Shown here in pieces: positions 1 to 64,000 of a stretch of 64,000 bases of DNA. The first letter of the stretch is position 1; every line of letters starts with the position of its first letter. A program made the position numbers and the translations under genes. Under the pieces are notes generated by a model. The model worked only from the letters and a program-made list of their open reading frames with translations, had not been told where the DNA came from and ran no database searches. This DNA comes from Candidatus Cloacimonadales bacterium (lineage in GTDB: Bacteria; Cloacimonadota; Cloacimonadia; Cloacimonadales; JAIOQZ01): contig CAXXTU010000001.1 in assembly GCA_963662655.2 (NCBI GenBank), forward strand, positions 32,001 through 96,000, given 5' to 3'.

Positions 1-1
1 C

Positions 2-3000
2 CAGCAAACGAATACCACGCTCTTCCGCAAGATCATGTGGGATGACCTCGGCGGTTGGGACGAGCGCATGAACGACGGCTATGTCGATTGGGAATTCTGG
101 ATCCGTGGCACGAAGCGTGGCTGGCTTGGCGAGCAGCTCGATGCCTGCCTGTTCTTCTATCGCCGCAAAGGCGATTCCACCGTTATGGCCGCGAAAAACA
201 AGGGGCCTCGCCTGAAGCTGAAGATCATGGCGTTACACCCGGATATCTACCAGGCCAACGGCGTATCCGAAGACGATCCCCGGCTGGCGCGAAAAAACTT
301 TATCGATCCGCAGTTTATCCGGCAGGATTTCCGGCTTCCCGAGCGGAAAGCCGCACCAACGCAGGCCAGAAATCCATTCGTGCTTCGCATCGAGCCGCAG
401 AAATCCCAGGAAGCGCCGCGCATCTTGTTCATTTGCCACGACTTCCCGCCCTACCGCATGGCCGGAGCGCAGCTATACGCGCTCAACCTGGCAAAAAAGC
501 TCAACCAGACCGGCAAGGCACGAGTCGATGTGCTGTATGCCGTCTGGCGCAATCCCGCCCATCTCGACTACACGATCCGGGAAAGCTCATTCGAAGGACT
601 CCGCGTGTATGAACTCGGGAAACCCCCGGTTCTGGAACCGATGAAAGTCTTCGACGAGAAGACCGTTCCGGCGGTGAGGAATCTCCTGAAGAAAAATCGC
701 TATCAAGCCGTACACATTCACGGCCTCGGGCAGATCACCCTTGCCCCCGCCCTGCTCGCGAAGGAAATGGGACTTCCGCTTTACGCCACGCTGCACGATT
801 ATTGGCTTCTCTGCGATCATTGGCACATGATACGAACCGATCAAAGCCAGTGCTCGGGCCCGACCTCGGCGGATAAATGCGCGAAATGCTATATTCATGA
901 TTACATGGATGAGACCTCACCCGAGATCGAGCAGCAGGCAGTGCAGTATCAGGAGTATCGCCGCGGTATGATGCGGAAGCTGTTTTCATCTTACGATCGC
1001 ATGTTCGCCCCCAGTCGATACCTGGCATCGCGCTTCGCGGAGTTCGGATTCAAGGGCATCGAAGTAGCGCCCCTGGGCTTCGAGTATGGCGAAGTCCAGA
1101 CGAGAAGACCGGGCGACGGACTCTTCCATTTCGGCTACACAGGCCAGATGATCCCACGCAAAGGCGTCAACTTCATGATCGAAGCATTCATGCAGCTCCC
1201 GCATGAGAACGCACGCCTGGACCTGTATGGCCCCATCGAGGACATCCATGCACAGGCATTGCAACAGCAAGCTTCACGAGATCGCCGCATACGCTTCCAC
1301 GGACGTTACGAGCCCGAACAGCTCGACGCCATCATGCGCACGTTCGACATGGCGGTGGTTCCGTCTTTGATGGAAAACTATCCACTGGTCGTCCAGGAGG
1401 CATTCCTGCGAAGGACGCCCGTTATCGCCACTTCGGTAGGCGGAATTCCCGAGGTTGTCATAGACAACGAGAACGGCTATCTGGTGCAATCGGAATCGGT
1501 TGAATCAATTTTGCAAGCGATGAAGAAGGTACTTTCGGATCCATCCTGTGTGGACCGCTTCGCTGCGAACATCCAGCCTGTCCGGAGACTCGGCGAGGAT
1601 GCCGAATTCTATTCAGACGTCTATGCAAAGAAGAAACCTCGCGCTATGTTCTATTTCTTCAAGAATGTGCATGTCCCGATTCTCATGCAGCTCTACCGGC
1701 AGTTTATTAAAACTGCGCCGCATTGGGAGGTCGGCTTCTCGTTTTTGCCCTCAGCTCCCCAGATTCGTGCGGGCTTTACTGTCGCACAGATTCAATCGCT
1801 CGAGTTACCGGAAGTTACGATCACACGCACGCCACAGGAATTCAAGCCGGACATCACGTTCATCGCCGATTCCGCCTATCCCTGGGTGAAGAACTGCGGA
1901 AAGCTCGTCCACATTGGACACGGCGTTCTCTCCAAAGGCCAGTATTATACCAACACACCCATCGTTCGTCGTGACGACGCAGCGGCGCTGGTTTGCGTTC
2001 CGGGAAGCATTCACAGAGCGAACCTCCGGGGCGTATTGCAAACTCGCGTCGAAGTGACCGGCATGGCGAAACTGGATCCCCTTTTCGGCGGTGAGATTTC
2101 CCGCGACTCGGCAGCGAACTCACTTGGCGTATCGCCGCATCGTAAATACATCCTCTTCGCCCCTACTTTCAACGATGAGCTCTCGGCAATACCATTCGTC
2201 GGCATTCGCATACAGCAGGTGTTGCCATCCGATGATTACACGCTCCTCATCAAGCTTCACGGCAGCGCGAAAAAAGAATATGTTATAATGTACCAGCAGC
2301 TTGCGGAACGAAACACCGACGTCGTCCTCATCGATGACCTGATAGCAGGCATGGCCCTGGCGGATGTGATGATCTCCGATGTCTCTTCCGCCATGATGGA
2401 GTTTGCCGCGCTGGATAAACCGGTTGTCCTCTTCGACAACCCGCATTGGGCGCAATACAAAAACTACAATCCCTCCGACATCGATTTCCGCTGGCGGGAT
2501 ATCGGAATCCGTGTAAAGGATGTCAACGAGATGCGGATGGCTGTCATACGATCCCTGCAAGACCCGCAGGAGTTATCTCAGAAGCGTAAGCACTATACAG
2601 ATCAGCTTTTTGCCAATAAATACGACGGCAAGGCTTCCGAAAGAATCGTCGCCGCCGCCCTCTCGCTGGTGGAGAAGGCCCTTGAGAAACCTAAGCCAAC
2701 CAAGCCTGTCAGTCCGAAGCGGGAAACCAATGCCCAAAGCGACACGGGCGTCCGGTTCACCTACGTTGGAGATTTCTCGAAGGACAGCGGTGTGGATGTG
2801 ATGCTCGAAGCATTCCGCGAGCTCCCGCAGGAAGGGTGGACGCTCACACTGCACGGAGACCAGCAAACGGCCTGGGATCAAGCTGAATTCTCGGAAATCA
2901 TACGGCAAATTCCCCGCGTACAGATGATGGAGGAAGTGGACCGGAAGCGGCTCAATGACGGCTCGGTAATGATCATTCCATCCCGGGCAGGCAATCACAA

Positions 3001-3211
3001 CCATGTGATCAGGGAAGCGCTGCGAAAAGGCGTTCCCGTTATCGCCTCCGAAGGCGAGGGTGTTCGAGATGTCCTCCAGGACCGCGTTGAAGGCTTCATC
3101 GTCCCCTCGGGCGATTCAATTGCGCTGCGGCGTGTCCTGAACATCCTTGTAAACACACCCGAGCTTCTGAAGTTGATGGAGAGAAGCGTCCGCCAGAACC
3201 ATGCCGGATGA
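2..3211 (+). CDS. Multi-domain glycosyltransferase, 5'-partial: end of GT2 domain + GT4 + CDP-glycerol glycerophosphotransferase (TagF-like) domain + C-terminal GT-B half
   Basis: The frame is open from the window edge. GT2 tail: GGWDERM...DWEFWIR. GT4: GGA-like MAGAQ, TLHDYW, ENYPLVVQEAF, SVGGIPE. TagF-like: HG, GMAKLD, FAPTF, IKLH, SDVSS motifs. The C-terminus has EALRKGVPVIAS. Confidence 0.85.
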   Translation, partial: QQTNTTLFRKIMWDDLGGWDERMNDGYVDWEFWIRGTKRGWLGEQLDACLFFYRRKGDSTVMAAKNKGPRLKLKIMALHPDIYQANGVSEDDPRLARKNFIDPQFIRQDFRLPERKAAPTQARNPFVLRIEPQKSQEAPRILFICHDFPPYRMAGAQLYALNLAKKLNQTGKARVDVLYAVWRNPAHLDYTIRESSFEGLRVYELGKPPVLEPMKVFDEKTVPAVRNLLKKNRYQAVHIHGLGQITLAPALLAKEMGLPLYATLHDYWLLCDHWHMIRTDQSQCSGPTSADKCAKCYIHDYMDETSPEIEQQAVQYQEYRRGMMRKLFSSYDRMFAPSRYLASRFAEFGFKGIEVAPLGFEYGEVQTRRPGDGLFHFGYTGQMIPRKGVNFMIEAFMQLPHENARLDLYGPIEDIHAQALQQQASRDRRIRFHGRYEPEQLDAIMRTFDMAVVPSLMENYPLVVQEAFLRRTPVIATSVGGIPEVVIDNENGYLVQSESVESILQAMKKVLSDPSCVDRFAANIQPVRRLGEDAEFYSDVYAKKKPRAMFYFFKNVHVPILMQLYRQFIKTAPHWEVGFSFLPSAPQIRAGFTVAQIQSLELPEVTITRTPQEFKPDITFIADSAYPWVKNCGKLVHIGHGVLSKGQYYTNTPIVRRDDAAALVCVPGSIHRANLRGVLQTRVEVTGMAKLDPLFGGEISRDSAANSLGVSPHRKYILFAPTFNDELSAIPFVGIRIQQVLPSDDYTLLIKLHGSAKKEYVIMYQQLAERNTDVVLIDDLIAGMALADVMISDVSSAMMEFAALDKPVVLFDNPHWAQYKNYNPSDIDFRWRDIGIRVKDVNEMRMAVIRSLQDPQELSQKRKHYTDQLFANKYDGKASERIVAAALSLVEKALEKPKPTKPVSPKRETNAQSDTGVRFTYVGDFSKDSGVDVMLEAFRELPQEGWTLTLHGDQQTAWDQAEFSEIIRQIPRVQMMEEVDRKRLNDGSVMIIPSRAGNHNHVIREALRKGVPVIASEGEGVRDVLQDRVEGFIVPSGDSIALRRVLNILVNTPELLKLMERSVRQNHAG

Positions 3212-3300
3212 TAGTAAATGTTATTCGCGATGAGCATATAAGTCTCTGTTGATTCTCTGGTGAGTAATAACCTATTCCAGCACCTCGTGCTTTCTGCACC

Positions 3301-3423
3301 ATTTCGTTTTTGCTTCGCAAAAGCCGAAATGCAATAGGAAATTTACTATCCACTTTCGCTATTTCGCTTCGCGAAAGGCTTTCGTTCGATGATTTCGTTT
3401 TTGCTTCGCAAAAGCCGAAATGC
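3301..3423. repeat. Hairpin-repeat element (REP-like): two identical 32-bp palindromic units flanking a shorter hairpin
   Basis: ATTTCGTTTTTGCTTCGCAAAAGCCGAAATGC occurs at 3301-3332 and 3392-3423. The intervening DNA contains TTTCGC-TTC-GCGAAA. A homologous inverted copy lies at 29204-29276. Confidence 0.85.
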
Positions 3424-3425
3424 GG

Positions 3426-3461
3426 AACACGCCCCCTCGGGATTGAAGGGGCGTGCTTTTT
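3426..3461. terminator. GC-rich stem-loop between convergent genes, probable intrinsic terminator
   Basis: CACGCCCC (3428-3435) pairs with GGGGCGTG (3448-3455), followed by CTTTTT on +. On the minus strand the stem extends to about 13 bp with G-U pairs. Confidence 0.65.
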
Positions 3462-3481
3462 ATGTGGTGCAGTTGCCGGGC

Positions 3482-3706
3482 TTATTCTGGGGAGGCTTCC
3501 GGCTTCACGATCGTTAGCTCATACTTCCGATGAAGCTGTTTCACCTTTTCGAGCGTATTCGTGAAGGTCGCATGATCGTAATAGTAGATGATATTCTTGA
3601 TTCTGGATTCATCCGTCGTTACCGTGAAGCCTATCGAACCTTTGTTCATGTCCGAGCGGGACTGAGTGATTTGGATGAGTCCAATATCGATAATATTTTC
3701 TACCAT
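3482..3706 (-). CDS. Small hypothetical protein (74 aa, MVENIIDIGL...KPEASPE), probable sigma54-dependent target
   Basis: A GGAGG RBS (3719-3715) lies 8 nt before the ATG at 3706. The gene sits immediately downstream of a -24/-12 motif. The longer start at 3748 falls at the edge of the promoter and has no RBS. Confidence 0.65.
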   Translation of the reverse strand: MVENIIDIGLIQITQSRSDMNKGSIGFTVTTDESRIKNIIYYYDHATFTNTLEKVKQLHRKYELTIVKPEASPE

Positions 3707-3731
3707 TTCCAGAACCTCCACTCTTCTATAT

Positions 3732-3747
3732 TGCATAAGCCATGCCA
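3732..3747 (-). promoter_or_regulatory. Sigma54 (-24/-12) promoter
   Basis: The minus strand reads TGGCATGGCTTATGCA, i.e. GG-N10-GC, close to the consensus TGGCACG-N4-TTGCW. Predicted +1 is about 3721, just upstream of the RBS. Confidence 0.75.
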
Positions 3748-3828
3748 TTCAGGATCACGAGGGGATTAATGAGTGCAAAGTGTTTAGATACAGGAGTTTA
3801 GACCGTCCATACCGAGGAGAAACGGAGA

Positions 3829-3883
3829 TCACGAAAACGTGACGAATCACGATACCGTGACGATGAAAATGGCGGAAACGTGA
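3829..3883. promoter_or_regulatory. Putative upstream activator sequences: tandem TCACG-N4-CGTGA palindromes
   Basis: TCACG-AAAA-CGTGA (3829-3842), TCACG-ATAC-CGTGA (3847-3860) and a degenerate TGGCG-GAAA-CGTGA (3870-3883). They lie about -108 to -162 from the predicted sigma54 start. Confidence 0.7.
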
Positions 3884-3901
3884 TGGTTGGGCCAGGGGGG
3901 G

Positions 3902-6163
3902 CTACTTCAAATCGTACTTTTTCATTTTGCGAAAGATGGCATTCTGCGAGATACCAAGCAGCTCTGCCGCTTTTTTCTGATTCCATTTCGACCGATCGAG
4001 AGCGGTTTTCACCAGTTCCCGCTCGTTCTCATCCAGATTGAGGTTTTGACGCACCTCGATCGATGCGAGATTGTTTTTCACCTCTTTGACGGGGAGGATC
4101 TTACGGGCAATCGATTCATTCAATATCCGATCGTCGGCGAGAATAATCGCACGTTCGATCAGGTTTCGCAGTTCCCTCACGTTGCCCGGGAAACTGTAAG
4201 AACGGAATTTCTCGATGAATCCCTCCGTTATGTTGGAGGGTTCTCGGTTCAGCTTCTTTCCGATCAGATCAATGTAATGCCACATGAGAACGATGATATC
4301 CTCGGGCCGCTCCCGCAATGGTGGGATATAGATTTCGATGGTATTGAGCCGGTGGAGCAGGTCATACCTGAATTGATCGTCCTCCACGACTTGATGGATG
4401 TCCCTGTTGGTGGAGGCGATCACACGGAAATCGACATCGATGGGCGTGCTGTCCCCGACACGGATAATCTTCTTCTCTTCGATGGCGCGCAGGAGTTTGG
4501 CCTGGAAATCGAGAGGCATTTCGGTGATTTCATCCAGAAACAGCGTACCCCTGTTCGCTTGCTGAATAAATCCACGCTTGTCGCAGTCGGCGCTCGTGAA
4601 GGCACCTTTCACATGCCCAAAAAACTCGCTTTCAAAAAGGTTTTCGCTGATCGCGCTGCTGTTGATCGCGCAGAAATAGGCATCCTTGCGAACGCTCGCG
4701 TGATGGATAATCCGCGAGATAATCTCCTTGCCAACACCGCTCTCCCCGTAGATGATCACGTTGACGTCCGGATGCATCGCCGCCCTCATCGCCATGTCGT
4801 GCACGTCTCGTATCTGCTGGCTCTTGCCAATCAACTGATGCCCCACCTGCTGCTGAAGATCGGCGTTGAGAAGCTCGCACCGCTCTTGTAGATTCTCGTA
4901 CTGGGTATTCAGAATGTCGTAACGCTTCTTGATGTTCGAGATATCTTCATGGGAGGTGAAGTCATACACCCTTTCGTAATACCGAACGCACTCCAGCAGA
5001 TAGCCGTAAGCGTCCTCGAAATCGCCCCTTTCGGCAGAATTGTAGGAGAGATTCCGGTAGGCCTCTCCGAGGTGCGTTTTCAGGTTGTGTTCCTTGAGGA
5101 TGTCGATCCCGCGCTTGATATACTCTTCCGCGGTCGAGTAGTTACCGCTAATGCGCTCGCACGAGCCAATATTGATGTTCAACAAGGCGTACAATTGAGG
5201 ATTTTCCTCTTTGTGTATCGATTCGAGAGCCTTCATGTAATACTTCATCGCCTTCTTCACCTGATTCAGGCCGAAATAGATATTGGCGATGTTGTTGTAA
5301 AGCGTGCCCCGCTGCCAGAACATGTTCAATTCGGTGTAGAGCTTCAGCGCTTTGAAGTAGGATTTCAGGGCGTTCGCCAGATCGTTCGTCTTATGGTATA
5401 CGACGCCGAGATTGATGAACAGCACCGCGAGCATCTGCTTGTCGCCCAGTTTCTCGAGCTCGTCCTGTCCTTTCGAGTAGTACTCGAAAGCCTTGTCGTA
5501 TTCCTGAAGATTGCGATAGCAGTTGCCGATATTGAGGATGATCCGGCCCTTGACTTTCTCGACCTTGTACTCGATGCTCATACGCCAGGCAAGCATGTAA
5601 TACTCGAGCGCTCGCTTGTATAATTCCTGCTTCACCAAGCCGGTAGCCATTTTATTGTATGTTTGAATCAAAACTTCATGGTTGCCCAACTTACGATTGA
5701 GGACGATCGACCGTTCATAGTAAGCTTGCGCTTTTTTTAAATCCCCGAGCTCCATGTATGCAAAGCCGATGTTCTGGTACCTGCTCGGATTCAAGCTTTC
5801 GTCTCCCATCCGGGCAACGATCTCGTCGATCTTCAGGCAATGGTTCAACATCGAACGGATGTCGTTGTTCATCCAGTAGGAGTTGGCGATTTCATTGTGA
5901 CTCATAGCGAGCAAATCAAGCAGGTGATGAACCTCGAGAAGCGGCATGACTTTCTCCAGGATGTTCATCCCTTCAGCCATTTGCCTAAGCTTGAGCTTGC
6001 CAATGCCCTTGAGAGTCTGAAGTTCGAGATATGCATTCGATCGGGGATTGGCTGGCATCTCCTTGAGATGTTTCTCAACAAGCTGTAGCGTTTCCTCCGG
6101 CTTCGTATGGATATCCTTCCGCGCCGCCGTCAAGAATGAAACGATTGAATGGTCCTCCATCAA
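3902..6163 (-). CDS. TPR-repeat sigma54-dependent enhancer-binding protein (TPR-AAA+-Fis HTH)
   Basis: About 400 aa of TPR repeats (e.g. NIGNCYRNLQEYDKAFEYY), Walker A GESGVGKE, GAFTSA loop, Walker B FLDE, FPGNVREL, and a C-terminal HTH (KAAELLGIS). No receiver domain. Confidence 0.92.
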   Translation of the reverse strand: MMEDHSIVSFLTAARKDIHTKPEETLQLVEKHLKEMPANPRSNAYLELQTLKGIGKLKLRQMAEGMNILEKVMPLLEVHHLLDLLAMSHNEIANSYWMNNDIRSMLNHCLKIDEIVARMGDESLNPSRYQNIGFAYMELGDLKKAQAYYERSIVLNRKLGNHEVLIQTYNKMATGLVKQELYKRALEYYMLAWRMSIEYKVEKVKGRIILNIGNCYRNLQEYDKAFEYYSKGQDELEKLGDKQMLAVLFINLGVVYHKTNDLANALKSYFKALKLYTELNMFWQRGTLYNNIANIYFGLNQVKKAMKYYMKALESIHKEENPQLYALLNINIGSCERISGNYSTAEEYIKRGIDILKEHNLKTHLGEAYRNLSYNSAERGDFEDAYGYLLECVRYYERVYDFTSHEDISNIKKRYDILNTQYENLQERCELLNADLQQQVGHQLIGKSQQIRDVHDMAMRAAMHPDVNVIIYGESGVGKEIISRIIHHASVRKDAYFCAINSSAISENLFESEFFGHVKGAFTSADCDKRGFIQQANRGTLFLDEITEMPLDFQAKLLRAIEEKKIIRVGDSTPIDVDFRVIASTNRDIHQVVEDDQFRYDLLHRLNTIEIYIPPLRERPEDIIVLMWHYIDLIGKKLNREPSNITEGFIEKFRSYSFPGNVRELRNLIERAIILADDRILNESIARKILPVKEVKNNLASIEVRQNLNLDENERELVKTALDRSKWNQKKAAELLGISQNAIFRKMKKYDLK

Positions 6164-6224
6164 TACCCCGATCTATCCAAGTTTTTGCATTTGAATTTTA
6201 CCAGCATGATTCGTACAATTGACT

Positions 6225-7007
6225 TCACTGAATTAATGATATCGAATGAGTCAATGAAAAAAGCAAAACCAACGAAAATAATAAAATTCCGACAACCTGC
6301 ACCAGATAGTCCCACATCGTCAGGCGTTCGAGCATGAAATCCGTTCGCATCTTCCGATAGCGAAATCCCCGCATCTCCAGCGATATTGACCGATACTTCA
6401 CATCGTTCAAAACACCTGCCACGATTGGCACGACAAGGCAAGAAATCGCCTTTCCTCGTTTGAGAACCGGGATGTCGCCCAGCCTGATCCCACGTACCTG
6501 TAGCGCTTCCCTTATCACCGTGATCTGTCGGCGAAACATCGGGATGAAATGGATCGTGGAGGCGATCAAGAAGGAAATCTCGTACGGGATTTTCCATGCG
6601 CGGAAGGCCCTGAGATAATCCGTGAACGGATAATCGAACAGCAAACCCGCAACGAGAACGATCAGAAACAGTCGCATCGAAGTTACCGCCGCATAGGTGA
6701 GCCCCGTTTCGGTTATCAGCAGCAGATGCCATTGAAACAACGGCTCACCTCCCCGGCGTAACAGCACTTGCGCTATGAAGATCGCTACGATCACCCGGAA
6801 TATCCGTTTGATTCGATGCAGGATCCTGACAATCGATTGCCTACTTCGATTTTTTACTATCAGAATCAGACAGGTAAAAGCGATTGCTGCCGCCTGAATC
6901 GTAATGGATTGTGATGCGATAGCAAGCGAAGAGATCAGCATAACCAGAACCAGCATCGTTCTGAGGCTCAATTGATTAGGCCTTTTTATCTGTTGGAATT
7001 CCTGCAT
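6225..7007 (-). CDS. ecfT: Energy-coupling factor transporter transmembrane (T) component
   Basis: Multiple TM helices, the HFIPMF segment, and paired X-R-G motifs (LQVRG, LEMRG) typical of EcfT/CbiQ coupling helices. Confidence 0.85.
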   Translation of the reverse strand: MQEFQQIKRPNQLSLRTMLVLVMLISSLAIASQSITIQAAAIAFTCLILIVKNRSRQSIVRILHRIKRIFRVIVAIFIAQVLLRRGGEPLFQWHLLLITETGLTYAAVTSMRLFLIVLVAGLLFDYPFTDYLRAFRAWKIPYEISFLIASTIHFIPMFRRQITVIREALQVRGIRLGDIPVLKRGKAISCLVVPIVAGVLNDVKYRSISLEMRGFRYRKMRTDFMLERLTMWDYLVQVVGILLFSLVLLFSLTHSISLIQ

Positions 7008-7181
7008 TTTATTATCCCCGGAAAGCGGAAATCACCGCCAGCTCTTTTATTTTTTATATGTCTGCAAATGAATATCTTACAGATGTTTTACGTTTTTCCT
7101 TCGACATTTGGCGTTCATTGAGCATATTATTATTAGGATGTAAAGGAAAAAAGCAGGCAGGAAGCCACGAGCATTATCGAG

Positions 7182-8885
7182 ATGAAGAAACTACAGAAAT
7201 TCATGAATGTATATCAGATACATTTTATCAGCTCGCTGATAATTATTCTCCTGTTATCAGTAGGGATCGGTATTATCCTTTACCGAAACCTAAATCGCAT
7301 TTTCAAGGAACAAAACGATTATTTCGAGCAAAACGTTCAATACCAGAAGATCACCATCGAGAAACGCTTTGACAGCATGTCGCGAGATATGGAGCGCGAT
7401 ATGATCAAAGATCAAAGATTGAAGCTCAAGACAAATGTTATCCGCGAGATCAATCGCATCCAGCAAATCAGGATACAGATCGATCGACTGATGGAGATCG
7501 AACTCGATAATACCCTGAAAGCTCAATTGTACATTTTGGATTACCTGTATAATACGCACAAGGATCAAAACATAACCGACAATCTTGAAGCGCATGTTCT
7601 CGAGCATTTGGGATTTCAGCGGCCAACTGCCAGGTTCTTCTGCATTGTAAGAAAGGATTCCGAGCTGATTTTTTACCGTGATCAAAATTACACAAAAGAG
7701 ACCTTGCCCGATAAGATGAAAGCGCTGCTGAGCATCGATGCGCTCATCGATGAGGTCTCCGACAAGACATTTTCTTTCCACCGATTTCCTTCTCCGGGCT
7801 CCGTTTTGGACGACATGAAGATTTCACCTGCGGTGGCAAGCATTGCGAAACTTGACGGGCTTGACTGGGTGATTGTTTACGGTGTGACCAGAGGAACGGT
7901 ATTGGAAGATTTGCATCTCGGGACGAGGCAATACCTGGAAAGCTTCGGGCAGTCTTCAAGGTTTGCGGAATCCATCAGAATCTATGAATTACTCGACAAC
8001 GCGGGGGGCGATAAATTTGCCCGTATCGTAATGGCCCCCCAGAATCCTCATCTCAATGGAAGCTATGTTTCGACAAAAGAAATCGACGATCAGGGCTACC
8101 CGTATTACGGTGAGATGCTCAAGGAAGTAAACATCAATGGCGAGGCGTACATCCGGTATGTAATTGCAGACGAAACGGAAAAATCCCCATCCGAGGTACT
8201 GACATACTTCAAGATTCTTCCCGACCGAAGATGGATTGTTTCCAACAGTATCAACATCAGCGATATGTATCAGACACTTGCGAACGAAAAAAAGGGCATC
8301 CAGGAAGTCTTGTTCGAGGAAGACGAAGACTCACAGTTACTTTATGATGCCAAGACCATTTACTCGCTCATGAGAAGAGATTATATCAAGCTCATCGTCA
8401 TATTGCTCGGATACGCGTCCATCGGCATCCTGCTTTCGTTCCTGATATCGAGAAGAGTGCAGAGAACCTTTATCTCATACCGTAACGAAGCGGTTCGGCG
8501 AACTGAAAAGCTCACTCAGACGAACAAGAACCTGCAAAAAGAGTTTGTTCAGCGCGTCAAGGCCGAGCGAGAAAAAGCCGACCTCGAACGCAAGACATCC
8601 GCCCTCGCCATGGCCGTTACCGCAAGCCACGAGATCAACCAGCCTCTCATGATCCTGAAGGGAAACCTCGAACTCTTCATGATGAAGATCGATGTCGATT
8701 CTCTCGCCCCAGACCAGATCAAGAGGCTCAACAGGATCAGCGAATCACTCGAACGCATCCAGAAGATATTAGACAAGTTCCACGAAGCGGATGCGATACG
8801 ATTCGAGGATTACACAGACGGCACCCGCATGGTTGTCCTGGACAATATGAAATCGTCTTCAACCAACGGCTCTGCCGGTGTTTGA
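7182..8885 (+). CDS. Membrane sensor with large extracytoplasmic Cache-like region and HisKA (DHp) domain, lacking the HATPase domain
   Basis: Two TM segments flank about 370 aa. A Cache-like signature is present (DDQGYPYYGEML...GEAYIRY...RWIV). The H-box ASHEINQPL is followed by only about 80 aa, with no N/G1/F/G2 boxes. Confidence 0.8.
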   Translation: MKKLQKFMNVYQIHFISSLIIILLLSVGIGIILYRNLNRIFKEQNDYFEQNVQYQKITIEKRFDSMSRDMERDMIKDQRLKLKTNVIREINRIQQIRIQIDRLMEIELDNTLKAQLYILDYLYNTHKDQNITDNLEAHVLEHLGFQRPTARFFCIVRKDSELIFYRDQNYTKETLPDKMKALLSIDALIDEVSDKTFSFHRFPSPGSVLDDMKISPAVASIAKLDGLDWVIVYGVTRGTVLEDLHLGTRQYLESFGQSSRFAESIRIYELLDNAGGDKFARIVMAPQNPHLNGSYVSTKEIDDQGYPYYGEMLKEVNINGEAYIRYVIADETEKSPSEVLTYFKILPDRRWIVSNSINISDMYQTLANEKKGIQEVLFEEDEDSQLLYDAKTIYSLMRRDYIKLIVILLGYASIGILLSFLISRRVQRTFISYRNEAVRRTEKLTQTNKNLQKEFVQRVKAEREKADLERKTSALAMAVTASHEINQPLMILKGNLELFMMKIDVDSLAPDQIKRLNRISESLERIQKILDKFHEADAIRFEDYTDGTRMVVLDNMKSSSTNGSAGV

Positions 8886-8907
8886 TATCGGCGGCGACTG
8901 CAATGGA

Positions 8908-9495
8908 TCAAATGCCCAGGGATTGCTTGACTTCCTCGAGAATCCTTTTGTCAAGCCTCTCGTAACTATCCCCCTGCGTAGAAAGCGCTCTTTCAAGCAA
9001 ATCCCTGTCAAAGCCGTTCTCACGCAGATGGTTGACAAGGATATCAATCCTGTCTTCTCGTCGGCGAATGATCTCGGACACCAAACGCAACTCGAGAGCG
9101 ACGACCGGTATACCGACAGAACCGATCCGAATCATGCTGTAATGCCTCCACGGACCAGAACCGTATGTCTCCAATGTATCGCTTTCCGACTCGGCCTCGA
9201 CGGTACTGACCTCCAACTTTTCGCCTTGATAGGTGAAGGCGGCGTAGTACTGCATCGACCCCTGGATGAACTGCGGACACCCCGGCTCCAGGTTCTCCCG
9301 GAACTGATCGCACACGAAGTCTACATCTTCGCGTGTTCTGGCGAGCAGGTCAATATCTGCGGGGATGATCGGCACGTCTTGTATCTGGGCGGCGGCTGTC
9401 CCGATGAGCCTCAATTCCGGCTTGTGTTTGCAATCATCGAGTTGTGAGAAAAAATCTTGCAACATCGCTTCTGTGTTCTCTTTCGACAATGCCAT
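8908..9495 (-). CDS. Hypothetical protein, nucleotidyltransferase-superfamily-like
   Basis: The LIGTAA...PADIDLL (hG[ST]...DxD) motif is present. A GAGGA RBS before MALSKEN supports a start at 9495 rather than 9558. Confidence 0.6.
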   Translation of the reverse strand: MALSKENTEAMLQDFFSQLDDCKHKPELRLIGTAAAQIQDVPIIPADIDLLARTREDVDFVCDQFRENLEPGCPQFIQGSMQYYAAFTYQGEKLEVSTVEAESESDTLETYGSGPWRHYSMIRIGSVGIPVVALELRLVSEIIRRREDRIDILVNHLRENGFDRDLLERALSTQGDSYERLDKRILEEVKQSLGI

Positions 9496-9627
9496 GACGA
9501 TCCTCGATTCCATTATTCTTGGTGACAGCGCAATTCTCTCGATGTAAGCTTGAAGCAATATTCAATTGACAAAGGTTTGGACTCGGCGCATCCGTTGATT
9601 CGGTTATTATTTCTTGTATAAAAAAAA

Positions 9628-9703
<76 letters not shown>

Positions 9704-9765
9704 ACGCGACAAGAGGCAAGATTAATCCGGCATATTTTGTGTCAAGGGTTTTCGGAGATTTTTTT

Positions 9766-11694
9766 ATGATAATAAGGGGTTTCTTCATCTCTCTGATTTT
9801 GCTGGCGTGCTCTATGTGGGCGGCCAATATGCCCAATATTGTTATTTTTGAACCCGATCACCAACCCGGTTCGATACAGGTCGCGGCGATCGTCCAGAAC
9901 GAAATCCATCGTGCGTTGGCCGAGACCGGTAAGTTCCGAACCGTTGAGCGAAGAAACCTGCAGGCGATCATGGAAGAGCAGAAGCTCTCGATGGAGGATT
10001 TCACCGAGCAATCGAACATCTATCGGCTGGGACAACTTCTGGACGCGGAGTACATCCTCTTTTCATCCATCCACAGGCAGGAAGCGCAGATATTGATCTA
10101 CCTGAGCCTGACAGACGTCTTCACCGGTGAAACCCTGTATCCGGAATCGATCATCTCCAGCGTGGACATCCATTCCATCAAGCAGGGCATCGACAAGGCG
10201 ATCGGCAACATCGCCTCGAAGTTTCAACTGACCGGACAGATTGTCCGGATGGAAGGCGAGGATATCTTTATCGACCTCGGGATTCGAAATAACATCTCCG
10301 AGAACATGACATTCCAGGTCTATCGTAAAGGCGAACGAATATACGACCCGACAGCGTACCGCATCATCGGGTTCGATAGGAAGCGAATCGGCGAGATCAT
10401 CGTTCGAGAGGTGATCTCGGAGGAACTTGCCCGAGCAAAGCTCCTCAGCGGAGAGAACCTGGCTGTCGGGGACGAAATCGTGCCCGTTCCTCAAGAGAAG
10501 ATTCCCACTCGAGTCGATGTGGAGGATTCGATTGAGTCAGAACCGAAATCCTTTACGGAAGAAACCGTCCTTCAAGTGAGAGTGAAGCCTGCCGAGACGA
10601 GATTGTTTCTCGACACGAAGGAGCTGTCACACCTGTCCTCGGAGCATCCTTACCGGGTTCAGATCGACCCGGGCATTCACTTCATCAGGCTGGAGCGCAA
10701 GGGTTTCTACCCTCTTCGCAAGCAGATCGAGATTCGCGAAGGCGAGCAATTCAACCTTCAGGTTACCCTCCAGCCGGAGATCGGCGTTATCTACCTGAAC
10801 ACCGAGCCGACCGGTGTGGAGGTATACGTCGACGGGCAGTTCGAGGGAATATCGCCCATTCGCATCAATCGAACCAAGCCGGGGCGCTATCGCTTTGAAC
10901 TAAAGAAAACCGGATATTATCCCATCAAGAAGAAGCTGCGCTTCCGGTTGGGAGAAATGGACGATATCCTCATCAAACTCGAACCGGATCCCGAAAACGA
11001 AACGGGCATCCCGGCGGCAATGGTCTTGATTCCAGGAGGAAGCTTCACGATGGGATCGGACGATGAAGATGCGAAGCGAGACGAGCAACCGCGGCACAAT
11101 GTAGAAATCGACTCGTTTTATCTGGATAAATACGAAGTGATGGTCAAACAATTCCGGACGTTTTGCGAGGTGACAGGCTACACGATGCCGGAGCTGCCGG
11201 AGTGGGTTTCCGAGTACGACCCGATGATAAACGTTACGTGGCACGACGCGAATTCCTACGCGAAATGGGCCGGAAAACGCCTGCCGACCGAAGCGGAATG
11301 GGAGTATGTCGCCAGAGCGACAAATCCCGATGGGCCGTTCAATCCCGAGCTGGACGCAGACGACGTGCACAAGTATGCTAACATCCAGGGCCAAAACGGT
11401 GACGACCGATGGGAAAAGCTCTCCCCTGTCGGATCGTTCGAGCCGGACTCCATGGGCATCTACGATCTGGGCGGAAACGTGTTCGAATGGTGCGAAGATT
11501 GGTACGACCGCAACTACTACTCGTACAGCGTACGCAGCAATCCGACCGGCGCGAGCTACGGAAACCGCAAGGTTATCAGGGGAAGCTGCTGGGCGTTTGG
11601 TGAGAACAGCCTCAGCGTGTACGCGCGGAGCGTCGGAAATCCCCATTCGAGAAGCTCGATCATCGGTTTCAGATGCGCGAAAAACGTCAGGTAA
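9766..11694 (+). CDS. Secreted CsgG/FlgT-like + PEGA + FGE-sulfatase (SUMF1) domain protein
   Basis: Signal peptide, VERRNLQAIMEEQ (CsgG-like), IFIDLG (FlgT-C-like), PEGA repeats (TEPTGVEVYVDG), and FGE motifs RLPTEAEWEY, GNVFEWCEDWY, GFRC. A GGAG RBS precedes 9766. Confidence 0.85.
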   Translation: MIIRGFFISLILLACSMWAANMPNIVIFEPDHQPGSIQVAAIVQNEIHRALAETGKFRTVERRNLQAIMEEQKLSMEDFTEQSNIYRLGQLLDAEYILFSSIHRQEAQILIYLSLTDVFTGETLYPESIISSVDIHSIKQGIDKAIGNIASKFQLTGQIVRMEGEDIFIDLGIRNNISENMTFQVYRKGERIYDPTAYRIIGFDRKRIGEIIVREVISEELARAKLLSGENLAVGDEIVPVPQEKIPTRVDVEDSIESEPKSFTEETVLQVRVKPAETRLFLDTKELSHLSSEHPYRVQIDPGIHFIRLERKGFYPLRKQIEIREGEQFNLQVTLQPEIGVIYLNTEPTGVEVYVDGQFEGISPIRINRTKPGRYRFELKKTGYYPIKKKLRFRLGEMDDILIKLEPDPENETGIPAAMVLIPGGSFTMGSDDEDAKRDEQPRHNVEIDSFYLDKYEVMVKQFRTFCEVTGYTMPELPEWVSEYDPMINVTWHDANSYAKWAGKRLPTEAEWEYVARATNPDGPFNPELDADDVHKYANIQGQNGDDRWEKLSPVGSFEPDSMGIYDLGGNVFEWCEDWYDRNYYSYSVRSNPTGASYGNRKVIRGSCWAFGENSLSVYARSVGNPHSRSSIIGFRCAKNVR

Positions 11695-11726
11695 CAATGA
11701 GGTATGCGATGTTTGCGAAAATTCTT

Positions 11727-11755
11727 TTGACAAAACCGCCCTTGTTAAATATGTT
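11727..11755 (+). promoter_or_regulatory. Putative sigma70 promoter for the HDOD-cheY-cheZ unit
   Basis: TTGACA (11727-11732), 17-bp spacer, TATGTT (11750-11755). Confidence 0.5.
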
Positions 11756-11815
11756 TTCATTGTGATCAAATGGCTAATTCATCATTGATATAACGCGAAA
11801 GGAAAGCATAATTTT

Positions 11816-12697
11816 ATGGCTGGCGATATTGAATGGATAAAAGAAGAGCTTGAGAAGATTCAATCACTTCCAACATTACCCGTAATTGCTTCAAGGCTAC
11901 TGAATATGCTCGATTCGAGTAACGTTTCGATGGGTGAAGTCTCGAAAATAATCGTTGTGGACCCGGCGCTTACGAGCCGCATCCTCAAGATCGCCAATTC
12001 GCCTTACTACGGAATGCGCAATCGCATCGATACCATCAAGCTTGCACTGGTCATTCTTGGCATCAACGAGATCAAGAACGTCCTGCTCAGCATTTCCCTT
12101 TTCCGTACTTTTTCGGGCGAGCAGGATGAATACGCATTCGATTCCAAAACCTTCTGGATACACTCCATGGCTACGGCCCACTTTGCGAAGAAACTCGCGA
12201 AGGATTTCCGCCTGAAAAGCCATGGGGAGGATTTTACTGCCGGGTTGATCCACGATATCGGGAAAATCATCATCGCTCAGTATTTCGGCGAATTCATCCC
12301 GGACATCGAAAAAGCGATCCAGGAAAACAATATTCCCAATTACGAAGCGGAAGAAAAGGTGTTGGGGCTGGCTCACATGGATATCGGCGCATGGCTTGCC
12401 GAGAAGTGGAAACTCCCGCCGCATCTGATCCACACGATCCGCTATCACCACTACGCTCATCTGAGCGAAGATAACGAATTGCTCTGTACAGTCGTTGCGC
12501 TGGCTAATCTTACGGCGAATTTCCACCAGTTTGGGAACGACCCGATGGCCGATCTGGATTCGATCATGAATTTCAGAGGCTGGAAGCTGATAGAAGAGGC
12601 CGGTAGCGTCAATGAAGGATTCGATCGTCAGGAATACATCATGAGCCTGGCTGAAGAAGCGGATGCCATCAATGCATACGTGCAAGCGCTCCTTTAG
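11816..12697 (+). CDS. HDOD domain protein
   Basis: LPTLP, DPALTSRILKIANSPYYG, FWIHS, AGLIHDIGK, EKWKLP, HH motifs. Confidence 0.93.
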   Translation: MAGDIEWIKEELEKIQSLPTLPVIASRLLNMLDSSNVSMGEVSKIIVVDPALTSRILKIANSPYYGMRNRIDTIKLALVILGINEIKNVLLSISLFRTFSGEQDEYAFDSKTFWIHSMATAHFAKKLAKDFRLKSHGEDFTAGLIHDIGKIIIAQYFGEFIPDIEKAIQENNIPNYEAEEKVLGLAHMDIGAWLAEKWKLPPHLIHTIRYHHYAHLSEDNELLCTVVALANLTANFHQFGNDPMADLDSIMNFRGWKLIEEAGSVNEGFDRQEYIMSLAEEADAINAYVQALL

Positions 12698-12728
12698 CAA
12701 GGACACTATCATTTAAGATGGAGGATTT

Positions 12729-13106
12729 ATGTCCAATCTGAAATTTTTGATTGTAGATGACTCACCTACAATGAGAAGAATCGTTAACAACACGCTCAAA
12801 CGCTTGGGTTATCGCGACATCGAAGAAGCGGACAACGGATCGTCCGGCATGGATAAGCTTCGCAGCATTCCGGGAATCAATTTCATCGTTACGGACTGGA
12901 ATATGCCCGTGATGGACGGCCTCCAGTTCGTGCAGACAATCCGAAGCAGCCAGGAGTTCGCGAAACTGCCGATCCTCATGGTAACCACCCGAAGCGTTAA
13001 AGATGATATTATCGAAGCGATGAAAGCTGGAGTAAATAATTACATCGTCAAGCCTTTCACACCCGAGACGATGAAAAGTAAGATCGACGCAATTCTCAAT
13101 AAATAA
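12729..13106 (+). CDS. cheY: Chemotaxis response regulator CheY
   Basis: Stand-alone receiver with LKFLIVDD, TDWNMP, LPILMVT and GVNNYIVKPFT, the canonical CheY signature. Confidence 0.92.
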   Translation: MSNLKFLIVDDSPTMRRIVNNTLKRLGYRDIEEADNGSSGMDKLRSIPGINFIVTDWNMPVMDGLQFVQTIRSSQEFAKLPILMVTTRSVKDDIIEAMKAGVNNYIVKPFTPETMKSKIDAILNK

Positions 13107-13118
13107 CGGGAGCAAAGA

Positions 13119-14153
13119 ATGAGTAACGACGACATCCGTAATACGGGAATTGTGCCCGTTATCGAAAACCTCACGAATATGCTGAGAGAACTTACGGCTG
13201 ATTTGAGCCCTCTTCTGGACTGCCAGGCAGCTAACCAGCCAGCGGAACACATAAAAGAAAAAATGGCGAGCATGGACTCCAAAATGCAGCGCCTGCTTCA
13301 TTCCATCAACCATAGCTACGACCTCATCCAACTGGTGATCAAGTCGATCCACACCAGCCGCTCCGAACTCAAGAAGAGCGTTGACGGCCTGATCAAGAAA
13401 ACCGGTATGCAGCTCCAGAAGGTAACTTCCACGACGGAGGAAGCCACCAACAAGATTCTCGATGTCGCGGAGAAACTCGACGAAGACCAGATGTCGATTA
13501 TCGAGATCCTCGATTCGATCCAGGAAGACAACTGCACCGCGGAGAAATCAGCGGACCTCTTCGATGAGCTGAGACAGAAGATTTACCAGAACCAGGAGTC
13601 CGCCTTCACGATCATGGATTACCTGCAATTCCAGGATATCACCGCGCAACAGATAGCGGGAGCCTATTCGTTGCTGTCCGACACCGAAAAGACGCTTCTG
13701 TACGTCTCGGAGATGCTGAAACGCTTCGATGCGAACTTCGATATGTCCGAAGACATGACCGAGGCGGTCGACAAAAAAGCCTTCAACATGGATGCGACGT
13801 ACAAAGACAAGGCAACCATCCAATCGGCCATCGACAATCTCTTCGAATCTCGCGACGAGAACATCGATATCCCTGAGGAAGCGGCCCAGAATGCCAACGG
13901 CGACGTACATTATCAGGCAAGCGGCTCGGAAGCCCCGGCTGATGCTTTCTCCAGCGATGATATCGACGCATTGTTCGGCTCTCAGCCAGCGAACGATCAA
14001 AGCTCCCAGGATGACATAGATAAACTTTTTTCAAACACCGCCGACTCGGACGAAGAGAAAAAACCGGAAGAAAACGCTAACAAGAAAGAGAAAAACGGCG
14101 AAGAAAAAAGGGAAGAAACGAGCCAAGAAGAAATTGACAAGTTATTCGGATAA
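13119..14153 (+). CDS. cheZ: CheZ-family CheY-P phosphatase
   Basis: TEEATNKILD helix, catalytic QFQDITAQQI (DxxxQ), and an acidic tail ending SQEEIDKLFG. Adjacent to cheY. Confidence 0.85.
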   Translation: MSNDDIRNTGIVPVIENLTNMLRELTADLSPLLDCQAANQPAEHIKEKMASMDSKMQRLLHSINHSYDLIQLVIKSIHTSRSELKKSVDGLIKKTGMQLQKVTSTTEEATNKILDVAEKLDEDQMSIIEILDSIQEDNCTAEKSADLFDELRQKIYQNQESAFTIMDYLQFQDITAQQIAGAYSLLSDTEKTLLYVSEMLKRFDANFDMSEDMTEAVDKKAFNMDATYKDKATIQSAIDNLFESRDENIDIPEEAAQNANGDVHYQASGSEAPADAFSSDDIDALFGSQPANDQSSQDDIDKLFSNTADSDEEKKPEENANKKEKNGEEKREETSQEEIDKLFG

Positions 14154-14247
14154 TTGTTTCGTTGTCACTTGTCTGGACTAATAAAAGGTTGACAGATTTT
14201 TTATGTCGTTTTCAAAGTAGGATTGGAAAAATTATAGAGGATTGAAA

Positions 14248-14613
14248 ATGAGTAAATCTATACTTGTTGTCGATGATGAAGAAAACATCAGGGAAATCAT
14301 TTCAGAATTTCTTCAAACGTTGGGTTACAACGTTGTAGAAGTGTCCAACGGTGAAGAAGCGATTGTCGCATGCAGTAAGCATAAATTCGATTTGATCATC
14401 ACGGATATCCGCATGCCGAAAATGAACGGCCTCAAGCTTCTCAAGGCGATCAAGACCTACATGCCAGAGATGCCTGTGATCCTCATGACGGGGTATCAGC
14501 CATCCAAGGCTCAGGAAGAAAGCCTCACGACCAAAGCCGATGGATATCTCTTGAAACCATTCTCTCTAAACTCTCTGAGACAATCGATCCTGAAAATCTT
14601 TAAGACGCTGTAA
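14248..14613 (+). CDS. Single-domain response regulator
   Basis: ILVVDDE, TDIRMP, MTGY, KPF. Confidence 0.9.
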   Translation: MSKSILVVDDEENIREIISEFLQTLGYNVVEVSNGEEAIVACSKHKFDLIITDIRMPKMNGLKLLKAIKTYMPEMPVILMTGYQPSKAQEESLTTKADGYLLKPFSLNSLRQSILKIFKTL

Positions 14614-14625
14614 AATGACCGTAAG

Positions 14626-14892
14626 ATGCCCAGTAAGAAAGTTATCAAGAACTACAACATCATGGGAGATGAAAAAACCCCTGCCACTCCGGCCATGACC
14701 GGCAGTGCTCATAATATTATCAAAAACGCGTCGATCGCGAAAGAAAACCGCAAGATTCAATCCTCCGAAGATCAAGATAAAAAGTCCACCCCAAAACTCA
14801 ATGTAATAAAAGACGAACGAGGAATTATTACATCTCTTGAAATCACCTGTGCCTGTGGGGAAAAAATACATATTGCACTGGATTATGAATGA
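14626..14892 (+). CDS. Small hypothetical protein with C-terminal CxCG motif
   Basis: Packed between two response regulators (ATGA overlap with the next gene). The C-terminus reads LEITCACGEKIHIALDYE. Confidence 0.7.
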   Translation: MPSKKVIKNYNIMGDEKTPATPAMTGSAHNIIKNASIAKENRKIQSSEDQDKKSTPKLNVIKDERGIITSLEITCACGEKIHIALDYE

Positions 14893-15590
14893 ACGCCAAA
14901 CTCCTTGTAGTTGATGATGAGCTCCTGTTACGAGATGTATTGTTCGATTACCTGACCCGTCAGGGATATGACGTCCTGATGGCATCCAACGGCGAAAAAG
15001 CATTGGAAATTGCCCAAAACGAGCACATTCATCTCGCACTTGTCGATATTAAAATGCCTGGCATGAGCGGCCTGGATGTCACGGCCAAGCTCAAGGAAAT
15101 GAATCCGCAGATCATTGTCGTAATCATGACCGGCTATCCCAGCTTGAACACGGCGATCTCCGCTATCAAGCTCGGCGCGACCGAATACATCGTGAAGCCG
15201 TTCCGCCTGGACGAGCTGAACCGCATTATCGCGAAGAACCTGACATCGCTGGATACGGAATACGAAAACCTTAAGCTCAAGCAGCGCATCAAAGAGCTTG
15301 AAGACCAACTCGGCGCCCAAGTTCAGGACGGCGAGACCGATACCCAGGAAAGCCCGTTGAAGAAGCCTTCGGAGGATTTATCTGCGACCGCTCCCAGAGT
15401 GCGTGAACAAATGATTTCCGATTCCCCTGCGGCAGCCTCGCAGAAGTATCGCAATCAAACCAGTTCCGCAAAAAAGGAAAACGTGGAGAACCAATTGCAA
15501 CGTCTCAAACAGATGCTCGCAGACCATATCATCTCACGTGAGGAGTACGATAAGAAGAAGGATGAAATCCTGAAAGACCAATATGCCTGA
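14889..15590 (+). CDS. Response regulator: receiver + coiled coil + SHOCT-like C-terminus
   Basis: LLVVDDE, VDIKMP, KPF. The C-terminal LQRLKQMLADHIISREEYDKKKDEIL resembles SHOCT. Confidence 0.88.
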   Translation: MNAKLLVVDDELLLRDVLFDYLTRQGYDVLMASNGEKALEIAQNEHIHLALVDIKMPGMSGLDVTAKLKEMNPQIIVVIMTGYPSLNTAISAIKLGATEYIVKPFRLDELNRIIAKNLTSLDTEYENLKLKQRIKELEDQLGAQVQDGETDTQESPLKKPSEDLSATAPRVREQMISDSPAAASQKYRNQTSSAKKENVENQLQRLKQMLADHIISREEYDKKKDEILKDQYA

Positions 15591-16905
15591 TTCAAATAGC
15601 AGAAATCCCAGAAAGCACTCCCAGGAAGAAATCCAGGACCTCACCAGCGCTTTCCGGGATTTCAATATTATTATCGAACGTTTCCAGGAAACCTACCAGG
15701 GACTCCAGAACAAGATCGACTTCCTGAATCAGATCGTCGAAAAGAAGAACGCCGAGCTCGAAGCCCAGATACAGGAAGGCGACAACATCAAGAACCTGCT
15801 CAACGGAATCCTCGAACACATCTACACAGGCGTCGTGGTGATCAATACAACCGGCGAAATCATTGTTTTCAACAAGGCCGCGGAAGAAATCACCAGGTAC
15901 GACAAGGAAGAGGTTCTCGGGAAGAATTACCTGAAGCTCTTCGGAAACGCGCAGGTCAGAAACAAATCCCCACTCTACACGCTCGCGACAGGCAAAGAAT
16001 CTTTCCACCGACGCAAGATCATGCGCTCCAAGGACAAAAAGCCTATCGACGTCGAGTTCAGCTCGACGCTGGTCAAGAACATGAAGGACGAGATCATCGG
16101 CGTGGTGGAAACGTTCAACGACATCTCGGAAATCCGCAACCTCCAGCGTCGCGTAACGCAGGTCGAGACGCTGGCAGCGCTTGGAGAAATGGCGGCGAAC
16201 GTCGCGCACGAAATCCGCAATCCGCTGGGAGGAATCGGAGGATTCGCCGGTCTGCTCGACCGCAAGCTGGCCAAGGACGATCCCAACCGTAAGCTGATCA
16301 AGCCGATTGTCGAAGGCGTCTCCAGGCTCAACGTGATCGTCTCGGATCTTCTTTCGTTCACCAGACCGCAAAAGCTCAATCCGGTAAAGGTTTGCCTGCA
16401 AGACACGTTGCAGGAGATCATCGACTTTTTTCAGATCAGCCTGGGCAACATGGACAAGGACGTGGAGCTGAAAAAGCAGTTTCCCGAAAAGGAAATTCAG
16501 GTATATCTTGACAGCCAATTGTTCCAACAGATTGTTATTAATTTGTTGAAGAACGCTTACGACGCAATCGAGGACACCGGAACCATCGAGGTGAGAATTC
16601 GGCAGAATGTCCCCGAGAGCCTGAGCGAAATCCTCGATGAAGACGAGAAGGATGAGCTGCTCCGCATGTTCAGCTATCTAGAAATCGATATCATCGACGA
16701 CGGGGTGGGAATCCCCGAAGAAATGCTCCCGAAACTGTTCAATCCGTTCTTCACGACCAAAGACGATGGCAACGGCCTCGGGCTCGCCATCACACGCAAG
16801 ATCATTAACCTGCACAAGGGTGATATCAACGTGACCTCCGAACTGCACAAAGGAACCACGTTCACGATCAGCCTGCCGCTTTACGAAACATACCACGAGC
16901 TATGA
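15583..16905 (+). CDS. Cytoplasmic PAS sensor histidine kinase (FleS/FlgS/NtrB-like)
   Basis: PAS domain (FNKAAEEIT), H-box AHEIRNPL, N-box NLLKNA, DDGVG, FNPFFTTK, GNGLGL. No TM segment. Confidence 0.93.
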   Translation: MPDSNSRNPRKHSQEEIQDLTSAFRDFNIIIERFQETYQGLQNKIDFLNQIVEKKNAELEAQIQEGDNIKNLLNGILEHIYTGVVVINTTGEIIVFNKAAEEITRYDKEEVLGKNYLKLFGNAQVRNKSPLYTLATGKESFHRRKIMRSKDKKPIDVEFSSTLVKNMKDEIIGVVETFNDISEIRNLQRRVTQVETLAALGEMAANVAHEIRNPLGGIGGFAGLLDRKLAKDDPNRKLIKPIVEGVSRLNVIVSDLLSFTRPQKLNPVKVCLQDTLQEIIDFFQISLGNMDKDVELKKQFPEKEIQVYLDSQLFQQIVINLLKNAYDAIEDTGTIEVRIRQNVPESLSEILDEDEKDELLRMFSYLEIDIIDDGVGIPEEMLPKLFNPFFTTKDDGNGLGLAITRKIINLHKGDINVTSELHKGTTFTISLPLYETYHEL

Positions 16906-18275
16906 GAAAAAGAGTTTTAGTAGTCGACGATGAAGCCCTCATCCGGGAATTCATCCAGAGTTTTTTTGAAGGGACACCGGAGTTCTCCGAGTGCAAGGTC
17001 GATGTCGCCGTAAACGGCGAAGAGGCGATCGCCAGGATTCGCGAGAAAACCTACGATCTGATCTTCACCGACCTCAAGATGCCGGGGAAAAGCGGCCTCG
17101 ACGTGATCAAGTTCGCGTCCGAACACTCGCCCACCACCGACACGGTGCTCCTGACGGCGTACGCGGGAGGCGAGAGCGCAGCCAAGGCAATGGCATACGG
17201 CGCATACGAGTACATCACCAAGCCGGTTCCCATCGACGAACTGGAGATGATCGTTAGGCATATCTTCGAGCGGCGCGAGCTGATCGAGGAGAACCGCGAC
17301 CTGAAGCAGCAGCTCCGCCAGAAAATTTCCTACCCCAAGATCATCGGCAGAAGCAAGAAGATCATGGACATCATGGAAGTGGTGAAGATGGTCGCTCCGA
17401 CGAACTCCACCATCCTCATCACCGGCGAAAGCGGAACGGGTAAGGAGCTCATCGCCCAGGCCATCCACGACCTCAGTCCCCGCAAAGACAAGAATTTCGT
17501 GCGCATCAACTGCGCAGCCATACCGGAGCAGCTCATCGAAAGCGAGCTCTTCGGATTCGAGAAAGGCTCCTTTACCGGCGCTATCAAGCGTACACGCGGT
17601 AAATTCGAGATGGCGCACGAGGGCTCGATCCTGCTGGACGAAATCAGCGAGATGAACCTTGACCTTCAGGCCAAATTGCTCCGCGTCATCCAGGAAAAAG
17701 AACTCACACGAATCGGTAGCGAAACCCCAGTGAAAGTCAACGCGCGTGTTATCGCGACCTCGAACCGCGATCTCTCGGCCGAGGTGGAGAAGGGCAACTT
17801 CCGCGAGGACCTCTTTTTCCGGCTGAATATCGTCCCCATCCATCTCCCGCCCCTGTGCGAGCGTCCCGAGGACGTCCCGCTGCTGGCGGATCACTTCACC
17901 AAGAAGCTCTGTTTCGAGCACGGCATCGCCAAGAAGGTGATAACGCCCGAAGTTACGGAGCTGCTGGTCACCTACAAATGGCCCGGAAACATCCGCGAGC
18001 TGCAAAACGCGATCGAACGGGCGATCATTACCAACCCGGGCGATATCCTCGACCTGAAGGCGTTCCATTTCATGGACGTCAAGCCGGCCGCCAAGGTGTC
18101 CGCATCTCCCCTGGGAGGCCTGGACGGCAAGTCGATGGCTGAAGTCGAGAAGATGATGATCTTCAACACACTCGAGAAAACCAACAACAACCGTACCGAG
18201 GCAGCCACCATCCTGGGTATCACCACGCGTACCCTGCGGAACAAACTGCACCAGTACGCGCAGGAAGACCAGTAA
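16902..18275 (+). CDS. Sigma54-dependent response regulator (NtrC/FleR-like)
   Basis: Receiver (TDLKMP), GESGTGKE, GSFTGA, LLDE, WPGNIREL, and HTH (TRTLRNKL). Confidence 0.95.
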   Translation: MRKRVLVVDDEALIREFIQSFFEGTPEFSECKVDVAVNGEEAIARIREKTYDLIFTDLKMPGKSGLDVIKFASEHSPTTDTVLLTAYAGGESAAKAMAYGAYEYITKPVPIDELEMIVRHIFERRELIEENRDLKQQLRQKISYPKIIGRSKKIMDIMEVVKMVAPTNSTILITGESGTGKELIAQAIHDLSPRKDKNFVRINCAAIPEQLIESELFGFEKGSFTGAIKRTRGKFEMAHEGSILLDEISEMNLDLQAKLLRVIQEKELTRIGSETPVKVNARVIATSNRDLSAEVEKGNFREDLFFRLNIVPIHLPPLCERPEDVPLLADHFTKKLCFEHGIAKKVITPEVTELLVTYKWPGNIRELQNAIERAIITNPGDILDLKAFHFMDVKPAAKVSASPLGGLDGKSMAEVEKMMIFNTLEKTNNNRTEAATILGITTRTLRNKLHQYAQEDQ

Positions 18276-18287
18276 TCTGGAAGGCGG

Positions 18288-19265
18288 ATGCCAAACGTGG
18301 AATTCGCTTTCGTTTCATCTGAAAACCAGTTTGTAAACGGAAATGATCCATTCTCCGACCTGAGCGTATTGCAAGCGTACGCTGAAGCGAATCAGGCTGA
18401 ACTCTGCATCCTGAAAGCGCTCGATGGCGACAACTTCCTGGCGTGGATGCCGGTATTTCTCAAGAAGAAGGCCAATATTCCCGTTGCGATCACACCCCCG
18501 CTTCTCCCCTACATCCCCATCGTTTTCCCCGGAAGCGACGACGGTTCAGCGAACGCGAAGCAGTGGAGCCACGTGGAGATCATGCAAGGGTTTTCCGGGA
18601 AGTTACAGGATTCCTGCCGGCGCTTACTGATCAACCTCCCAACCGGTATCACCGACGTTCGAGGCTTCCAGTGGAGCGGTTTTTCCGCAATCCCGCGCTA
18701 CACGTACGTCTACTCATTGAAGGAAGGCGTGCGTTATCAGCGTCTGAAGTACCGGGATATCAAACGCGCCGGGGAGCTCGATCCCGAGATGGTGGAAGAG
18801 AAGAACATCCCGCTTTTCCTCGCGCTGAAAGAGGAAACGTATCAAAAACAATCGAAGCGATTTCCCTACAACGACGTTATACATCAAGAACTGCTGGAAA
18901 AACTCTTTGCAACCGGCTTCCTCAGGCAATTCACCGTCCGGTGCAACGGCAGGGATGTTTCCACGCAGCTAATTTACGAGGGCAAGAAAACGGTTTACAC
19001 ATGGCAGGGATTTACGAATCGAGACTTTCTGCGGGAGGGGATCACCACCTGGATCAACGACAGCTTGATCCGCCATTACCGCCCGACGCACGAGTCCTTC
19101 GATTTCTGCGGGGCGAACATCCCGGATATCGCAAAATACAAGAGTGGCTTCGGAGGCGAATTGACACCCTACTATCAGCTTCAGTGGACGGATTCTCCAC
19201 TGCTGGAATCGCTGCTGGACCACACGAAAAATCTCACCGGCCTGAGAAAGAAGCTTTTCTCGTAG
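18288..19265 (+). CDS. GNAT/FemAB-like acyltransferase of a polysaccharide locus
   Basis: C-terminal FDFCGAN...IAKYKSGFGG motif, and glycan-locus context. Confidence 0.75.
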   Translation: MPNVEFAFVSSENQFVNGNDPFSDLSVLQAYAEANQAELCILKALDGDNFLAWMPVFLKKKANIPVAITPPLLPYIPIVFPGSDDGSANAKQWSHVEIMQGFSGKLQDSCRRLLINLPTGITDVRGFQWSGFSAIPRYTYVYSLKEGVRYQRLKYRDIKRAGELDPEMVEEKNIPLFLALKEETYQKQSKRFPYNDVIHQELLEKLFATGFLRQFTVRCNGRDVSTQLIYEGKKTVYTWQGFTNRDFLREGITTWINDSLIRHYRPTHESFDFCGANIPDIAKYKSGFGGELTPYYQLQWTDSPLLESLLDHTKNLTGLRKKLFS

Positions 19266-19297
19266 CCGGAACTTAGCTTTGACATGAGAGTAACACA

Positions 19298-21061
19298 ATG
19301 ATTTCCATATTCATAGATAACAAGCTGGACATCTACCAGCGAGAAATTCGCTACACGTTCGATTTCATCTTCAAGACACTCGGTTACAATCACAAGTACA
19401 TACGCAAAAGCAGCGAGGCGGGGGAGCAAGACATCATCTTCGCCTACAGCCTCACCCAGCCCACGGACGAAGAGCTTCTCCTTCTGGGAGAGGACCGCAT
19501 CATTTTCTATTCGCCGGTGGAGATCGACCTCTACAATCCCGAGAAACTCACGCAGGAAAATATCGCCAACCTGCTGAAAGAAATCGCGTTCGAGAAGAAA
19601 CCCATTCCGGTGCTGGCCCAGGGCAACCTGAACAGCCCGATCCACTTCAACATCGCCGAGCAGCACTTCATCAGTCGCTTCCTCTTCGACGTAGTGGGCA
19701 ATATCTTCTTCAACCTTTCCCACTCTGGGGCGCAAAACAGCCAGAAAAAGGACGAGTTCGGCAGGGTGCGCGACGACGCATATCCTTTCGGTTCATATTC
19801 GAGCTTCCCCTACATCAACATGTTCTTGTGGCTCATCGACAGCACGATCCACCACGCCATCGACCGGCATCGAGGATACCTGCTACGCAAATCGATCTGG
19901 CCCAAGGGCGAGGAGGCGGCCGCGTCCCTCACGTTCACGATCAATCGCCTGCAAAAGTGGTCGTTCTCGCGCTTCGTGGCCTCGTTCTTCGAGGATTTCC
20001 TCCTCTTCCTGACGCTCAAGTGGAACATCTGGGGACGAAGCTTTAGCAGCAAATGCCGCTACCTTTTCACCAACATCGAGCAATACTGGAACTTCGACGC
20101 CATCACCGAGATTCTGGACGAGCACTCGCTGAAGAGCACCTACTTCTTCTCGGTCCAAAAAACCGGCAAAATAGGAGCCGATTACTCCCTCGACGACGAT
20201 GAGGACTTACAGGAGATCGTGAAAGCGAACCTGGAGAAGGGGCACGACATAGGCCTCCTGGGCTCATTCGATCATTACAAGAGCGAGCGGATGAAGGAGC
20301 ACAAGGACTTCCTTCGCAACACATTCGATATCCGCGACCTGGGCATCCGGCAGGATAAATATCGCTGGGACGCGCAGGTAACGCCCGAGATTCACAGCAA
20401 GATGAACATGCTTTACGATTCCAGCGTCACCTACAACGAGCGAAACGGATTCAAGAACGGCATCGCGTACCCGTACTTCCCGTACGCGAAGAAACTCGCG
20501 GCCAAAAGGCACTTCCAGTTCGTGGAAATGCAGCCTGCCTTCTGCGACGAACACCTCCGCCTCTCCAAGCATCGCTCCCTTTCGCTGGATAAATCGCAAA
20601 TGGTCGTTCGCAACCTCATCAATTCGGTTTCGGGCGTCAACGGTCATATCGTTTTCGATTTCAACATATCCAATTTCTGCGATATTTCGCACAACGACAA
20701 GCTCCTCGACTACACCATCGACCTGCTTACGCAGAACGATATCTACATCGCGCCGCTGCAAGACATCGCCAAGTGGTGGAATCGCCGCGACCGCATTCAA
20801 ATCTACGAGAATCCCAACGAGATCATGATCTACGTGCAGGACAACATGGAACGCTTCACGGTCGAACTGCTGGGCAAGATGAAAATACTCAGCATCGACG
20901 GCGCGGAATACATGCTCAGCGGGAAGAAAATCCGGTTCGTGAAGGTCGCTCCGGGAACAACCATCACCATCAAGCTCGATCCTGTCCTGACGATCAGGAA
21001 ATTCGCTCAGGAAGAAGACATCCCGGGTGATCGGAAGAAAGATGACGCAGCAAAAGAGTAA
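19298..21061 (+). CDS. Polysaccharide deacetylase-like protein
   Basis: KSTYFF, GHDIGLLGS, YDSSV, GFKNG..YPY pattern of NodB-like barrels. The usual HDVD and GLH residues appear substituted. Confidence 0.65.
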   Translation: MISIFIDNKLDIYQREIRYTFDFIFKTLGYNHKYIRKSSEAGEQDIIFAYSLTQPTDEELLLLGEDRIIFYSPVEIDLYNPEKLTQENIANLLKEIAFEKKPIPVLAQGNLNSPIHFNIAEQHFISRFLFDVVGNIFFNLSHSGAQNSQKKDEFGRVRDDAYPFGSYSSFPYINMFLWLIDSTIHHAIDRHRGYLLRKSIWPKGEEAAASLTFTINRLQKWSFSRFVASFFEDFLLFLTLKWNIWGRSFSSKCRYLFTNIEQYWNFDAITEILDEHSLKSTYFFSVQKTGKIGADYSLDDDEDLQEIVKANLEKGHDIGLLGSFDHYKSERMKEHKDFLRNTFDIRDLGIRQDKYRWDAQVTPEIHSKMNMLYDSSVTYNERNGFKNGIAYPYFPYAKKLAAKRHFQFVEMQPAFCDEHLRLSKHRSLSLDKSQMVVRNLINSVSGVNGHIVFDFNISNFCDISHNDKLLDYTIDLLTQNDIYIAPLQDIAKWWNRRDRIQIYENPNEIMIYVQDNMERFTVELLGKMKILSIDGAEYMLSGKKIRFVKVAPGTTITIKLDPVLTIRKFAQEEDIPGDRKKDDAAKE

Positions 21062-23438
21062 TCGCAAACTCGCGGTAATGCTGACGCTCGCCCACCGCGG
21101 CGACGACGTGCGGCTGTACCATAAACTGGGGCGATCCCTGGCAAAAAAGTACGACGTCTCGCTGATCACTCCGGTGAAAGTCAAACTCGACACCGGCTCG
21201 GATCCCATCCCGAATTTCGAAGTGGTCAACATCGCTTGCAAGGGAAGATTCGATACGCTTTTGAAACTCTATCATACGGCTTGCCGAATGAAACCCGATG
21301 TCATCATCTGCATCGAACCGCAAACCATTCTTCCGGCGATATTGGTCAGGCGCGCAAGACAATCGGCTCTCATCTACGATTGCCACGAATTTTACGGCGA
21401 GAGCTTCAGCGAGCGTTTCCCCGCCCCCCTCAGAAAACCGGCCCGGTGGTTCTACCGTGCTCTGGAGAACTTTTTGGCTCACAGAGTAGACGGCATCATC
21501 GCCGTGAACGAAGTGATTGCCAGGAGATTCGAGCAGTTCACGGATCACATGGCGCTGTGCCCCAATTTCCTGAACAAACACATCGATTCGGCTGAACAAG
21601 AGCCGGTGGAGAAAGAATACGACCTGATTTACGCGGGTGGAATGCTGATCGAGAAGGGAATACTCGTCATTCTGCAAGCAATGAACGGACTGCGGGAGCG
21701 CTTTCCGGAGCTTCGCGTGCTTTTCCTCGGGAAATTTTACAATCAAGCCACGGAAGAGCAGTTTTTCAGCGCTGTCAAGCAACTCGGGATCGAGAAGCAC
21801 GTTGTCTACGGCGGTCAGGTCTCGCATCTCGAGGCGGCGGCAGCCATGCAGAAGACGCGCCTGGGCGTTGTCATGATGAATCCGGCATACAACCGCTATT
21901 GGGATTCGCTTCCCCTCAAGTTCATGGAATTCCTCAACGCCGGGCTGCCAGTCATCGCCCAGAACATGCCGATATTGCAGCACGTGGTCGAAGAACATCA
22001 AGTGGGAGCTTGTGTCGATTTTACGGCGGAATCGCTTGCGAGCGCAGTGGAGAAACTCCTTTCCAAAAGTGATGCCGACGGGCAGGCTATGTGCAGGAGA
22101 GCTCGTGAAGCGGCGCGGAAACTGTTCATGTGGGAAAATATCGAGGCCGACCTTCTGAAGATGGTTGCGAACACGCTTCGCAAGCGCCTTCTGATGTTCG
22201 CCTATTTCTACCCGCCATTGGGTGCTTCCGGCGTTCAACGCCCCTGCAAGATGGTGTGGTACTTGCGGCAGCAAGGAATCCTCTCGGACGTTATCTCGGT
22301 TAAGGATATCGTGTTTCACTCGTACGACCACGAGATGGTGCGCCAGTGCGGGCACAGAAGCCTCACCCGCACCAAGTCGCTTGATCCGATGTCCATCCTG
22401 AAGAAGATGCTACCTTCCCGCAAGGGCAGCGAAGTCTATTTCCAGACCGCCGAGTGGAAAAAGCGTCTTGTACGTGGTATATGGCCTATCGACGACAAGA
22501 TAGGCTGGCTCCCGTTCGCGCTTTCGGCTGCATTGTGTCGGAAAAACCGACCGGCTGCCGTCATGGCAACCACCGGTCCCTACACGGGTGGGCTTGCCGC
22601 ATACATCTACAGTAAGTTGACCGGAATCCCGCTTGCGATCGACTATCGCGACTCCTATACCGATCACCCCTATCTCGGTTTCCTCACTCCCGTTCATCGC
22701 TTGTTCGCACAGTTCGTGGAGAGATGCGTCCTCGAAAGGGCGTTCCTCGTTTCGACCGCGGCCGACGACATGAAAGAGAAGCTCATCGCAAGGTATGGCA
22801 ACCATTTACGGCAGAAGACGCACGTGATGTACAATGGATGGGATAAACGTGATTTCCACGAGTCTGTTGAGCCAAATCCCGATCGAAAGATCGTCCGCTT
22901 CTGCTATCTCGGGAATTTCTACGGGCTGCAGAGCGTGGAATTTTTCATCCGGGCCCTTCGCGAATTGCAGCAGGAAGAACGTTTACCGGATGATGTGGAA
23001 TTCTCCTTTACAGGTAACTACTTCTTTGAAACGCTGAACTTCCTGAACGATGCGAATCTCGCATCGAAGATTCATGTTCACCGTCAGGTGGAGCACACGC
23101 AGGCCGTTACCCGGATGATGCAGGCGGACGCGCTGCTTCTGTTCGTTGCGACCCCCAGGGGTAAGGGAATCCTCACCGGCAAGGTGTTCGAGTACCTCCG
23201 CAGCGGCAGGGAAATCCTGGCGATGGTTCCACCCGATGGAGAAGTTGCCGGCATCCTGCGGGACTGCAACTATCAGGATATCTGTCCGATGGAGGATGTG
23301 GGAGCTATCAAGGAGAAATTCCTGGCTGTTTATCACCGGATAAAGGCCGGGGAAACACCGGCGCATCCGAACATCGAAAAGTACTCCAGAGAGAGCCAGC
23401 TCGATGGCTGGATCAAGGTATTAAAGGAGCGATTCTAG
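21042..23438 (+). CDS. Fused tandem glycosyltransferase (two GT4 modules)
   Basis: Module 1: DVRLY, IYDCHE, PLKFMEFLNAGLPVI. Module 2: YFYPPLGASGVQR, IDYRD, GKVFEYL. Confidence 0.88.
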   Translation: MTQQKSNRKLAVMLTLAHRGDDVRLYHKLGRSLAKKYDVSLITPVKVKLDTGSDPIPNFEVVNIACKGRFDTLLKLYHTACRMKPDVIICIEPQTILPAILVRRARQSALIYDCHEFYGESFSERFPAPLRKPARWFYRALENFLAHRVDGIIAVNEVIARRFEQFTDHMALCPNFLNKHIDSAEQEPVEKEYDLIYAGGMLIEKGILVILQAMNGLRERFPELRVLFLGKFYNQATEEQFFSAVKQLGIEKHVVYGGQVSHLEAAAAMQKTRLGVVMMNPAYNRYWDSLPLKFMEFLNAGLPVIAQNMPILQHVVEEHQVGACVDFTAESLASAVEKLLSKSDADGQAMCRRAREAARKLFMWENIEADLLKMVANTLRKRLLMFAYFYPPLGASGVQRPCKMVWYLRQQGILSDVISVKDIVFHSYDHEMVRQCGHRSLTRTKSLDPMSILKKMLPSRKGSEVYFQTAEWKKRLVRGIWPIDDKIGWLPFALSAALCRKNRPAAVMATTGPYTGGLAAYIYSKLTGIPLAIDYRDSYTDHPYLGFLTPVHRLFAQFVERCVLERAFLVSTAADDMKEKLIARYGNHLRQKTHVMYNGWDKRDFHESVEPNPDRKIVRFCYLGNFYGLQSVEFFIRALRELQQEERLPDDVEFSFTGNYFFETLNFLNDANLASKIHVHRQVEHTQAVTRMMQADALLLFVATPRGKGILTGKVFEYLRSGREILAMVPPDGEVAGILRDCNYQDICPMEDVGAIKEKFLAVYHRIKAGETPAHPNIEKYSRESQLDGWIKVLKERF

Positions 23439-23440
23439 AA

Positions 23441-24547
23441 ATGAAAAAGAAGAAGATTGCCGAAGTTGTTCAACTGCAAATCCTCTACGGCTCGCAACGT
23501 GTCGCGCTGGATATCTGCGAACAACTTGACCGCGAGAAGTACGATATTTGCGTGCTGTGCGCTCCTTCGAACGACGACGGGAACGCCTTCGTTCGTGAAG
23601 TGAAACGCCTGCGCTTGCAATTGCACGTCGTGCCGCATTATCAGCGTTCCATTGGCCTGCCGGACCTTTTCGCTTTCTTCGAATTCCTGGCATTCTTCAA
23701 AAAGAACAAATTCGACATCGTGCACACCCACGGCTCCAAAGCGGGATTTCTCGCGAGAATCGCAGCCAGAGTCGCGGGAGTCCCACTCGTGATACACACC
23801 GTCCACGGCGTTCCGTATCACAATTGTCTTTCCAGGTACGCGCAATGGTTCTTCAAATCGCTGGAGCGCTTCGCCGGGATGTTCGCGCATCGCATCGTTT
23901 TCGTGAGCGACAACCAGCGCAGGCAGGCGATCAGGGAAAGGATCGTTCCTGCCGATAAAGCCGTCACCATATACAACGGCGTGACCGAGATCGAGCGAGA
24001 TCCACGAAAATATTCCGGTGATAAGCTCTTGATCGGCGCGGTGGGAAGATTCTGGACGCAAAAGAATTTCATCGTTACCATCAAAGCGGCCATCGAGGCC
24101 TGCAAGAAGAACCCGGCTCTGCAATTCGCCTTCCTTGGCGATGGCGAATACTACGAACAATGCCTCGGCATGATCAAGGAAAATAAGCTTGAGGATCGCA
24201 TTATCCTCCCGGGCTGGCAGGACAACGTTTCGGCCTGGCTGGATCGCTTCGACGTCTTTCTGCTCTATTCGCTCTGGGAAGGGCTGCCCGTCGCCATCAT
24301 CGAAGCCATGAACATGGGTCTCCCCATCATCGCATCGGACATCGACGGCAACAACGAGCTTGTGGACGACCGGAACGGTTTCCTGGTAGATGTGAAGAAG
24401 CCGGATGAGTTGGTTGAGCTTCTGGTTTCCCTGACAGACAAGAAAGATCGACTGGAAGACATGAGCAAACAATCCATTCAAAAGATCCGGGAGCGTTTCC
24501 AGCTGAGCCGGATGCTAGAGGAATACATCAGGAATTATGAAAACTGA
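23441..24547 (+). CDS. Glycosyltransferase family 4
   Basis: VHTHGSKAG, HTVHG, IYNG, SLWEGLPVAIIEAM. Confidence 0.92.
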   Translation: MKKKKIAEVVQLQILYGSQRVALDICEQLDREKYDICVLCAPSNDDGNAFVREVKRLRLQLHVVPHYQRSIGLPDLFAFFEFLAFFKKNKFDIVHTHGSKAGFLARIAARVAGVPLVIHTVHGVPYHNCLSRYAQWFFKSLERFAGMFAHRIVFVSDNQRRQAIRERIVPADKAVTIYNGVTEIERDPRKYSGDKLLIGAVGRFWTQKNFIVTIKAAIEACKKNPALQFAFLGDGEYYEQCLGMIKENKLEDRIILPGWQDNVSAWLDRFDVFLLYSLWEGLPVAIIEAMNMGLPIIASDIDGNNELVDDRNGFLVDVKKPDELVELLVSLTDKKDRLEDMSKQSIQKIRERFQLSRMLEEYIRNYEN

Positions 24548-25631
24548 TCTGCTGCTGGGCATTTCTCTGTTCCTGGGTGGGCTGCTGGCGACCTATATTC
24601 TCACTCCGCTATTCATCCGCGTTGCCGGAGCGCTGCGTCTCATCGATCAGCCGCACGAGCGCGGAATACACATTAAAGGAACTCCGACCGGCGGTGGCCT
24701 GTGCTTCGGAATCCCGACGCTCGCGCTGCAGTACGTCGTGTACCATTTCACGAAGAACCAGGACATCCTTGCGCTGATGGCGTGCGGAGCCGGCATCCTC
24801 GTGATCGGTTACATCGACGATCGCTGGAGGCTGCGCGCGTATCGCAAACTCTTCCTTCAGATCATCGTCGTTACGGCCGCTTTCTTCCTTGGTTTCCGCA
24901 CTGAAAGCCTCACCAATCCATTCGGCGCGCCGCTCGAAATGGGCCTCCTCACGTATCCGTTAACGTTGTTCTGGTTTTTATTGGTCATGAACGCGATCAA
25001 CCTCATTGATGGCATCGACGGCGCTGCGGCAGGCATCGCGACGATCGTGTCCCTCACGCTCGTCACCGTAGGCATCCACTACGACAACTATATCGTTGTC
25101 CACCTTCTGCTGATCATCATCGGTACGTGCCTGGCGTTTCTCCGGTACAATTTCAATCCTGCAAAGCTTTTCATGGGCGACACCGGAAGCCTCTTTCTGG
25201 GATTCAATCTGGCGGCGATTTCCATGATGGGTGTCGGCCCAGCAAAAGGTGTCACGGCCATGACGATGTTGATTCCCATTATCGTGCTATTTATCCCGTT
25301 GTTTGACACCCTGCTCGCAGTCGCACGGAGAATCAGCCGCACGACAAACATCTTCTCCGCCGATCGCGATCACCTGCATCACAAGCTGCTCGCTTTCGGT
25401 TTCTCGCAGAGGACCGTTGCGGCGATTATTTACTTCATTACCATTCTGTTCGGGCTGATTGCCATCGGTTTCTCCCTGGCCACCGACCGCGTAATGAACG
25501 TCCTGCTGCTGGTCTTGAGTTTCTTCCTGATGTTCATTTTCTACTACCTGATTCGAACGGTTAAAAAAGTTACCATAAAATACCGGGATTCACACCCGAA
25601 CGAATCGCAAAACGAAAAACAAGAGAAATAA
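24537..25631 (+). CDS. WecA/TagO-type undecaprenyl-phosphate HexNAc-1-phosphate transferase
   Basis: PTGGG, GYIDD, NAINLIDGIDG, FMGDTG, DRDHLHH, and multiple TMs. Confidence 0.92.
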   Translation: MKTDLLLGISLFLGGLLATYILTPLFIRVAGALRLIDQPHERGIHIKGTPTGGGLCFGIPTLALQYVVYHFTKNQDILALMACGAGILVIGYIDDRWRLRAYRKLFLQIIVVTAAFFLGFRTESLTNPFGAPLEMGLLTYPLTLFWFLLVMNAINLIDGIDGAAAGIATIVSLTLVTVGIHYDNYIVVHLLLIIIGTCLAFLRYNFNPAKLFMGDTGSLFLGFNLAAISMMGVGPAKGVTAMTMLIPIIVLFIPLFDTLLAVARRISRTTNIFSADRDHLHHKLLAFGFSQRTVAAIIYFITILFGLIAIGFSLATDRVMNVLLLVLSFFLMFIFYYLIRTVKKVTIKYRDSHPNESQNEKQEK

Positions 25632-25681
25632 AAAATGTATCGTAACGTTATACTTGCAGAAACAAATATGCGGAGCCAAGA

Positions 25682-28117
25682 ATGAAGAAATTCCTCATCC
25701 TGTTACTGGCGCTTTCGAGCGTGATGCTGTATGGAATTAGAAACTGGAAAACCCATACAAACACGACCCACCTGTTCGACCTCTACGAACACGACGGAAT
25801 CATCTATATGGCCACTTGGGGAGGATTTGTCCTCTTCGACATGGAAACCAATCAGTTTGTTAAGACCTTCACAAACGTGGACGGACTCACGAGCCAGGAT
25901 TTCCGCGCCCTCGCAGGCTTTGAAGAGACCGGCGAGATCATGGCCGGAACGAACGCCGGCGGTCTGGAGCGCTACATCGACGGCAAGTTCGATATCCCGC
26001 TTTCGTCCACCACCGGACTAACCTCCGAGAAGGTTCAGGACGTGGAGACATTCGGCGATCAGATATTCATCGCGACCAACGCGGGTATGAGCGTGTTCAG
26101 CAACAGCCAGGATTTCCCCATGCCCCTCTTTATAAACGATTTCACCAATCTCAACGGCCTCTCTTCCGTCGACGTGCAGGAGATCGAAATCACGCAGGAC
26201 GGATACATCGTCTGCGGTAATGCAATCGGCATCGACTACTGTCATATCGATTCGATGATGGTCGTTTCCTCCTGGCACAACGCATCGTTCTCTGAGCTGG
26301 GCATTCCGGAGGTCTCGATGTCCGACCTCTCCATCAACGGCAACACGCTCGCGATCTCGACCAGCGACGGACTCGCCGTTCTCAGGGATTTCCCGGCTTC
26401 GCTCGACATGGAACACTACTCGACGGACAACGGTCTGGAGAGCAATCTCGTTTATCCGGTGTATGTCGATCGCGACAACAACATCTGGTTCAGTTACGGC
26501 ACGTGGGACAGCACCAACCTGCTTCTCGAAAACAGCCTTTCCACCGCTGTTACCATGCTCGATCCCGACGAAGGATTCACGACATGGAACAATTCTGTGG
26601 TTTCCGACAAGATCATGGGATTCACGACGGTCGCGAATGAGATTGCTGCCTGTAGCTGGGGCGATGGCTTTTACCTGCTGGAGGATAACGAGTGGATCCA
26701 ACATCAACCGCAGTCCATCATCGCCAACACCGTCACCCAGATGGCTGTCGATCACGACGGCCTCGTGTGGATCGTGAACGGCTACCGCGGCGGCGCGACA
26801 ACCAGTCGCGGAACCCGGGGCGTTTCCGGATACGACGTCAAGAACGACGTTTGGTATAATTACAATGTGGACAACAGCCCACTCCTCAGCAACAACATGT
26901 TCTGTGTCGGTGTGGACAAGAACAACCGAAAATGCTTCGGCACTTGGTACAGCAGCGTGCCGGGATGGGACGAAGGCATCTCCATCTACGACGAGATCGA
27001 AGGTGACCCAACCTGGTCGACGCTTACAAGCGGTCTGCTGAATCGGACCATCAGCTTCATCATACCCGACCCGGGGTACTCCGATTCCTACGACGCGAAC
27101 CTGTGGATCGGCTCCTACGGCACGAACGGTGGCATCAACGTTCTGGACAATGAAGGGAACATCACCAACTTCTACGTCCCCTGGTTCGATCTGAAGGATC
27201 CCATTACCGCATTCATAGGTAAGGACAAGAAGATGTTCGGCAGCTACCATGACGGACTGAGAATCTACGAAGGCGACGGCATCCCGTCAGGAGAAGACAC
27301 CAGCGGCTGGAGTCGGCCTGAATTCAGCGAGCTTGAAAACAGTGGGCGCATCTACGCGATCACCTATCGCGAGAACGACTGGGAAAGCGAGTATTGGGTC
27401 GCGTCCTCCAATGGATTGTTTGTTATGGACGAATTTGACAACTGGTTCAAGCTGGGGACGAGCATCAAGCGAGAAAAATGGGATAAACTCGAAAACGAGT
27501 GGGTGGTATACCAGAGGTATTTCACCAACGAGCAACGGCTTTTCGGCGCGGTGACAACCATTCCTACCGCTCTTTTCACCGATCCGTTCGACAGGGTATG
27601 GATCGGAACGGAGCAGAACGGCATCACGGTTTACGATGGAGAGACGGACACCTACACAACGTACAACACCTCCAACGCACCCCTGCTATCCAACTACATT
27701 ACGGATTTCGCCTACGAACCGATCTCGGGCAGACTTTACATCGGGACGCCCGAGGGACTGAACTCGGTGGAAATCGGTATCTCGGAAAATCCCGAGACCG
27801 TTGTATACGACAAGAGCATCAAGGCTTTCCCAAATCCCTATTATCCCGACCAGACGTCGGTTTCGCTCATGATCGTTAACGGTATCACCGGCTCAGGAAG
27901 TTCCGCGGACTACGGTCTCTTCCCCGATAAAACCAAGTGCAACATCTATGACCTTACCGGACGCCAGATTCTCACACTCCACCTCACCCCGTTCAAGGAT
28001 TTCCGGTGGGATGGAACCAACGAGGCCGGCAGAGAATGCAGCTCCGGCAACTATTTCTACGTCATCTACAACGATGAAGGTCAGATCAGCAAGGGAACGA
28101 TTGCGCTGATCCGGTAA
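25682..28117 (+). CDS. PorZ-like beta-propeller protein with C-terminal CTD/FlgD-Ig sorting-type domain
   Basis: Signal peptide followed by WKTH, and repeated propeller blades (NSPLLSN, WIGT, LYIGT). The tail reads FPNPY...IYDLTG...WDGTN...SGNYF...KGTIALIR. Confidence 0.75.
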   Translation: MKKFLILLLALSSVMLYGIRNWKTHTNTTHLFDLYEHDGIIYMATWGGFVLFDMETNQFVKTFTNVDGLTSQDFRALAGFEETGEIMAGTNAGGLERYIDGKFDIPLSSTTGLTSEKVQDVETFGDQIFIATNAGMSVFSNSQDFPMPLFINDFTNLNGLSSVDVQEIEITQDGYIVCGNAIGIDYCHIDSMMVVSSWHNASFSELGIPEVSMSDLSINGNTLAISTSDGLAVLRDFPASLDMEHYSTDNGLESNLVYPVYVDRDNNIWFSYGTWDSTNLLLENSLSTAVTMLDPDEGFTTWNNSVVSDKIMGFTTVANEIAACSWGDGFYLLEDNEWIQHQPQSIIANTVTQMAVDHDGLVWIVNGYRGGATTSRGTRGVSGYDVKNDVWYNYNVDNSPLLSNNMFCVGVDKNNRKCFGTWYSSVPGWDEGISIYDEIEGDPTWSTLTSGLLNRTISFIIPDPGYSDSYDANLWIGSYGTNGGINVLDNEGNITNFYVPWFDLKDPITAFIGKDKKMFGSYHDGLRIYEGDGIPSGEDTSGWSRPEFSELENSGRIYAITYRENDWESEYWVASSNGLFVMDEFDNWFKLGTSIKREKWDKLENEWVVYQRYFTNEQRLFGAVTTIPTALFTDPFDRVWIGTEQNGITVYDGETDTYTTYNTSNAPLLSNYITDFAYEPISGRLYIGTPEGLNSVEIGISENPETVVYDKSIKAFPNPYYPDQTSVSLMIVNGITGSGSSADYGLFPDKTKCNIYDLTGRQILTLHLTPFKDFRWDGTNEAGRECSSGNYFYVIYNDEGQISKGTIALIR

Positions 28118-28132
28118 AGAGTCTCGCTATAT

Positions 28133-29128
28133 ATGAAGAAATCGGATATCGTTTTTCTGGACCTCGGGAAGCTTGCAAACAAGTTGCAGAAGGATTCCTT
28201 CGGCTTCATCCTTATCGACAGGGTTGTAGCGGAGCAATATCCCGAACTGGTTCAGCAGAATAAGCACATGCTACTCGAAGCAAGCGAGTCCGAGAAGAAT
28301 CTCGAGCAACTCGAGACCATCTACCGCCGCTTTCACGAAGAGCAGATCACCCGCGATCATACAGTCTACGCGATCGGAGGCGGTTGCGTCACGGACATCG
28401 CAGGATTTGCAGCAGCCACATGGAAGCGTGGATGCCGACTGGTGATCGTTCCAACAACGCTTCTGGCGATGGTCGACGCAGCCGTTGGCGGAAAGAACGG
28501 CATCAACTTCCTCGATATGAAGAACGCCGTCGGCACCTTTTACAATCCCGCCGAAACCATCCTTACGCTGGAATTCCTCGATTCGCTCCCGGAAGTACAG
28601 ATTCTGTGCGGCTTTGCGGAAATCGTAAAAATCGCCCTCCTTGGAGACAACCCGTTGTACGCCATGCTGGAAGAGGACGAATCGCCCCTGAGGCAAGAGG
28701 TTATCGAACAGGCGATCAAGGAGAAGATGCGCTATTGCGCCATCGATCCGCACGATCGCGGTGAACGGGCAAAGCTCAATCTCGGGCACACATTCGGGCA
28801 TCTCATCGAGTCGGTGTCGGACTTCGTTATCCCGCACGGTATCGCCGTTGCGCTGGGCATTCGCTTTGCTGCAAGCTTCAGCAGTGAAAACGGGTGGCTA
28901 TCGCAAGAAGACGAGCTCAAAATCAACGCCTTCCTCGATCGCTTCGGATTGCCCGATGACATTTCACCTGCCCTGAAGCAGCGCATCACCAAGAATGGCG
29001 CAAAAATTCTCCACGCGGATAAAAAACGTGCGACAACCCACCTGAAGCTTGTTTGTTTCAACGGTTTCAGATCGGTTTTCCTGCACGAATGCAACGACGT
29101 GAACCGGATACTGGAGTTGTTTGAATAA
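28133..29128 (+). CDS. aroB: 3-dehydroquinate synthase
   Basis: GGGCVTDIAGFAA, PTTLLAMVDAAVGGKNGIN, LNLGHTFGH, HGIAVA, DKK. Confidence 0.92.
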   Translation: MKKSDIVFLDLGKLANKLQKDSFGFILIDRVVAEQYPELVQQNKHMLLEASESEKNLEQLETIYRRFHEEQITRDHTVYAIGGGCVTDIAGFAAATWKRGCRLVIVPTTLLAMVDAAVGGKNGINFLDMKNAVGTFYNPAETILTLEFLDSLPEVQILCGFAEIVKIALLGDNPLYAMLEEDESPLRQEVIEQAIKEKMRYCAIDPHDRGERAKLNLGHTFGHLIESVSDFVIPHGIAVALGIRFAASFSSENGWLSQEDELKINAFLDRFGLPDDISPALKQRITKNGAKILHADKKRATTHLKLVCFNGFRSVFLHECNDVNRILELFE

Positions 29129-29203
29129 TTCCCGCGACTAATGGTTCGAGTTCGTGAGTAGATTCGTTTGATCCGGCGCGCAGGCGTGGTGTTACACGTT
29201 TAG

Positions 29204-29276
29204 TTTCGGCTTTCACGAAGTGAAAACGAAATCTTCGAACGAAAATCTTTCGCGAACAGAAAAAACGAAAGTGGAT
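29204..29276. repeat. Inverted copy of the 3348-3420 hairpin element
   Basis: Manual ungapped alignment to the reverse complement of 3348-3420 gives 62/73 identity, with a compensatory TG/CA to CA/TG swap in the main stem. Confidence 0.85.
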
Positions 29277-29360
29277 TATTGGACGTGTTATATCCACGAC
29301 GGAGCGCGCGATCGGGCGAAGATGCCACGAACGTCCCGAGCTGATCAACAAACCATCTCG

Positions 29361-31997
29361 CTAAATCTTCTTCTGTAATTCCATCAGATATTGCAAGGCC
29401 TCGAGCGGCGTCATCTTATCCAGCTCCAGGTCCCGCACCTCGTCCAGCAGTCCCTGTTTCTCTTCCGTTTTCTCGTACAGGATTTCGAAGATGTCTCGCT
29501 GTGGGGTCTGCGAGGCGAGCTGCTTTCTCATGCGAGCGGTAAGACCCTGCGGCGAAAGCTCGTGAGCTTCCAGATTCTCCAGGATTTGCTTTGCCCTGCG
29601 GATCACCTTGTCCGGCATTCCCGCAAGACGCGCCACCTGAATTCCATAGCTTTGGTCCGAGCCCCCGCGCTCGATCTTGCGCACAAACACCATCTCGTCG
29701 TTCCACTCTTTCACCGAGACATTGTAGTTCTTCACGCCGTCCAGTACATTTTCGAGTTCGGTCAGTTCGTGATAGTGCGTTGCAAAAAGCGTCATCGACT
29801 TCAGTCGCTTGATGTTGTGGATGTACTCCACGATCGACCACGCCAGGCTGAGCCCGTCGAAAGTGCTGGTTCCCCGGCCGATTTCATCGAGCAGTATGAG
29901 CGAGTTCGGGGTCGCGGAATTGAGGATGTTGGAGGTCTCGATCATCTCCACCAGAAACGTGCTCTGCCCCATCGCGAGGTTATCGGAGGCCCCCACCCGC
30001 GTGAAAACCTTGTCGAAAACCGGCATGTTCGCCGACGATGCGGGGACGAAGCTTCCCATCTGAGCCATCACAGCGATTAACCCCACCTGACGGAGGTACG
30101 TTGATTTACCCGCCATGTTGGGCCCCGTGATCAGGGCAATCAAATGATCCTGATGATTCAGGCTAATGTCATTGGGAATAAAAGCCTCTCCGACGAGAAG
30201 CCTTTCCACGACCGGATGCCTGCTGTCTAAAATCTCGAGGATCCCTTCGTCGTTGAAAGCTGGCCGGCAGTAATTGTTGTGGTACGCGATCCACGCCAGA
30301 TTGGTGATGAAATCGATCTCGGCGATGATCCCTACGTATTGCAGCAGCCGCGGGGTCTCTTCGAAAATCCTCGCCCGAATTTTTACAAACAGCTCATACT
30401 CGATATTCTGAATGCGCTCTTCCGCGCCCAGAACCTTCGATTCATATTCCTTCAGATCGGGCGAGATAAAACGCTGGCTGTTCACGAGTGTCTGCTTGCC
30501 AATATAATGCTCGGGGACTTTATCCAGATGCGTATTGGTCACCTCGATGTAGTATCCAAAAACCTTGTTGAATCCCACCTTTAGGCTCGGGATCCCGCTC
30601 TCTTCACGCTCTTTTTGTTCCAGGCGAGCAATCCAGCCCTTTCCGTCGCGACTGATCTGCCGGAGCTCGTCCAACTCTTTATGATAGCCGTCACGGAATA
30701 GATTGCCGTCCGTGATCTGCACCGGCGGATTTTCCACCAGGGCATCCTCGATCTCGCGGACGATATCCGAGTAATCTCCGATCTGCTCCACGCATTCGGT
30801 GAATATATCGTTCGAGAAACCTTCCAGCATGCTGACAAGTTGCGGCGCAGTAGAAAGATAGGACGTGAGCGTCAGCAACTCGCGCGGGTTGATCCGCTGC
30901 GTCCCCGCCTTGCTGAGGATACGGCTCAGATCACCGATCGTGTCCAGCAGTGTACGGATGTCTTCCGTGATATGGAAGAGGTCCTTACACTCGTAAACTG
31001 CGTTCAGTCTTCGCTCGATCTCCTTCCTGTGGATCAGCGGATGAAGAAGCCGCTGATGAAGCAGGCGCGCGCCCATGGGGGTTTTCGTCTGATCGAGAAC
31101 ACCGATCAAGCTAGCTTCCCGGGTGTTGCTACGCAGGTTCTTCACCAGTTCGAGATTTCGTCGCGACGTCTCGTCCAGTTGCATCGCTTCCTCGATCGCG
31201 TATCGACGAAGCGTTCGTATGTGGTTCAAATCGGATTTCTTGAGCGAAGTAAGATACGAGATTAGCAGTCCCGCAGCGATTGTTCCGGGATCGTTCTGGC
31301 TAGCGCCGAAACCGTCTAGCGTGGTTGTTCCGAGTTGATTCAGCAGAAGCTGATACCCCTCAGACGCATCGAAGAATGGATTATCGAAGCCCGTGAGTAC
31401 CGGGTTATACGGCAACCTGAGTTCTTCCAGCGCTTGCAACAGATCATCGTCGAGTACAACGATCTCGACAGGCTGCTTGCGGAGAATTTCATCGGCAAGC
31501 TGGGTGCTGCGAAGCGTGGTGAAATGGAAATCTCCCGTTGAGATGTCAATCAGCGCGAAACCGTAGTCCTTCTTGCGCGACCCTGTGTAAACGGCAGCGA
31601 GGAAGTTGTTTTCCTTCCCGTCGATGTACTGATCGTCCACGATCGCCCCGGGTGTGATAATCTCCACCACTTCCCGCTTGACGAGTCCCTTGGCGAGCTT
31701 GGGATCCTCCACCTGTTCGCAGATCACCACCTTCGTGCCGCTGCGAATAAGTTTATCCATGTAGCGGTCGAGTGCATGATATGGAATCCCGGCCAATGGC
31801 ACCGGGCTGTCCGAGCGGCGGTCTCTGGCTGTAAGCGTTATACCAAGCAGCTTTGAAGCGAGCTTCGCGTCATCGAAAAACGTCTCGTAGAAATCGCCCA
31901 TCCTGAACAGCAGCAGCTTGTCCGGGTGCATTTTCTTCACGTCCATGTACTGCTGGAGCATGGGAGTCAGCTTCTGTTCCGTATCCTTCATCGACAT
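29361..31997 (-). CDS. mutS: DNA mismatch repair protein MutS
   Basis: TPMLQQY, GDFYE, TGPNMAGKSTY, STFLVEM, DEIGRGT, ATHY, SYGIQVARLAG. Confidence 0.98.
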   Translation of the reverse strand: MSMKDTEQKLTPMLQQYMDVKKMHPDKLLLFRMGDFYETFFDDAKLASKLLGITLTARDRRSDSPVPLAGIPYHALDRYMDKLIRSGTKVVICEQVEDPKLAKGLVKREVVEIITPGAIVDDQYIDGKENNFLAAVYTGSRKKDYGFALIDISTGDFHFTTLRSTQLADEILRKQPVEIVVLDDDLLQALEELRLPYNPVLTGFDNPFFDASEGYQLLLNQLGTTTLDGFGASQNDPGTIAAGLLISYLTSLKKSDLNHIRTLRRYAIEEAMQLDETSRRNLELVKNLRSNTREASLIGVLDQTKTPMGARLLHQRLLHPLIHRKEIERRLNAVYECKDLFHITEDIRTLLDTIGDLSRILSKAGTQRINPRELLTLTSYLSTAPQLVSMLEGFSNDIFTECVEQIGDYSDIVREIEDALVENPPVQITDGNLFRDGYHKELDELRQISRDGKGWIARLEQKEREESGIPSLKVGFNKVFGYYIEVTNTHLDKVPEHYIGKQTLVNSQRFISPDLKEYESKVLGAEERIQNIEYELFVKIRARIFEETPRLLQYVGIIAEIDFITNLAWIAYHNNYCRPAFNDEGILEILDSRHPVVERLLVGEAFIPNDISLNHQDHLIALITGPNMAGKSTYLRQVGLIAVMAQMGSFVPASSANMPVFDKVFTRVGASDNLAMGQSTFLVEMIETSNILNSATPNSLILLDEIGRGTSTFDGLSLAWSIVEYIHNIKRLKSMTLFATHYHELTELENVLDGVKNYNVSVKEWNDEMVFVRKIERGGSDQSYGIQVARLAGMPDKVIRRAKQILENLEAHELSPQGLTARMRKQLASQTPQRDIFEILYEKTEEKQGLLDEVRDLELDKMTPLEALQYLMELQKKI

Positions 31998-31999
31998 TC

Positions 32000-33064
32000 T
32001 CAGTACCTTTGTATCAGTAGCGAATTAACCTTTTCACCGGCAAGTTTCTGTTTGGCGTCCATCGCCTCGTCACGCGTGCGATAGGGTCCGGCCGCCACGA
32101 CAAAGAGCTCTTTTCCCGCAGCGACTTTGGAAAACGAAATGGCCGGATAACCGGAAGCAATCATCTCCCGGCGATAGCGATCCGCGTTCTCCTCCGTGCT
32201 GAACGCCCCGACCTGAAGATAGAACTTCAGCACGTTGTCCGGTATCGACTCCTGCTTCGGAGTCTCTTCGTTCTTCTTCCCGGTCGAATCGAACGTACTG
32301 AACTGCGTAACATCGACATCACCCTGATTCCGGTCGTCAAGCTGATGCAGGCGATCCTCCGCCGTGTAGCAATATTGTGTGTATCGGTAGTCGCTCATGA
32401 TCTTGCGGTAGGCGTTGATTGCTTGGGCATAATCCCCAAGCTTTTCGTGGCACTCTCCGATCTTCAGCCACAGAAGGGGGATATTGTTGACCTTGGTCGA
32501 ATTGCGCATCGATTCCAGCGTACGGAGCGCGGAGGAGAAATCCCCCTTGTTCAGTTGTGCGGTCGCGATGGTAAACCACGACGACTCGACCATCACCGGA
32601 TCCTGCGAATGGCTGATATAGACCTGTGCGGAAGATATCGCGAGGTTGTTTTTCTCCAGCCGTTCGTAAGTCTTGGCAAGCCAGTAGTCTTTCTCGATCA
32701 AATCGGACTGGGCCAATCCGGCAAGCGCGGCTTCGGCACTCGTGTAATCGCGCTCGAAAAAAGCGAGCTTGGCGATCTCGAGCAAGGCCATTTTCCCGTA
32801 ATGCGTATGCGGATACGATTCGTTCAACGCCAGCAGCTTCCCTTTCTGATCCTCACCGGCGAGCAACGCTCCGAAGTAACCGGCGCACGCCTTTTCATTC
32901 GCCTGTTCGGCAGTCTGCTTCACCAGCGCTTGCAAACGCGCGATATCGCCTTTCCGATAGGCGTCTTCGCAGTCTTCGACGATACCGGCGAAAAGACATT
33001 GCACTGTGATTAAAACAAGGCCGATTACCAGAGCGATTCTCATCGTTATATCTTTAACTCTCAT
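32000..33064 (-). CDS. TPR + SPOR domain periplasmic protein
   Basis: Signal peptide and TPR helices. The C-terminal YLQVGAFSTEENA...GPY is a SPOR motif. Confidence 0.85.
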   Translation of the reverse strand: MRVKDITMRIALVIGLVLITVQCLFAGIVEDCEDAYRKGDIARLQALVKQTAEQANEKACAGYFGALLAGEDQKGKLLALNESYPHTHYGKMALLEIAKLAFFERDYTSAEAALAGLAQSDLIEKDYWLAKTYERLEKNNLAISSAQVYISHSQDPVMVESSWFTIATAQLNKGDFSSALRTLESMRNSTKVNNIPLLWLKIGECHEKLGDYAQAINAYRKIMSDYRYTQYCYTAEDRLHQLDDRNQGDVDVTQFSTFDSTGKKNEETPKQESIPDNVLKFYLQVGAFSTEENADRYRREMIASGYPAISFSKVAAGKELFVVAAGPYRTRDEAMDAKQKLAGEKVNSLLIQRY

Positions 33065-33074
33065 GGTTGAACTT

Positions 33075-34268
33075 CTATTTCACTTTCATTCTCACGATTG
33101 AATGTTCTCCCGGATCGGCATCGCACGGTACCTTCACGGTGGTGTTGGGCCTCGCCGAGGTCGTCGGCGTTCCATCTTCTTCAAAAATCGATTCCACTCG
33201 CAAGCTTGCATCATGGACAAAGTCAGGCGCGATAACCTCGATGGCATCTCCGGGCTCGAACTTTGATTTGCAGCTTATCTCGGCCATCCCGTCCCGGTAG
33301 CGGAGGACCTCGCCCAGATACTGGTAGTCCCTGATGTAACCAGATGTGGGATAGTATTGTGCCCCCGTGGAGGAGAATCCGTCGAAGAAGCCTTCGTAAT
33401 AGGGACGATGGCTAACCTTCCCGAGCTCTCCGGCCAATCCGGGATCGATCGCCTCTCCCCTTCTCGCCGCGTCGATCGCATTGCGGTACGCCCTGGTGAC
33501 TGCCGCGACGTAATACAGGCTCTTCATGCGTCCTTCGATCTTGACGCTGGAAACACCCGCGTCAAGAATCTCGGGGATCCTGTCGATCAGGCACAAGTCA
33601 CGTGAATTGAAGAAGTAGGTTCCTCGCTCGTCCTCGTTGACGGTGAATACCTCACCTTCGCGAGAGCTCTCTACAAGGTGGTACTCCCAGCGACACGCCT
33701 GCGTGCACAATCCCTGATTGGCACTGCGGTCATTGAGAAATGCGCTTATCAGGCACCTTCCCGACCATGCGATGCACATCGCGCCGTGGACGAACATCTC
33801 GAGTTCCATCTCGGGTACACGCTTCTTGATCTCGCGAATCTCCGCCAGCGTCAATTCCCGCGCGAGGATAATCCGGCTCGCTCCGAGCTTGTGCCAGAAC
33901 TCCACCGATTTCCAGGATGTCACATTCGCCTGCGTGCTGATGTGGATATTCAATCCGGCGTCACGAGCAAGCTGGAAGACTCCCGGATCGGACACGATGA
34001 CCGCGTCGACTTCGATCTCTTTCAGGAATTCGAGGTAGGATGGCAGGGAGGAGACATCCTCATTGCGAGCGTAGATGTTGACCGTGACGTAGATATTCTT
34101 GCCGAGGCCATGCGTATAATGCACCGCCTGGATCAGCTCCTCGTTGCTGAGGTTGACCGCCTTGGCGCGCAAACCGAACTGACGGCCTCCCGTATAGATT
34201 GCGTCCGCACCGTATAAAAGGGCATACCGGAGCTTTTCAAGGCTGCCGGCAGGAGAGAGTAGTTCCAT
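33075..34268 (-). CDS. Peptidase U32 family protein (TrhP/YegQ-like, probable tRNA hydroxylation)
   Basis: ELLSPAG, HISTQ, ARELT, HGAMC..SGRC, GLCTQACRW, KIEGR. Confidence 0.92.
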   Translation of the reverse strand: MELLSPAGSLEKLRYALLYGADAIYTGGRQFGLRAKAVNLSNEELIQAVHYTHGLGKNIYVTVNIYARNEDVSSLPSYLEFLKEIEVDAVIVSDPGVFQLARDAGLNIHISTQANVTSWKSVEFWHKLGASRIILARELTLAEIREIKKRVPEMELEMFVHGAMCIAWSGRCLISAFLNDRSANQGLCTQACRWEYHLVESSREGEVFTVNEDERGTYFFNSRDLCLIDRIPEILDAGVSSVKIEGRMKSLYYVAAVTRAYRNAIDAARRGEAIDPGLAGELGKVSHRPYYEGFFDGFSSTGAQYYPTSGYIRDYQYLGEVLRYRDGMAEISCKSKFEPGDAIEVIAPDFVHDASLRVESIFEEDGTPTTSARPNTTVKVPCDADPGEHSIVRMKVK

Positions 34269-35527
34269 TACTGTCCCATGATATTCAGGAATTCGTCGTT
34301 GTTCTTGGATTGCAGCATTTTATTGCGCAACGTCTCGATCCCCTGGAACGGACTCATTGTCTTGAGGAATTTACGCATGACATACATGCGGTTGATCTCG
34401 TTCTGTGTTAGCAGCAGCTCTTCACGACGGGTTCCGGACTTGACGAGGTCGATAGCCGGGAACATGCGGAGGTCGCTGATGGAGCGATCGAGCACGAGTT
34501 CCATATTGCCGGTGCCCTTGAATTCCTCGAAGATCACCTGGTCCATTCGGCTTCCCGTATCGATCAGCGCGGAAGCGATGATGGTGAGCGTTCCCGATTC
34601 GAGTGTGTTACGCGCAGCGCCGAAGAATTTCTTTGGGCGGTGCAAGGCGTTCGCGTCCACACCACCGGAAAGCACCTTACCGCTGGAGGGCTGGATATTG
34701 TTGTACGCACGCGCCAGACGAGTGATGCTGTCGAGCATGATAACCACGTCCTGACCCATCTCGACCATGCGTTTGGCCTTGGCGAGAACCATCTCGGCAA
34801 CCTGGATATGATTGCGTGGAGTTTCGTCGAATGTGGAAGCAACCACTTCCGAGTTCGTCGGAATCAGGGTGCGCCTCATCTCGGTGACCTCTTCTGGGCG
34901 TTCATCCACAAGGAGGACGATCACGTAGACTTCCGGATGATTGGTAAGTATCGCGTTGGCAACATTCTGCATGAGGACGGTTTTACCTGTTCTTGGAGCT
35001 GCGACAATCAACCCACGCTGCCCTTTCCCAATGGGCGTGAAGAGGTTGATCATGCGGGTGGATACGTTCTTGCGATCCGTCTCGAGATCGAGTTTAACCT
35101 CGGGGAAATAAGGCGTGAGCGAATCGAAATTCTTAACTTCGACCACCATATCCGGCTTCTCGTAGTTGACCATGTCAACGCGGAGTAGCGCGTAGTATTT
35201 TTCGCCCTCTTTCGGCGAACGAACCGGACCGGAAACGATATGCCCCTTCTTGAGATTGAAGCGTCTTATCTGCGTGAGCGACACGTAAACGTCGTCGCGT
35301 CCGGGATTGTAATTGTTGTGCTGGAAACGCAGGAAGCCGTAGCCGTCGTCCATGATCTCCAAGCAGCCGTTAACGAAAGCCAGACCTTCTTGCGCGGCAA
35401 GGTTTTCAAGCACCTTGTGGATCAGCTCGTTCTTGCGAAGCGTGGTCATGGAAGGGATTTCAAGCTCGGATCCGATTTTACGCAATTCCTCCATTGTCAT
35501 TGCATAAATATCTTCGGGAATGTTCAT
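34268..35527 (-). CDS. rho: Transcription termination factor Rho
   Basis: DGYGFLR, PIGKGQR, DERPEEVT, DSITRLARAYN, EEFKGTGNME, SGTRREE. Confidence 0.98.
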   Translation of the reverse strand: MNIPEDIYAMTMEELRKIGSELEIPSMTTLRKNELIHKVLENLAAQEGLAFVNGCLEIMDDGYGFLRFQHNNYNPGRDDVYVSLTQIRRFNLKKGHIVSGPVRSPKEGEKYYALLRVDMVNYEKPDMVVEVKNFDSLTPYFPEVKLDLETDRKNVSTRMINLFTPIGKGQRGLIVAAPRTGKTVLMQNVANAILTNHPEVYVIVLLVDERPEEVTEMRRTLIPTNSEVVASTFDETPRNHIQVAEMVLAKAKRMVEMGQDVVIMLDSITRLARAYNNIQPSSGKVLSGGVDANALHRPKKFFGAARNTLESGTLTIIASALIDTGSRMDQVIFEEFKGTGNMELVLDRSISDLRMFPAIDLVKSGTRREELLLTQNEINRMYVMRKFLKTMSPFQGIETLRNKMLQSKNNDEFLNIMGQ

Positions 35528-35744
35528 AAATTCTCCTTAGTTGTGCTGGACTCATATGATCCAACCAAAGCAAAATGATTTGCCTGCAACATGATATGTT
35601 TTCTTTTTATTCACTTCAATTGTTCTGACACTCAAGTCATTGAGTCCCTGCGAACAAAAAATGTCAAGATTTTTCGGGGAATGGGCGGAATAGGTGAAAA
35701 ATCCCTTGGGAAACGGGGCGCGCGCCCCTGATGATCAAGCGGAT

Positions 35745-35777
35745 AACAAAACCGGATCACTGAGAAAGCGATCCGGT
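35745..35777 (-). terminator. Intrinsic terminator after the patatin gene
   Basis: The minus strand reads ACCGGATC-GCTTTCTCAGT-GATCCGGT-TTTGTT, directly after the stop. Confidence 0.65.
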
Positions 35778-35783
35778 ATTCAT

Positions 35784-36839
35784 TCAGCTCCAAACAAGTT
35801 TATTCTTCTTCTCATCATCCTTATCAGGGTCTTTAAACCATTCGAAGTAAACATTTGCGCCCTTTTCTCCTTGCTCAATGAGATTATCCTTCTCCTCGCT
35901 CGTCAAATTGAAATCTGCCGTTTTCACTTTGAGGGTGTTAACGTAAATTGTCCTATTCCAGTCGTCCCCGTGTAAATGGCTGATACCCTGAGCGTTCATG
36001 ATGGACTTGACCAACGCAGTTGAGTAGTTGACAAAATTCTTGATCGGCTTCCTCTCCGTTGCCAAGCGCTTTTGGAACTGCGAGATTTCTTCTTCCGTAT
36101 CCAGCCTGAGTCCCAGGGTCTGGCGGTTGTAGACGAAAGCGTCAGGATCGTCTGGGGCGATATTGTTTTTTGTGTTGACCTTCGCGTAGTATTCGGGAGT
36201 CCCCACAGCCGCTTTTCTTTCATCTTCATCGATGTATTTCAGGCGATCGAAGAGCTTGATTGGATAATTCCGCATTACACCGCCATCTGTATAGATATCC
36301 TGATATACGCCATACTTCTTTGCAGTGAAGATTAAAGGCAGCGACATGCTGAGGCGCAGGGCTTTCACGATGGGCATGTTGGGATGATTATCGAGCGAAA
36401 ACACCTCGGAGAAGCATGTGCTCAGGTTCGTTGCGACGACAAACAATTCCGGCCTTCCGGAATTCACCAGGTCCTTGAACGTAGCATTCCGATTGCCAAG
36501 CACTTCCGCGATGCACTCACCGACCCATCGTTCAAAGAAGTCTCCGCTGGCCCATCCGAATTTTGCTGCGATGTTGAAGATATGCCCAACCCAGTTGATC
36601 GGGCTCCAGCTGGTCTGCATGAAATCCATGAAATCCGTGGTATACATTTTCTCTTTCAATCTGGCGGAATCGTAGCCCAAAGCAAAAAGCAGGGCGTTGA
36701 TCGCACCCGCGCTTGTCCCACCCACGCGCTTGATCGCTTCGATATTGATTTCCCTCTCGAGGACTCTCATCGCCCCGACGTAGGCGATTCCCTTCACGCC
36801 ACCACCTTCGAAAATAAGATTCCTGAATTGCTCAATCAT
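35784..36839 (-). CDS. Patatin-like phospholipase
   Basis: EGGGVKG oxyanion loop, GTSAG nucleophile, DGG motif. GGAGG RBS. Confidence 0.93.
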   Translation of the reverse strand: MIEQFRNLIFEGGGVKGIAYVGAMRVLEREINIEAIKRVGGTSAGAINALLFALGYDSARLKEKMYTTDFMDFMQTSWSPINWVGHIFNIAAKFGWASGDFFERWVGECIAEVLGNRNATFKDLVNSGRPELFVVATNLSTCFSEVFSLDNHPNMPIVKALRLSMSLPLIFTAKKYGVYQDIYTDGGVMRNYPIKLFDRLKYIDEDERKAAVGTPEYYAKVNTKNNIAPDDPDAFVYNRQTLGLRLDTEEEISQFQKRLATERKPIKNFVNYSTALVKSIMNAQGISHLHGDDWNRTIYVNTLKVKTADFNLTSEEKDNLIEQGEKGANVYFEWFKDPDKDDEKKNKLVWS

Positions 36840-36980
36840 GAACTCCTCCTTGTCTTTCGTTGTTGAATCGCATATAAGAAAGCCACAGAGATAGCCAACA
36901 AACGATTATTGAAGAGAACTCACTTGTCAAGAATATTAATAATAGTTTTAACGCATGCGAATGATCGGAGCATCTTTTAA

Positions 36981-37016
36981 AAGAAAAAAGCGCTACCGCC
37001 AAACGTCAGTAGCGCT
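36981..37016 (-). terminator. Intrinsic terminator after the 48-aa small gene
   Basis: AGCGCTAC (36989-36996) pairs with GTAGCGCT (37009-37016), with a T-tract on the minus strand. Confidence 0.65.
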
Positions 37017-37070
37017 AAAATCTAGATCCGGCAGAGATAACCACCTCAACCCGGCAATGAAAAAGACAAG

Positions 37071-37217
37071 CTATTCTTCGGTGTCGTCGAGGTCCTCTGT
37101 ATCTTCAGGGACGTCCCACTCTTCTTCCTCGCAAGCATCGAAGAAGTTTTTCTTGATCAAAAAGAACGCACCGGCAATCAATCCAGCAAAGAATAGGAAT
37201 TTGAAGAATTTTTTCAT
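37071..37217 (-). CDS. Small membrane-anchored acidic protein (48 aa), below the ORF-track cutoff
   Basis: Translates as MKKFFKFLFFAGLIAGAFFLIKKNFFDACEEEEWDVPEDTEDLDDTEE*. It has an AGGAG RBS and a downstream terminator. Confidence 0.75.
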   Translation of the reverse strand: MKKFFKFLFFAGLIAGAFFLIKKNFFDACEEEEWDVPEDTEDLDDTEE

Positions 37218-37512
37218 CCAAGGCTCCTGATTTATCTTCTTTTTTGTTTAACCATTTTCCCTTTGATGTTATGGATTCCATTACAACTTTCGCAAACCAT
37301 GAAAAGAAAACGCACAGAAATCAGAAGAATGCTTATCTTCATGAGCGGAACAAGTAATCCAATGATTTCCATCTCGTTTCCTCCATTTATCGATAGAATA
37401 TTCAGCCGCTTCTATTTGTAAAGTAATTTCTTGGAGAATGGATGATTTCTCTGGATTTGCTCTCATGAAAAAAGAATTGGACAAAAAAAGCCCTCTTGTT
37501 GATGAATTAAAC

Positions 37513-38259
37513 ATGAGAAGAAACACTATTTTCCTGGTAACCCTTATCCTTCTTGCCCTCAGCGGATGCAAAAAAGAGGGCGACCGGCCAGGCCCGGAAG
37601 CTGCCAACAAGCTCGTGCAGCCAGTGAAGATCGAGGCGTATGCGAAGAACAGCCTAATCGGGCACGCACTGATCGGATACATCGACGGCAAGCTCAGCGA
37701 CATTCGTTTCTACGACAGCAGCGAGAAGCTGATCCTGATGCTGATGCCTGAAATCGACAGCGCTATCAACCGAGTCAACTGGACCCTCCTTTCGAGGGGA
37801 TTCACCGCGACCTACAACTACCGCGATGACGGTCTCGACAGAATCACCTTCGACGGAGACCCGATCTTCTCGATCATCCGCATCGTCGGTGACAGCATGC
37901 ACAATATCAAACGCATGATCGCCGTAAAAGCCGGGAATGAGGAGTCGGATCAGGAAGATTTCCCAACGGAATCGCTCGAGATCGAGAACGAATTCATTTC
38001 GGGGAATCGCATCACCGCCTCAGCGATTTTCAGAATCGACGACTATGACGCCCCCGCAGGATATCTGATCTACCATTACAACGATTTGGGCAACCTTCAC
38101 GCGATCGAATATAAAAATCCGCTCATGAAGAAGCACGACGAATACAAGATATTGTTCAAATACTCCGGTATCGGAGAGACGGACCGCGACAAGATGCAGC
38201 AAATCGAGAGAACGATGCTCCTTCCGACACCCGTTATCTTTGAATGGATTCTGGATTGA
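37513..38259 (+). CDS. Hypothetical lipoprotein
   Basis: MRRNTIFLVTLILLALSG-C lipobox. Confidence 0.75.
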   Translation: MRRNTIFLVTLILLALSGCKKEGDRPGPEAANKLVQPVKIEAYAKNSLIGHALIGYIDGKLSDIRFYDSSEKLILMLMPEIDSAINRVNWTLLSRGFTATYNYRDDGLDRITFDGDPIFSIIRIVGDSMHNIKRMIAVKAGNEESDQEDFPTESLEIENEFISGNRITASAIFRIDDYDAPAGYLIYHYNDLGNLHAIEYKNPLMKKHDEYKILFKYSGIGETDRDKMQQIERTMLLPTPVIFEWILD

Positions 38260-38668
38260 TCGGCTTTTTACCAAGCCTGTCCCAGCGCATTTCGAACGCC
38301 TTCACAACAACATAAGCCAATAGCGCGAACACGAAGAATATCAAGAGCAGCCAGGCAATCCCCGAAAGGGAACCGATCACCGTGCGATACACCTCCAGAA
38401 ACAACCGCGAGTAGTTCAGCGGAATGACCTTGCTGTTTTCCAGGTACTGCGATGGGTTGATGTATTGCTCGATGCTGTTGATCCGCACGCCAGCGGATAT
38501 CCCCACGATATAAATCGCGAACTTGATGTAGCGCAGCCAGGCCGTGTAGATATCCTCGTTGATCAGCCGTTGCAGGATCATGCGAAGCGGCTTGCTGAAG
38601 ATCAGTACGCAGACGTTGCATACGACGATCGAAATCAGAAACGTCATCAGTAGCAGGGAAAAGAACAT
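38234..38668 (-). CDS. Hypothetical membrane protein
   Basis: Three TM segments, GGAGG RBS, last gene of the lemA run. Confidence 0.8.
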   Translation of the reverse strand: MFFSLLLMTFLISIVVCNVCVLIFSKPLRMILQRLINEDIYTAWLRYIKFAIYIVGISAGVRINSIEQYINPSQYLENSKVIPLNYSRLFLEVYRTVIGSLSGIAWLLLIFFVFALLAYVVVKAFEMRWDRLGKKPINPESIQR

Positions 38669-38721
38669 GCGTCCTCCCCGTTAAACGGTTTCAGAACTAG
38701 AGAATATGCTTTCGACGCTTT

Positions 38722-39486
38722 CTACCAACTTCCACTGGAGCCACCGCCGCCAAAGCCGCCGCCGCCACCGAAGAAACCGCCGCCACCGCCGAAGCCGCTT
38801 CCACCACCGAATCCACCGCGGGACGAACCGCCGGAACGTCCACCGCTCAGGAGCAGCAACCACAGGAGGCCGCTACCGCGCCGCCCTCTTCTCAATCCGC
38901 CGAACAGAATGAAAAGAACGAACACAATCATTCCTACCGGTATGTGGGTTACTCTTTTTCTGGATGCAGTTTTCTGGGTCTTTTGAAGCTCTTCCGGGCT
39001 GATCTGGAATTCCTTGGTGATCAGGCCCTCGAGCTGCGTTGTGGCGTTGCTCAGCCCTTCGTAGTAATTTCCTTTGCGAAAGCTGGGTATAAGGGTTTTT
39101 CGTATGATGTAATCGCTTTTCAGATCCGTGATAACGCCCTCGAGCCCGTAACCGACCTCGATGCGAACCTTTCTGTCGTCCCTCGACACAACGATCAGGA
39201 CGCCGTTGTCGTCTTTCTGGGTCCCAAGTTTCCACTTGTCTGCGACTCGTATGGAGTAGCTCTCAATCGGCTCTCCGTGCAGCGATTTCACCGTAAGGAT
39301 TGCGACCTGTGCCGATGTCTTTGCCTGGATATCGCGCAATTTCTGTTCGAGCTGCCTCTCTTGCGTCGAGGACATGATATCCGCCTGGTCGTTCACCGCG
39401 TAACCGCTCTGTTTGGGAACATCCAGAGCGAACAGAGGAACGAGGAATATAATGATCAGCGCTGTGGTGATGATTTTATTCGTCAT
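38722..39486 (-). CDS. TPM-domain protein (YgcG-like)
   Basis: VNDQA, DNGVL, RIEVGYGLEG, a TM segment, and a Gly-rich tail ending GGSSGSW. Confidence 0.93.
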   Translation of the reverse strand: MTNKIITTALIIIFLVPLFALDVPKQSGYAVNDQADIMSSTQERQLEQKLRDIQAKTSAQVAILTVKSLHGEPIESYSIRVADKWKLGTQKDDNGVLIVVSRDDRKVRIEVGYGLEGVITDLKSDYIIRKTLIPSFRKGNYYEGLSNATTQLEGLITKEFQISPEELQKTQKTASRKRVTHIPVGMIVFVLFILFGGLRRGRRGSGLLWLLLLSGGRSGGSSRGGFGGGSGFGGGGGFFGGGGGFGGGGSSGSW

Positions 39487-39488
39487 GA

Positions 39489-40169
39489 TCAGCGCTCCAG
39501 TATGTTTATTCGGTTCGAGAGTTCATTGGTGTCGTCCGCCTTGATGGGGAAATGCGTTTCGAGAAGGTTTCCGCACATCTCAACGGCCTTACACAGGGAA
39601 TCGGCCAGCTTCCGGTTACAAATGCCTTTGATAATGATATCGACAATATGATCCCACTCGTCCTGTGGAATCTTCTCCGCGATGCCCTTATCGGCGATCA
39701 ACTCGACTCTCCGCTCGAGCTGCGAGATAAAAATGAGAATCCCGGTGCGATCACGGGTATCGTACACGCCCGAATCGAGAAACTCGCGGTGCGCGCGCTG
39801 CTTCACCTTTTCTTCCCGGTATCTGCGCGGAACGATCAGACGATCGATCAAAGGGATATTCGCCAGCGCGTACGCGATGGAGATAATCAGAAAGCTGCCG
39901 AAGCCGTAGAACATGACCAGCGGATATGCCCTGCTCTCGACGCCCGAGCCCCAGAAAAGGCTCGAAAGCCAGTTCTCGATTCCTTGAATCCAGAACAGCA
40001 TCGCGACGAAGCAGACGAAGCCGCAGACAACGGCGGTCATCAATTCAAAAATCGCATAGCTGTCGCTCTGTGGGATCATCGCAAGGGCAATTTCACCCGA
40101 GGTGTTCTTCTCCGCCTTCTCTACAGATTTACCGATTCGTTCGATTTCCTCTTGCGCAAGCTTGATCAT
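39489..40169 (-). CDS. Membrane TPM-domain protein
   Basis: AEKNTSGEI, TRDRTGILIFIS, ADKGI, NELSN. Confidence 0.88.
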   Translation of the reverse strand: MIKLAQEEIERIGKSVEKAEKNTSGEIALAMIPQSDSYAIFELMTAVVCGFVCFVAMLFWIQGIENWLSSLFWGSGVESRAYPLVMFYGFGSFLIISIAYALANIPLIDRLIVPRRYREEKVKQRAHREFLDSGVYDTRDRTGILIFISQLERRVELIADKGIAEKIPQDEWDHIVDIIIKGICNRKLADSLCKAVEMCGNLLETHFPIKADDTNELSNRINILER

Positions 40170-40798
40170 TTATCCTTCGCCTTGTCCATCAGTTCCTGCA
40201 CGTTCGGAGCCTGATCCGCTCCTTGCTGGGCGGTGAAGTAAGGCCTCTCGTCAAAACCCATCAAGTTGGCAATGAACATCGCGGGGAACTTCTTGATCGC
40301 TGTGTTGTATGCACGGGCGGTCTCGTTGAAGCGTTGACGCTCGACCGTGATCCGGTTCTCGGTTCCTTCGAGCTGACTCTGAAGAGCCAGGAAATTCTCG
40401 TTCGCCTTCAGATCCGGATATCTTTCCACCACGACCATCAGCCGGGAGAGCGCACCGCCAAGAGAATTCTGCGCTTGCTGGAACTGCTGGAAAGCAGCCG
40501 GGTTGTTCAGCATGTCTTGACCGACCTGGATCGTGCCGCCAACCTTTGCGCGAGCTTCGGTAACGGCAGTCAGCGTTTCCTGCTCGTGAATGGCGTATCC
40601 CTGAACGGTCGCGACAAGATTGGGAATTAAATCGAAGCGACGTTGGTAAACGTTCTCGACCTGGCTCCATTTCTCCTTAACGGCTTCGTCCATCGCCACA
40701 AGCGAGTTATAGGTGTTTTTACCCCAGATAAATACGGATATTACGGCAATAAGCAGTATCGCAAAAACGATAAGACAACCAATCGCGAATTTCTTCAT
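40166..40798 (-). CDS. lemA: LemA family protein
   Basis: YQRRFDLIPNLV, ERYPDLKA, QLEGTENRI. Confidence 0.95.
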   Translation of the reverse strand: MKKFAIGCLIVFAILLIAVISVFIWGKNTYNSLVAMDEAVKEKWSQVENVYQRRFDLIPNLVATVQGYAIHEQETLTAVTEARAKVGGTIQVGQDMLNNPAAFQQFQQAQNSLGGALSRLMVVVERYPDLKANENFLALQSQLEGTENRITVERQRFNETARAYNTAIKKFPAMFIANLMGFDERPYFTAQQGADQAPNVQELMDKAKDK

Positions 40799-40840
40799 TT
40801 CTCCTCCAGCGTGATATAAAAATTGTGTATTGAAAGAATG

Positions 40841-41155
40841 TTATTTCTTGGGTTCACTGTTTTCAGTATCTTTGTCTTCGTTCGTTTCGTTTCCACGGAT
40901 GTAGGTTGTGGGTTCTTCGTTCAGATTGCTGAGCTGGCTAATGAACCGATTGAAACTCAGGTTGGCAACGCGCATGTAGATACCGAAAAGCACAAAACCA
41001 AGAACGATCGTCATCAAACTCAGGTAGAAATAGAATTCGATATCTGTATCACCGATAAATTTCATGAAAAAGAATCCGAAGCCAAGAATCCCGGCAGCCA
41101 GGAAAATATATGCAAGCACAGTAAAAATTCTGTTTACAATCGTAGGATTTACCAT
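40841..41155 (-). CDS. Small hypothetical membrane protein (2 TM)
   Basis: Two hydrophobic helices, AAGGGG RBS, co-oriented with lemA. Confidence 0.65.
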   Translation of the reverse strand: MVNPTIVNRIFTVLAYIFLAAGILGFGFFFMKFIGDTDIEFYFYLSLMTIVLGFVLFGIYMRVANLSFNRFISQLSNLNEEPTTYIRGNETNEDKDTENSEPKK

Positions 41156-41352
41156 TTTATCCCCTTTTCGAGAAAATTCATTTTATCACAATCTATATCA
41201 TGTGTCTTTTATCTTTTAAATTGTCAAGCACAAATATGAATTATCCGCGATACACAGTCTTGAAGCATCGTGCAAAATCGAAGCGGGACGATTCTCCAAA
41301 GGTTTTCCTCGACAGATTCACCGCCGGGTGATCACCTGCAACCGGAGGCGAA

Positions 41353-42231
41353 ATGAACGAGGCCGAGTTTTCCAGGTTTGTGAGCAACCACCAAGTTGTC
41401 CTTCTCGACGGGGGTTGGGGGCATCAATTGCTCCAATACGGCACTCCATGCCCCGATTACCTGAACATCGTAAATCCCGCCGCTGTAAAGAAGATTGCCG
41501 AATCATTCCTTCGAGCCGGATCGGCCATCATCGGTACGAACACCTTTGGGGCCAACAGAATTCGACTCAGTGATCTCGACTTGGATAAGCACGCAAGAGA
41601 GATCAATCGACGCGGTGCGGACATTTCCCTGAATGCAGCCGCCGGCAAAGCCCTTGTGGCGGGGACAATCGGACCGGCGGTCAGCGTGTGGAACATATCG
41701 CTCTCGAATCGGCTTTACGATTGTTTCGCCGAGCAGGCGATGTTCCTCAGCGATGCCGGCGTTGACCTCCTCTGCCTCGAGACCATGCAGGACATCCGGC
41801 AACTGGAGATCGCACTCGTTGCCAGCTACGAGGCATGCGGATTACCGGTTCTGTGCAGCGTTTCCCCTCCTCGCGGCGAGCGGGAATCTCGATCCGGGCT
41901 TGTCATCGCTTGTTGCGAATTCGCCGTCCGTCACTGCGTAGTAGCTTTTGGCGTCAATTGCGGTGAAAGCGCGGACGACCTCCTCCCTTTCATCGAGCCA
42001 CTCCGCAGCGTTTTCCCGGAAACGCCCATCCTTTTCAAGCCCAGCGCCGGTGTTCCCGAAAAGATCGACGGTCAATGGCGTTATCCGATCAAGCCGGAGC
42101 CGTTCGCGCAGTACATCCGGGAAGCCGTAAACGCCGGAGCGAAACTCGTGGGTGGTTGCTGCGGAACGGATGCCTCCTACATTGAAGAGACACGCACAAT
42201 ATTGAATGATATAAACCCGGAGGAGTCATGA
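41353..42231 (+). CDS. Homocysteine S-methyltransferase family protein (stand-alone domain)
   Basis: LLDGG.G, TNTFGA, ET, and Zn ligands GVNC and GGCCGT. Confidence 0.9.
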   Translation: MNEAEFSRFVSNHQVVLLDGGWGHQLLQYGTPCPDYLNIVNPAAVKKIAESFLRAGSAIIGTNTFGANRIRLSDLDLDKHAREINRRGADISLNAAAGKALVAGTIGPAVSVWNISLSNRLYDCFAEQAMFLSDAGVDLLCLETMQDIRQLEIALVASYEACGLPVLCSVSPPRGERESRSGLVIACCEFAVRHCVVAFGVNCGESADDLLPFIEPLRSVFPETPILFKPSAGVPEKIDGQWRYPIKPEPFAQYIREAVNAGAKLVGGCCGTDASYIEETRTILNDINPEES

Positions 42232-42677
42232 ACATCGAGAACATTCAGGAACTCACATCGCTATTGCAATCGTCCATCGCACCGGTCGTGCTGATATCGG
42301 GAATCGGCCTGCTGCTACTCTCCATGACAAATCGGATCGGGCGCGTGATCGACCGGGTCCGGCAGCTCACGGACGAAAAAAAAATTGTCTCGCCGGAAGT
42401 TGAACGCTTCACAAACAAGCAGGTGAACAACCTCTATCACAGGGCGAGAAACCTGCGCCTCTCCATCATTCTTGCGATCGGATCGGTGCTGATGGCTTCG
42501 CTTATCATCATTACGCTTTTCATCCTGCAATTGATGAGGATCGATCTCACCATCGTCATCGTGATGGAGTTCGTGCTTTGCCTGGTATTCCTGATCCTTG
42601 CGCTACTGTTGTACATCAAGGACATCAGCCTGACCCTGAAAGCCCTGGACTACAAAATGGAGCAGGACGGGAAATAG
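42228..42677 (+). CDS. DUF2721-like membrane protein
   Basis: SIAPVVLISGIGLLLLSMTNRIGRVIDR signature. Confidence 0.8.
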   Translation: MNIENIQELTSLLQSSIAPVVLISGIGLLLLSMTNRIGRVIDRVRQLTDEKKIVSPEVERFTNKQVNNLYHRARNLRLSIILAIGSVLMASLIIITLFILQLMRIDLTIVIVMEFVLCLVFLILALLLYIKDISLTLKALDYKMEQDGK

Positions 42678-42691
42678 TCGACAGCCGATAA

Positions 42692-43204
42692 TCAGAGATA
42701 CTCCACTAGCTCCGCAAGAGGCTTTCTCTTCAGGTGGCGCTCCGGAACTTCGTCCTTTTTGGGGTAACCCACGGGCAGGATCACCACGGGCTCGATTCCT
42801 TCCGGAAGTTTCAGCGACTGGCTCAGCATGAAGGAATCGAAGTAACCGACCCAGCATGTTCCCAGCCCCATTTCCGTGGCGGCGAGCGTCATGTGATCCA
42901 CGGCAATCGCAGCGTCCACATCGCCGTAGCTCTTGCCGTCCGGACGACGCCACGCCTGCGAGTGATCGACGCATATCACGATGAACACCGGGACTTCCTC
43001 CGCCCACTTGCGCGGGTATGCCCTGACGACATGTTCTTTCGCCTCGGGTGATTCGACCACCAGGAACTTGAACGGTTGAAGGTTCTTCGCTGTCGGCGCA
43101 AGGCGTGCCGCTTCCAGTATCTTCTCGATTTTATCCTTCTCCACCGTACGATCCGAATAGCTCCGAACGGAGTAACGGTTTTTGACTAACTCGATGAATT
43201 CCAT
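42692..43204 (-). CDS. Nitroreductase family protein
   Basis: RYSVRSY, APTAKNLQP, GLGTCW, GYP, RKPL. Confidence 0.93.
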   Translation of the reverse strand: MEFIELVKNRYSVRSYSDRTVEKDKIEKILEAARLAPTAKNLQPFKFLVVESPEAKEHVVRAYPRKWAEEVPVFIVICVDHSQAWRRPDGKSYGDVDAAIAVDHMTLAATEMGLGTCWVGYFDSFMLSQSLKLPEGIEPVVILPVGYPKKDEVPERHLKRKPLAELVEYL

Positions 43205-43316
43205 AGCTTTTCTCCTTTTCTTCGCAGATTATCGCAAACCGGGGAATCGTCAACTGAAAAGTGATCGCTCGTTGGAAGCCACGCACGGAGAAATTCCTTG
43301 CCGGTTAAAATACTGG

Positions 43317-43364
43317 TTGACAAATGGAGCGAATCGCACGATATTGAGAATGATATTCAGTCTC
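43317..43364 (+). promoter_or_regulatory. Sigma70 promoter with adjacent Fur-like box upstream of feoB
   Basis: TTGACA (43317-43322), N17, GATATT (43340-43345). GAGAATGATATTCAGTCTC (43346-43364) matches 15/19 of GATAATGATAATCATTATC. Confidence 0.75.
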
Positions 43365-43380
43365 AAAAATGGGAGTCGAA

Positions 43381-45639
43381 ATGGATCAGGTTACAATCGC
43401 TCTGGCCGGAAACCCGAACTCGGGCAAGACAACGCTTTTCAACGCACTTACGGGCGCAAAGCAGCGCATCGGTAACTGGCCGGGCGTTACGGTCGAGCAC
43501 AAGGAAGGCTCTTACCAGGATGGCGATACTCGCATCAACGTGATCGATCTCCCGGGGATTTATTCCTTCTCCGCGTGGTCGGTCGATGAGAAAGTCTCCC
43601 GCGAGTATATCCTCTACCAGAAACCGGACGTGGTCGTCAACATCATCGACGCCTCCAACCTGGAGCGGAATCTATACCTGACCACCCAGCTTCTGGAGAT
43701 TCAGGCCCCTATCGTGGTCGCGCTGAACATGATCGACGTCGTTCAGAAGCAGAAGATTCGCATCGAGATCGAGCACCTTGAGCGCCACCTCGGCTGCCCG
43801 GTGATTCCGATGGTCGCAAGCCGCAAAGAGGGCCTGGACGAGCTGAAGAAGAAGGTTCTCGAAATCGCCGATTCACGCCGGGTATCCCCCACACGGGTCG
43901 CTTACGACTCCGTGGTCGAGACATCCCTGAAAGAATTGCGGCCCAAACTGGAATCGATTGCTGCCGACAAGAAAGTGGATTCTCGCTGGCTGGCAATCAA
44001 GCTCCTGGAGAACGACCCCATCGGCGCTGAGATCACCCAAGATCAATTCAAGGAAGAAGTCGCGAAACACGCGTCGAAGATCGAGAAGCATGTCGGCGAT
44101 TCGATTGAAATTGTCGTAGCCGATGGTCGGTACGGGTTCATTCATGGCCTGGTCAAGGATGTGACGCATCGCGATTTCGAGTTCCGCAAGACGGTCTCCG
44201 ACAGCATCGACCGCGTGGTGCTGAACCGTATTCTCGGGATTCCGATCTTCCTCGCGGTCATGTACCTGCTCTTCTTTTTGACGATCAACCTTGGCAATCC
44301 ATTCATCTTTTTCTTCGACAGGCTTTTCGGAGCAATCTTTGTAGACGGATTCGGATCAGTTCTGCAATCGATCGGCTCTCCGGGATGGTTGAACCTCTTT
44401 CTGGCTAAAGGACTCGGGGAAGGCATCCGCGTGGTTTCGACCTTCATCCCCCCCATTTTCTTCATCTTCCTTTTCCTCTCGTTTCTGGAGGACTCCGGCT
44501 ACATGGCGCGCGCTGCGTTCGTCATGGATCGCTTCATGCTCGTGATCGGCTTACCCGGAAAGGCGTTCATCCCGATGCTGATCGGCTTCGGCTGCAACGT
44601 CCCAGCAATCATGGCAACGCGCACGCTGGAGAACCACCGCGACCGCATTCTCACCATACTCGTGAATCCCCTGATGTCCTGCGGTGCGAGGATTCCCGTG
44701 TACGTGCTCTTCGCGACGATCTTTTTCCCACAGCGAGGCGGAACGGTGATCTTCGGACTTTACATGACAGGCATCCTGCTGGCGATCGTCTCCGGCCTGA
44801 TCTTCAAGCGAACCCTCCTGCAGGGCGAGACATCGACCTTCGTCATGGAGCTGCCCTCGTACCATATCCCCACGTTCAACGGCGTGATGCTGCATACGTG
44901 GATCCGGCTCAAATCGTTCATTTTCCGCGCCGGAAGGCTGATCATGTTTTTCATCATCCTGTTGAGCATCCTGGGGTCTCTCGGCACCGACGGTACCATC
45001 CACGAGGATTTCTCCGACAACTCCGTGCTTTCGGCGATCGGGAAATTCATCTCGCCGGTTTTTCGTCCCATGGGTATCGAGAAGGACAACTGGGAAGCGG
45101 CGGTCGGTCTCTTCACCGGCATTTTTTCCAAAGAAGCGGTTGTGGGCACGTTGAATGCGCTCTACGCCCGTGTGGATACCGCTCAGCAAGAAGCTTCCTT
45201 CAATTTCTGGCAGGAGGTGAGCGCATCGTTCCGACAGCTTCCCCTTGACCTCGGCGACGCCTTGAGAAGCTTTACGGATCCACTGGGTATATCCTCCGAG
45301 CTCGAGGAGACCGAGACCGACTCCTCCATCAGCGAGGTTTTCCACCGCAAGTTCACGTCCATCGCGTCTGTTATCGCGTACCTTCTGTTCATCCTGATCT
45401 ACACGCCATGTATCGCTGCAATCGCGGCCACCTACCGTGAAACGAACGCCGGATGGGCCATTTTCTCCGTGGTTTACCTCACCGGCCTGGCCTGGCTTAT
45501 CGCGACGATATTCTTCCAGATTTCCACCTTCCCGTTGCATCCCGAAAGCTCGGCGATCTGGCTCGCGGGTTGTCTCGCCACAGTCGGCCTTTTCTTCGGA
45601 GCAATCCGCTTTTGGGGTAAAACGCATCCCATCGAGTAG
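43381..45639 (+). CDS. feoB: Ferrous iron transporter B
   Basis: GNPNSGKT, NWPGVTV, DLPG, NMID, EDSGYMAR, GFGC, YTPC. The GGGAG RBS favours the start at 43381. Confidence 0.97.
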   Translation: MDQVTIALAGNPNSGKTTLFNALTGAKQRIGNWPGVTVEHKEGSYQDGDTRINVIDLPGIYSFSAWSVDEKVSREYILYQKPDVVVNIIDASNLERNLYLTTQLLEIQAPIVVALNMIDVVQKQKIRIEIEHLERHLGCPVIPMVASRKEGLDELKKKVLEIADSRRVSPTRVAYDSVVETSLKELRPKLESIAADKKVDSRWLAIKLLENDPIGAEITQDQFKEEVAKHASKIEKHVGDSIEIVVADGRYGFIHGLVKDVTHRDFEFRKTVSDSIDRVVLNRILGIPIFLAVMYLLFFLTINLGNPFIFFFDRLFGAIFVDGFGSVLQSIGSPGWLNLFLAKGLGEGIRVVSTFIPPIFFIFLFLSFLEDSGYMARAAFVMDRFMLVIGLPGKAFIPMLIGFGCNVPAIMATRTLENHRDRILTILVNPLMSCGARIPVYVLFATIFFPQRGGTVIFGLYMTGILLAIVSGLIFKRTLLQGETSTFVMELPSYHIPTFNGVMLHTWIRLKSFIFRAGRLIMFFIILLSILGSLGTDGTIHEDFSDNSVLSAIGKFISPVFRPMGIEKDNWEAAVGLFTGIFSKEAVVGTLNALYARVDTAQQEASFNFWQEVSASFRQLPLDLGDALRSFTDPLGISSELEETETDSSISEVFHRKFTSIASVIAYLLFILIYTPCIAAIAATYRETNAGWAIFSVVYLTGLAWLIATIFFQISTFPLHPESSAIWLAGCLATVGLFFGAIRFWGKTHPIE

Positions 45640-45799
45640 CGTCGCAAAACCGTACGATTTCGTTCACCCCCTCTTTAAAATCGGAAACGAACAGCACCCT
45701 TTTTTGCGAATTGCTTGACGTTAACCGCCTTTTCGTAATGGTATTGGTTTTGCTTGTATTCAAAGAAAAACGCTTCAAAATAAATTCAATGGAGATGCG

Positions 45800-48199
45800 A
45801 TGTCATTTTTCAGATTAAAACTCATTTTGCGCGGTTACATGCGCCATCGGTTGCTGTTCGTCCTCAATCTTTCGAGCCTGGTTATCGGGCTTGTCGTATG
45901 CTTCCTCATCGGCGCTTTTATCGCCTTCGAGCTCAGCTTCGATAGAGAAGTCCCCGACTACGAGAGAATTTATCGAATCAGCATCCACGGCAAAATATCG
46001 AGCCTGCCCATCCATTACGCGGTTACCATGCCTCCCCTTACCGAGAAGCTGAAACAGACCTATCCTGAGGTAGAATCGACAACGGCCTTGGCGCTCGTGA
46101 ACAGCTTCAACGAAGTACAGGTCGGGGACAAGCACTACAGCATGAAAAACCTCTATCAGGTAACCCCGGGATTCTTCGATGTCTTCGGTGTGAAAGTTCT
46201 TGCCGGAGACGACCAGAACCTGCTTGCGGAGCCCGGAAAGATCGTTCTGACACAAGCAGCGGCTGAAATGCTTTATGGCAAAGACGATCCGATAGGTAAA
46301 AGCCTGAAGATTAACAATCAAACAGATTATACGATAGCAGCGGTTATCGAGAACCCGGACGAAAACATGCATTTCACGTACGATTGCCTGATCCGCTCCG
46401 AAGAAGTGGAAGTGGATAACCCTGCTTACTGGGGAAATTTCAGCAGCTATACGTACGTTAAACTCCGGGAAGGAACCGATCCGCAGAAATTCGAGGAAAG
46501 CATCCGTATGCTCGCCATGGATCAGATGCACATGAAGCCAGGCGATCAGGGAATGGAGTTCAACCTGGCGCTCCAGCCGATCTCCGACATCCACCTTCGC
46601 TCCAAGCTCGAATACGACATGGCCTTTACCGGAAACATCCACTACATTTATCTCTTCGTCGCGATCGGTGTTTTCATTCTGGCGCTTGCCTGCATCAATT
46701 TCGCCATGCTTATTACGGCGAACGCGTCGATACGCAGTCGCGAGATCGGCGTTTCCAAGGTTTACGGAGCGTCACGCGGAGCTCTGATCAAGCAATTCTT
46801 GCAGGAATCGCTCTTGCTGGCTGTTATCGCGTCGATCCTTTCGGTGATTATCATCTCGATCATCAAACCCTATTTTATGGAACTCACCGGTCATGAGCAC
46901 ATGTTCGATAAAGCGCTCAACTGGAAGATGGTCTCTGGCAGTATGTTATTCGTTCTCGTAACGGGATTCTTCGCGGGGATTTACCCGGCGCTGTATCTTT
47001 CGAGCGTGGAAACGATCCCCATCCTGAAAGGCTTCATCACGGGCGGTAAAGGTTCGGGAAGATTCCGTAACTTGCTTACGTTATTTCAGTTTGCCATCTC
47101 CATCGCGTTGATCTGCGGTACCCTCACCATTTACAACCAGTTGCGCTACATACGGAACTCGGACCTCGGTTTCGACAAAGAGAACAAGCTCTACGCGCTG
47201 ATCATGGGGGAAAATGTCGAGGAACGCAGCGAGCGTATCAAGGAGGAGTTCAGCAAAATCATGGGCGTTAACAATGTAAGCATCTCAACCGGATTCCCCG
47301 GCGCCGGCGCGTGCTCGGGAAACGGCATGACGCCCGAAGGGGAAGCCAGCGATACCATCGTCCTCGTGAAATGGTTCAACACGGACCCGGATTTCCTCTA
47401 TACATATAATATCAGAATGACCCAAGGCGACACCATTCACGTGGATCAATACCCGAGCAACAAGTACATTCTGGTGAACGAGACGCTCGCCAGAGGATTT
47501 GGTTGGGACGATCCGCTGGGCAAGAAAATATTCGATATGAGCCGGGCCAATAACGACGGCACCCATCTGGAATATACGGTTGTCGGCGTGTTCAAGGACT
47601 TTCATGTACGTTCGTTCCGGGAATCGATCGAACCCATGATTATCTTCATGAGGGGTGGCCCCAAGCCGATCATCAATATATCGATCGAAGGCCAGAACCG
47701 CAAAGAAACCGTGGCCCGTCTCGAAGAGAAGTGGAAAGAACTCGAACCAGGATTGCCCTTCAACTACCGTTTTGTGGACGAGCATTTCACCCAGTTGCAC
47801 GAGTACGAATTGCGCCTCGGCAAAATCTTCTCATGGTTCTCGGGACTGGCGATCGTCATCGCATGCTTGGGTCTTTTCGGTCTGGCCTCGTTCACGCTCA
47901 AGCGAAGGATCAAGGAAATCGGCATTCGCAAAGTGCTCGGATCGACCAACGCCGAACTCGGTTTCATCCTCGCGCGCGATTTCGTGAAGTGGGTGCTTCT
48001 GGCGAACATCATTGCCCTGCCAGTGGCCTGGTACGCGATCCGCAAGTGGATCGTCTCGTTCAGTTTTCATGCATCCGTTTCGCCGTGGATATTTATTTTC
48101 TCGGGAGTTATTGTTATTTTTATTGCGGTAATTACGGTTTTATATCATACTGTCAAGGCTTCACGCATGAATCCTGCGGAAGCGCTCAAGTACGAATAA
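45800..48199 (+). CDS. ABC transporter permease (duplicated MacB-PCD/FtsX-type)
   Basis: ACINF, REIGVSKVYGA, LGFDKEN, CLGLFGL, KEIGIRKVLGS, NPAEALKYE. Confidence 0.92.
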   Translation: MSFFRLKLILRGYMRHRLLFVLNLSSLVIGLVVCFLIGAFIAFELSFDREVPDYERIYRISIHGKISSLPIHYAVTMPPLTEKLKQTYPEVESTTALALVNSFNEVQVGDKHYSMKNLYQVTPGFFDVFGVKVLAGDDQNLLAEPGKIVLTQAAAEMLYGKDDPIGKSLKINNQTDYTIAAVIENPDENMHFTYDCLIRSEEVEVDNPAYWGNFSSYTYVKLREGTDPQKFEESIRMLAMDQMHMKPGDQGMEFNLALQPISDIHLRSKLEYDMAFTGNIHYIYLFVAIGVFILALACINFAMLITANASIRSREIGVSKVYGASRGALIKQFLQESLLLAVIASILSVIIISIIKPYFMELTGHEHMFDKALNWKMVSGSMLFVLVTGFFAGIYPALYLSSVETIPILKGFITGGKGSGRFRNLLTLFQFAISIALICGTLTIYNQLRYIRNSDLGFDKENKLYALIMGENVEERSERIKEEFSKIMGVNNVSISTGFPGAGACSGNGMTPEGEASDTIVLVKWFNTDPDFLYTYNIRMTQGDTIHVDQYPSNKYILVNETLARGFGWDDPLGKKIFDMSRANNDGTHLEYTVVGVFKDFHVRSFRESIEPMIIFMRGGPKPIINISIEGQNRKETVARLEEKWKELEPGLPFNYRFVDEHFTQLHEYELRLGKIFSWFSGLAIVIACLGLFGLASFTLKRRIKEIGIRKVLGSTNAELGFILARDFVKWVLLANIIALPVAWYAIRKWIVSFSFHASVSPWIFIFSGVIVIFIAVITVLYHTVKASRMNPAEALKYE

Positions 48200-48212
48200 C
48201 GGAGAATCCGAT

Positions 48213-50153
48213 ATGCGTGATATCCTTTTACTTGCTCTACTGTTCGGCAGTTCGCTGCTGTTTGCATACGATGAATCATACATTGATTCGACCAACAGGC
48301 CGCAAGACGATTTCTATAACTTCGCGAACGGCTACTGGATCAAGACAAACGTACTACCCCGCGGAGTCTCCCGTTACAACCAGATGAGCGAACTGGACAA
48401 TCTCATGCTCCACAAAGTTTCTGAAAGCCTGGGGGAACGGCCCGACGGTCCCGTTGGCCGCATCGAGGAAACGCTGAGACTTTATTACTACGCCGGGATA
48501 AATGAATACGCCAATCTCGACAGAGAAAGGGAAGTTCTCCTGGAGCAAATTGCCAGAATCGAGTCTGCGGTCTCCGAAGACAAGATCATGGAAGCAATTG
48601 CCATGCTCCACTCGCTGGGCGTGGATCCACTTTTCCGTATCCACGATCCGGAAAAGTGGCAGGTTCCCGAAGAGCATTTGCTGGTTCTGTGCCAGCCGTA
48701 TGTGAATGTGTCCAATGGCGCTAACGAGCACTACAAGAGTTTTCTTCGCGATCTCTTCGTACTGACCGGGCAATCCGCCGACGAGGCACAAACCAGCGCC
48801 GAAACGGCCATCAGGCTGGAAAGCGAGATTGATTTGCTCCTGATGCCGCAGCCCGATTCCCCGTGGGACCTCTACAACAAGAAGTCCGTGTCGAGCGTAT
48901 CCAAGTGGTTCAAACCGCTGGATTTCGGCATCTGGATGAAAGCGCTGTCCGTCAGCACGGATCACAAAATCGTAATCGATCATCCCGAGTATTTCCAGCA
49001 GCTCGGTTCATGGCTGCAAAAGGTTGATCGACCGGAGCTCGCGACCTACATGATCTCACGCCTTCTTACCGTATATTGCCGCTACATGCACGGTGACTTC
49101 AAGGACGCGAGAAAGGTATTCTACTGGAATCAATACGGATTGCAACTGACGGATTCCGTCACCGAACAAATGACCCGTGATTTGCCCGAATACTTGAACG
49201 AGTACGACCTCCATGAATTCGTAACGCAGGATGTGAACGAACAGCTCGCCTCAATGGTCGAGAACATCCGCACTGCCTGGCTGAAACGCATCGTGGCCAA
49301 CGACTGGATGGGGTCATCGGAAAAGAAGCGTGCACTCGAAAAAATCACCGCGATGGAGTTCGTCATCGGGGGGAAATCGAACCCCGATCTGCTGATTCAA
49401 GAGACGCTTTCGAGGCAACTCACGCGTGAGATGACATTCATCGAGATCGCGATGAAAGTTCGCAACTGGCGCACAACGCAGGCGATCGCCCGAATCGGGA
49501 GCATGTGGGACGCGAATCGTCCTGAATGGTGGGCCTTCTCACTGACCTGCCATTACCGGCTGGACGAGAACATCGTCGAAATCGGCGGCGGGAATTTTCT
49601 ACTATCAGCATTCGATCCGAACGGTGATATCGCTGCCAACTACGGCAACATCGGAACCCGCATAGCTCATGAAATGACGCATGCAATCGACAGTCAGGGA
49701 CGCTTGTATGATGCGAATGGAAAACGCTTGGGATGGATGAGCAAATGGATGCTGACCTCGAAATTCGCGAAACGCTCGCAAGCGCTAATCGACCAATACA
49801 ACCACTTCAAGGCCTTCGAGGACTGCGCGGTGGACGGCTCTGCGACGCTCATGGAGAATCTCGCGGACCTTGGCGGTGTGCTGACGGCTTTCGACGCCAT
49901 GCACATCGAGCTCGGTGGGCAGGCGAAACACGACGCCGGGATCGACCGCGATTTCTTCATCACCTATGCCCAGAGCTGGCGGGAATTGATAACGGACGAT
50001 GCGCAGCGAAATCAGTGTAAGGGGCCTCACGCTCCAACACGGTTCAGGGCGTACGGACCGCTGCAGAACGTGGACAGGTTCTACGAGGTCTTCGATATCC
50101 AGCCCGACGATCCGATGTTCCTCGAACCGGAGAAACGGGCGAGTATCTGGTAA
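48213..50153 (+). CDS. M13 family (neprilysin/PepO-like) metallopeptidase, secreted
   Basis: Signal peptide, PQDDFYNFANG, HEMTH, ENLADLGG, FFITYAQSW, HAP. Confidence 0.9.
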   Translation: MRDILLLALLFGSSLLFAYDESYIDSTNRPQDDFYNFANGYWIKTNVLPRGVSRYNQMSELDNLMLHKVSESLGERPDGPVGRIEETLRLYYYAGINEYANLDREREVLLEQIARIESAVSEDKIMEAIAMLHSLGVDPLFRIHDPEKWQVPEEHLLVLCQPYVNVSNGANEHYKSFLRDLFVLTGQSADEAQTSAETAIRLESEIDLLLMPQPDSPWDLYNKKSVSSVSKWFKPLDFGIWMKALSVSTDHKIVIDHPEYFQQLGSWLQKVDRPELATYMISRLLTVYCRYMHGDFKDARKVFYWNQYGLQLTDSVTEQMTRDLPEYLNEYDLHEFVTQDVNEQLASMVENIRTAWLKRIVANDWMGSSEKKRALEKITAMEFVIGGKSNPDLLIQETLSRQLTREMTFIEIAMKVRNWRTTQAIARIGSMWDANRPEWWAFSLTCHYRLDENIVEIGGGNFLLSAFDPNGDIAANYGNIGTRIAHEMTHAIDSQGRLYDANGKRLGWMSKWMLTSKFAKRSQALIDQYNHFKAFEDCAVDGSATLMENLADLGGVLTAFDAMHIELGGQAKHDAGIDRDFFITYAQSWRELITDDAQRNQCKGPHAPTRFRAYGPLQNVDRFYEVFDIQPDDPMFLEPEKRASIW

Positions 50154-50198
50154 TCTGCATTTTTTTCAATCTTTACGGGTTTATCCGATTCCAACCCG

Positions 50199-50247
50199 TG
50201 TCATGCTGAGTGATCCCGATTTACCGGGATTGTATCGAAGGACGACA
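50199..50247. repeat. Possible degenerate REP-like intergenic stem-loop
   Basis: TGTCATGCTGAG...TCGAAGGACGACA encloses ATCCCG-ATTTAC-CGGGAT. Single copy in this window. Confidence 0.4.
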
Positions 50248-50369
50248 GAGGGGACACTGCCTGATTACTGTATTTGATTACGAACCGATAAGAACGCCTC
50301 CCGATTGACAAATTCCTTGACGATCGTCTTCCCTCTTGTTTTTTTTCAGCAAACTGTAGGAGCAATCGG

Positions 50370-50999
50370 ATGGAACGACATGACGACTACTACGTAAGCA
50401 CACATCGATTCGAGGCCCTCAACGACGGCGTTTTCGCCATTGCAATGACGCTGATGGTCATGGGGATCGAGGTGCCTGAGAACACCAGCATCACAAACTC
50501 TGCGGATATGCTTAAAGCGCTTTCCGCGATGTGGCCGCAATTCTTTAACTACCTGCTGAGCTTCGCTATCATCATGTCGATGTGGATCAGCAACAATGGC
50601 ATTCTGCGACACATCGAGAAGCTGAGCAAGCCTTACACACTCATTTCACTGGGCTCGCTGATGTTTATCTGCCTGCTTCCGTTCTCTTCGTCGCTCATGG
50701 GCGATTACTCCAACAATGTCGTCGCCGAGATGGTGTTCCACGTGAACCTGCTTGCGCTTGGCATCCTCAACATGATGCGATTCATGCATTTGAAGAAGCG
50801 CAAGGAAATCATGTACGAAGAATACCGTGGGCATATCAATCGGGATCGATTCCTCCACGAGACGGCGATCTACATTATCGTGCCTATCCTTGCGCTGATC
50901 GCCGCGCCCATCATCCCGGGCTACAGCACCATGTGCTATCTGCTGATGCCCGTGCTGGGATCGATACACCGGAGGAAGAAGAGTATTTCGGCTTCATGA
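50370..50999 (+). CDS. TMEM175-family potassium channel (DUF1211)
   Basis: RFEALNDGVFAIAMTL, YLLSF..I...W, LLPFSS, and about 6 TM segments. Confidence 0.88.
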   Translation: MERHDDYYVSTHRFEALNDGVFAIAMTLMVMGIEVPENTSITNSADMLKALSAMWPQFFNYLLSFAIIMSMWISNNGILRHIEKLSKPYTLISLGSLMFICLLPFSSSLMGDYSNNVVAEMVFHVNLLALGILNMMRFMHLKKRKEIMYEEYRGHINRDRFLHETAIYIIVPILALIAAPIIPGYSTMCYLLMPVLGSIHRRKKSISAS

Positions 51000-51127
51000 G
51001 GTAAAAGCGCTGGTTGATTCTCTCCTGCTACGGTCGCGAGTTTTTGTTACCGTTGCTTTCTGCTTGACAATAACAATCCGCCATAAACACATGTATGGAA
51101 AGAGAAAATCATTACTGGAGACAATCT

Positions 51128-52324
51128 ATGGAACAGTGGAATCAAATCCTTAGAAAGAGCGAGGAATACCGCGACGATATGGTGCGGTTCCTTAAAGATA
51201 TTGTGTCGATCCCATCCTACAGCTGCCAGGAGAAGGACGTTGTCGAGCGGATCGTGGAAGAGATGAAAAAACTGGGCTTCGACGAGGCGTACTCGGACTC
51301 TCTGGGCAACGCCGTCGGCAGGATGGGCAACGGCGAAACCGTTCTCCTCTACGACGCTCACATCGACGTCGTGGGAATCGGAGATCCGGATAGTTGGGAC
51401 TACCCGCCCTTCCCCGCATTCGAGAAATACGGCAAGATCTATGGTCGCGGAAGCGTGGACGAGAAACCGGCCGCGGCGTGCATGGTTTACGCTGCGCGCA
51501 TCATGAAGGACCTCGGACTTCTGGACGGAATTACCCTCTACTGCGTGGGCTCCGTCATGGAAGAGGACTGCGACGGTCTGCCTCTCACCCACATTTTCGA
51601 GAACGAGGGGATCAAGCCGGACTTCGTCGTCCTGGGCGAACCCACCGACCTGCATGTCTATCGCGGGCACCGCGGCAGGATGGAGATCATCATCCGCACC
51701 AAGGGCAAATCGGCGCACGGCGCGCACGAGCACCTCGGGGACAACGCCGTTTACAAAATGGCTCCGATCATCGAGGGAATCAAAGCGCTCAACCATCGCC
51801 TGAAAGACGATCCATTCCTCGGAAAAGGCTCCGTCACTATCTCGCAGATAACTTCGACCAGCCCTTCGCTGTGCTCGGTGGCCGATAGTTGCGAGCTTTA
51901 TCTCGACCGACGCATGACCGTAGGCGAAACGAAGGAATCGGTTATCGCCGAATTGAAGGAAATCACCGGCGACGATGCGGAGATCATCATCCCGCAGTAC
52001 GACGCGACAAGCTGGAAAGGCTACAAGGTCAACCAGGAGAAGGTTTACCCGACTTGGATACTTCCCGAAGAACACCTATTGGTGCAAGCCGCGAAGCGAG
52101 CTGCCGATCTGGCTGTCAAACCTGCCAAGCCGATTGGAAGATGGTCATTCTCCACCAACGGCGTCTCGAGCATGGGACATTTCGGGATCCCGTCGATCGG
52201 TTTCGCGCCCGGTAGAGAAGAGCTTTCGCATTCGACGGAGGAGCACGTGAAAATCAGCGACCTCGTCTTCGCAACACAGTTCTACGCTGCTTTCCCGCAT
52301 TTCTTGAAAGAACAAATGAAGTAA
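51128..52324 (+). CDS. M20 family hydrolase, YgeY-like
   Basis: DAHIDVVG, GRGSVDEK, MEEDCDG, EPT, GHRGR, SLCSV, FSTNG. A GGAG RBS precedes 51128. Confidence 0.85.
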   Translation: MEQWNQILRKSEEYRDDMVRFLKDIVSIPSYSCQEKDVVERIVEEMKKLGFDEAYSDSLGNAVGRMGNGETVLLYDAHIDVVGIGDPDSWDYPPFPAFEKYGKIYGRGSVDEKPAAACMVYAARIMKDLGLLDGITLYCVGSVMEEDCDGLPLTHIFENEGIKPDFVVLGEPTDLHVYRGHRGRMEIIIRTKGKSAHGAHEHLGDNAVYKMAPIIEGIKALNHRLKDDPFLGKGSVTISQITSTSPSLCSVADSCELYLDRRMTVGETKESVIAELKEITGDDAEIIIPQYDATSWKGYKVNQEKVYPTWILPEEHLLVQAAKRAADLAVKPAKPIGRWSFSTNGVSSMGHFGIPSIGFAPGREELSHSTEEHVKISDLVFATQFYAAFPHFLKEQMK

Positions 52325-52342
52325 TAGATTTGGAGGATCATT

Positions 52343-53560
52343 ATGGCATTAGAAGGTAATGTAGTCGTCGCGCAAGGAGGCGGACCAACCGCCGTTATCA
52401 ACCAATCGCTGGTTGGCGTGGTGCTGGAATCGCGTAAGTTTTTCCAGGTCAATCGCGTTTACGGCGCGGTGCATGGAGTACGTGGAATTATTGACGAGAA
52501 TTTCGTCGATCTTACACAGGAAACCACCAACAATCTCGAGAAGATCGCCTGCACTCCGTCTTCAGCGCTACTTTCCACACGGGACAAACCGGACGAGGTC
52601 TACTGCCGCGAGATATTCAAGGTTCTCAAAGCCCACAACGCCCGTTACTTCTTCTATATCGGTGGAAACGATTCTTCCGACACGGTTCGCATCGTGAATC
52701 ACGAGGCAGAAAGAGCCGGCTATGATTTCCGCGCAATACATATCCCCAAGACAATCGACAACGATCTCGTTCTGAACGACCACACCCCCGGATACGGCTC
52801 AGCGGCAAGATTTGTGGCATCCGCATTCATCGGAGCCAACCTCGACAACCGCGCCATCCCGGGCGTATATATTGGCGTAGTGATGGGACGCCACGCCGGA
52901 TTCCTTACCGCTGCCGCCGCTCTGGCGAAGAAGTATCCGGACGACGGTCCGCACCTCGTTTATCTTCCGGAGCGTCCATTCGACGTGAACAAGTTCCTCG
53001 AAGACGTCAAGTGCTGCCACGAGCAGTACGGTCGTTGCGTTATCGCCGTTTCAGAGGGCATCAAGGACAACTCGGGGCAGGAAATCGTGACGCAGCTTGT
53101 CGATAACATCGAGCACGACGCGCACGGCAACGTACAGCTCTCGGGAACCGGTGTCCTGGGTGATCTTCTTGCCAAGTACATCCGGAAGCATCTGAAGATC
53201 AAGCGCGTTCGTTCGGATACTTTCGGCTACCTTCAGCGCTCCTTCATCGAGTGCGTATCCGATGTCGATCAGAACGAAGCACGGGAAGTGGGCGAGAAAG
53301 CGGCACAGTACGCGATATGGCATGATCTGGACGGGTCCATCACCATCAAGCGTACCGGCTACTACTCTGTCGATTACCAGCTTGTGAAGCTGGAAGATGT
53401 CGCTGGGAAAACCCGCGTGATGCCCAAAGAATTCATCAACGCTGCGGCAAACAACGTAACCGACGATTTCCGCTACTATATCCGGCCGCTCCTCGGCTCG
53501 GGGTTCCGTCAACCCCATCGCCTCAGAGCGCCGCAAGTTGCGAAAATCCTGAATAAATAA
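52343..53560 (+). CDS. 6-phosphofructokinase, probably pyrophosphate-dependent
   Basis: QGGGPTAVIN, GGNDS, PKTIDND, MGR. The Asp in GGND and the Lys in PKT are the known PPi determinants. Confidence 0.9.
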   Translation: MALEGNVVVAQGGGPTAVINQSLVGVVLESRKFFQVNRVYGAVHGVRGIIDENFVDLTQETTNNLEKIACTPSSALLSTRDKPDEVYCREIFKVLKAHNARYFFYIGGNDSSDTVRIVNHEAERAGYDFRAIHIPKTIDNDLVLNDHTPGYGSAARFVASAFIGANLDNRAIPGVYIGVVMGRHAGFLTAAAALAKKYPDDGPHLVYLPERPFDVNKFLEDVKCCHEQYGRCVIAVSEGIKDNSGQEIVTQLVDNIEHDAHGNVQLSGTGVLGDLLAKYIRKHLKIKRVRSDTFGYLQRSFIECVSDVDQNEAREVGEKAAQYAIWHDLDGSITIKRTGYYSVDYQLVKLEDVAGKTRVMPKEFINAAANNVTDDFRYYIRPLLGSGFRQPHRLRAPQVAKILNK

Positions 53561-53575
53561 TCCGTTTGGAATCTT

Positions 53576-53608
53576 AACGCCAGCCGGTACGAATCGGCTG
53601 GCGTTTTT
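53576..53608 (+). terminator. Intrinsic terminator
   Basis: AACGCCAGCCG-GTACGAAT-CGGCTGGCGTT-TTT. Confidence 0.85.
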
Positions 53609-53747
53609 ATACAAATCGGTTAAGGAATAAAATGCGCAAATGGCGTATCAGGCTTTCGAAATATCCATTGACACGAGCGCGATTGAAATGAGAATTTGTT
53701 AGTCTATTCTGAATCTTTCATAGATTCGGGTGATTGGAGCGTCGAAT

Positions 53748-54776
53748 ATGATATTGGACAGTATTTTCTTTCAATTCGCAACGTTGATTTTTGCTTTCGC
53801 GATTCTTTTCAAGAGCGCGGATCTGTTTGTGGATAGCGCTGTTGGCATTTCCAACGATTTCGGTATCCCGCGCATTGTCGTGGGTATCATCATTGTCGGG
53901 TTTGCGACAACTGCGCCGGAAATTACTGTGTCAATCATCTCTGCTGCCAAGGGCAAGAGCGAATTCGCCCTGGGGAACGCCTTGGGCTCTGTCATTGTTG
54001 ACGACGGGATCGCGCTGGGCCTTGCCGCCATCCTTGCACCGGCGGCAATCATGGTGGATAAACGCACGTTAAAGACGACAGGCATTTTCCTGCTCGCAGT
54101 CATCCTATTGGGATATCTTCTTGGATTCAACGGAGTTTTCGGCAGACTGGAAGGCTCGCTTTTCGTCCTGATCCTGCTTGGCTATTGGGGATCGATGGTA
54201 TGGGCGGAGCGGAAGAGAAAGGCGAAGGGATTCGATATCTCCCAGGATTTCCCTGAAATCTCTGGACACGACAAAAAGCCTCTTTCGAAGCATATCATTC
54301 AATTGTTGATCGGTCTTGCAGGAGTCATCGCCGCAAGCCATCTGGTTGTGTGGTCGGCGGAGAAGATTGCAATATTCTACCATGTGCCGGAGGTCATCAT
54401 CGGCTTGACGATCATCGCGATCGGGACGTCGCTTCCCGAGATAAGCACCGCGATCATCGCCGCGCGGAAAGGCGAAGGCGAGTTATCGGTCGGCAACATT
54501 CTTGGGGCCGACATCCTGAACATCCTTTGGATCATCGGTATGTCCTCCATCGTCAATCCCATCGACGTCCGTCACGACAAAGTCCACCTATCGATCTTCG
54601 GATTCGACTTCGGTATCGTTGGCTCCATTCATTTCTCGTTCGTTTGGGTGATGATCATCGTCGTAACGATGCTTACCATGATGAGGACCGGATACAAGCT
54701 GAAGAAATCGGAGGGGATCATCCTTATCGCGATGTACGCAGTTTACCTCTTGATGAACTACTCCATTTTCAACTAA
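53748..54776 (+). CDS. Calcium/sodium antiporter (YrbG family)
   Basis: Alpha repeats ATTAPE...GNALGS and GTSLPE...GNILGA. Confidence 0.92.
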   Translation: MILDSIFFQFATLIFAFAILFKSADLFVDSAVGISNDFGIPRIVVGIIIVGFATTAPEITVSIISAAKGKSEFALGNALGSVIVDDGIALGLAAILAPAAIMVDKRTLKTTGIFLLAVILLGYLLGFNGVFGRLEGSLFVLILLGYWGSMVWAERKRKAKGFDISQDFPEISGHDKKPLSKHIIQLLIGLAGVIAASHLVVWSAEKIAIFYHVPEVIIGLTIIAIGTSLPEISTAIIAARKGEGELSVGNILGADILNILWIIGMSSIVNPIDVRHDKVHLSIFGFDFGIVGSIHFSFVWVMIIVVTMLTMMRTGYKLKKSEGIILIAMYAVYLLMNYSIFN

Positions 54777-54786
54777 ACCCTTTGCC

Positions 54787-55401
54787 ATGAGCGGATTCAT
54801 CGATTTCTTGAAAAGACACGGCAACGACATCGATGGAGAAGTCGTTTCCGATATCACCTGCCGGGAAGAATCGATCAATCGGGCCAGTTTTATCGACTGC
54901 ACTTTCAAGAACTGCGATTTTACCGAGACGAAGTTCATAGGCTGCCGTTTCATCGATTGTTCGTTCGAGCGATGCGAGCTCAGCATGGTAAGTCTGGGGG
55001 GATGTTCTTTTCGCGATACGCGTTTCGAAGATTCCAGGCTGGAGGGAATCGACTGGACGCGCGTTGACTGGGGCAAGATGTCGTTTAGCGCGCCGGTGTC
55101 TTTCAAGAGGTGCTCGCTGAGCCACTCAACGTTTATCGGCCTCTCGCTGCAAGAGCTTCAACTCGAGGACTGCCGGTCACACAACGTCGATTTCCGTCAG
55201 GCGAACATGGAGAGTGCCTCGTTCAAAGGCACCGATTTCACGGACTGCCTTTTCCAGAACACGAACCTCGCCAGGTGCAATTTTATGCAAGCACAACATT
55301 ACCAGATCAATCCGGCGAGCAACAACGTAACGAAAGCGAAGTTCAGCATGCCAGAAGCTATGGAACTTCTGTATTCGCTGGATATCGCCATCGAAGACTG
55401 A
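54787..55401 (+). CDS. Pentapeptide repeat protein
   Basis: Continuous 5-residue C/A-x-F repeats (CTFKNCDFTETKFIGCRFIDCSFERCEL). Confidence 0.93.
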   Translation: MSGFIDFLKRHGNDIDGEVVSDITCREESINRASFIDCTFKNCDFTETKFIGCRFIDCSFERCELSMVSLGGCSFRDTRFEDSRLEGIDWTRVDWGKMSFSAPVSFKRCSLSHSTFIGLSLQELQLEDCRSHNVDFRQANMESASFKGTDFTDCLFQNTNLARCNFMQAQHYQINPASNNVTKAKFSMPEAMELLYSLDIAIED

Positions 55402-55410
55402 TCCAATGCA

Positions 55411-55567
55411 GCTCGATCGTCGTTTCATGAGCACCATCCGCGCGGAGGCGGCGCAGAATCCCCGAAGGGGCTTCTGCATTCCATTGCAATGTTTTCTTGC
55501 AAAAAACATTGCAATGGAATGTTAGTGCGCGGAGCGCACGCGCCGCCCCCGCGCAAGCGTGTCGAGC
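55411..55567. repeat. Nested inverted-repeat (cloverleaf) intergenic element
   Basis: A 14/15-bp closing stem (55440-55454 / 55540-55554) encloses three hairpins, including a perfect 19-bp inverted repeat (55477-55495 / 55503-55521). Confidence 0.8.
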
Positions 55568-55674
55568 AAAACCCAGAGGGGCCTTCCCCTGAAAATTCGA
55601 TTATCCCAACAATAAACTTTACAAATCAGGATATTCCAGCAACATGATCGTAAGATGAATTTTACGAGGATACG

Positions 55675-58600
55675 ATGAGAAATTTACGGGGAATTATACC
55701 CGACTACATTCATAAGCTTCTGGGGCATTACAGCGACATCGAAGAAGTCCAACTTCCGTTGATCCACCGCGAAGACATGGCCGCGCTCTTTACGGATATC
55801 AAGGCCTTTACGCGACTCACGGAGCAGGTCAGCCAGGAAGGCCATTATGGCGTTGAGACAATCACTGCAATCCTGAAGAGCTATTTCGAGGTGATGGAGA
55901 ATTGCATCCGCACGCACGGAGGTTCCCTCGTTAAATTCGGGGGAGATTCCCTCCTTTCGGTTTTTCCCGGAGGAGAGTCCGAAGCGATACGCTGCGCGGT
56001 TTGTTGCAGCAATTCCATGCAGCATGAGCTAAAGGAATTGAACATCGATTTCCTGCGTCAGTACGGCGTCCAGATACAAATCCACGGTGGAATATCCTGG
56101 GGTAATGTAGCACTGCGTATCGTTGGGGATTTGCAATATCACCTCGATTACTATTTCTACGGCGAAGCGCTACAGCAGGCTTACGAAGTCGGCGAAACCT
56201 CCGGCGCTGGAGAAATCAAGCTGCATGATTCCCATAAAAAACCCATATCAAACCATCACGAATGCACTCCGTTGACCGTAGCCGATAGTGGATTCTCATC
56301 CCACTTCATCGGAGGGATGGTCAAGTCCCGGATATCGGCGATGGAGTTTTCCGCAGAGCTGCGCAACGCGGCAGTCATGTTCATCGGCATCAGTTCCGAA
56401 TCGACGGAAGAAACGATTTCCTGCGAGGTATATCATTCATTCTACAAGCTTGTTCAACAGCAAGTGTATGCAATGGAAGGGACCATTAATAAAATCGACT
56501 ACAACGACAAAGGCTTCATCCTGATCATCACCTTCGGGGTCCCCAATATTCACTACGACGACACGGAACGAGCCTTCATCTGTGCGTGGAAACTCCAGCA
56601 AATCAGAGACATCAATCTCGATATCCGCATTGGAATCACCTACAGCAATATCTTCGCCGGAACACTCGGCTCGGAAAGGCGATGGGAGTACGGCATCATC
56701 GGGAACGCAGTCAACATCTCAGCTCGCCTGATGTCCACCGCCCGAAATGGAGAAATCGCGTTCTCTTCAGAGATTCTCCCGAAAATCAGCTCGCATTTCG
56801 AATCAAAATTCCTCAACAGAGTTCGGGTCAAAGGTATCAAAGACGAAATTGATATTTACACTCCCGTCAGAGAACTCCCCGAAAGCTGGACCGCCTTCAA
56901 GCAGCAATATGACAGGCAGGATTTCGCTGGAATTCACCGGTTCGACAACGAAATAAATGAATTCACGAACAGCGGTCAAGGCAGCATTGTTTACATCTCC
57001 GGACACGCAGGCACAGGTAAATCATTCCTGACCTACGAACTTCTGAAACGCGGAATTACGGAGGACAGAAACTTTGATTTGTACGTTATGGACGAGTTCA
57101 GTCGCAACACACCCCTTGAATTTATCCGTAAAGCGCTCAACCGAAAGCTTAACATCGAACAACTACCTCAGGATTTGCCCAAGCTGCTTTCCTGGTGTGA
57201 AGCGCACAAGATTTTCGCCAGCGATTCATTACTGGAACGCTACTTTTCGACGACCGCTAGCAAGGATTCTGAGGCAATCCCGGAGGAATCGATTGCCATC
57301 GTCGAGCAAACGCTCGCGTCCATCCTGCTCATGCTGTGGAAGGACGTGGATATCCTGGCGCTGGACAACTACCAGTGGCTCGACAGGCAGTCCCGCAAAA
57401 TCGTCGAGCGAACGATCCCTCTTCTCGAACGAGAAAACTCAGATGTTATAATCACCTCTCGTGAAACAGATTCTCCCGAACGGTTCGAGCATTTGAATCT
57501 TCGCCGCATCACCCTGGAAAATCTTGAGGTCGAAGACGCCACCGCCTTGATTCGCAGTAAAATACCAAACATCACCGGAGATGCAGCCAGGAACCTGGTT
57601 AAAATAACCGACGGCAATCCCATGTTCATCTATGAGATGTGCCGATTGATACAGGCCAACTTCGATTGCCACGACAACATCCTCAACGAAGCCAATATCA
57701 GCATCATGCTGCGTCAGGGGATTATCCCTCAGACGCTGGAAAACCTGTTTGTCCGCCAATATGAGAACCTCGAAGATGCGTCCCGGCAACTTCTGAAAGT
57801 TGCTTCAATCGTTGGACGCGCCTTTTCCATCGACGCACTTTCCGTTATCGGCAAGGCCGAGTTTTCTCAGAGGGTTCTCGAAATCCTGCAAATGCTCAAT
57901 GCCATAGAGATCATCAACGAGAAGAACATCAATCCGGAGATCGAGTATATCTTCAGCAACAACCTGATGCGTGAAGCGATCTACCGCACCATCCTCAAAG
58001 GTGAAAAGCGAGACTTGCATAACCGCATCGCGCATTACTACGAGGAGAGGCACAGGGGAAACCTCCATCCGTGGATCGAGCTCATCGCCAATCACTTCAT
58101 CCTGGCCGATAATCCCGAAAAATCCTGCCACTACGCCCTGCTGGCCGCCAGAAAGAACTTCCGTCTGTTCGCACTCGCCGAAAGCGCGTACTTTTTCCGG
58201 ATTGCGGAGAAGCATTGCTCCGATGCTGCGCAGAAAATCGAAATCGATTTACACATTATCGAAATACTGCTTCTTCAGGGCGATACAAGTGAAGCCAAGC
58301 GTTGCCTGGAAGCAACACAACTGACCGATCTTTCGGGTCCGACCCTCGATTATTATCACTATCTCCTTGCGAGATTGTACGATAAAACATCCCGCTATCA
58401 CGAACAGATTCAGTTTGTCGAGTCGGTTATCGATTCCATGACAGACCGGGAGCGATACCATCAGGTTAAAATCCTCTATCTGAACGCCCTCAGGGGAACC
58501 GGCAAGGGATTTGAAGAGCAGGCATTGAGCTTCCTCGAAGAGGTGAAGAATACCGATAACGACCGGATCATCGCGCAAATGGCATCGATCCTGGGGCAAT

Positions 58601-59472
58601 ACTACCTGGATCAATCCCGCTACGAGAATGCGCGGAAATTCTTCGAGCAACGCTACGAAATCGCACTCAAGCTGAAAGACCAGGTACAGACACGCCTTGC
58701 ACTAACCGGGCTGGGAGCGCTCGCGTTCTATCTCGGGAAAACCGATGAGGCGGAGCGCTATCATCTTCAAGCGCTCGAAACAGCAGAGAAATTGGGCGAT
58801 AAGGATGGCTACGGCAAGGTGCTGATGGATCTAGCCTCCCTGGCGCGCCGACGCGGGAACAACCAGAAAGCGCTCGAAACCTATCGAAAATCTCTCAAGC
58901 TCGCGCGGCTCTCCGCGAATCGCAAACAGGAATGTACGGTGCTGTATAATATCGGCGAAGTGCACTATTTTATGGAGGCGTTCGAGAAAGCTCTCGAATA
59001 CCTCTACCCCGCCCTGGAAATCGCCAGGGAAATTAGCGACCAGGTCATGATAACCTATTGCCAGGACGCCATCGGCGACATGACATTCCAGCTCGGGAAC
59101 ATCGCCGAGGCCAAGAAGATGTACACGAACAACCTGCAATTTCAGGAAAGACTGAACGATCTGGAAGGAATAGCTCATACTTACGGAAATCTAGGTAACG
59201 TCGCCAAGATGGAAAAGAATTATAAACTGGCGATCGAATACTACGGGAAACAGCAAAGTATGCTGGCGGAGATCGGCGACAAGGACGGCGAGGGCCGGGC
59301 ATGGTTCAATTGGGCAATGATCCACGTTGAAAAAAACGAGCAGGATCGGGCAATCGAAAAACTCGAGAAGGCCCATGACCTGTTCGCGGAAATCGGGGCA
59401 AAGCAGCTCGTCGACTTCACGCAGCAACAAATCGATAACTTGAGGACTCCCGCATCCGATGGATCCGAGTGA
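55675..59472 (+). CDS. Tandem class III nucleotide cyclase + STAND/AAA ATPase + TPR protein (soluble adenylate cyclase-like)
   Basis: C1: FTDIKAFT, KFGGD. C2: NKI..NDKG, GNAVNISARL. Walker A GHAGTGKS, Walker B ILALDN, GNPMF, and C-terminal TPRs. Confidence 0.9.
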   Translation: MRNLRGIIPDYIHKLLGHYSDIEEVQLPLIHREDMAALFTDIKAFTRLTEQVSQEGHYGVETITAILKSYFEVMENCIRTHGGSLVKFGGDSLLSVFPGGESEAIRCAVCCSNSMQHELKELNIDFLRQYGVQIQIHGGISWGNVALRIVGDLQYHLDYYFYGEALQQAYEVGETSGAGEIKLHDSHKKPISNHHECTPLTVADSGFSSHFIGGMVKSRISAMEFSAELRNAAVMFIGISSESTEETISCEVYHSFYKLVQQQVYAMEGTINKIDYNDKGFILIITFGVPNIHYDDTERAFICAWKLQQIRDINLDIRIGITYSNIFAGTLGSERRWEYGIIGNAVNISARLMSTARNGEIAFSSEILPKISSHFESKFLNRVRVKGIKDEIDIYTPVRELPESWTAFKQQYDRQDFAGIHRFDNEINEFTNSGQGSIVYISGHAGTGKSFLTYELLKRGITEDRNFDLYVMDEFSRNTPLEFIRKALNRKLNIEQLPQDLPKLLSWCEAHKIFASDSLLERYFSTTASKDSEAIPEESIAIVEQTLASILLMLWKDVDILALDNYQWLDRQSRKIVERTIPLLERENSDVIITSRETDSPERFEHLNLRRITLENLEVEDATALIRSKIPNITGDAARNLVKITDGNPMFIYEMCRLIQANFDCHDNILNEANISIMLRQGIIPQTLENLFVRQYENLEDASRQLLKVASIVGRAFSIDALSVIGKAEFSQRVLEILQMLNAIEIINEKNINPEIEYIFSNNLMREAIYRTILKGEKRDLHNRIAHYYEERHRGNLHPWIELIANHFILADNPEKSCHYALLAARKNFRLFALAESAYFFRIAEKHCSDAAQKIEIDLHIIEILLLQGDTSEAKRCLEATQLTDLSGPTLDYYHYLLARLYDKTSRYHEQIQFVESVIDSMTDRERYHQVKILYLNALRGTGKGFEEQALSFLEEVKNTDNDRIIAQMASILGQYYLDQSRYENARKFFEQRYEIALKLKDQVQTRLALTGLGALAFYLGKTDEAERYHLQALETAEKLGDKDGYGKVLMDLASLARRRGNNQKALETYRKSLKLARLSANRKQECTVLYNIGEVHYFMEAFEKALEYLYPALEIAREISDQVMITYCQDAIGDMTFQLGNIAEAKKMYTNNLQFQERLNDLEGIAHTYGNLGNVAKMEKNYKLAIEYYGKQQSMLAEIGDKDGEGRAWFNWAMIHVEKNEQDRAIEKLEKAHDLFAEIGAKQLVDFTQQQIDNLRTPASDGSE

Positions 59473-60358
59473 TTTCGTAAATACCTATTCGAGATACATG
59501 CGCGAGAAATACAGCAGGCGAATGCAGCGCGTGCCGCTCGCCACCGGAATCGCATGTCCGCATCGCATATCGACGGGCGGATGTGTTTTCTGCCGTCCCG
59601 ATACCTACACGGACGCAGTTTCAACCGAGGACATCGTTACTCAATTCAACACAATCACAACCAGGATGCGCAAAACTTTCCCCGATTGCGGCTGGATTCC
59701 CTATTTCAACGCGGAGACATCCACTTACGGCGAGATTGATCACTTGAAACAACTTTTCCAGAAAGCGTTACATCAACAGGATGTATTCGAGCTTGCACTT
59801 TCCACGCGTCCGGACGCAGTTACGGACGAAATCGCAGCCATGCTCGAAACGCTGGGACTGCCGGTAACCGTGGAAATCGGTATGCAATCCATCCACGAGC
59901 GGAGTCTGAAGTTCCTGAAACGGGGGCACACGTTTCAGGAATGCGTAACCGCGCTGGAGACGTTGCGAAGACATCACATCAGGACTGGCGTTCACATCAT
60001 TATCGGCATCCCGGGAGAATCTACCGAGAGTATACTCGAAACCATCCGCTGGATTTCGGATTGCAGGATCGTCGACGAGGTTAAGTTTCATCAGTTGGTT
60101 GTGTACCGCGATACAGCGCTGGAACAGATTCTGCGTGAAGGCAGGTTTATCCCGTTGACAATGAACGACTACCTCGCCATTTTGACTGTACTGATACCGG
60201 AGCTCGATGAGCGCATCGTGGTAAGCAGATTGTTCACCTCGAATGTGCGCCGAACCGGCGTGGCAACCGCACCGGAGACCGGCTTGAAGCGTACGGCCAT
60301 GAATCGGCTGGCGAAGCTGCTTTCCGACGGAAGCATCCGCCAGGGCATGAACCGGTGA
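59459..60358 (+). CDS. Radical SAM protein, YhcC/TIGR01212-like
   Basis: CPHRISTGGCVFC expanded Cys motif, TSTY, STRPD, EIGMQS, RGH, HIIIGIPGE, KFHQL. Confidence 0.88.
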   Translation: MDPSDFVNTYSRYMREKYSRRMQRVPLATGIACPHRISTGGCVFCRPDTYTDAVSTEDIVTQFNTITTRMRKTFPDCGWIPYFNAETSTYGEIDHLKQLFQKALHQQDVFELALSTRPDAVTDEIAAMLETLGLPVTVEIGMQSIHERSLKFLKRGHTFQECVTALETLRRHHIRTGVHIIIGIPGESTESILETIRWISDCRIVDEVKFHQLVVYRDTALEQILREGRFIPLTMNDYLAILTVLIPELDERIVVSRLFTSNVRRTGVATAPETGLKRTAMNRLAKLLSDGSIRQGMNR

Positions 60359-60578
60359 TCGGTGGAGTGGAGAAAAGGCTGCCCCGAGATGGCGGTGTTT
60401 CTCCTGACGGTGAGGCACATTCGCCCAATCTCCTCCCTTTACGGCTTATAACGACACAACGTTCGTTGTGTAAGAATACGCCTCGGGACAAGATTGAACG
60501 AATCTGCACTCCCCTGAGGGCAATCACACAATTTCCGCACAGAATGGGAATAAGGACAGAGTAACTCGGCAGGAGACG

Positions 60579-63500
60579 ATGGAACAGAATTTCGAGAAGA
60601 CAATCCACGCGTTGAAGCGTAAACAGAATCTGGTATACAGCGCTTACTATGTGATTCTGGCAGCGATGCTCGCGCTGATTTTATTCAGCGTGTATCATGG
60701 CGGATACCAGATAGTGCTGCTGCGCGGTGGGCTGATCAACGAGCTGCGAGCGATGTTCATTCTCGCGCTGGGGGTCCGCATCCTTCTGGCACTTCTTTGG
60801 ATATATCTGGCGATGCAGGCGTGGAGAAGCCTTCTGACTCCCTTCCAGGCGGCGCGCCAGCTCGATGATGATAATGGGGATCCACACGACACTTATCAGA
60901 ATGCGTGGGAGCTGAAGCAGGAGACGCCTGACCACCCGCTTTTGGAAAGGGTTCTTGCGCTCGCAGACGAGAAGGCTACGAGTCAGGCGATATCCCCGAA
61001 GACGGACGCGCTTCGCAAAATCACGTTCCCTGCGATCCTCGTTTTCGCGGTAACGCTGATCACGTTGTTCATCAATCCGAGCGCGCTCGAGAAGAGTTGG
61101 ACAGCATTTCAGATGAAGGAATACCCACAGGTGAGGCATCAGACGCACATCGATGTCCTACCCGGCGACAAAACCATTTTGCGCAACGAAGCGATCGATA
61201 TCGTCGTGGTGAATCCCGAGCCGCAGGTGGAATACTCGCTGCTTTACACGATGGGGGAAGCATGGCGGGAAGTTGCGATGCCAGAAGCCCACAAGCGATT
61301 TACCAACACCGAAAACAGCTTACGGTATTACGTTAAAAACAACTGGGCGGTCTCGGATACGTTTGCGGTGGAGGTCTTTGAGCAGCCGACGGTCACGCGC
61401 ATAGACGTACGGTACGATTTTCCGCGATATACCGGCATGGCAACCGAGACGTACATGAATACCGACGGCAATCTCAAGGCGATCGACGGAACCGTCGCCA
61501 CATTGACGGTGGAGACCAACAACCCTATCGAGGACGCCCGTATCGTGCTGAACGACGGATCAACGAACGAGATGGATCGACTGGGGAAAACCTCGTTCTC
61601 GGTCGAAATCCCTATCGAGGATAACGGCAGCTACTACTTCAAGATGATCGACCTGCTGGGAAGCCAGTCGGAGAAACTCGTTAGAAGCATTACGGCTATC
61701 TCTGACAAGGTTCCTGAAGTGCGCATCGCGTATCCGGGACGTGATACCATCCTCACACAGAATCACCTGCTCCCGCTGAAAATTCTAGGCGCGGACGACT
61801 TCGGGCTGGACGACCTCTCCCTCCACTACGACGTCAACAGCTCCGGCGAGCAGGCGATCGACCTGAACACGAATATCAGGAACCAACTGCTGGATTTCGA
61901 TACGGTTTTCGACCTCACAGCCATGCAGCTATTGCCCGGCGACCGGGTGGTTTACTGGGCAGAGCTCACGGACAACGCGCCCGACCAGAATTCGGGCGTG
62001 AGCAAGCGGTACACGGTCCGCTTCCCGTCCATCGAAGAAATCTACCAGGAGATCGAGAAGCAGGAAGAAGAGAAGCGCGAGACCCTGGAAAACACACGGG
62101 ACGAGGCTAGGGAACTGACCAAGGAGTTCGAGGAAAAACGTCGAGAGCTCATGAAGAAAGAAGAAGCCGATTGGGAAGACCGGAAGTCGCTGGAAGAAAT
62201 GATGAAGCGCCAGGAGAACCTCAACGAGCAGGTCGAAAAAGTGGCGGAAGAATACCAGAAGCTCGCGGAGAAATTCAACGAGAACGATGCGCTCTCGCAG
62301 GAAACCCTTCAGAAGATGGAGCGCATCCAGGAGCTGATGGAGCAAATCAGCAACGACCAGCTGAAACAGGCCATGCAAAAGATGCAGCAAGCGATGGAAA
62401 ATATGAAGATGGAGGACATGCAGAAGGCCATGGAGCAGATGAAATTCTCCATGGAAGAGTTCATGCAGAAGCTCGATCAGACCATCGACCTGCTGGAAGA
62501 TATCAAGAAGGAACAGGCGCTGCAGAAGTCCGCCGAGATCGCCGAAGAAATGCTGAAGATGCAGCAAGACCTGAACCAGCGGACGCAGGAAGGCAAAGAA
62601 TCTCCCGAGCAGCTTGGCAAGGAGCAGGAGAAAATCGGCGAAAAGCTGGATAACCTCGAGAAACAACTGGATAAAACCGGTGAAATGCTCGACCCGAAAA
62701 AGGACGGGGAGCTGCAGAAGATGATGGAGGAACTCCAGAAGATGATGCAGCAGGACAGCCTTTCGAAGGATATACAGGAGAGCTCCGAGAACCTGCAGAA
62801 CAAGCAGATGAAGGACGCGATGAAATCGCAGCAGAGCGCTGCGAACAAGATGCAGAGCATGCTGGACAAGATGAAAATGATGCAGTCGATGATGTCGGGC
62901 GGTATGCAGGCAGAAATCGGAACGATCATTCAGGACAGCATCGCAAGGCTGCTCTTCTTCTCGCAGATGCACGAGCGATCATCCAGACGTTACGTGCGCG
63001 ATCCCTTCGTGATCATCAACGATCAGCTCGCCAACTTCGAAGGCATTCAGCTTACCCTGCAAAAACTCTATTCAGTGCCGATGATAGCGCTGTTCCTGCA
63101 CCCAAAGTTCTTCTCGGACGCATCGGGAACCGTGAAAGATTACCAGACACTATTCACCACAGTCAACGATGCTCCCAACCAGCGAATCACGGCCAACCTT
63201 GAGGATATCCAGGAAGGAATCAACCTGATGATCTACGACCTGATGCAGTCCGCCGCATCGATGTCTCAAGGACAGGGCGGTGGCATGCAAAGCATGATGC
63301 AACAGCTCCAACAGATGAGCGGCGAGCAGATGATGCTCAATTCGCTTACCCAGCAACTTCTCCAGCAGATGCTTTCCGAGGGCAAGATGTCCGGCAACGC
63401 GCGATCCGAACTGGGTCGTCTCGCGGGTGACGAAGAGCGAATTGCCGAAAACATGCGCCGCATGATGCAGAACAACCCCGACGCCATGAAGGGCGGATCG

Positions 63501-63848
63501 GGTCTTGAAAAAGCTGCGCAGGAACTGGAGGAAATCGCGAAAGATATGCGCTACAACCGGCTGGACCAAGAGCTCGTGGATCGCCAGCAACGCATCCTGT
63601 CCCGCATGCTGGACGCACAGAAATCGATTCACGACCGTGACCACTCCAAGAAACGCAAAGCGGAGGCCGGGAAGGAACAGGATTGGGAGCTCCCGGCAGA
63701 CTTGCAGTTGCGCTTCGAGGAGTTCAAGCGCAAGGCCCTCCTTCAGGATGACTACAAGGCCTACCCGAAAGAATATCAGGAAGTGATTCTGGAATATCTC
63801 CGGCAGCTCAACGAACGTTCGCTGGAGAGAAGCGGAGGTTCCGAATGA
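60579..63848 (+). CDS. Large membrane-anchored coiled-coil protein (DUF4175-like)
   Basis: N-terminal TMs, Ig-like beta region (DDFGL, DNAP), M/Q-rich coiled coil, RQQRILSRML, YPKEY..VI.EY tail. Confidence 0.8.
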   Translation: MEQNFEKTIHALKRKQNLVYSAYYVILAAMLALILFSVYHGGYQIVLLRGGLINELRAMFILALGVRILLALLWIYLAMQAWRSLLTPFQAARQLDDDNGDPHDTYQNAWELKQETPDHPLLERVLALADEKATSQAISPKTDALRKITFPAILVFAVTLITLFINPSALEKSWTAFQMKEYPQVRHQTHIDVLPGDKTILRNEAIDIVVVNPEPQVEYSLLYTMGEAWREVAMPEAHKRFTNTENSLRYYVKNNWAVSDTFAVEVFEQPTVTRIDVRYDFPRYTGMATETYMNTDGNLKAIDGTVATLTVETNNPIEDARIVLNDGSTNEMDRLGKTSFSVEIPIEDNGSYYFKMIDLLGSQSEKLVRSITAISDKVPEVRIAYPGRDTILTQNHLLPLKILGADDFGLDDLSLHYDVNSSGEQAIDLNTNIRNQLLDFDTVFDLTAMQLLPGDRVVYWAELTDNAPDQNSGVSKRYTVRFPSIEEIYQEIEKQEEEKRETLENTRDEARELTKEFEEKRRELMKKEEADWEDRKSLEEMMKRQENLNEQVEKVAEEYQKLAEKFNENDALSQETLQKMERIQELMEQISNDQLKQAMQKMQQAMENMKMEDMQKAMEQMKFSMEEFMQKLDQTIDLLEDIKKEQALQKSAEIAEEMLKMQQDLNQRTQEGKESPEQLGKEQEKIGEKLDNLEKQLDKTGEMLDPKKDGELQKMMEELQKMMQQDSLSKDIQESSENLQNKQMKDAMKSQQSAANKMQSMLDKMKMMQSMMSGGMQAEIGTIIQDSIARLLFFSQMHERSSRRYVRDPFVIINDQLANFEGIQLTLQKLYSVPMIALFLHPKFFSDASGTVKDYQTLFTTVNDAPNQRITANLEDIQEGINLMIYDLMQSAASMSQGQGGGMQSMMQQLQQMSGEQMMLNSLTQQLLQQMLSEGKMSGNARSELGRLAGDEERIAENMRRMMQNNPDAMKGGSGLEKAAQELEEIAKDMRYNRLDQELVDRQQRILSRMLDAQKSIHDRDHSKKRKAEAGKEQDWELPADLQLRFEEFKRKALLQDDYKAYPKEYQEVILEYLRQLNERSLERSGGSE

Positions 63849-64000
63849 AGCGATTCATCTTGATTGCGCTGCTGCTCGTAATTACGGCTGGAGCCCTCCA
63901 CGCCCAGTACGATATCACCAAAATCTATATGGAACGCGCTCGCAGCATGGAGATGCGGCGTCAATTCGACGAAGCCAACCAGATCTATCGCGAGCTGCTC
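63845..64000 (+). CDS. Secreted TPR-like protein, 3'-partial
   Basis: ATGA overlap with the previous stop. MKRFILIALLLVITAGALHA-QYDITKIYMERARSMEMRRQFDEANQIYRELL runs off the window. Confidence 0.75.
   Translation, partial: MKRFILIALLLVITAGALHAQYDITKIYMERARSMEMRRQFDEANQIYRELL

Follow-up and report, generated by a model that had tools for sequence, protein, structure and literature searches.

The activity of the sigma54 activator (bEBP) PspF is controlled in trans by PspA, and in Porphyromonas the PorXY two-component system together with the ECF sigma factor SigP reportedly controls the genes of the T9SS machinery. In the bEBP table of PMC7175178, in the portion of the source available, the regulatory domains of groups 1 to 4 do not include a TPR superhelix. 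A TPR superhelix with groove asparagines is a described feature of RRNPP receptors (PMC4794775, excerpt), and in RcbB/RcbA the TPR represses an output domain and a co-encoded partner relieves the repression (PMC12282931, excerpt). No description of a TPR-sigma54 cassette was found in the literature searched.

The window (64,000 nucleotides of a Candidatus Cloacimonadales genome) contained a locus which, with a probability of about 0.55, is one copy of a Cloacimonadota-wide cassette whose TPR activator likely binds its own dyads, is predicted to fire the adjacent promoter, and whose small product likely acts back. The elements listed on the minus strand by the first-pass annotation (activator, dyads, promoter, ribosome-binding site, ORF and hairpin) were all where it had placed them:

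3902..6163, minus: TPR-AAA+-HTH sigma54 activator (bEBP), 753 aa, from Pfam, NCBIfam, motif location and hydropathy
4970..5929, minus: TPR array of eight 40-aa repeats (aa 79-398) that carries an asparagine ladder, then a long helical linker, from the structure model
4331..4834, minus: sigma54-interaction AAA+ domain (Sigma54_activat), aa 444-611 (PF00158, E 1e-59, 201.5 bits)
3914..4033, minus: Fis-type HTH (HTH_8, PF02954), aa 711-750, recognition helix SQNAIFRKM
3870..3883, no strand: distal degenerate dyad TCACG-N4-CGCCA, predicted UAS, 14/16 positions invariant in four genomes
3847..3860, no strand: middle perfect dyad TCACG-N4-CGTGA, predicted UAS, from sequence and conservation
3829..3842, no strand: proximal perfect dyad TCACG-N4-CGTGA, predicted UAS, centre at about -115, from sequence and conservation
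3732..3747, minus: predicted sigma54 -24/-12 promoter TGGCAT-N5-ATGCA, from sequence and conservation, +1 predicted at 3721
3715..3719, minus: Shine-Dalgarno GGAGG, invariant in four genomes
3482..3706, minus: 74-aa beta3-alpha protein with invariant G26, F27 and N38, from its Cloacimonadota family, model and purifying selection
3459..3480, minus: element CCCGGCAACTGCACCACATAAA, 22 nt right behind the stop codon, 22/22 invariant, candidate 3' RNA element
3426..3457, minus: GC-rich hairpin, loop ATCCC conserved, where the transcript probably ends, from folding and comparison of relatives

The N-terminal part of the activator matched TPR families (Pfam), Walker A, Walker B, R-finger and sensor II motifs were all located in its AAA+ domain, and its hydropathy peaked at 1.09, without a transmembrane segment. 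The sigma54-contact loop read GAFTSA here and GAFTNA in three orthologues, against the consensus GAFTGA; the variant residue here is Ser, and NorR variants G266N and G266D stay active (PMC2941729, excerpt). The activator did not reach the NCBIfam equivalog cut-off for any of the best 25 of 40 families, and could not be placed in a named bEBP subfamily (NtrC, NifA, NorR, PspF, RtcR, PrdR and others). The TPR array was modelled with a pLDDT of 93.4, and ladder asparagines 211, 251 and 291 were kept in 23/31, 28/31 and 26/31 rows, respectively. Its closest natural folds were the TPRs of LGN/Pins (rmsd 2.2-4.5 A over 320-370 columns); Rap and NprR structures were at 8-12 A, and the TPR profile matched both across about 340 positions (E 5e-22 to 1.5e-20). 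The groove asparagines of RRNPP receptors were present, with TPR N-terminal and AAA+ and HTH C-terminal, not in the RRNPP order of an N-terminal HTH or 3-helix effector and a C-terminal TPR. By profile and modelled fold, the array looks like a cytoplasmic, LGN/RRNPP-like binder of extended peptides, in agreement with the ligand-binding role proposed for it earlier.

The two perfect dyads started 18 bp apart and the promoter lay 84 bp downstream of the proximal one. Across the genus (four Ca. Cloacimonadales genomes, this one included), the activator gene, three TCACG dyads, promoter, ribosome-binding site, 74-aa ORF and hairpin recurred in the 3/3 other genomes; dyads, promoter, ribosome-binding site and ORF were kept in 4/4 genomes, while 12/81 spacer positions were invariant. 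The distal dyad was the best conserved of the three, and the TGGCA of the promoter was invariant; its GC was shifted by one base in one genome (G001), so that the strict pattern matched only 3/4. The perfect dyad occurred eight times in the genome against 5.5 expected, a count near chance which makes a lone dyad uninformative; the sole tandem pair of perfect dyads was that at 3829-3860. A whole-genome scan for tandem-dyad promoters scored 41.1 at the locus and 24.2 at the next best place, with a matrix trained partly on the locus's own sites, and gave no second such promoter. The rpoN gene was found in this genome and in 5/5 relatives tested. The checks proposed by the first-pass annotation (rpoN, synteny with motif conservation, and the dyad scan) thus bore out its sigma54 circuit with cognate upstream sites, motif and ORF being conserved beside orthologous activators. 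IHF-like sites near -85 matched only with 1-2 mismatches and are not claimed.

In the set of cassettes compared, a perfect dyad lay 60-170 bp upstream of the promoter in 45/45 cassettes, compared with 1019/2250 shuffles. Dyads were common to 87/144 ordered pairs of activators with 7-9 identical recognition-helix residues, to 46/242 with 5-6 and to 105/1594 with 0-4, counts in which kin occur among the pairs, so that pairs are not independent. The SQNAIFRKM-type helix class co-occurred with TCACG dyads. The tracking of dyad sequence with recognition helix supports cognate HTH-dyad binding, and it is from this covariation that binding by the present activator is predicted.

The 74-aa ORF, previously described as an orphan, belongs to a new multi-copy beta3-alpha family of Cloacimonadota that normally leads T9SS cargo operons and is present in 61/232 genomes of the phylum. 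Leader proteins ranged from 70 to 110 aa across relatives, and beta3-alpha leaders had pI values between 4.3 and 9.7 and, apart from Met, no more than three invariant residues. Pfam gave no family over cut-off for 34 members and NCBIfam none for the small protein; no relative was found by sequence among solved structures (best E 0.075), no Foldseek match at E 0.001, and sub-threshold leads only in the ESM Atlas. Long Calx-beta/cadherin-like repeat proteins matched over a 20-45-residue hairpin only and were left out of the counts. A metagenome scan gave no close relatives, and 11 exact 19-mer matches all lay outside any cassette and were taken as chance. Between two genomes of the genus (G002 and G003), 56 codons showed 26 synonymous and no non-synonymous differences, and the leader was under purifying selection even without cargo. 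Nothing in the evidence pointed to the defence effector that had been suggested, and a defence role, being without supporting context, was dropped.

The circuit had been presented as if unique, and is one of eight: the genome carries eight TPR-bEBPs, all (8/8) with a small neighbour gene, three of them beta3-alpha and five receiver-like. Among 47 wide loci, the next gene encoded a T9SS-type CTD in 31, TGG-N10-GC was found within 90 nt in 33 (background 165/2810 genes), and a TPR-bEBP lay within 1.5 kb in 27; the other 20 had none within that distance (some are truncated at the end of a contig or locus), and seven of the 47 had no long secreted-looking gene behind. The CTD was over cut-off in all cargos tested (PF18962, 5/5; TIGR04183, 4/4). 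In this genome SprA and PorU were over cut-off and about 197 of 2810 crudely called genes bore a CTD, and no T9SS cargo followed its beta3-alpha cassettes (0/3). In a quick tree, one branch set apart the activators with beta3-alpha leaders (30 rows, SH-aLRT 95) and another those with receiver-like leaders (19 rows, SH-aLRT 84); the kind of leader goes with the activator's clade. The same agreement would arise, without physical contact, if a linked cassette were duplicated.

Behind the ORF, the 22-nt element, missing from the first-pass annotation, was invariant at 22/22 positions in four genomes, compared with 17/74 third codon positions. It was seen solely in this genus and not repeated elsewhere in the genome; behind 71 other family members it was absent (best 15/22, within shuffle range). 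A coding role was rejected, the +1 frame ending in it having no start codon and antisense ORFs not being conserved. The hairpin had a stability z of -3.2 (1/200 shuffles equally stable) and one base pair with a compensatory change. Its U-run was present in relatives and weak or absent here; of the stem-loop described earlier the hairpin stood, and a terminator was not called. In the four sequences the 22-mer was largely unpaired and 5' of the conserved hairpin, in the manner of a conserved seed. Rfam gave no match, Hfq was absent from 5/5 genomes, and no complementary target was conserved across the four genomes, the whole-genome duplex screen covering G000 only. An upstream mRNA target was not accepted: pairing was strong in G000 (-26.8) and G002 (-32.7), in cbiQ both times but at different sites; in G003 it was weak, at -19.8, where 60 background windows had a median near -21.

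The cassette most probably encodes a one-component activator that senses a protein or peptide and whose own regulatory partner is the product of its first target gene. By fold and analogy, the TPR array likely restrains the AAA+ domain as long as no stretch of extended peptide or protein is bound. HTH dimers on the three dyads would then bring the ring together, with opening of the -24/-12 promoter, following the standard bEBP mechanism. In most relatives the transcript would begin with the small leader gene and continue into a gene for T9SS cargo, as seen in gene order. That the leader is the activator's partner and provides feedback is put forward tentatively, at somewhat under even odds; a role as feedback ligand is plausible. 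As cargo is missing in this genus, the output here may be the leader protein plus possibly a trans-acting 3' RNA element, a suggestion held a little more loosely still.

The small protein could instead be a nucleic-acid-binding effector (AP2/Arm-like or HPF-like) on other genes or RNA, possibly its own 22-nt element, that does not touch the activator, with promoter and activator working as above. Its best structural matches (AP2-type 6sy0, Z 6.0; mitoribosomal rows, Z 5.2-5.5; HPF, Z 5.3) point to nucleic-acid rather than TPR binding, but all are below 8 and so indicate a common structural arrangement, with no Foldseek match. An Arm-DNA-bind row for a relative (TM 0.58) was under the tool's bar, and pI was at least 7.9 in 20/34 members, but 6.1 in this one; the strands lack conserved basic residues. 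Persistence without cargo also suits an effector, but the absence of the 22-mer behind other members does not, and this alternative is unlikely without being negligible. A leader serving its cargo, as cytoplasmic chaperone or readily translated first ORF for coupling, would make the cargo-less copy a leftover. In many cases the leader runs into the start of the cargo gene or ends right at it (spacings -4, -1, -8), and in 11/33 the leader starts 28-30 nt below the -24 box, giving a nearly leaderless mRNA. Strong purifying selection on the protein and intact UAS and promoter in four cargo-less genomes, mutually unrelated cargos behind a conserved leader fold, and a second, unrelated, receiver-like leader type in the same slot nevertheless make this improbable.

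A main output in the form of a GlnZ-like 3'-derived small RNA (the invariant 22-mer and the hairpin, together about 55-60 nt), with the protein secondary, has precedent in a bEBP-controlled 3' UTR sRNA (10.1101/2022.04.01.486790, excerpt) and agrees with the invariance and unpaired state of the 22-mer; with the protein itself strongly selected, only four sequences compared, and neither Rfam match, Hfq nor conserved target found, it is distinctly improbable. RRNPP-type quorum sensing, with the small ORF as a pro-peptide that leaves the cell, is processed and returns to bind the TPR, fits the Rap/NprR profile matches and the adjacency of small gene and receptor gene. The better fit of LGN-type TPRs and the different domain order and output oppose it, and so does the ORF, whose hydropathy peaked at 0.22 without a hydrophobic signal segment and which was modelled as a compact folded domain (pLDDT 86.8) conserved in its core and not at its C-terminus. 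Nothing pointed to a secreted pro-peptide, and this explanation is very improbable; a ligand encoded elsewhere would be compatible with these results.

On the reading of a self-regulating TPR-sigma54 cassette, the TPR is a likely new input class for sigma54 activators and the small proteins define a new family. The cassette recurs across an uncultured, T9SS-rich phylum, usually ahead of secreted proteins; it would be an undescribed way to switch those on, and it offers an initial model, open to testing, of how Cloacimonadota choose which secreted protein to make. The natural helix-dyad pairs amount to a recognition code for Fis-type HTHs that is ready to use, and may supply orthogonal sigma54 parts; all of this is testable in E. 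coli. In a broader picture, doubtful as a whole, the phylum would run a bank of one-component sigma54 switches that are orthogonal to each other. Each TPR-bEBP would have its own dyad, sensing of an intracellular protein or peptide in an LGN-like groove, a co-encoded small partner with either of two folds that can replace each other, and one T9SS cargo; the switch here would have lost its cargo and turned into a trans-acting node with two outputs, the small protein and an Hfq-independent 3' sRNA.

Like GlnZ, the 3' UTR sRNA of glnA, the candidate element is a conserved sequence lying after the stop codon and ahead of the terminator hairpin in an mRNA under (here predicted) bEBP control, but neither Hfq nor a target was found here. 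RRNPP receptors (Rap, NprR, PlcR, Rgg/RopB) are alike in the cytoplasmic TPR array, groove asparagines and small neighbour gene; here, in contrast, an N-terminal TPR feeds into an AAA+ domain, output is through sigma54, the neighbour lacks a signal segment, the host is a diderm of the FCB group and the TPR fold is closer to LGN/Pins. RcbAB of Vibrio vulnificus likewise has a TPR fused to a signalling output, a co-encoded partner and a model of repression and relief, but its output is c-di-GMP and its partner itself a TPR protein (PMC12282931, excerpt), whereas the putative partner here has 70-110 aa. With bEBP groups 2-4 (DmpR, NorR/NifA, PspF/HrpS) the cassette shares the AAA+ core, the Fis HTH and tandem UAS 100-160 bp upstream of a -24/-12 promoter; three enhancer sites are as in NorR, and the first target's product may control the activator in trans, as PspA does PspF. 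It differs from these bEBPs in its regulatory domain, a TPR superhelix of 40-aa repeats, in paralogues with distinct dyads, and in a target leader of a new family. As in PorXY-SigP, transcriptional control would be tied to the T9SS, but here through one-component sigma54 cassettes over individual cargo operons.

All elements that the first-pass annotation had placed on the minus strand were present in the sequence:

6163-3902, minus strand: TPR-AAA+-HTH activator gene, 753 aa (TPR, Sigma54_activat and HTH_8 matches)
3870-3883: degenerate third dyad
3847-3860: middle perfect dyad, TCACG-N4-CGTGA
3829-3842: proximal perfect dyad, TCACG-N4-CGTGA
3747-3732, minus strand: -24/-12 box, predicted promoter
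3719-3715, minus strand: GGAGG (RBS)
3706-3482, minus strand: 74-aa ORF
3457-3426, minus strand: hairpin (by folding)

Perfect dyads numbered 8 in the 3.8-Mb genome (5.5 expected), so that a lone one is attributable to chance, and the sole tandem pair was at this locus. The proposed genome scan covered 483 promoter-like sites, and no other strong tandem TCACG match turned up (score 41.1 at the studied locus vs. 24.2 at the next, a paralogue, with a matrix partly trained on the studied locus), which supports a one-promoter regulon. RpoN, presupposed by the proposed circuit, was encoded in the source genome (G000), as were two HU/IHF-family proteins. The two perfect dyads jointly formed a hairpin with a minus-strand T-run (3838-3851; called terminator-like), which could terminate the activator's own transcript. 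A palindromic, REP-like intergenic repeat lay at 3301-3420, with about 20 more partial copies in the genome.

The same cassette stood behind the same cbiQ-like gene in three other same-genus genomes (labelled Candidatus Cloacimonadales), as anticipated. Dyads, promoter, RBS and ORF were retained across the genus genomes, and the spacer had diverged (12/81 positions invariant). Codon comparison shows purifying selection on the 74-aa ORF: between G002 and G003, two of these genomes, 56 aligned codons had 26 synonymous differences and 0 non-synonymous ones. The CbiQ/EcfT-like gene (6225-7007), which has no ECF ATPase genes next to it in the window, was directly upstream of the activator in 4/4 genus genomes; an aldolase-like gene (label by eye) preceded it in the three relatives, not in G000.

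No cargo gene followed the 74-aa leader at the studied locus; in its place, the stop codon was followed by 22 bases invariant in 4/4 genomes, with a conserved hairpin 3' of them. By comparison, 17/74 third codon positions were invariant, and the longest invariant run inside the ORF was 11. From this alignment, the 22-nt element is a real constraint. It was not found outside the genus among the genomes searched, was absent behind 71 other family members and had no Rfam match; Hfq was not found in 5/5 genomes, and no conserved target emerged. Candidates are a protein-binding site and a 3'-derived sRNA, the latter a likeness to GlnZ (excerpt of 10.1101/2022.04.01.486790); an RNA role is plausible but less likely than not.

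The 74-aa ORF had been called an orphan, which did not hold: an iterated profile matched in 61/232 Cloacimonadota genomes, at most 7 times in any one, and matched 165 representatives in the protein library at E 0.001. About a dozen of the 150 library matches listed were long repeat proteins aligned over a short hairpin only, and the few named members were Cloacimonadota hypotheticals. G26, F27 and N38 were invariant across 34 aligned family rows. The small protein was modelled as three strands and a helix (pLDDT 86.8), and no significant family or fold match was found in sequence-family, solved-structure and fold searches. As seen with P0154 and P0255, the family's first beta-hairpin resembled a hairpin in long repeats that look adhesin-like (by eye); candidate readings are mimicry and convergence.

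Nor was the circuit the one-off that had been implied. The 19 bEBPs of G000 included eight TPR types of 730-790 aa, each in a cassette with a small neighbour gene (8/8), and with a strict TGG-N10-GC box downstream in 6/8. The neighbour was a 74-aa family member in three, the studied one included, and in five a 96-136-aa protein whose profile matched response-regulator receiver domains. These five stand-alone receiver-like leaders, each lying between a TPR-bEBP and a large secreted-looking protein, were on contig C2 of G000:

2272631-2273011: receiver-like leader
2997295-2997624: receiver-like leader
3196762-3197049: receiver-like leader
2548558-2548872: receiver-like leader
3243085-3243420: receiver-like leader

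The proteins behind them had 834-1351 aa and a signal-peptide-like start (by eye), with a type A C-terminal domain (CTD; own profile) in 1/5 and a different tail in the others. Most of the five leaders had no obvious phospho-acceptor Asp (by eye). The cassette at G000:C2:3196762-3197049 was nearly identical to G001:C1:837420-837707 in a second species of the genus (branch lengths 0 and 0.013), likely by recent transfer; other cassettes were far diverged.

Wider context was taken from 47 loci of about 116 matches, a non-random set of 7 seed loci and 40 chosen for length of contig. A -24/-12 box lay within 90 nt of the leader in 33/47 (background 165/2810 genes), a TPR-bEBP within 1.5 kb, tandem or divergent, in 27/47, and a T9SS-type CTD on the next gene in 31/47; with seeds excluded, counts were 28/40, 23/40 and 25/40. 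In the remaining 16/47, the next gene was long and ran off the locus (4), was long and signal-peptide-like without a T9SS-type CTD (5), or was other or none (7). The CTD of tested cargos matched PF18962 (5/5) and TIGR04183 (4/4), and SprA and PorU scored over their cut-offs in G000; according to a review, Cloacimonadota may possess T9SS (excerpt of PMC11285876). T9SS-type cargo followed 0/3 of the 74-aa-family cassettes of G000, which counts against extending the cargo-leader pattern to the studied locus. Large signal-peptide-like cargos at L108:1024-4623, L109:3577-6135, L110:3415-7602 and L114:3475-7308 shared a tail F(Y/F)x(V/I)x(A/V), which is not the type A CTD and may be a second Cloacimonadota sorting domain. 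The leader ATG was 28-30 nt below the -24 box (about +2 to +4) in 11/33 promoter-bearing loci (L010, L011, L012, L068, L069 and others), whose predicted sigma54 transcripts would be nearly leaderless.

A quick tree was built from 60 AAA+-HTH regions. One branch (SH-aLRT 95) set apart the 30 activators whose leaders are beta3-alpha (the 74-aa family), and another (SH-aLRT 84) the 19 whose leaders are receiver-like. This agreement can arise from linkage alone, the loci having been gathered via their leaders. The agreement suggests that the leader belongs constantly to the switch and not to the cargo, in line with its retention under selection where cargo is absent. The receiver-like-leader clade adjoined two receiver-type bEBPs of G000, one behind a TPR histidine kinase; descent of TPR-bEBPs by collapse of a TPR-kinase and response regulator pair is suggested. 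At L128, L131 and L136-L138, a receiver-like leader with a sigma54 box immediately preceded the gene of a receiver-type bEBP, an arrangement that may be an ancestral, two-component version of the cassette. The leader may feed back on its own activator, at somewhat below even odds, PspA-PspF being an analogue.

A perfect 5-bp-arm dyad lay 60-170 bp above the promoter in 45/45 cassettes with readable helix and promoter (shuffles 1019/2250; receiver-like L134 and L139 omitted, their activator not being shown to be of TPR type). Recognition helices paired with dyads as follows:

QNAI(F/Y)RK: TCACG
PKSLERR: TGACG
QKAVERR: AGACG
SEATLxRR: ATTTCA
YSLSRK: TGCAA
YSTFKR: TGAGC (mostly)

Ordered pairs shared a dyad in 87/144 cases with 7-9 identical helix residues, 46/242 with 5-6 and 105/1594 with 0-4, counts which are descriptions and not P values because kin are not independent. 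The dyads are likely cognate sites of the adjoining activators.

The activator had eight 40-aa TPR repeats in residues 79-398, most of them with Asn at the corresponding position (Asn at 211, 251 and 291 in 23, 28 and 26 of 31 aligned activators). The activator model (pLDDT 93.4) best fitted, among natural proteins, LGN/Pins TPR domains (rmsd 2.2-4.5 A over 320-370 columns), with a poorer fit to Rap and NprR (8-12 A); the sequence profile of the array also covered Rap and NprR (about 340 positions). Groove asparagines of RRNPP regulators contact the peptide backbone (excerpt of PMC4794775). Given such an array and groove asparagines, and no transmembrane segment found in the activator, it is reasonable to infer that the activator senses, in the cytoplasm, an extended stretch of peptide or protein. 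Related arrays occurred in about 35 other G000 proteins, many with kinase-like motifs; the TPR array is therefore a general sensor module in G000. Catalytic motifs were intact. The sigma54 loop read GAFTSA in G000 and GAFTNA in three orthologues; GAFTSA need not mean inactivity, because NorR with Asn or Asp, rather than the Ser of G000, at the equivalent position still activates and escapes N-terminal repression (excerpt of PMC2941729), and by analogy the change might loosen control.

Gene order, conservation, domain content, family breadth and helix-dyad covariation are direct observations. As in established bEBP action (excerpt of PMC7175178), HTH dimers on the UAS would lead to ring assembly and ATP-driven opening of the sigma54 promoter; the TPR array would repress the activator until a peptide or protein ligand relieves it, by analogy with RcbB (excerpt of PMC12282931). 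No published description of such a circuit was found in the literature searched, mostly outside subscription journals and without supplements, and mention elsewhere is possible; in the available text of PMC8542988, Cloacimonadota secreted hydrolases are described and the words sigma and tetratricopeptide are absent. The activator has a TPR groove like that of RRNPP receptors, yet its domain order is different and the small gene beside it does not look like a pro-peptide. By the features testable in sequence it is a bEBP, with a GAFTSA loop in place of the GAFTGA consensus, and it is predicted to work as in a bEBP circuit; no named bEBP subfamily cut-off of NCBIfam was reached among the 25 best of 40 families. 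The original observation is real, and the system is broader than first thought, a variant of the bEBP circuit.
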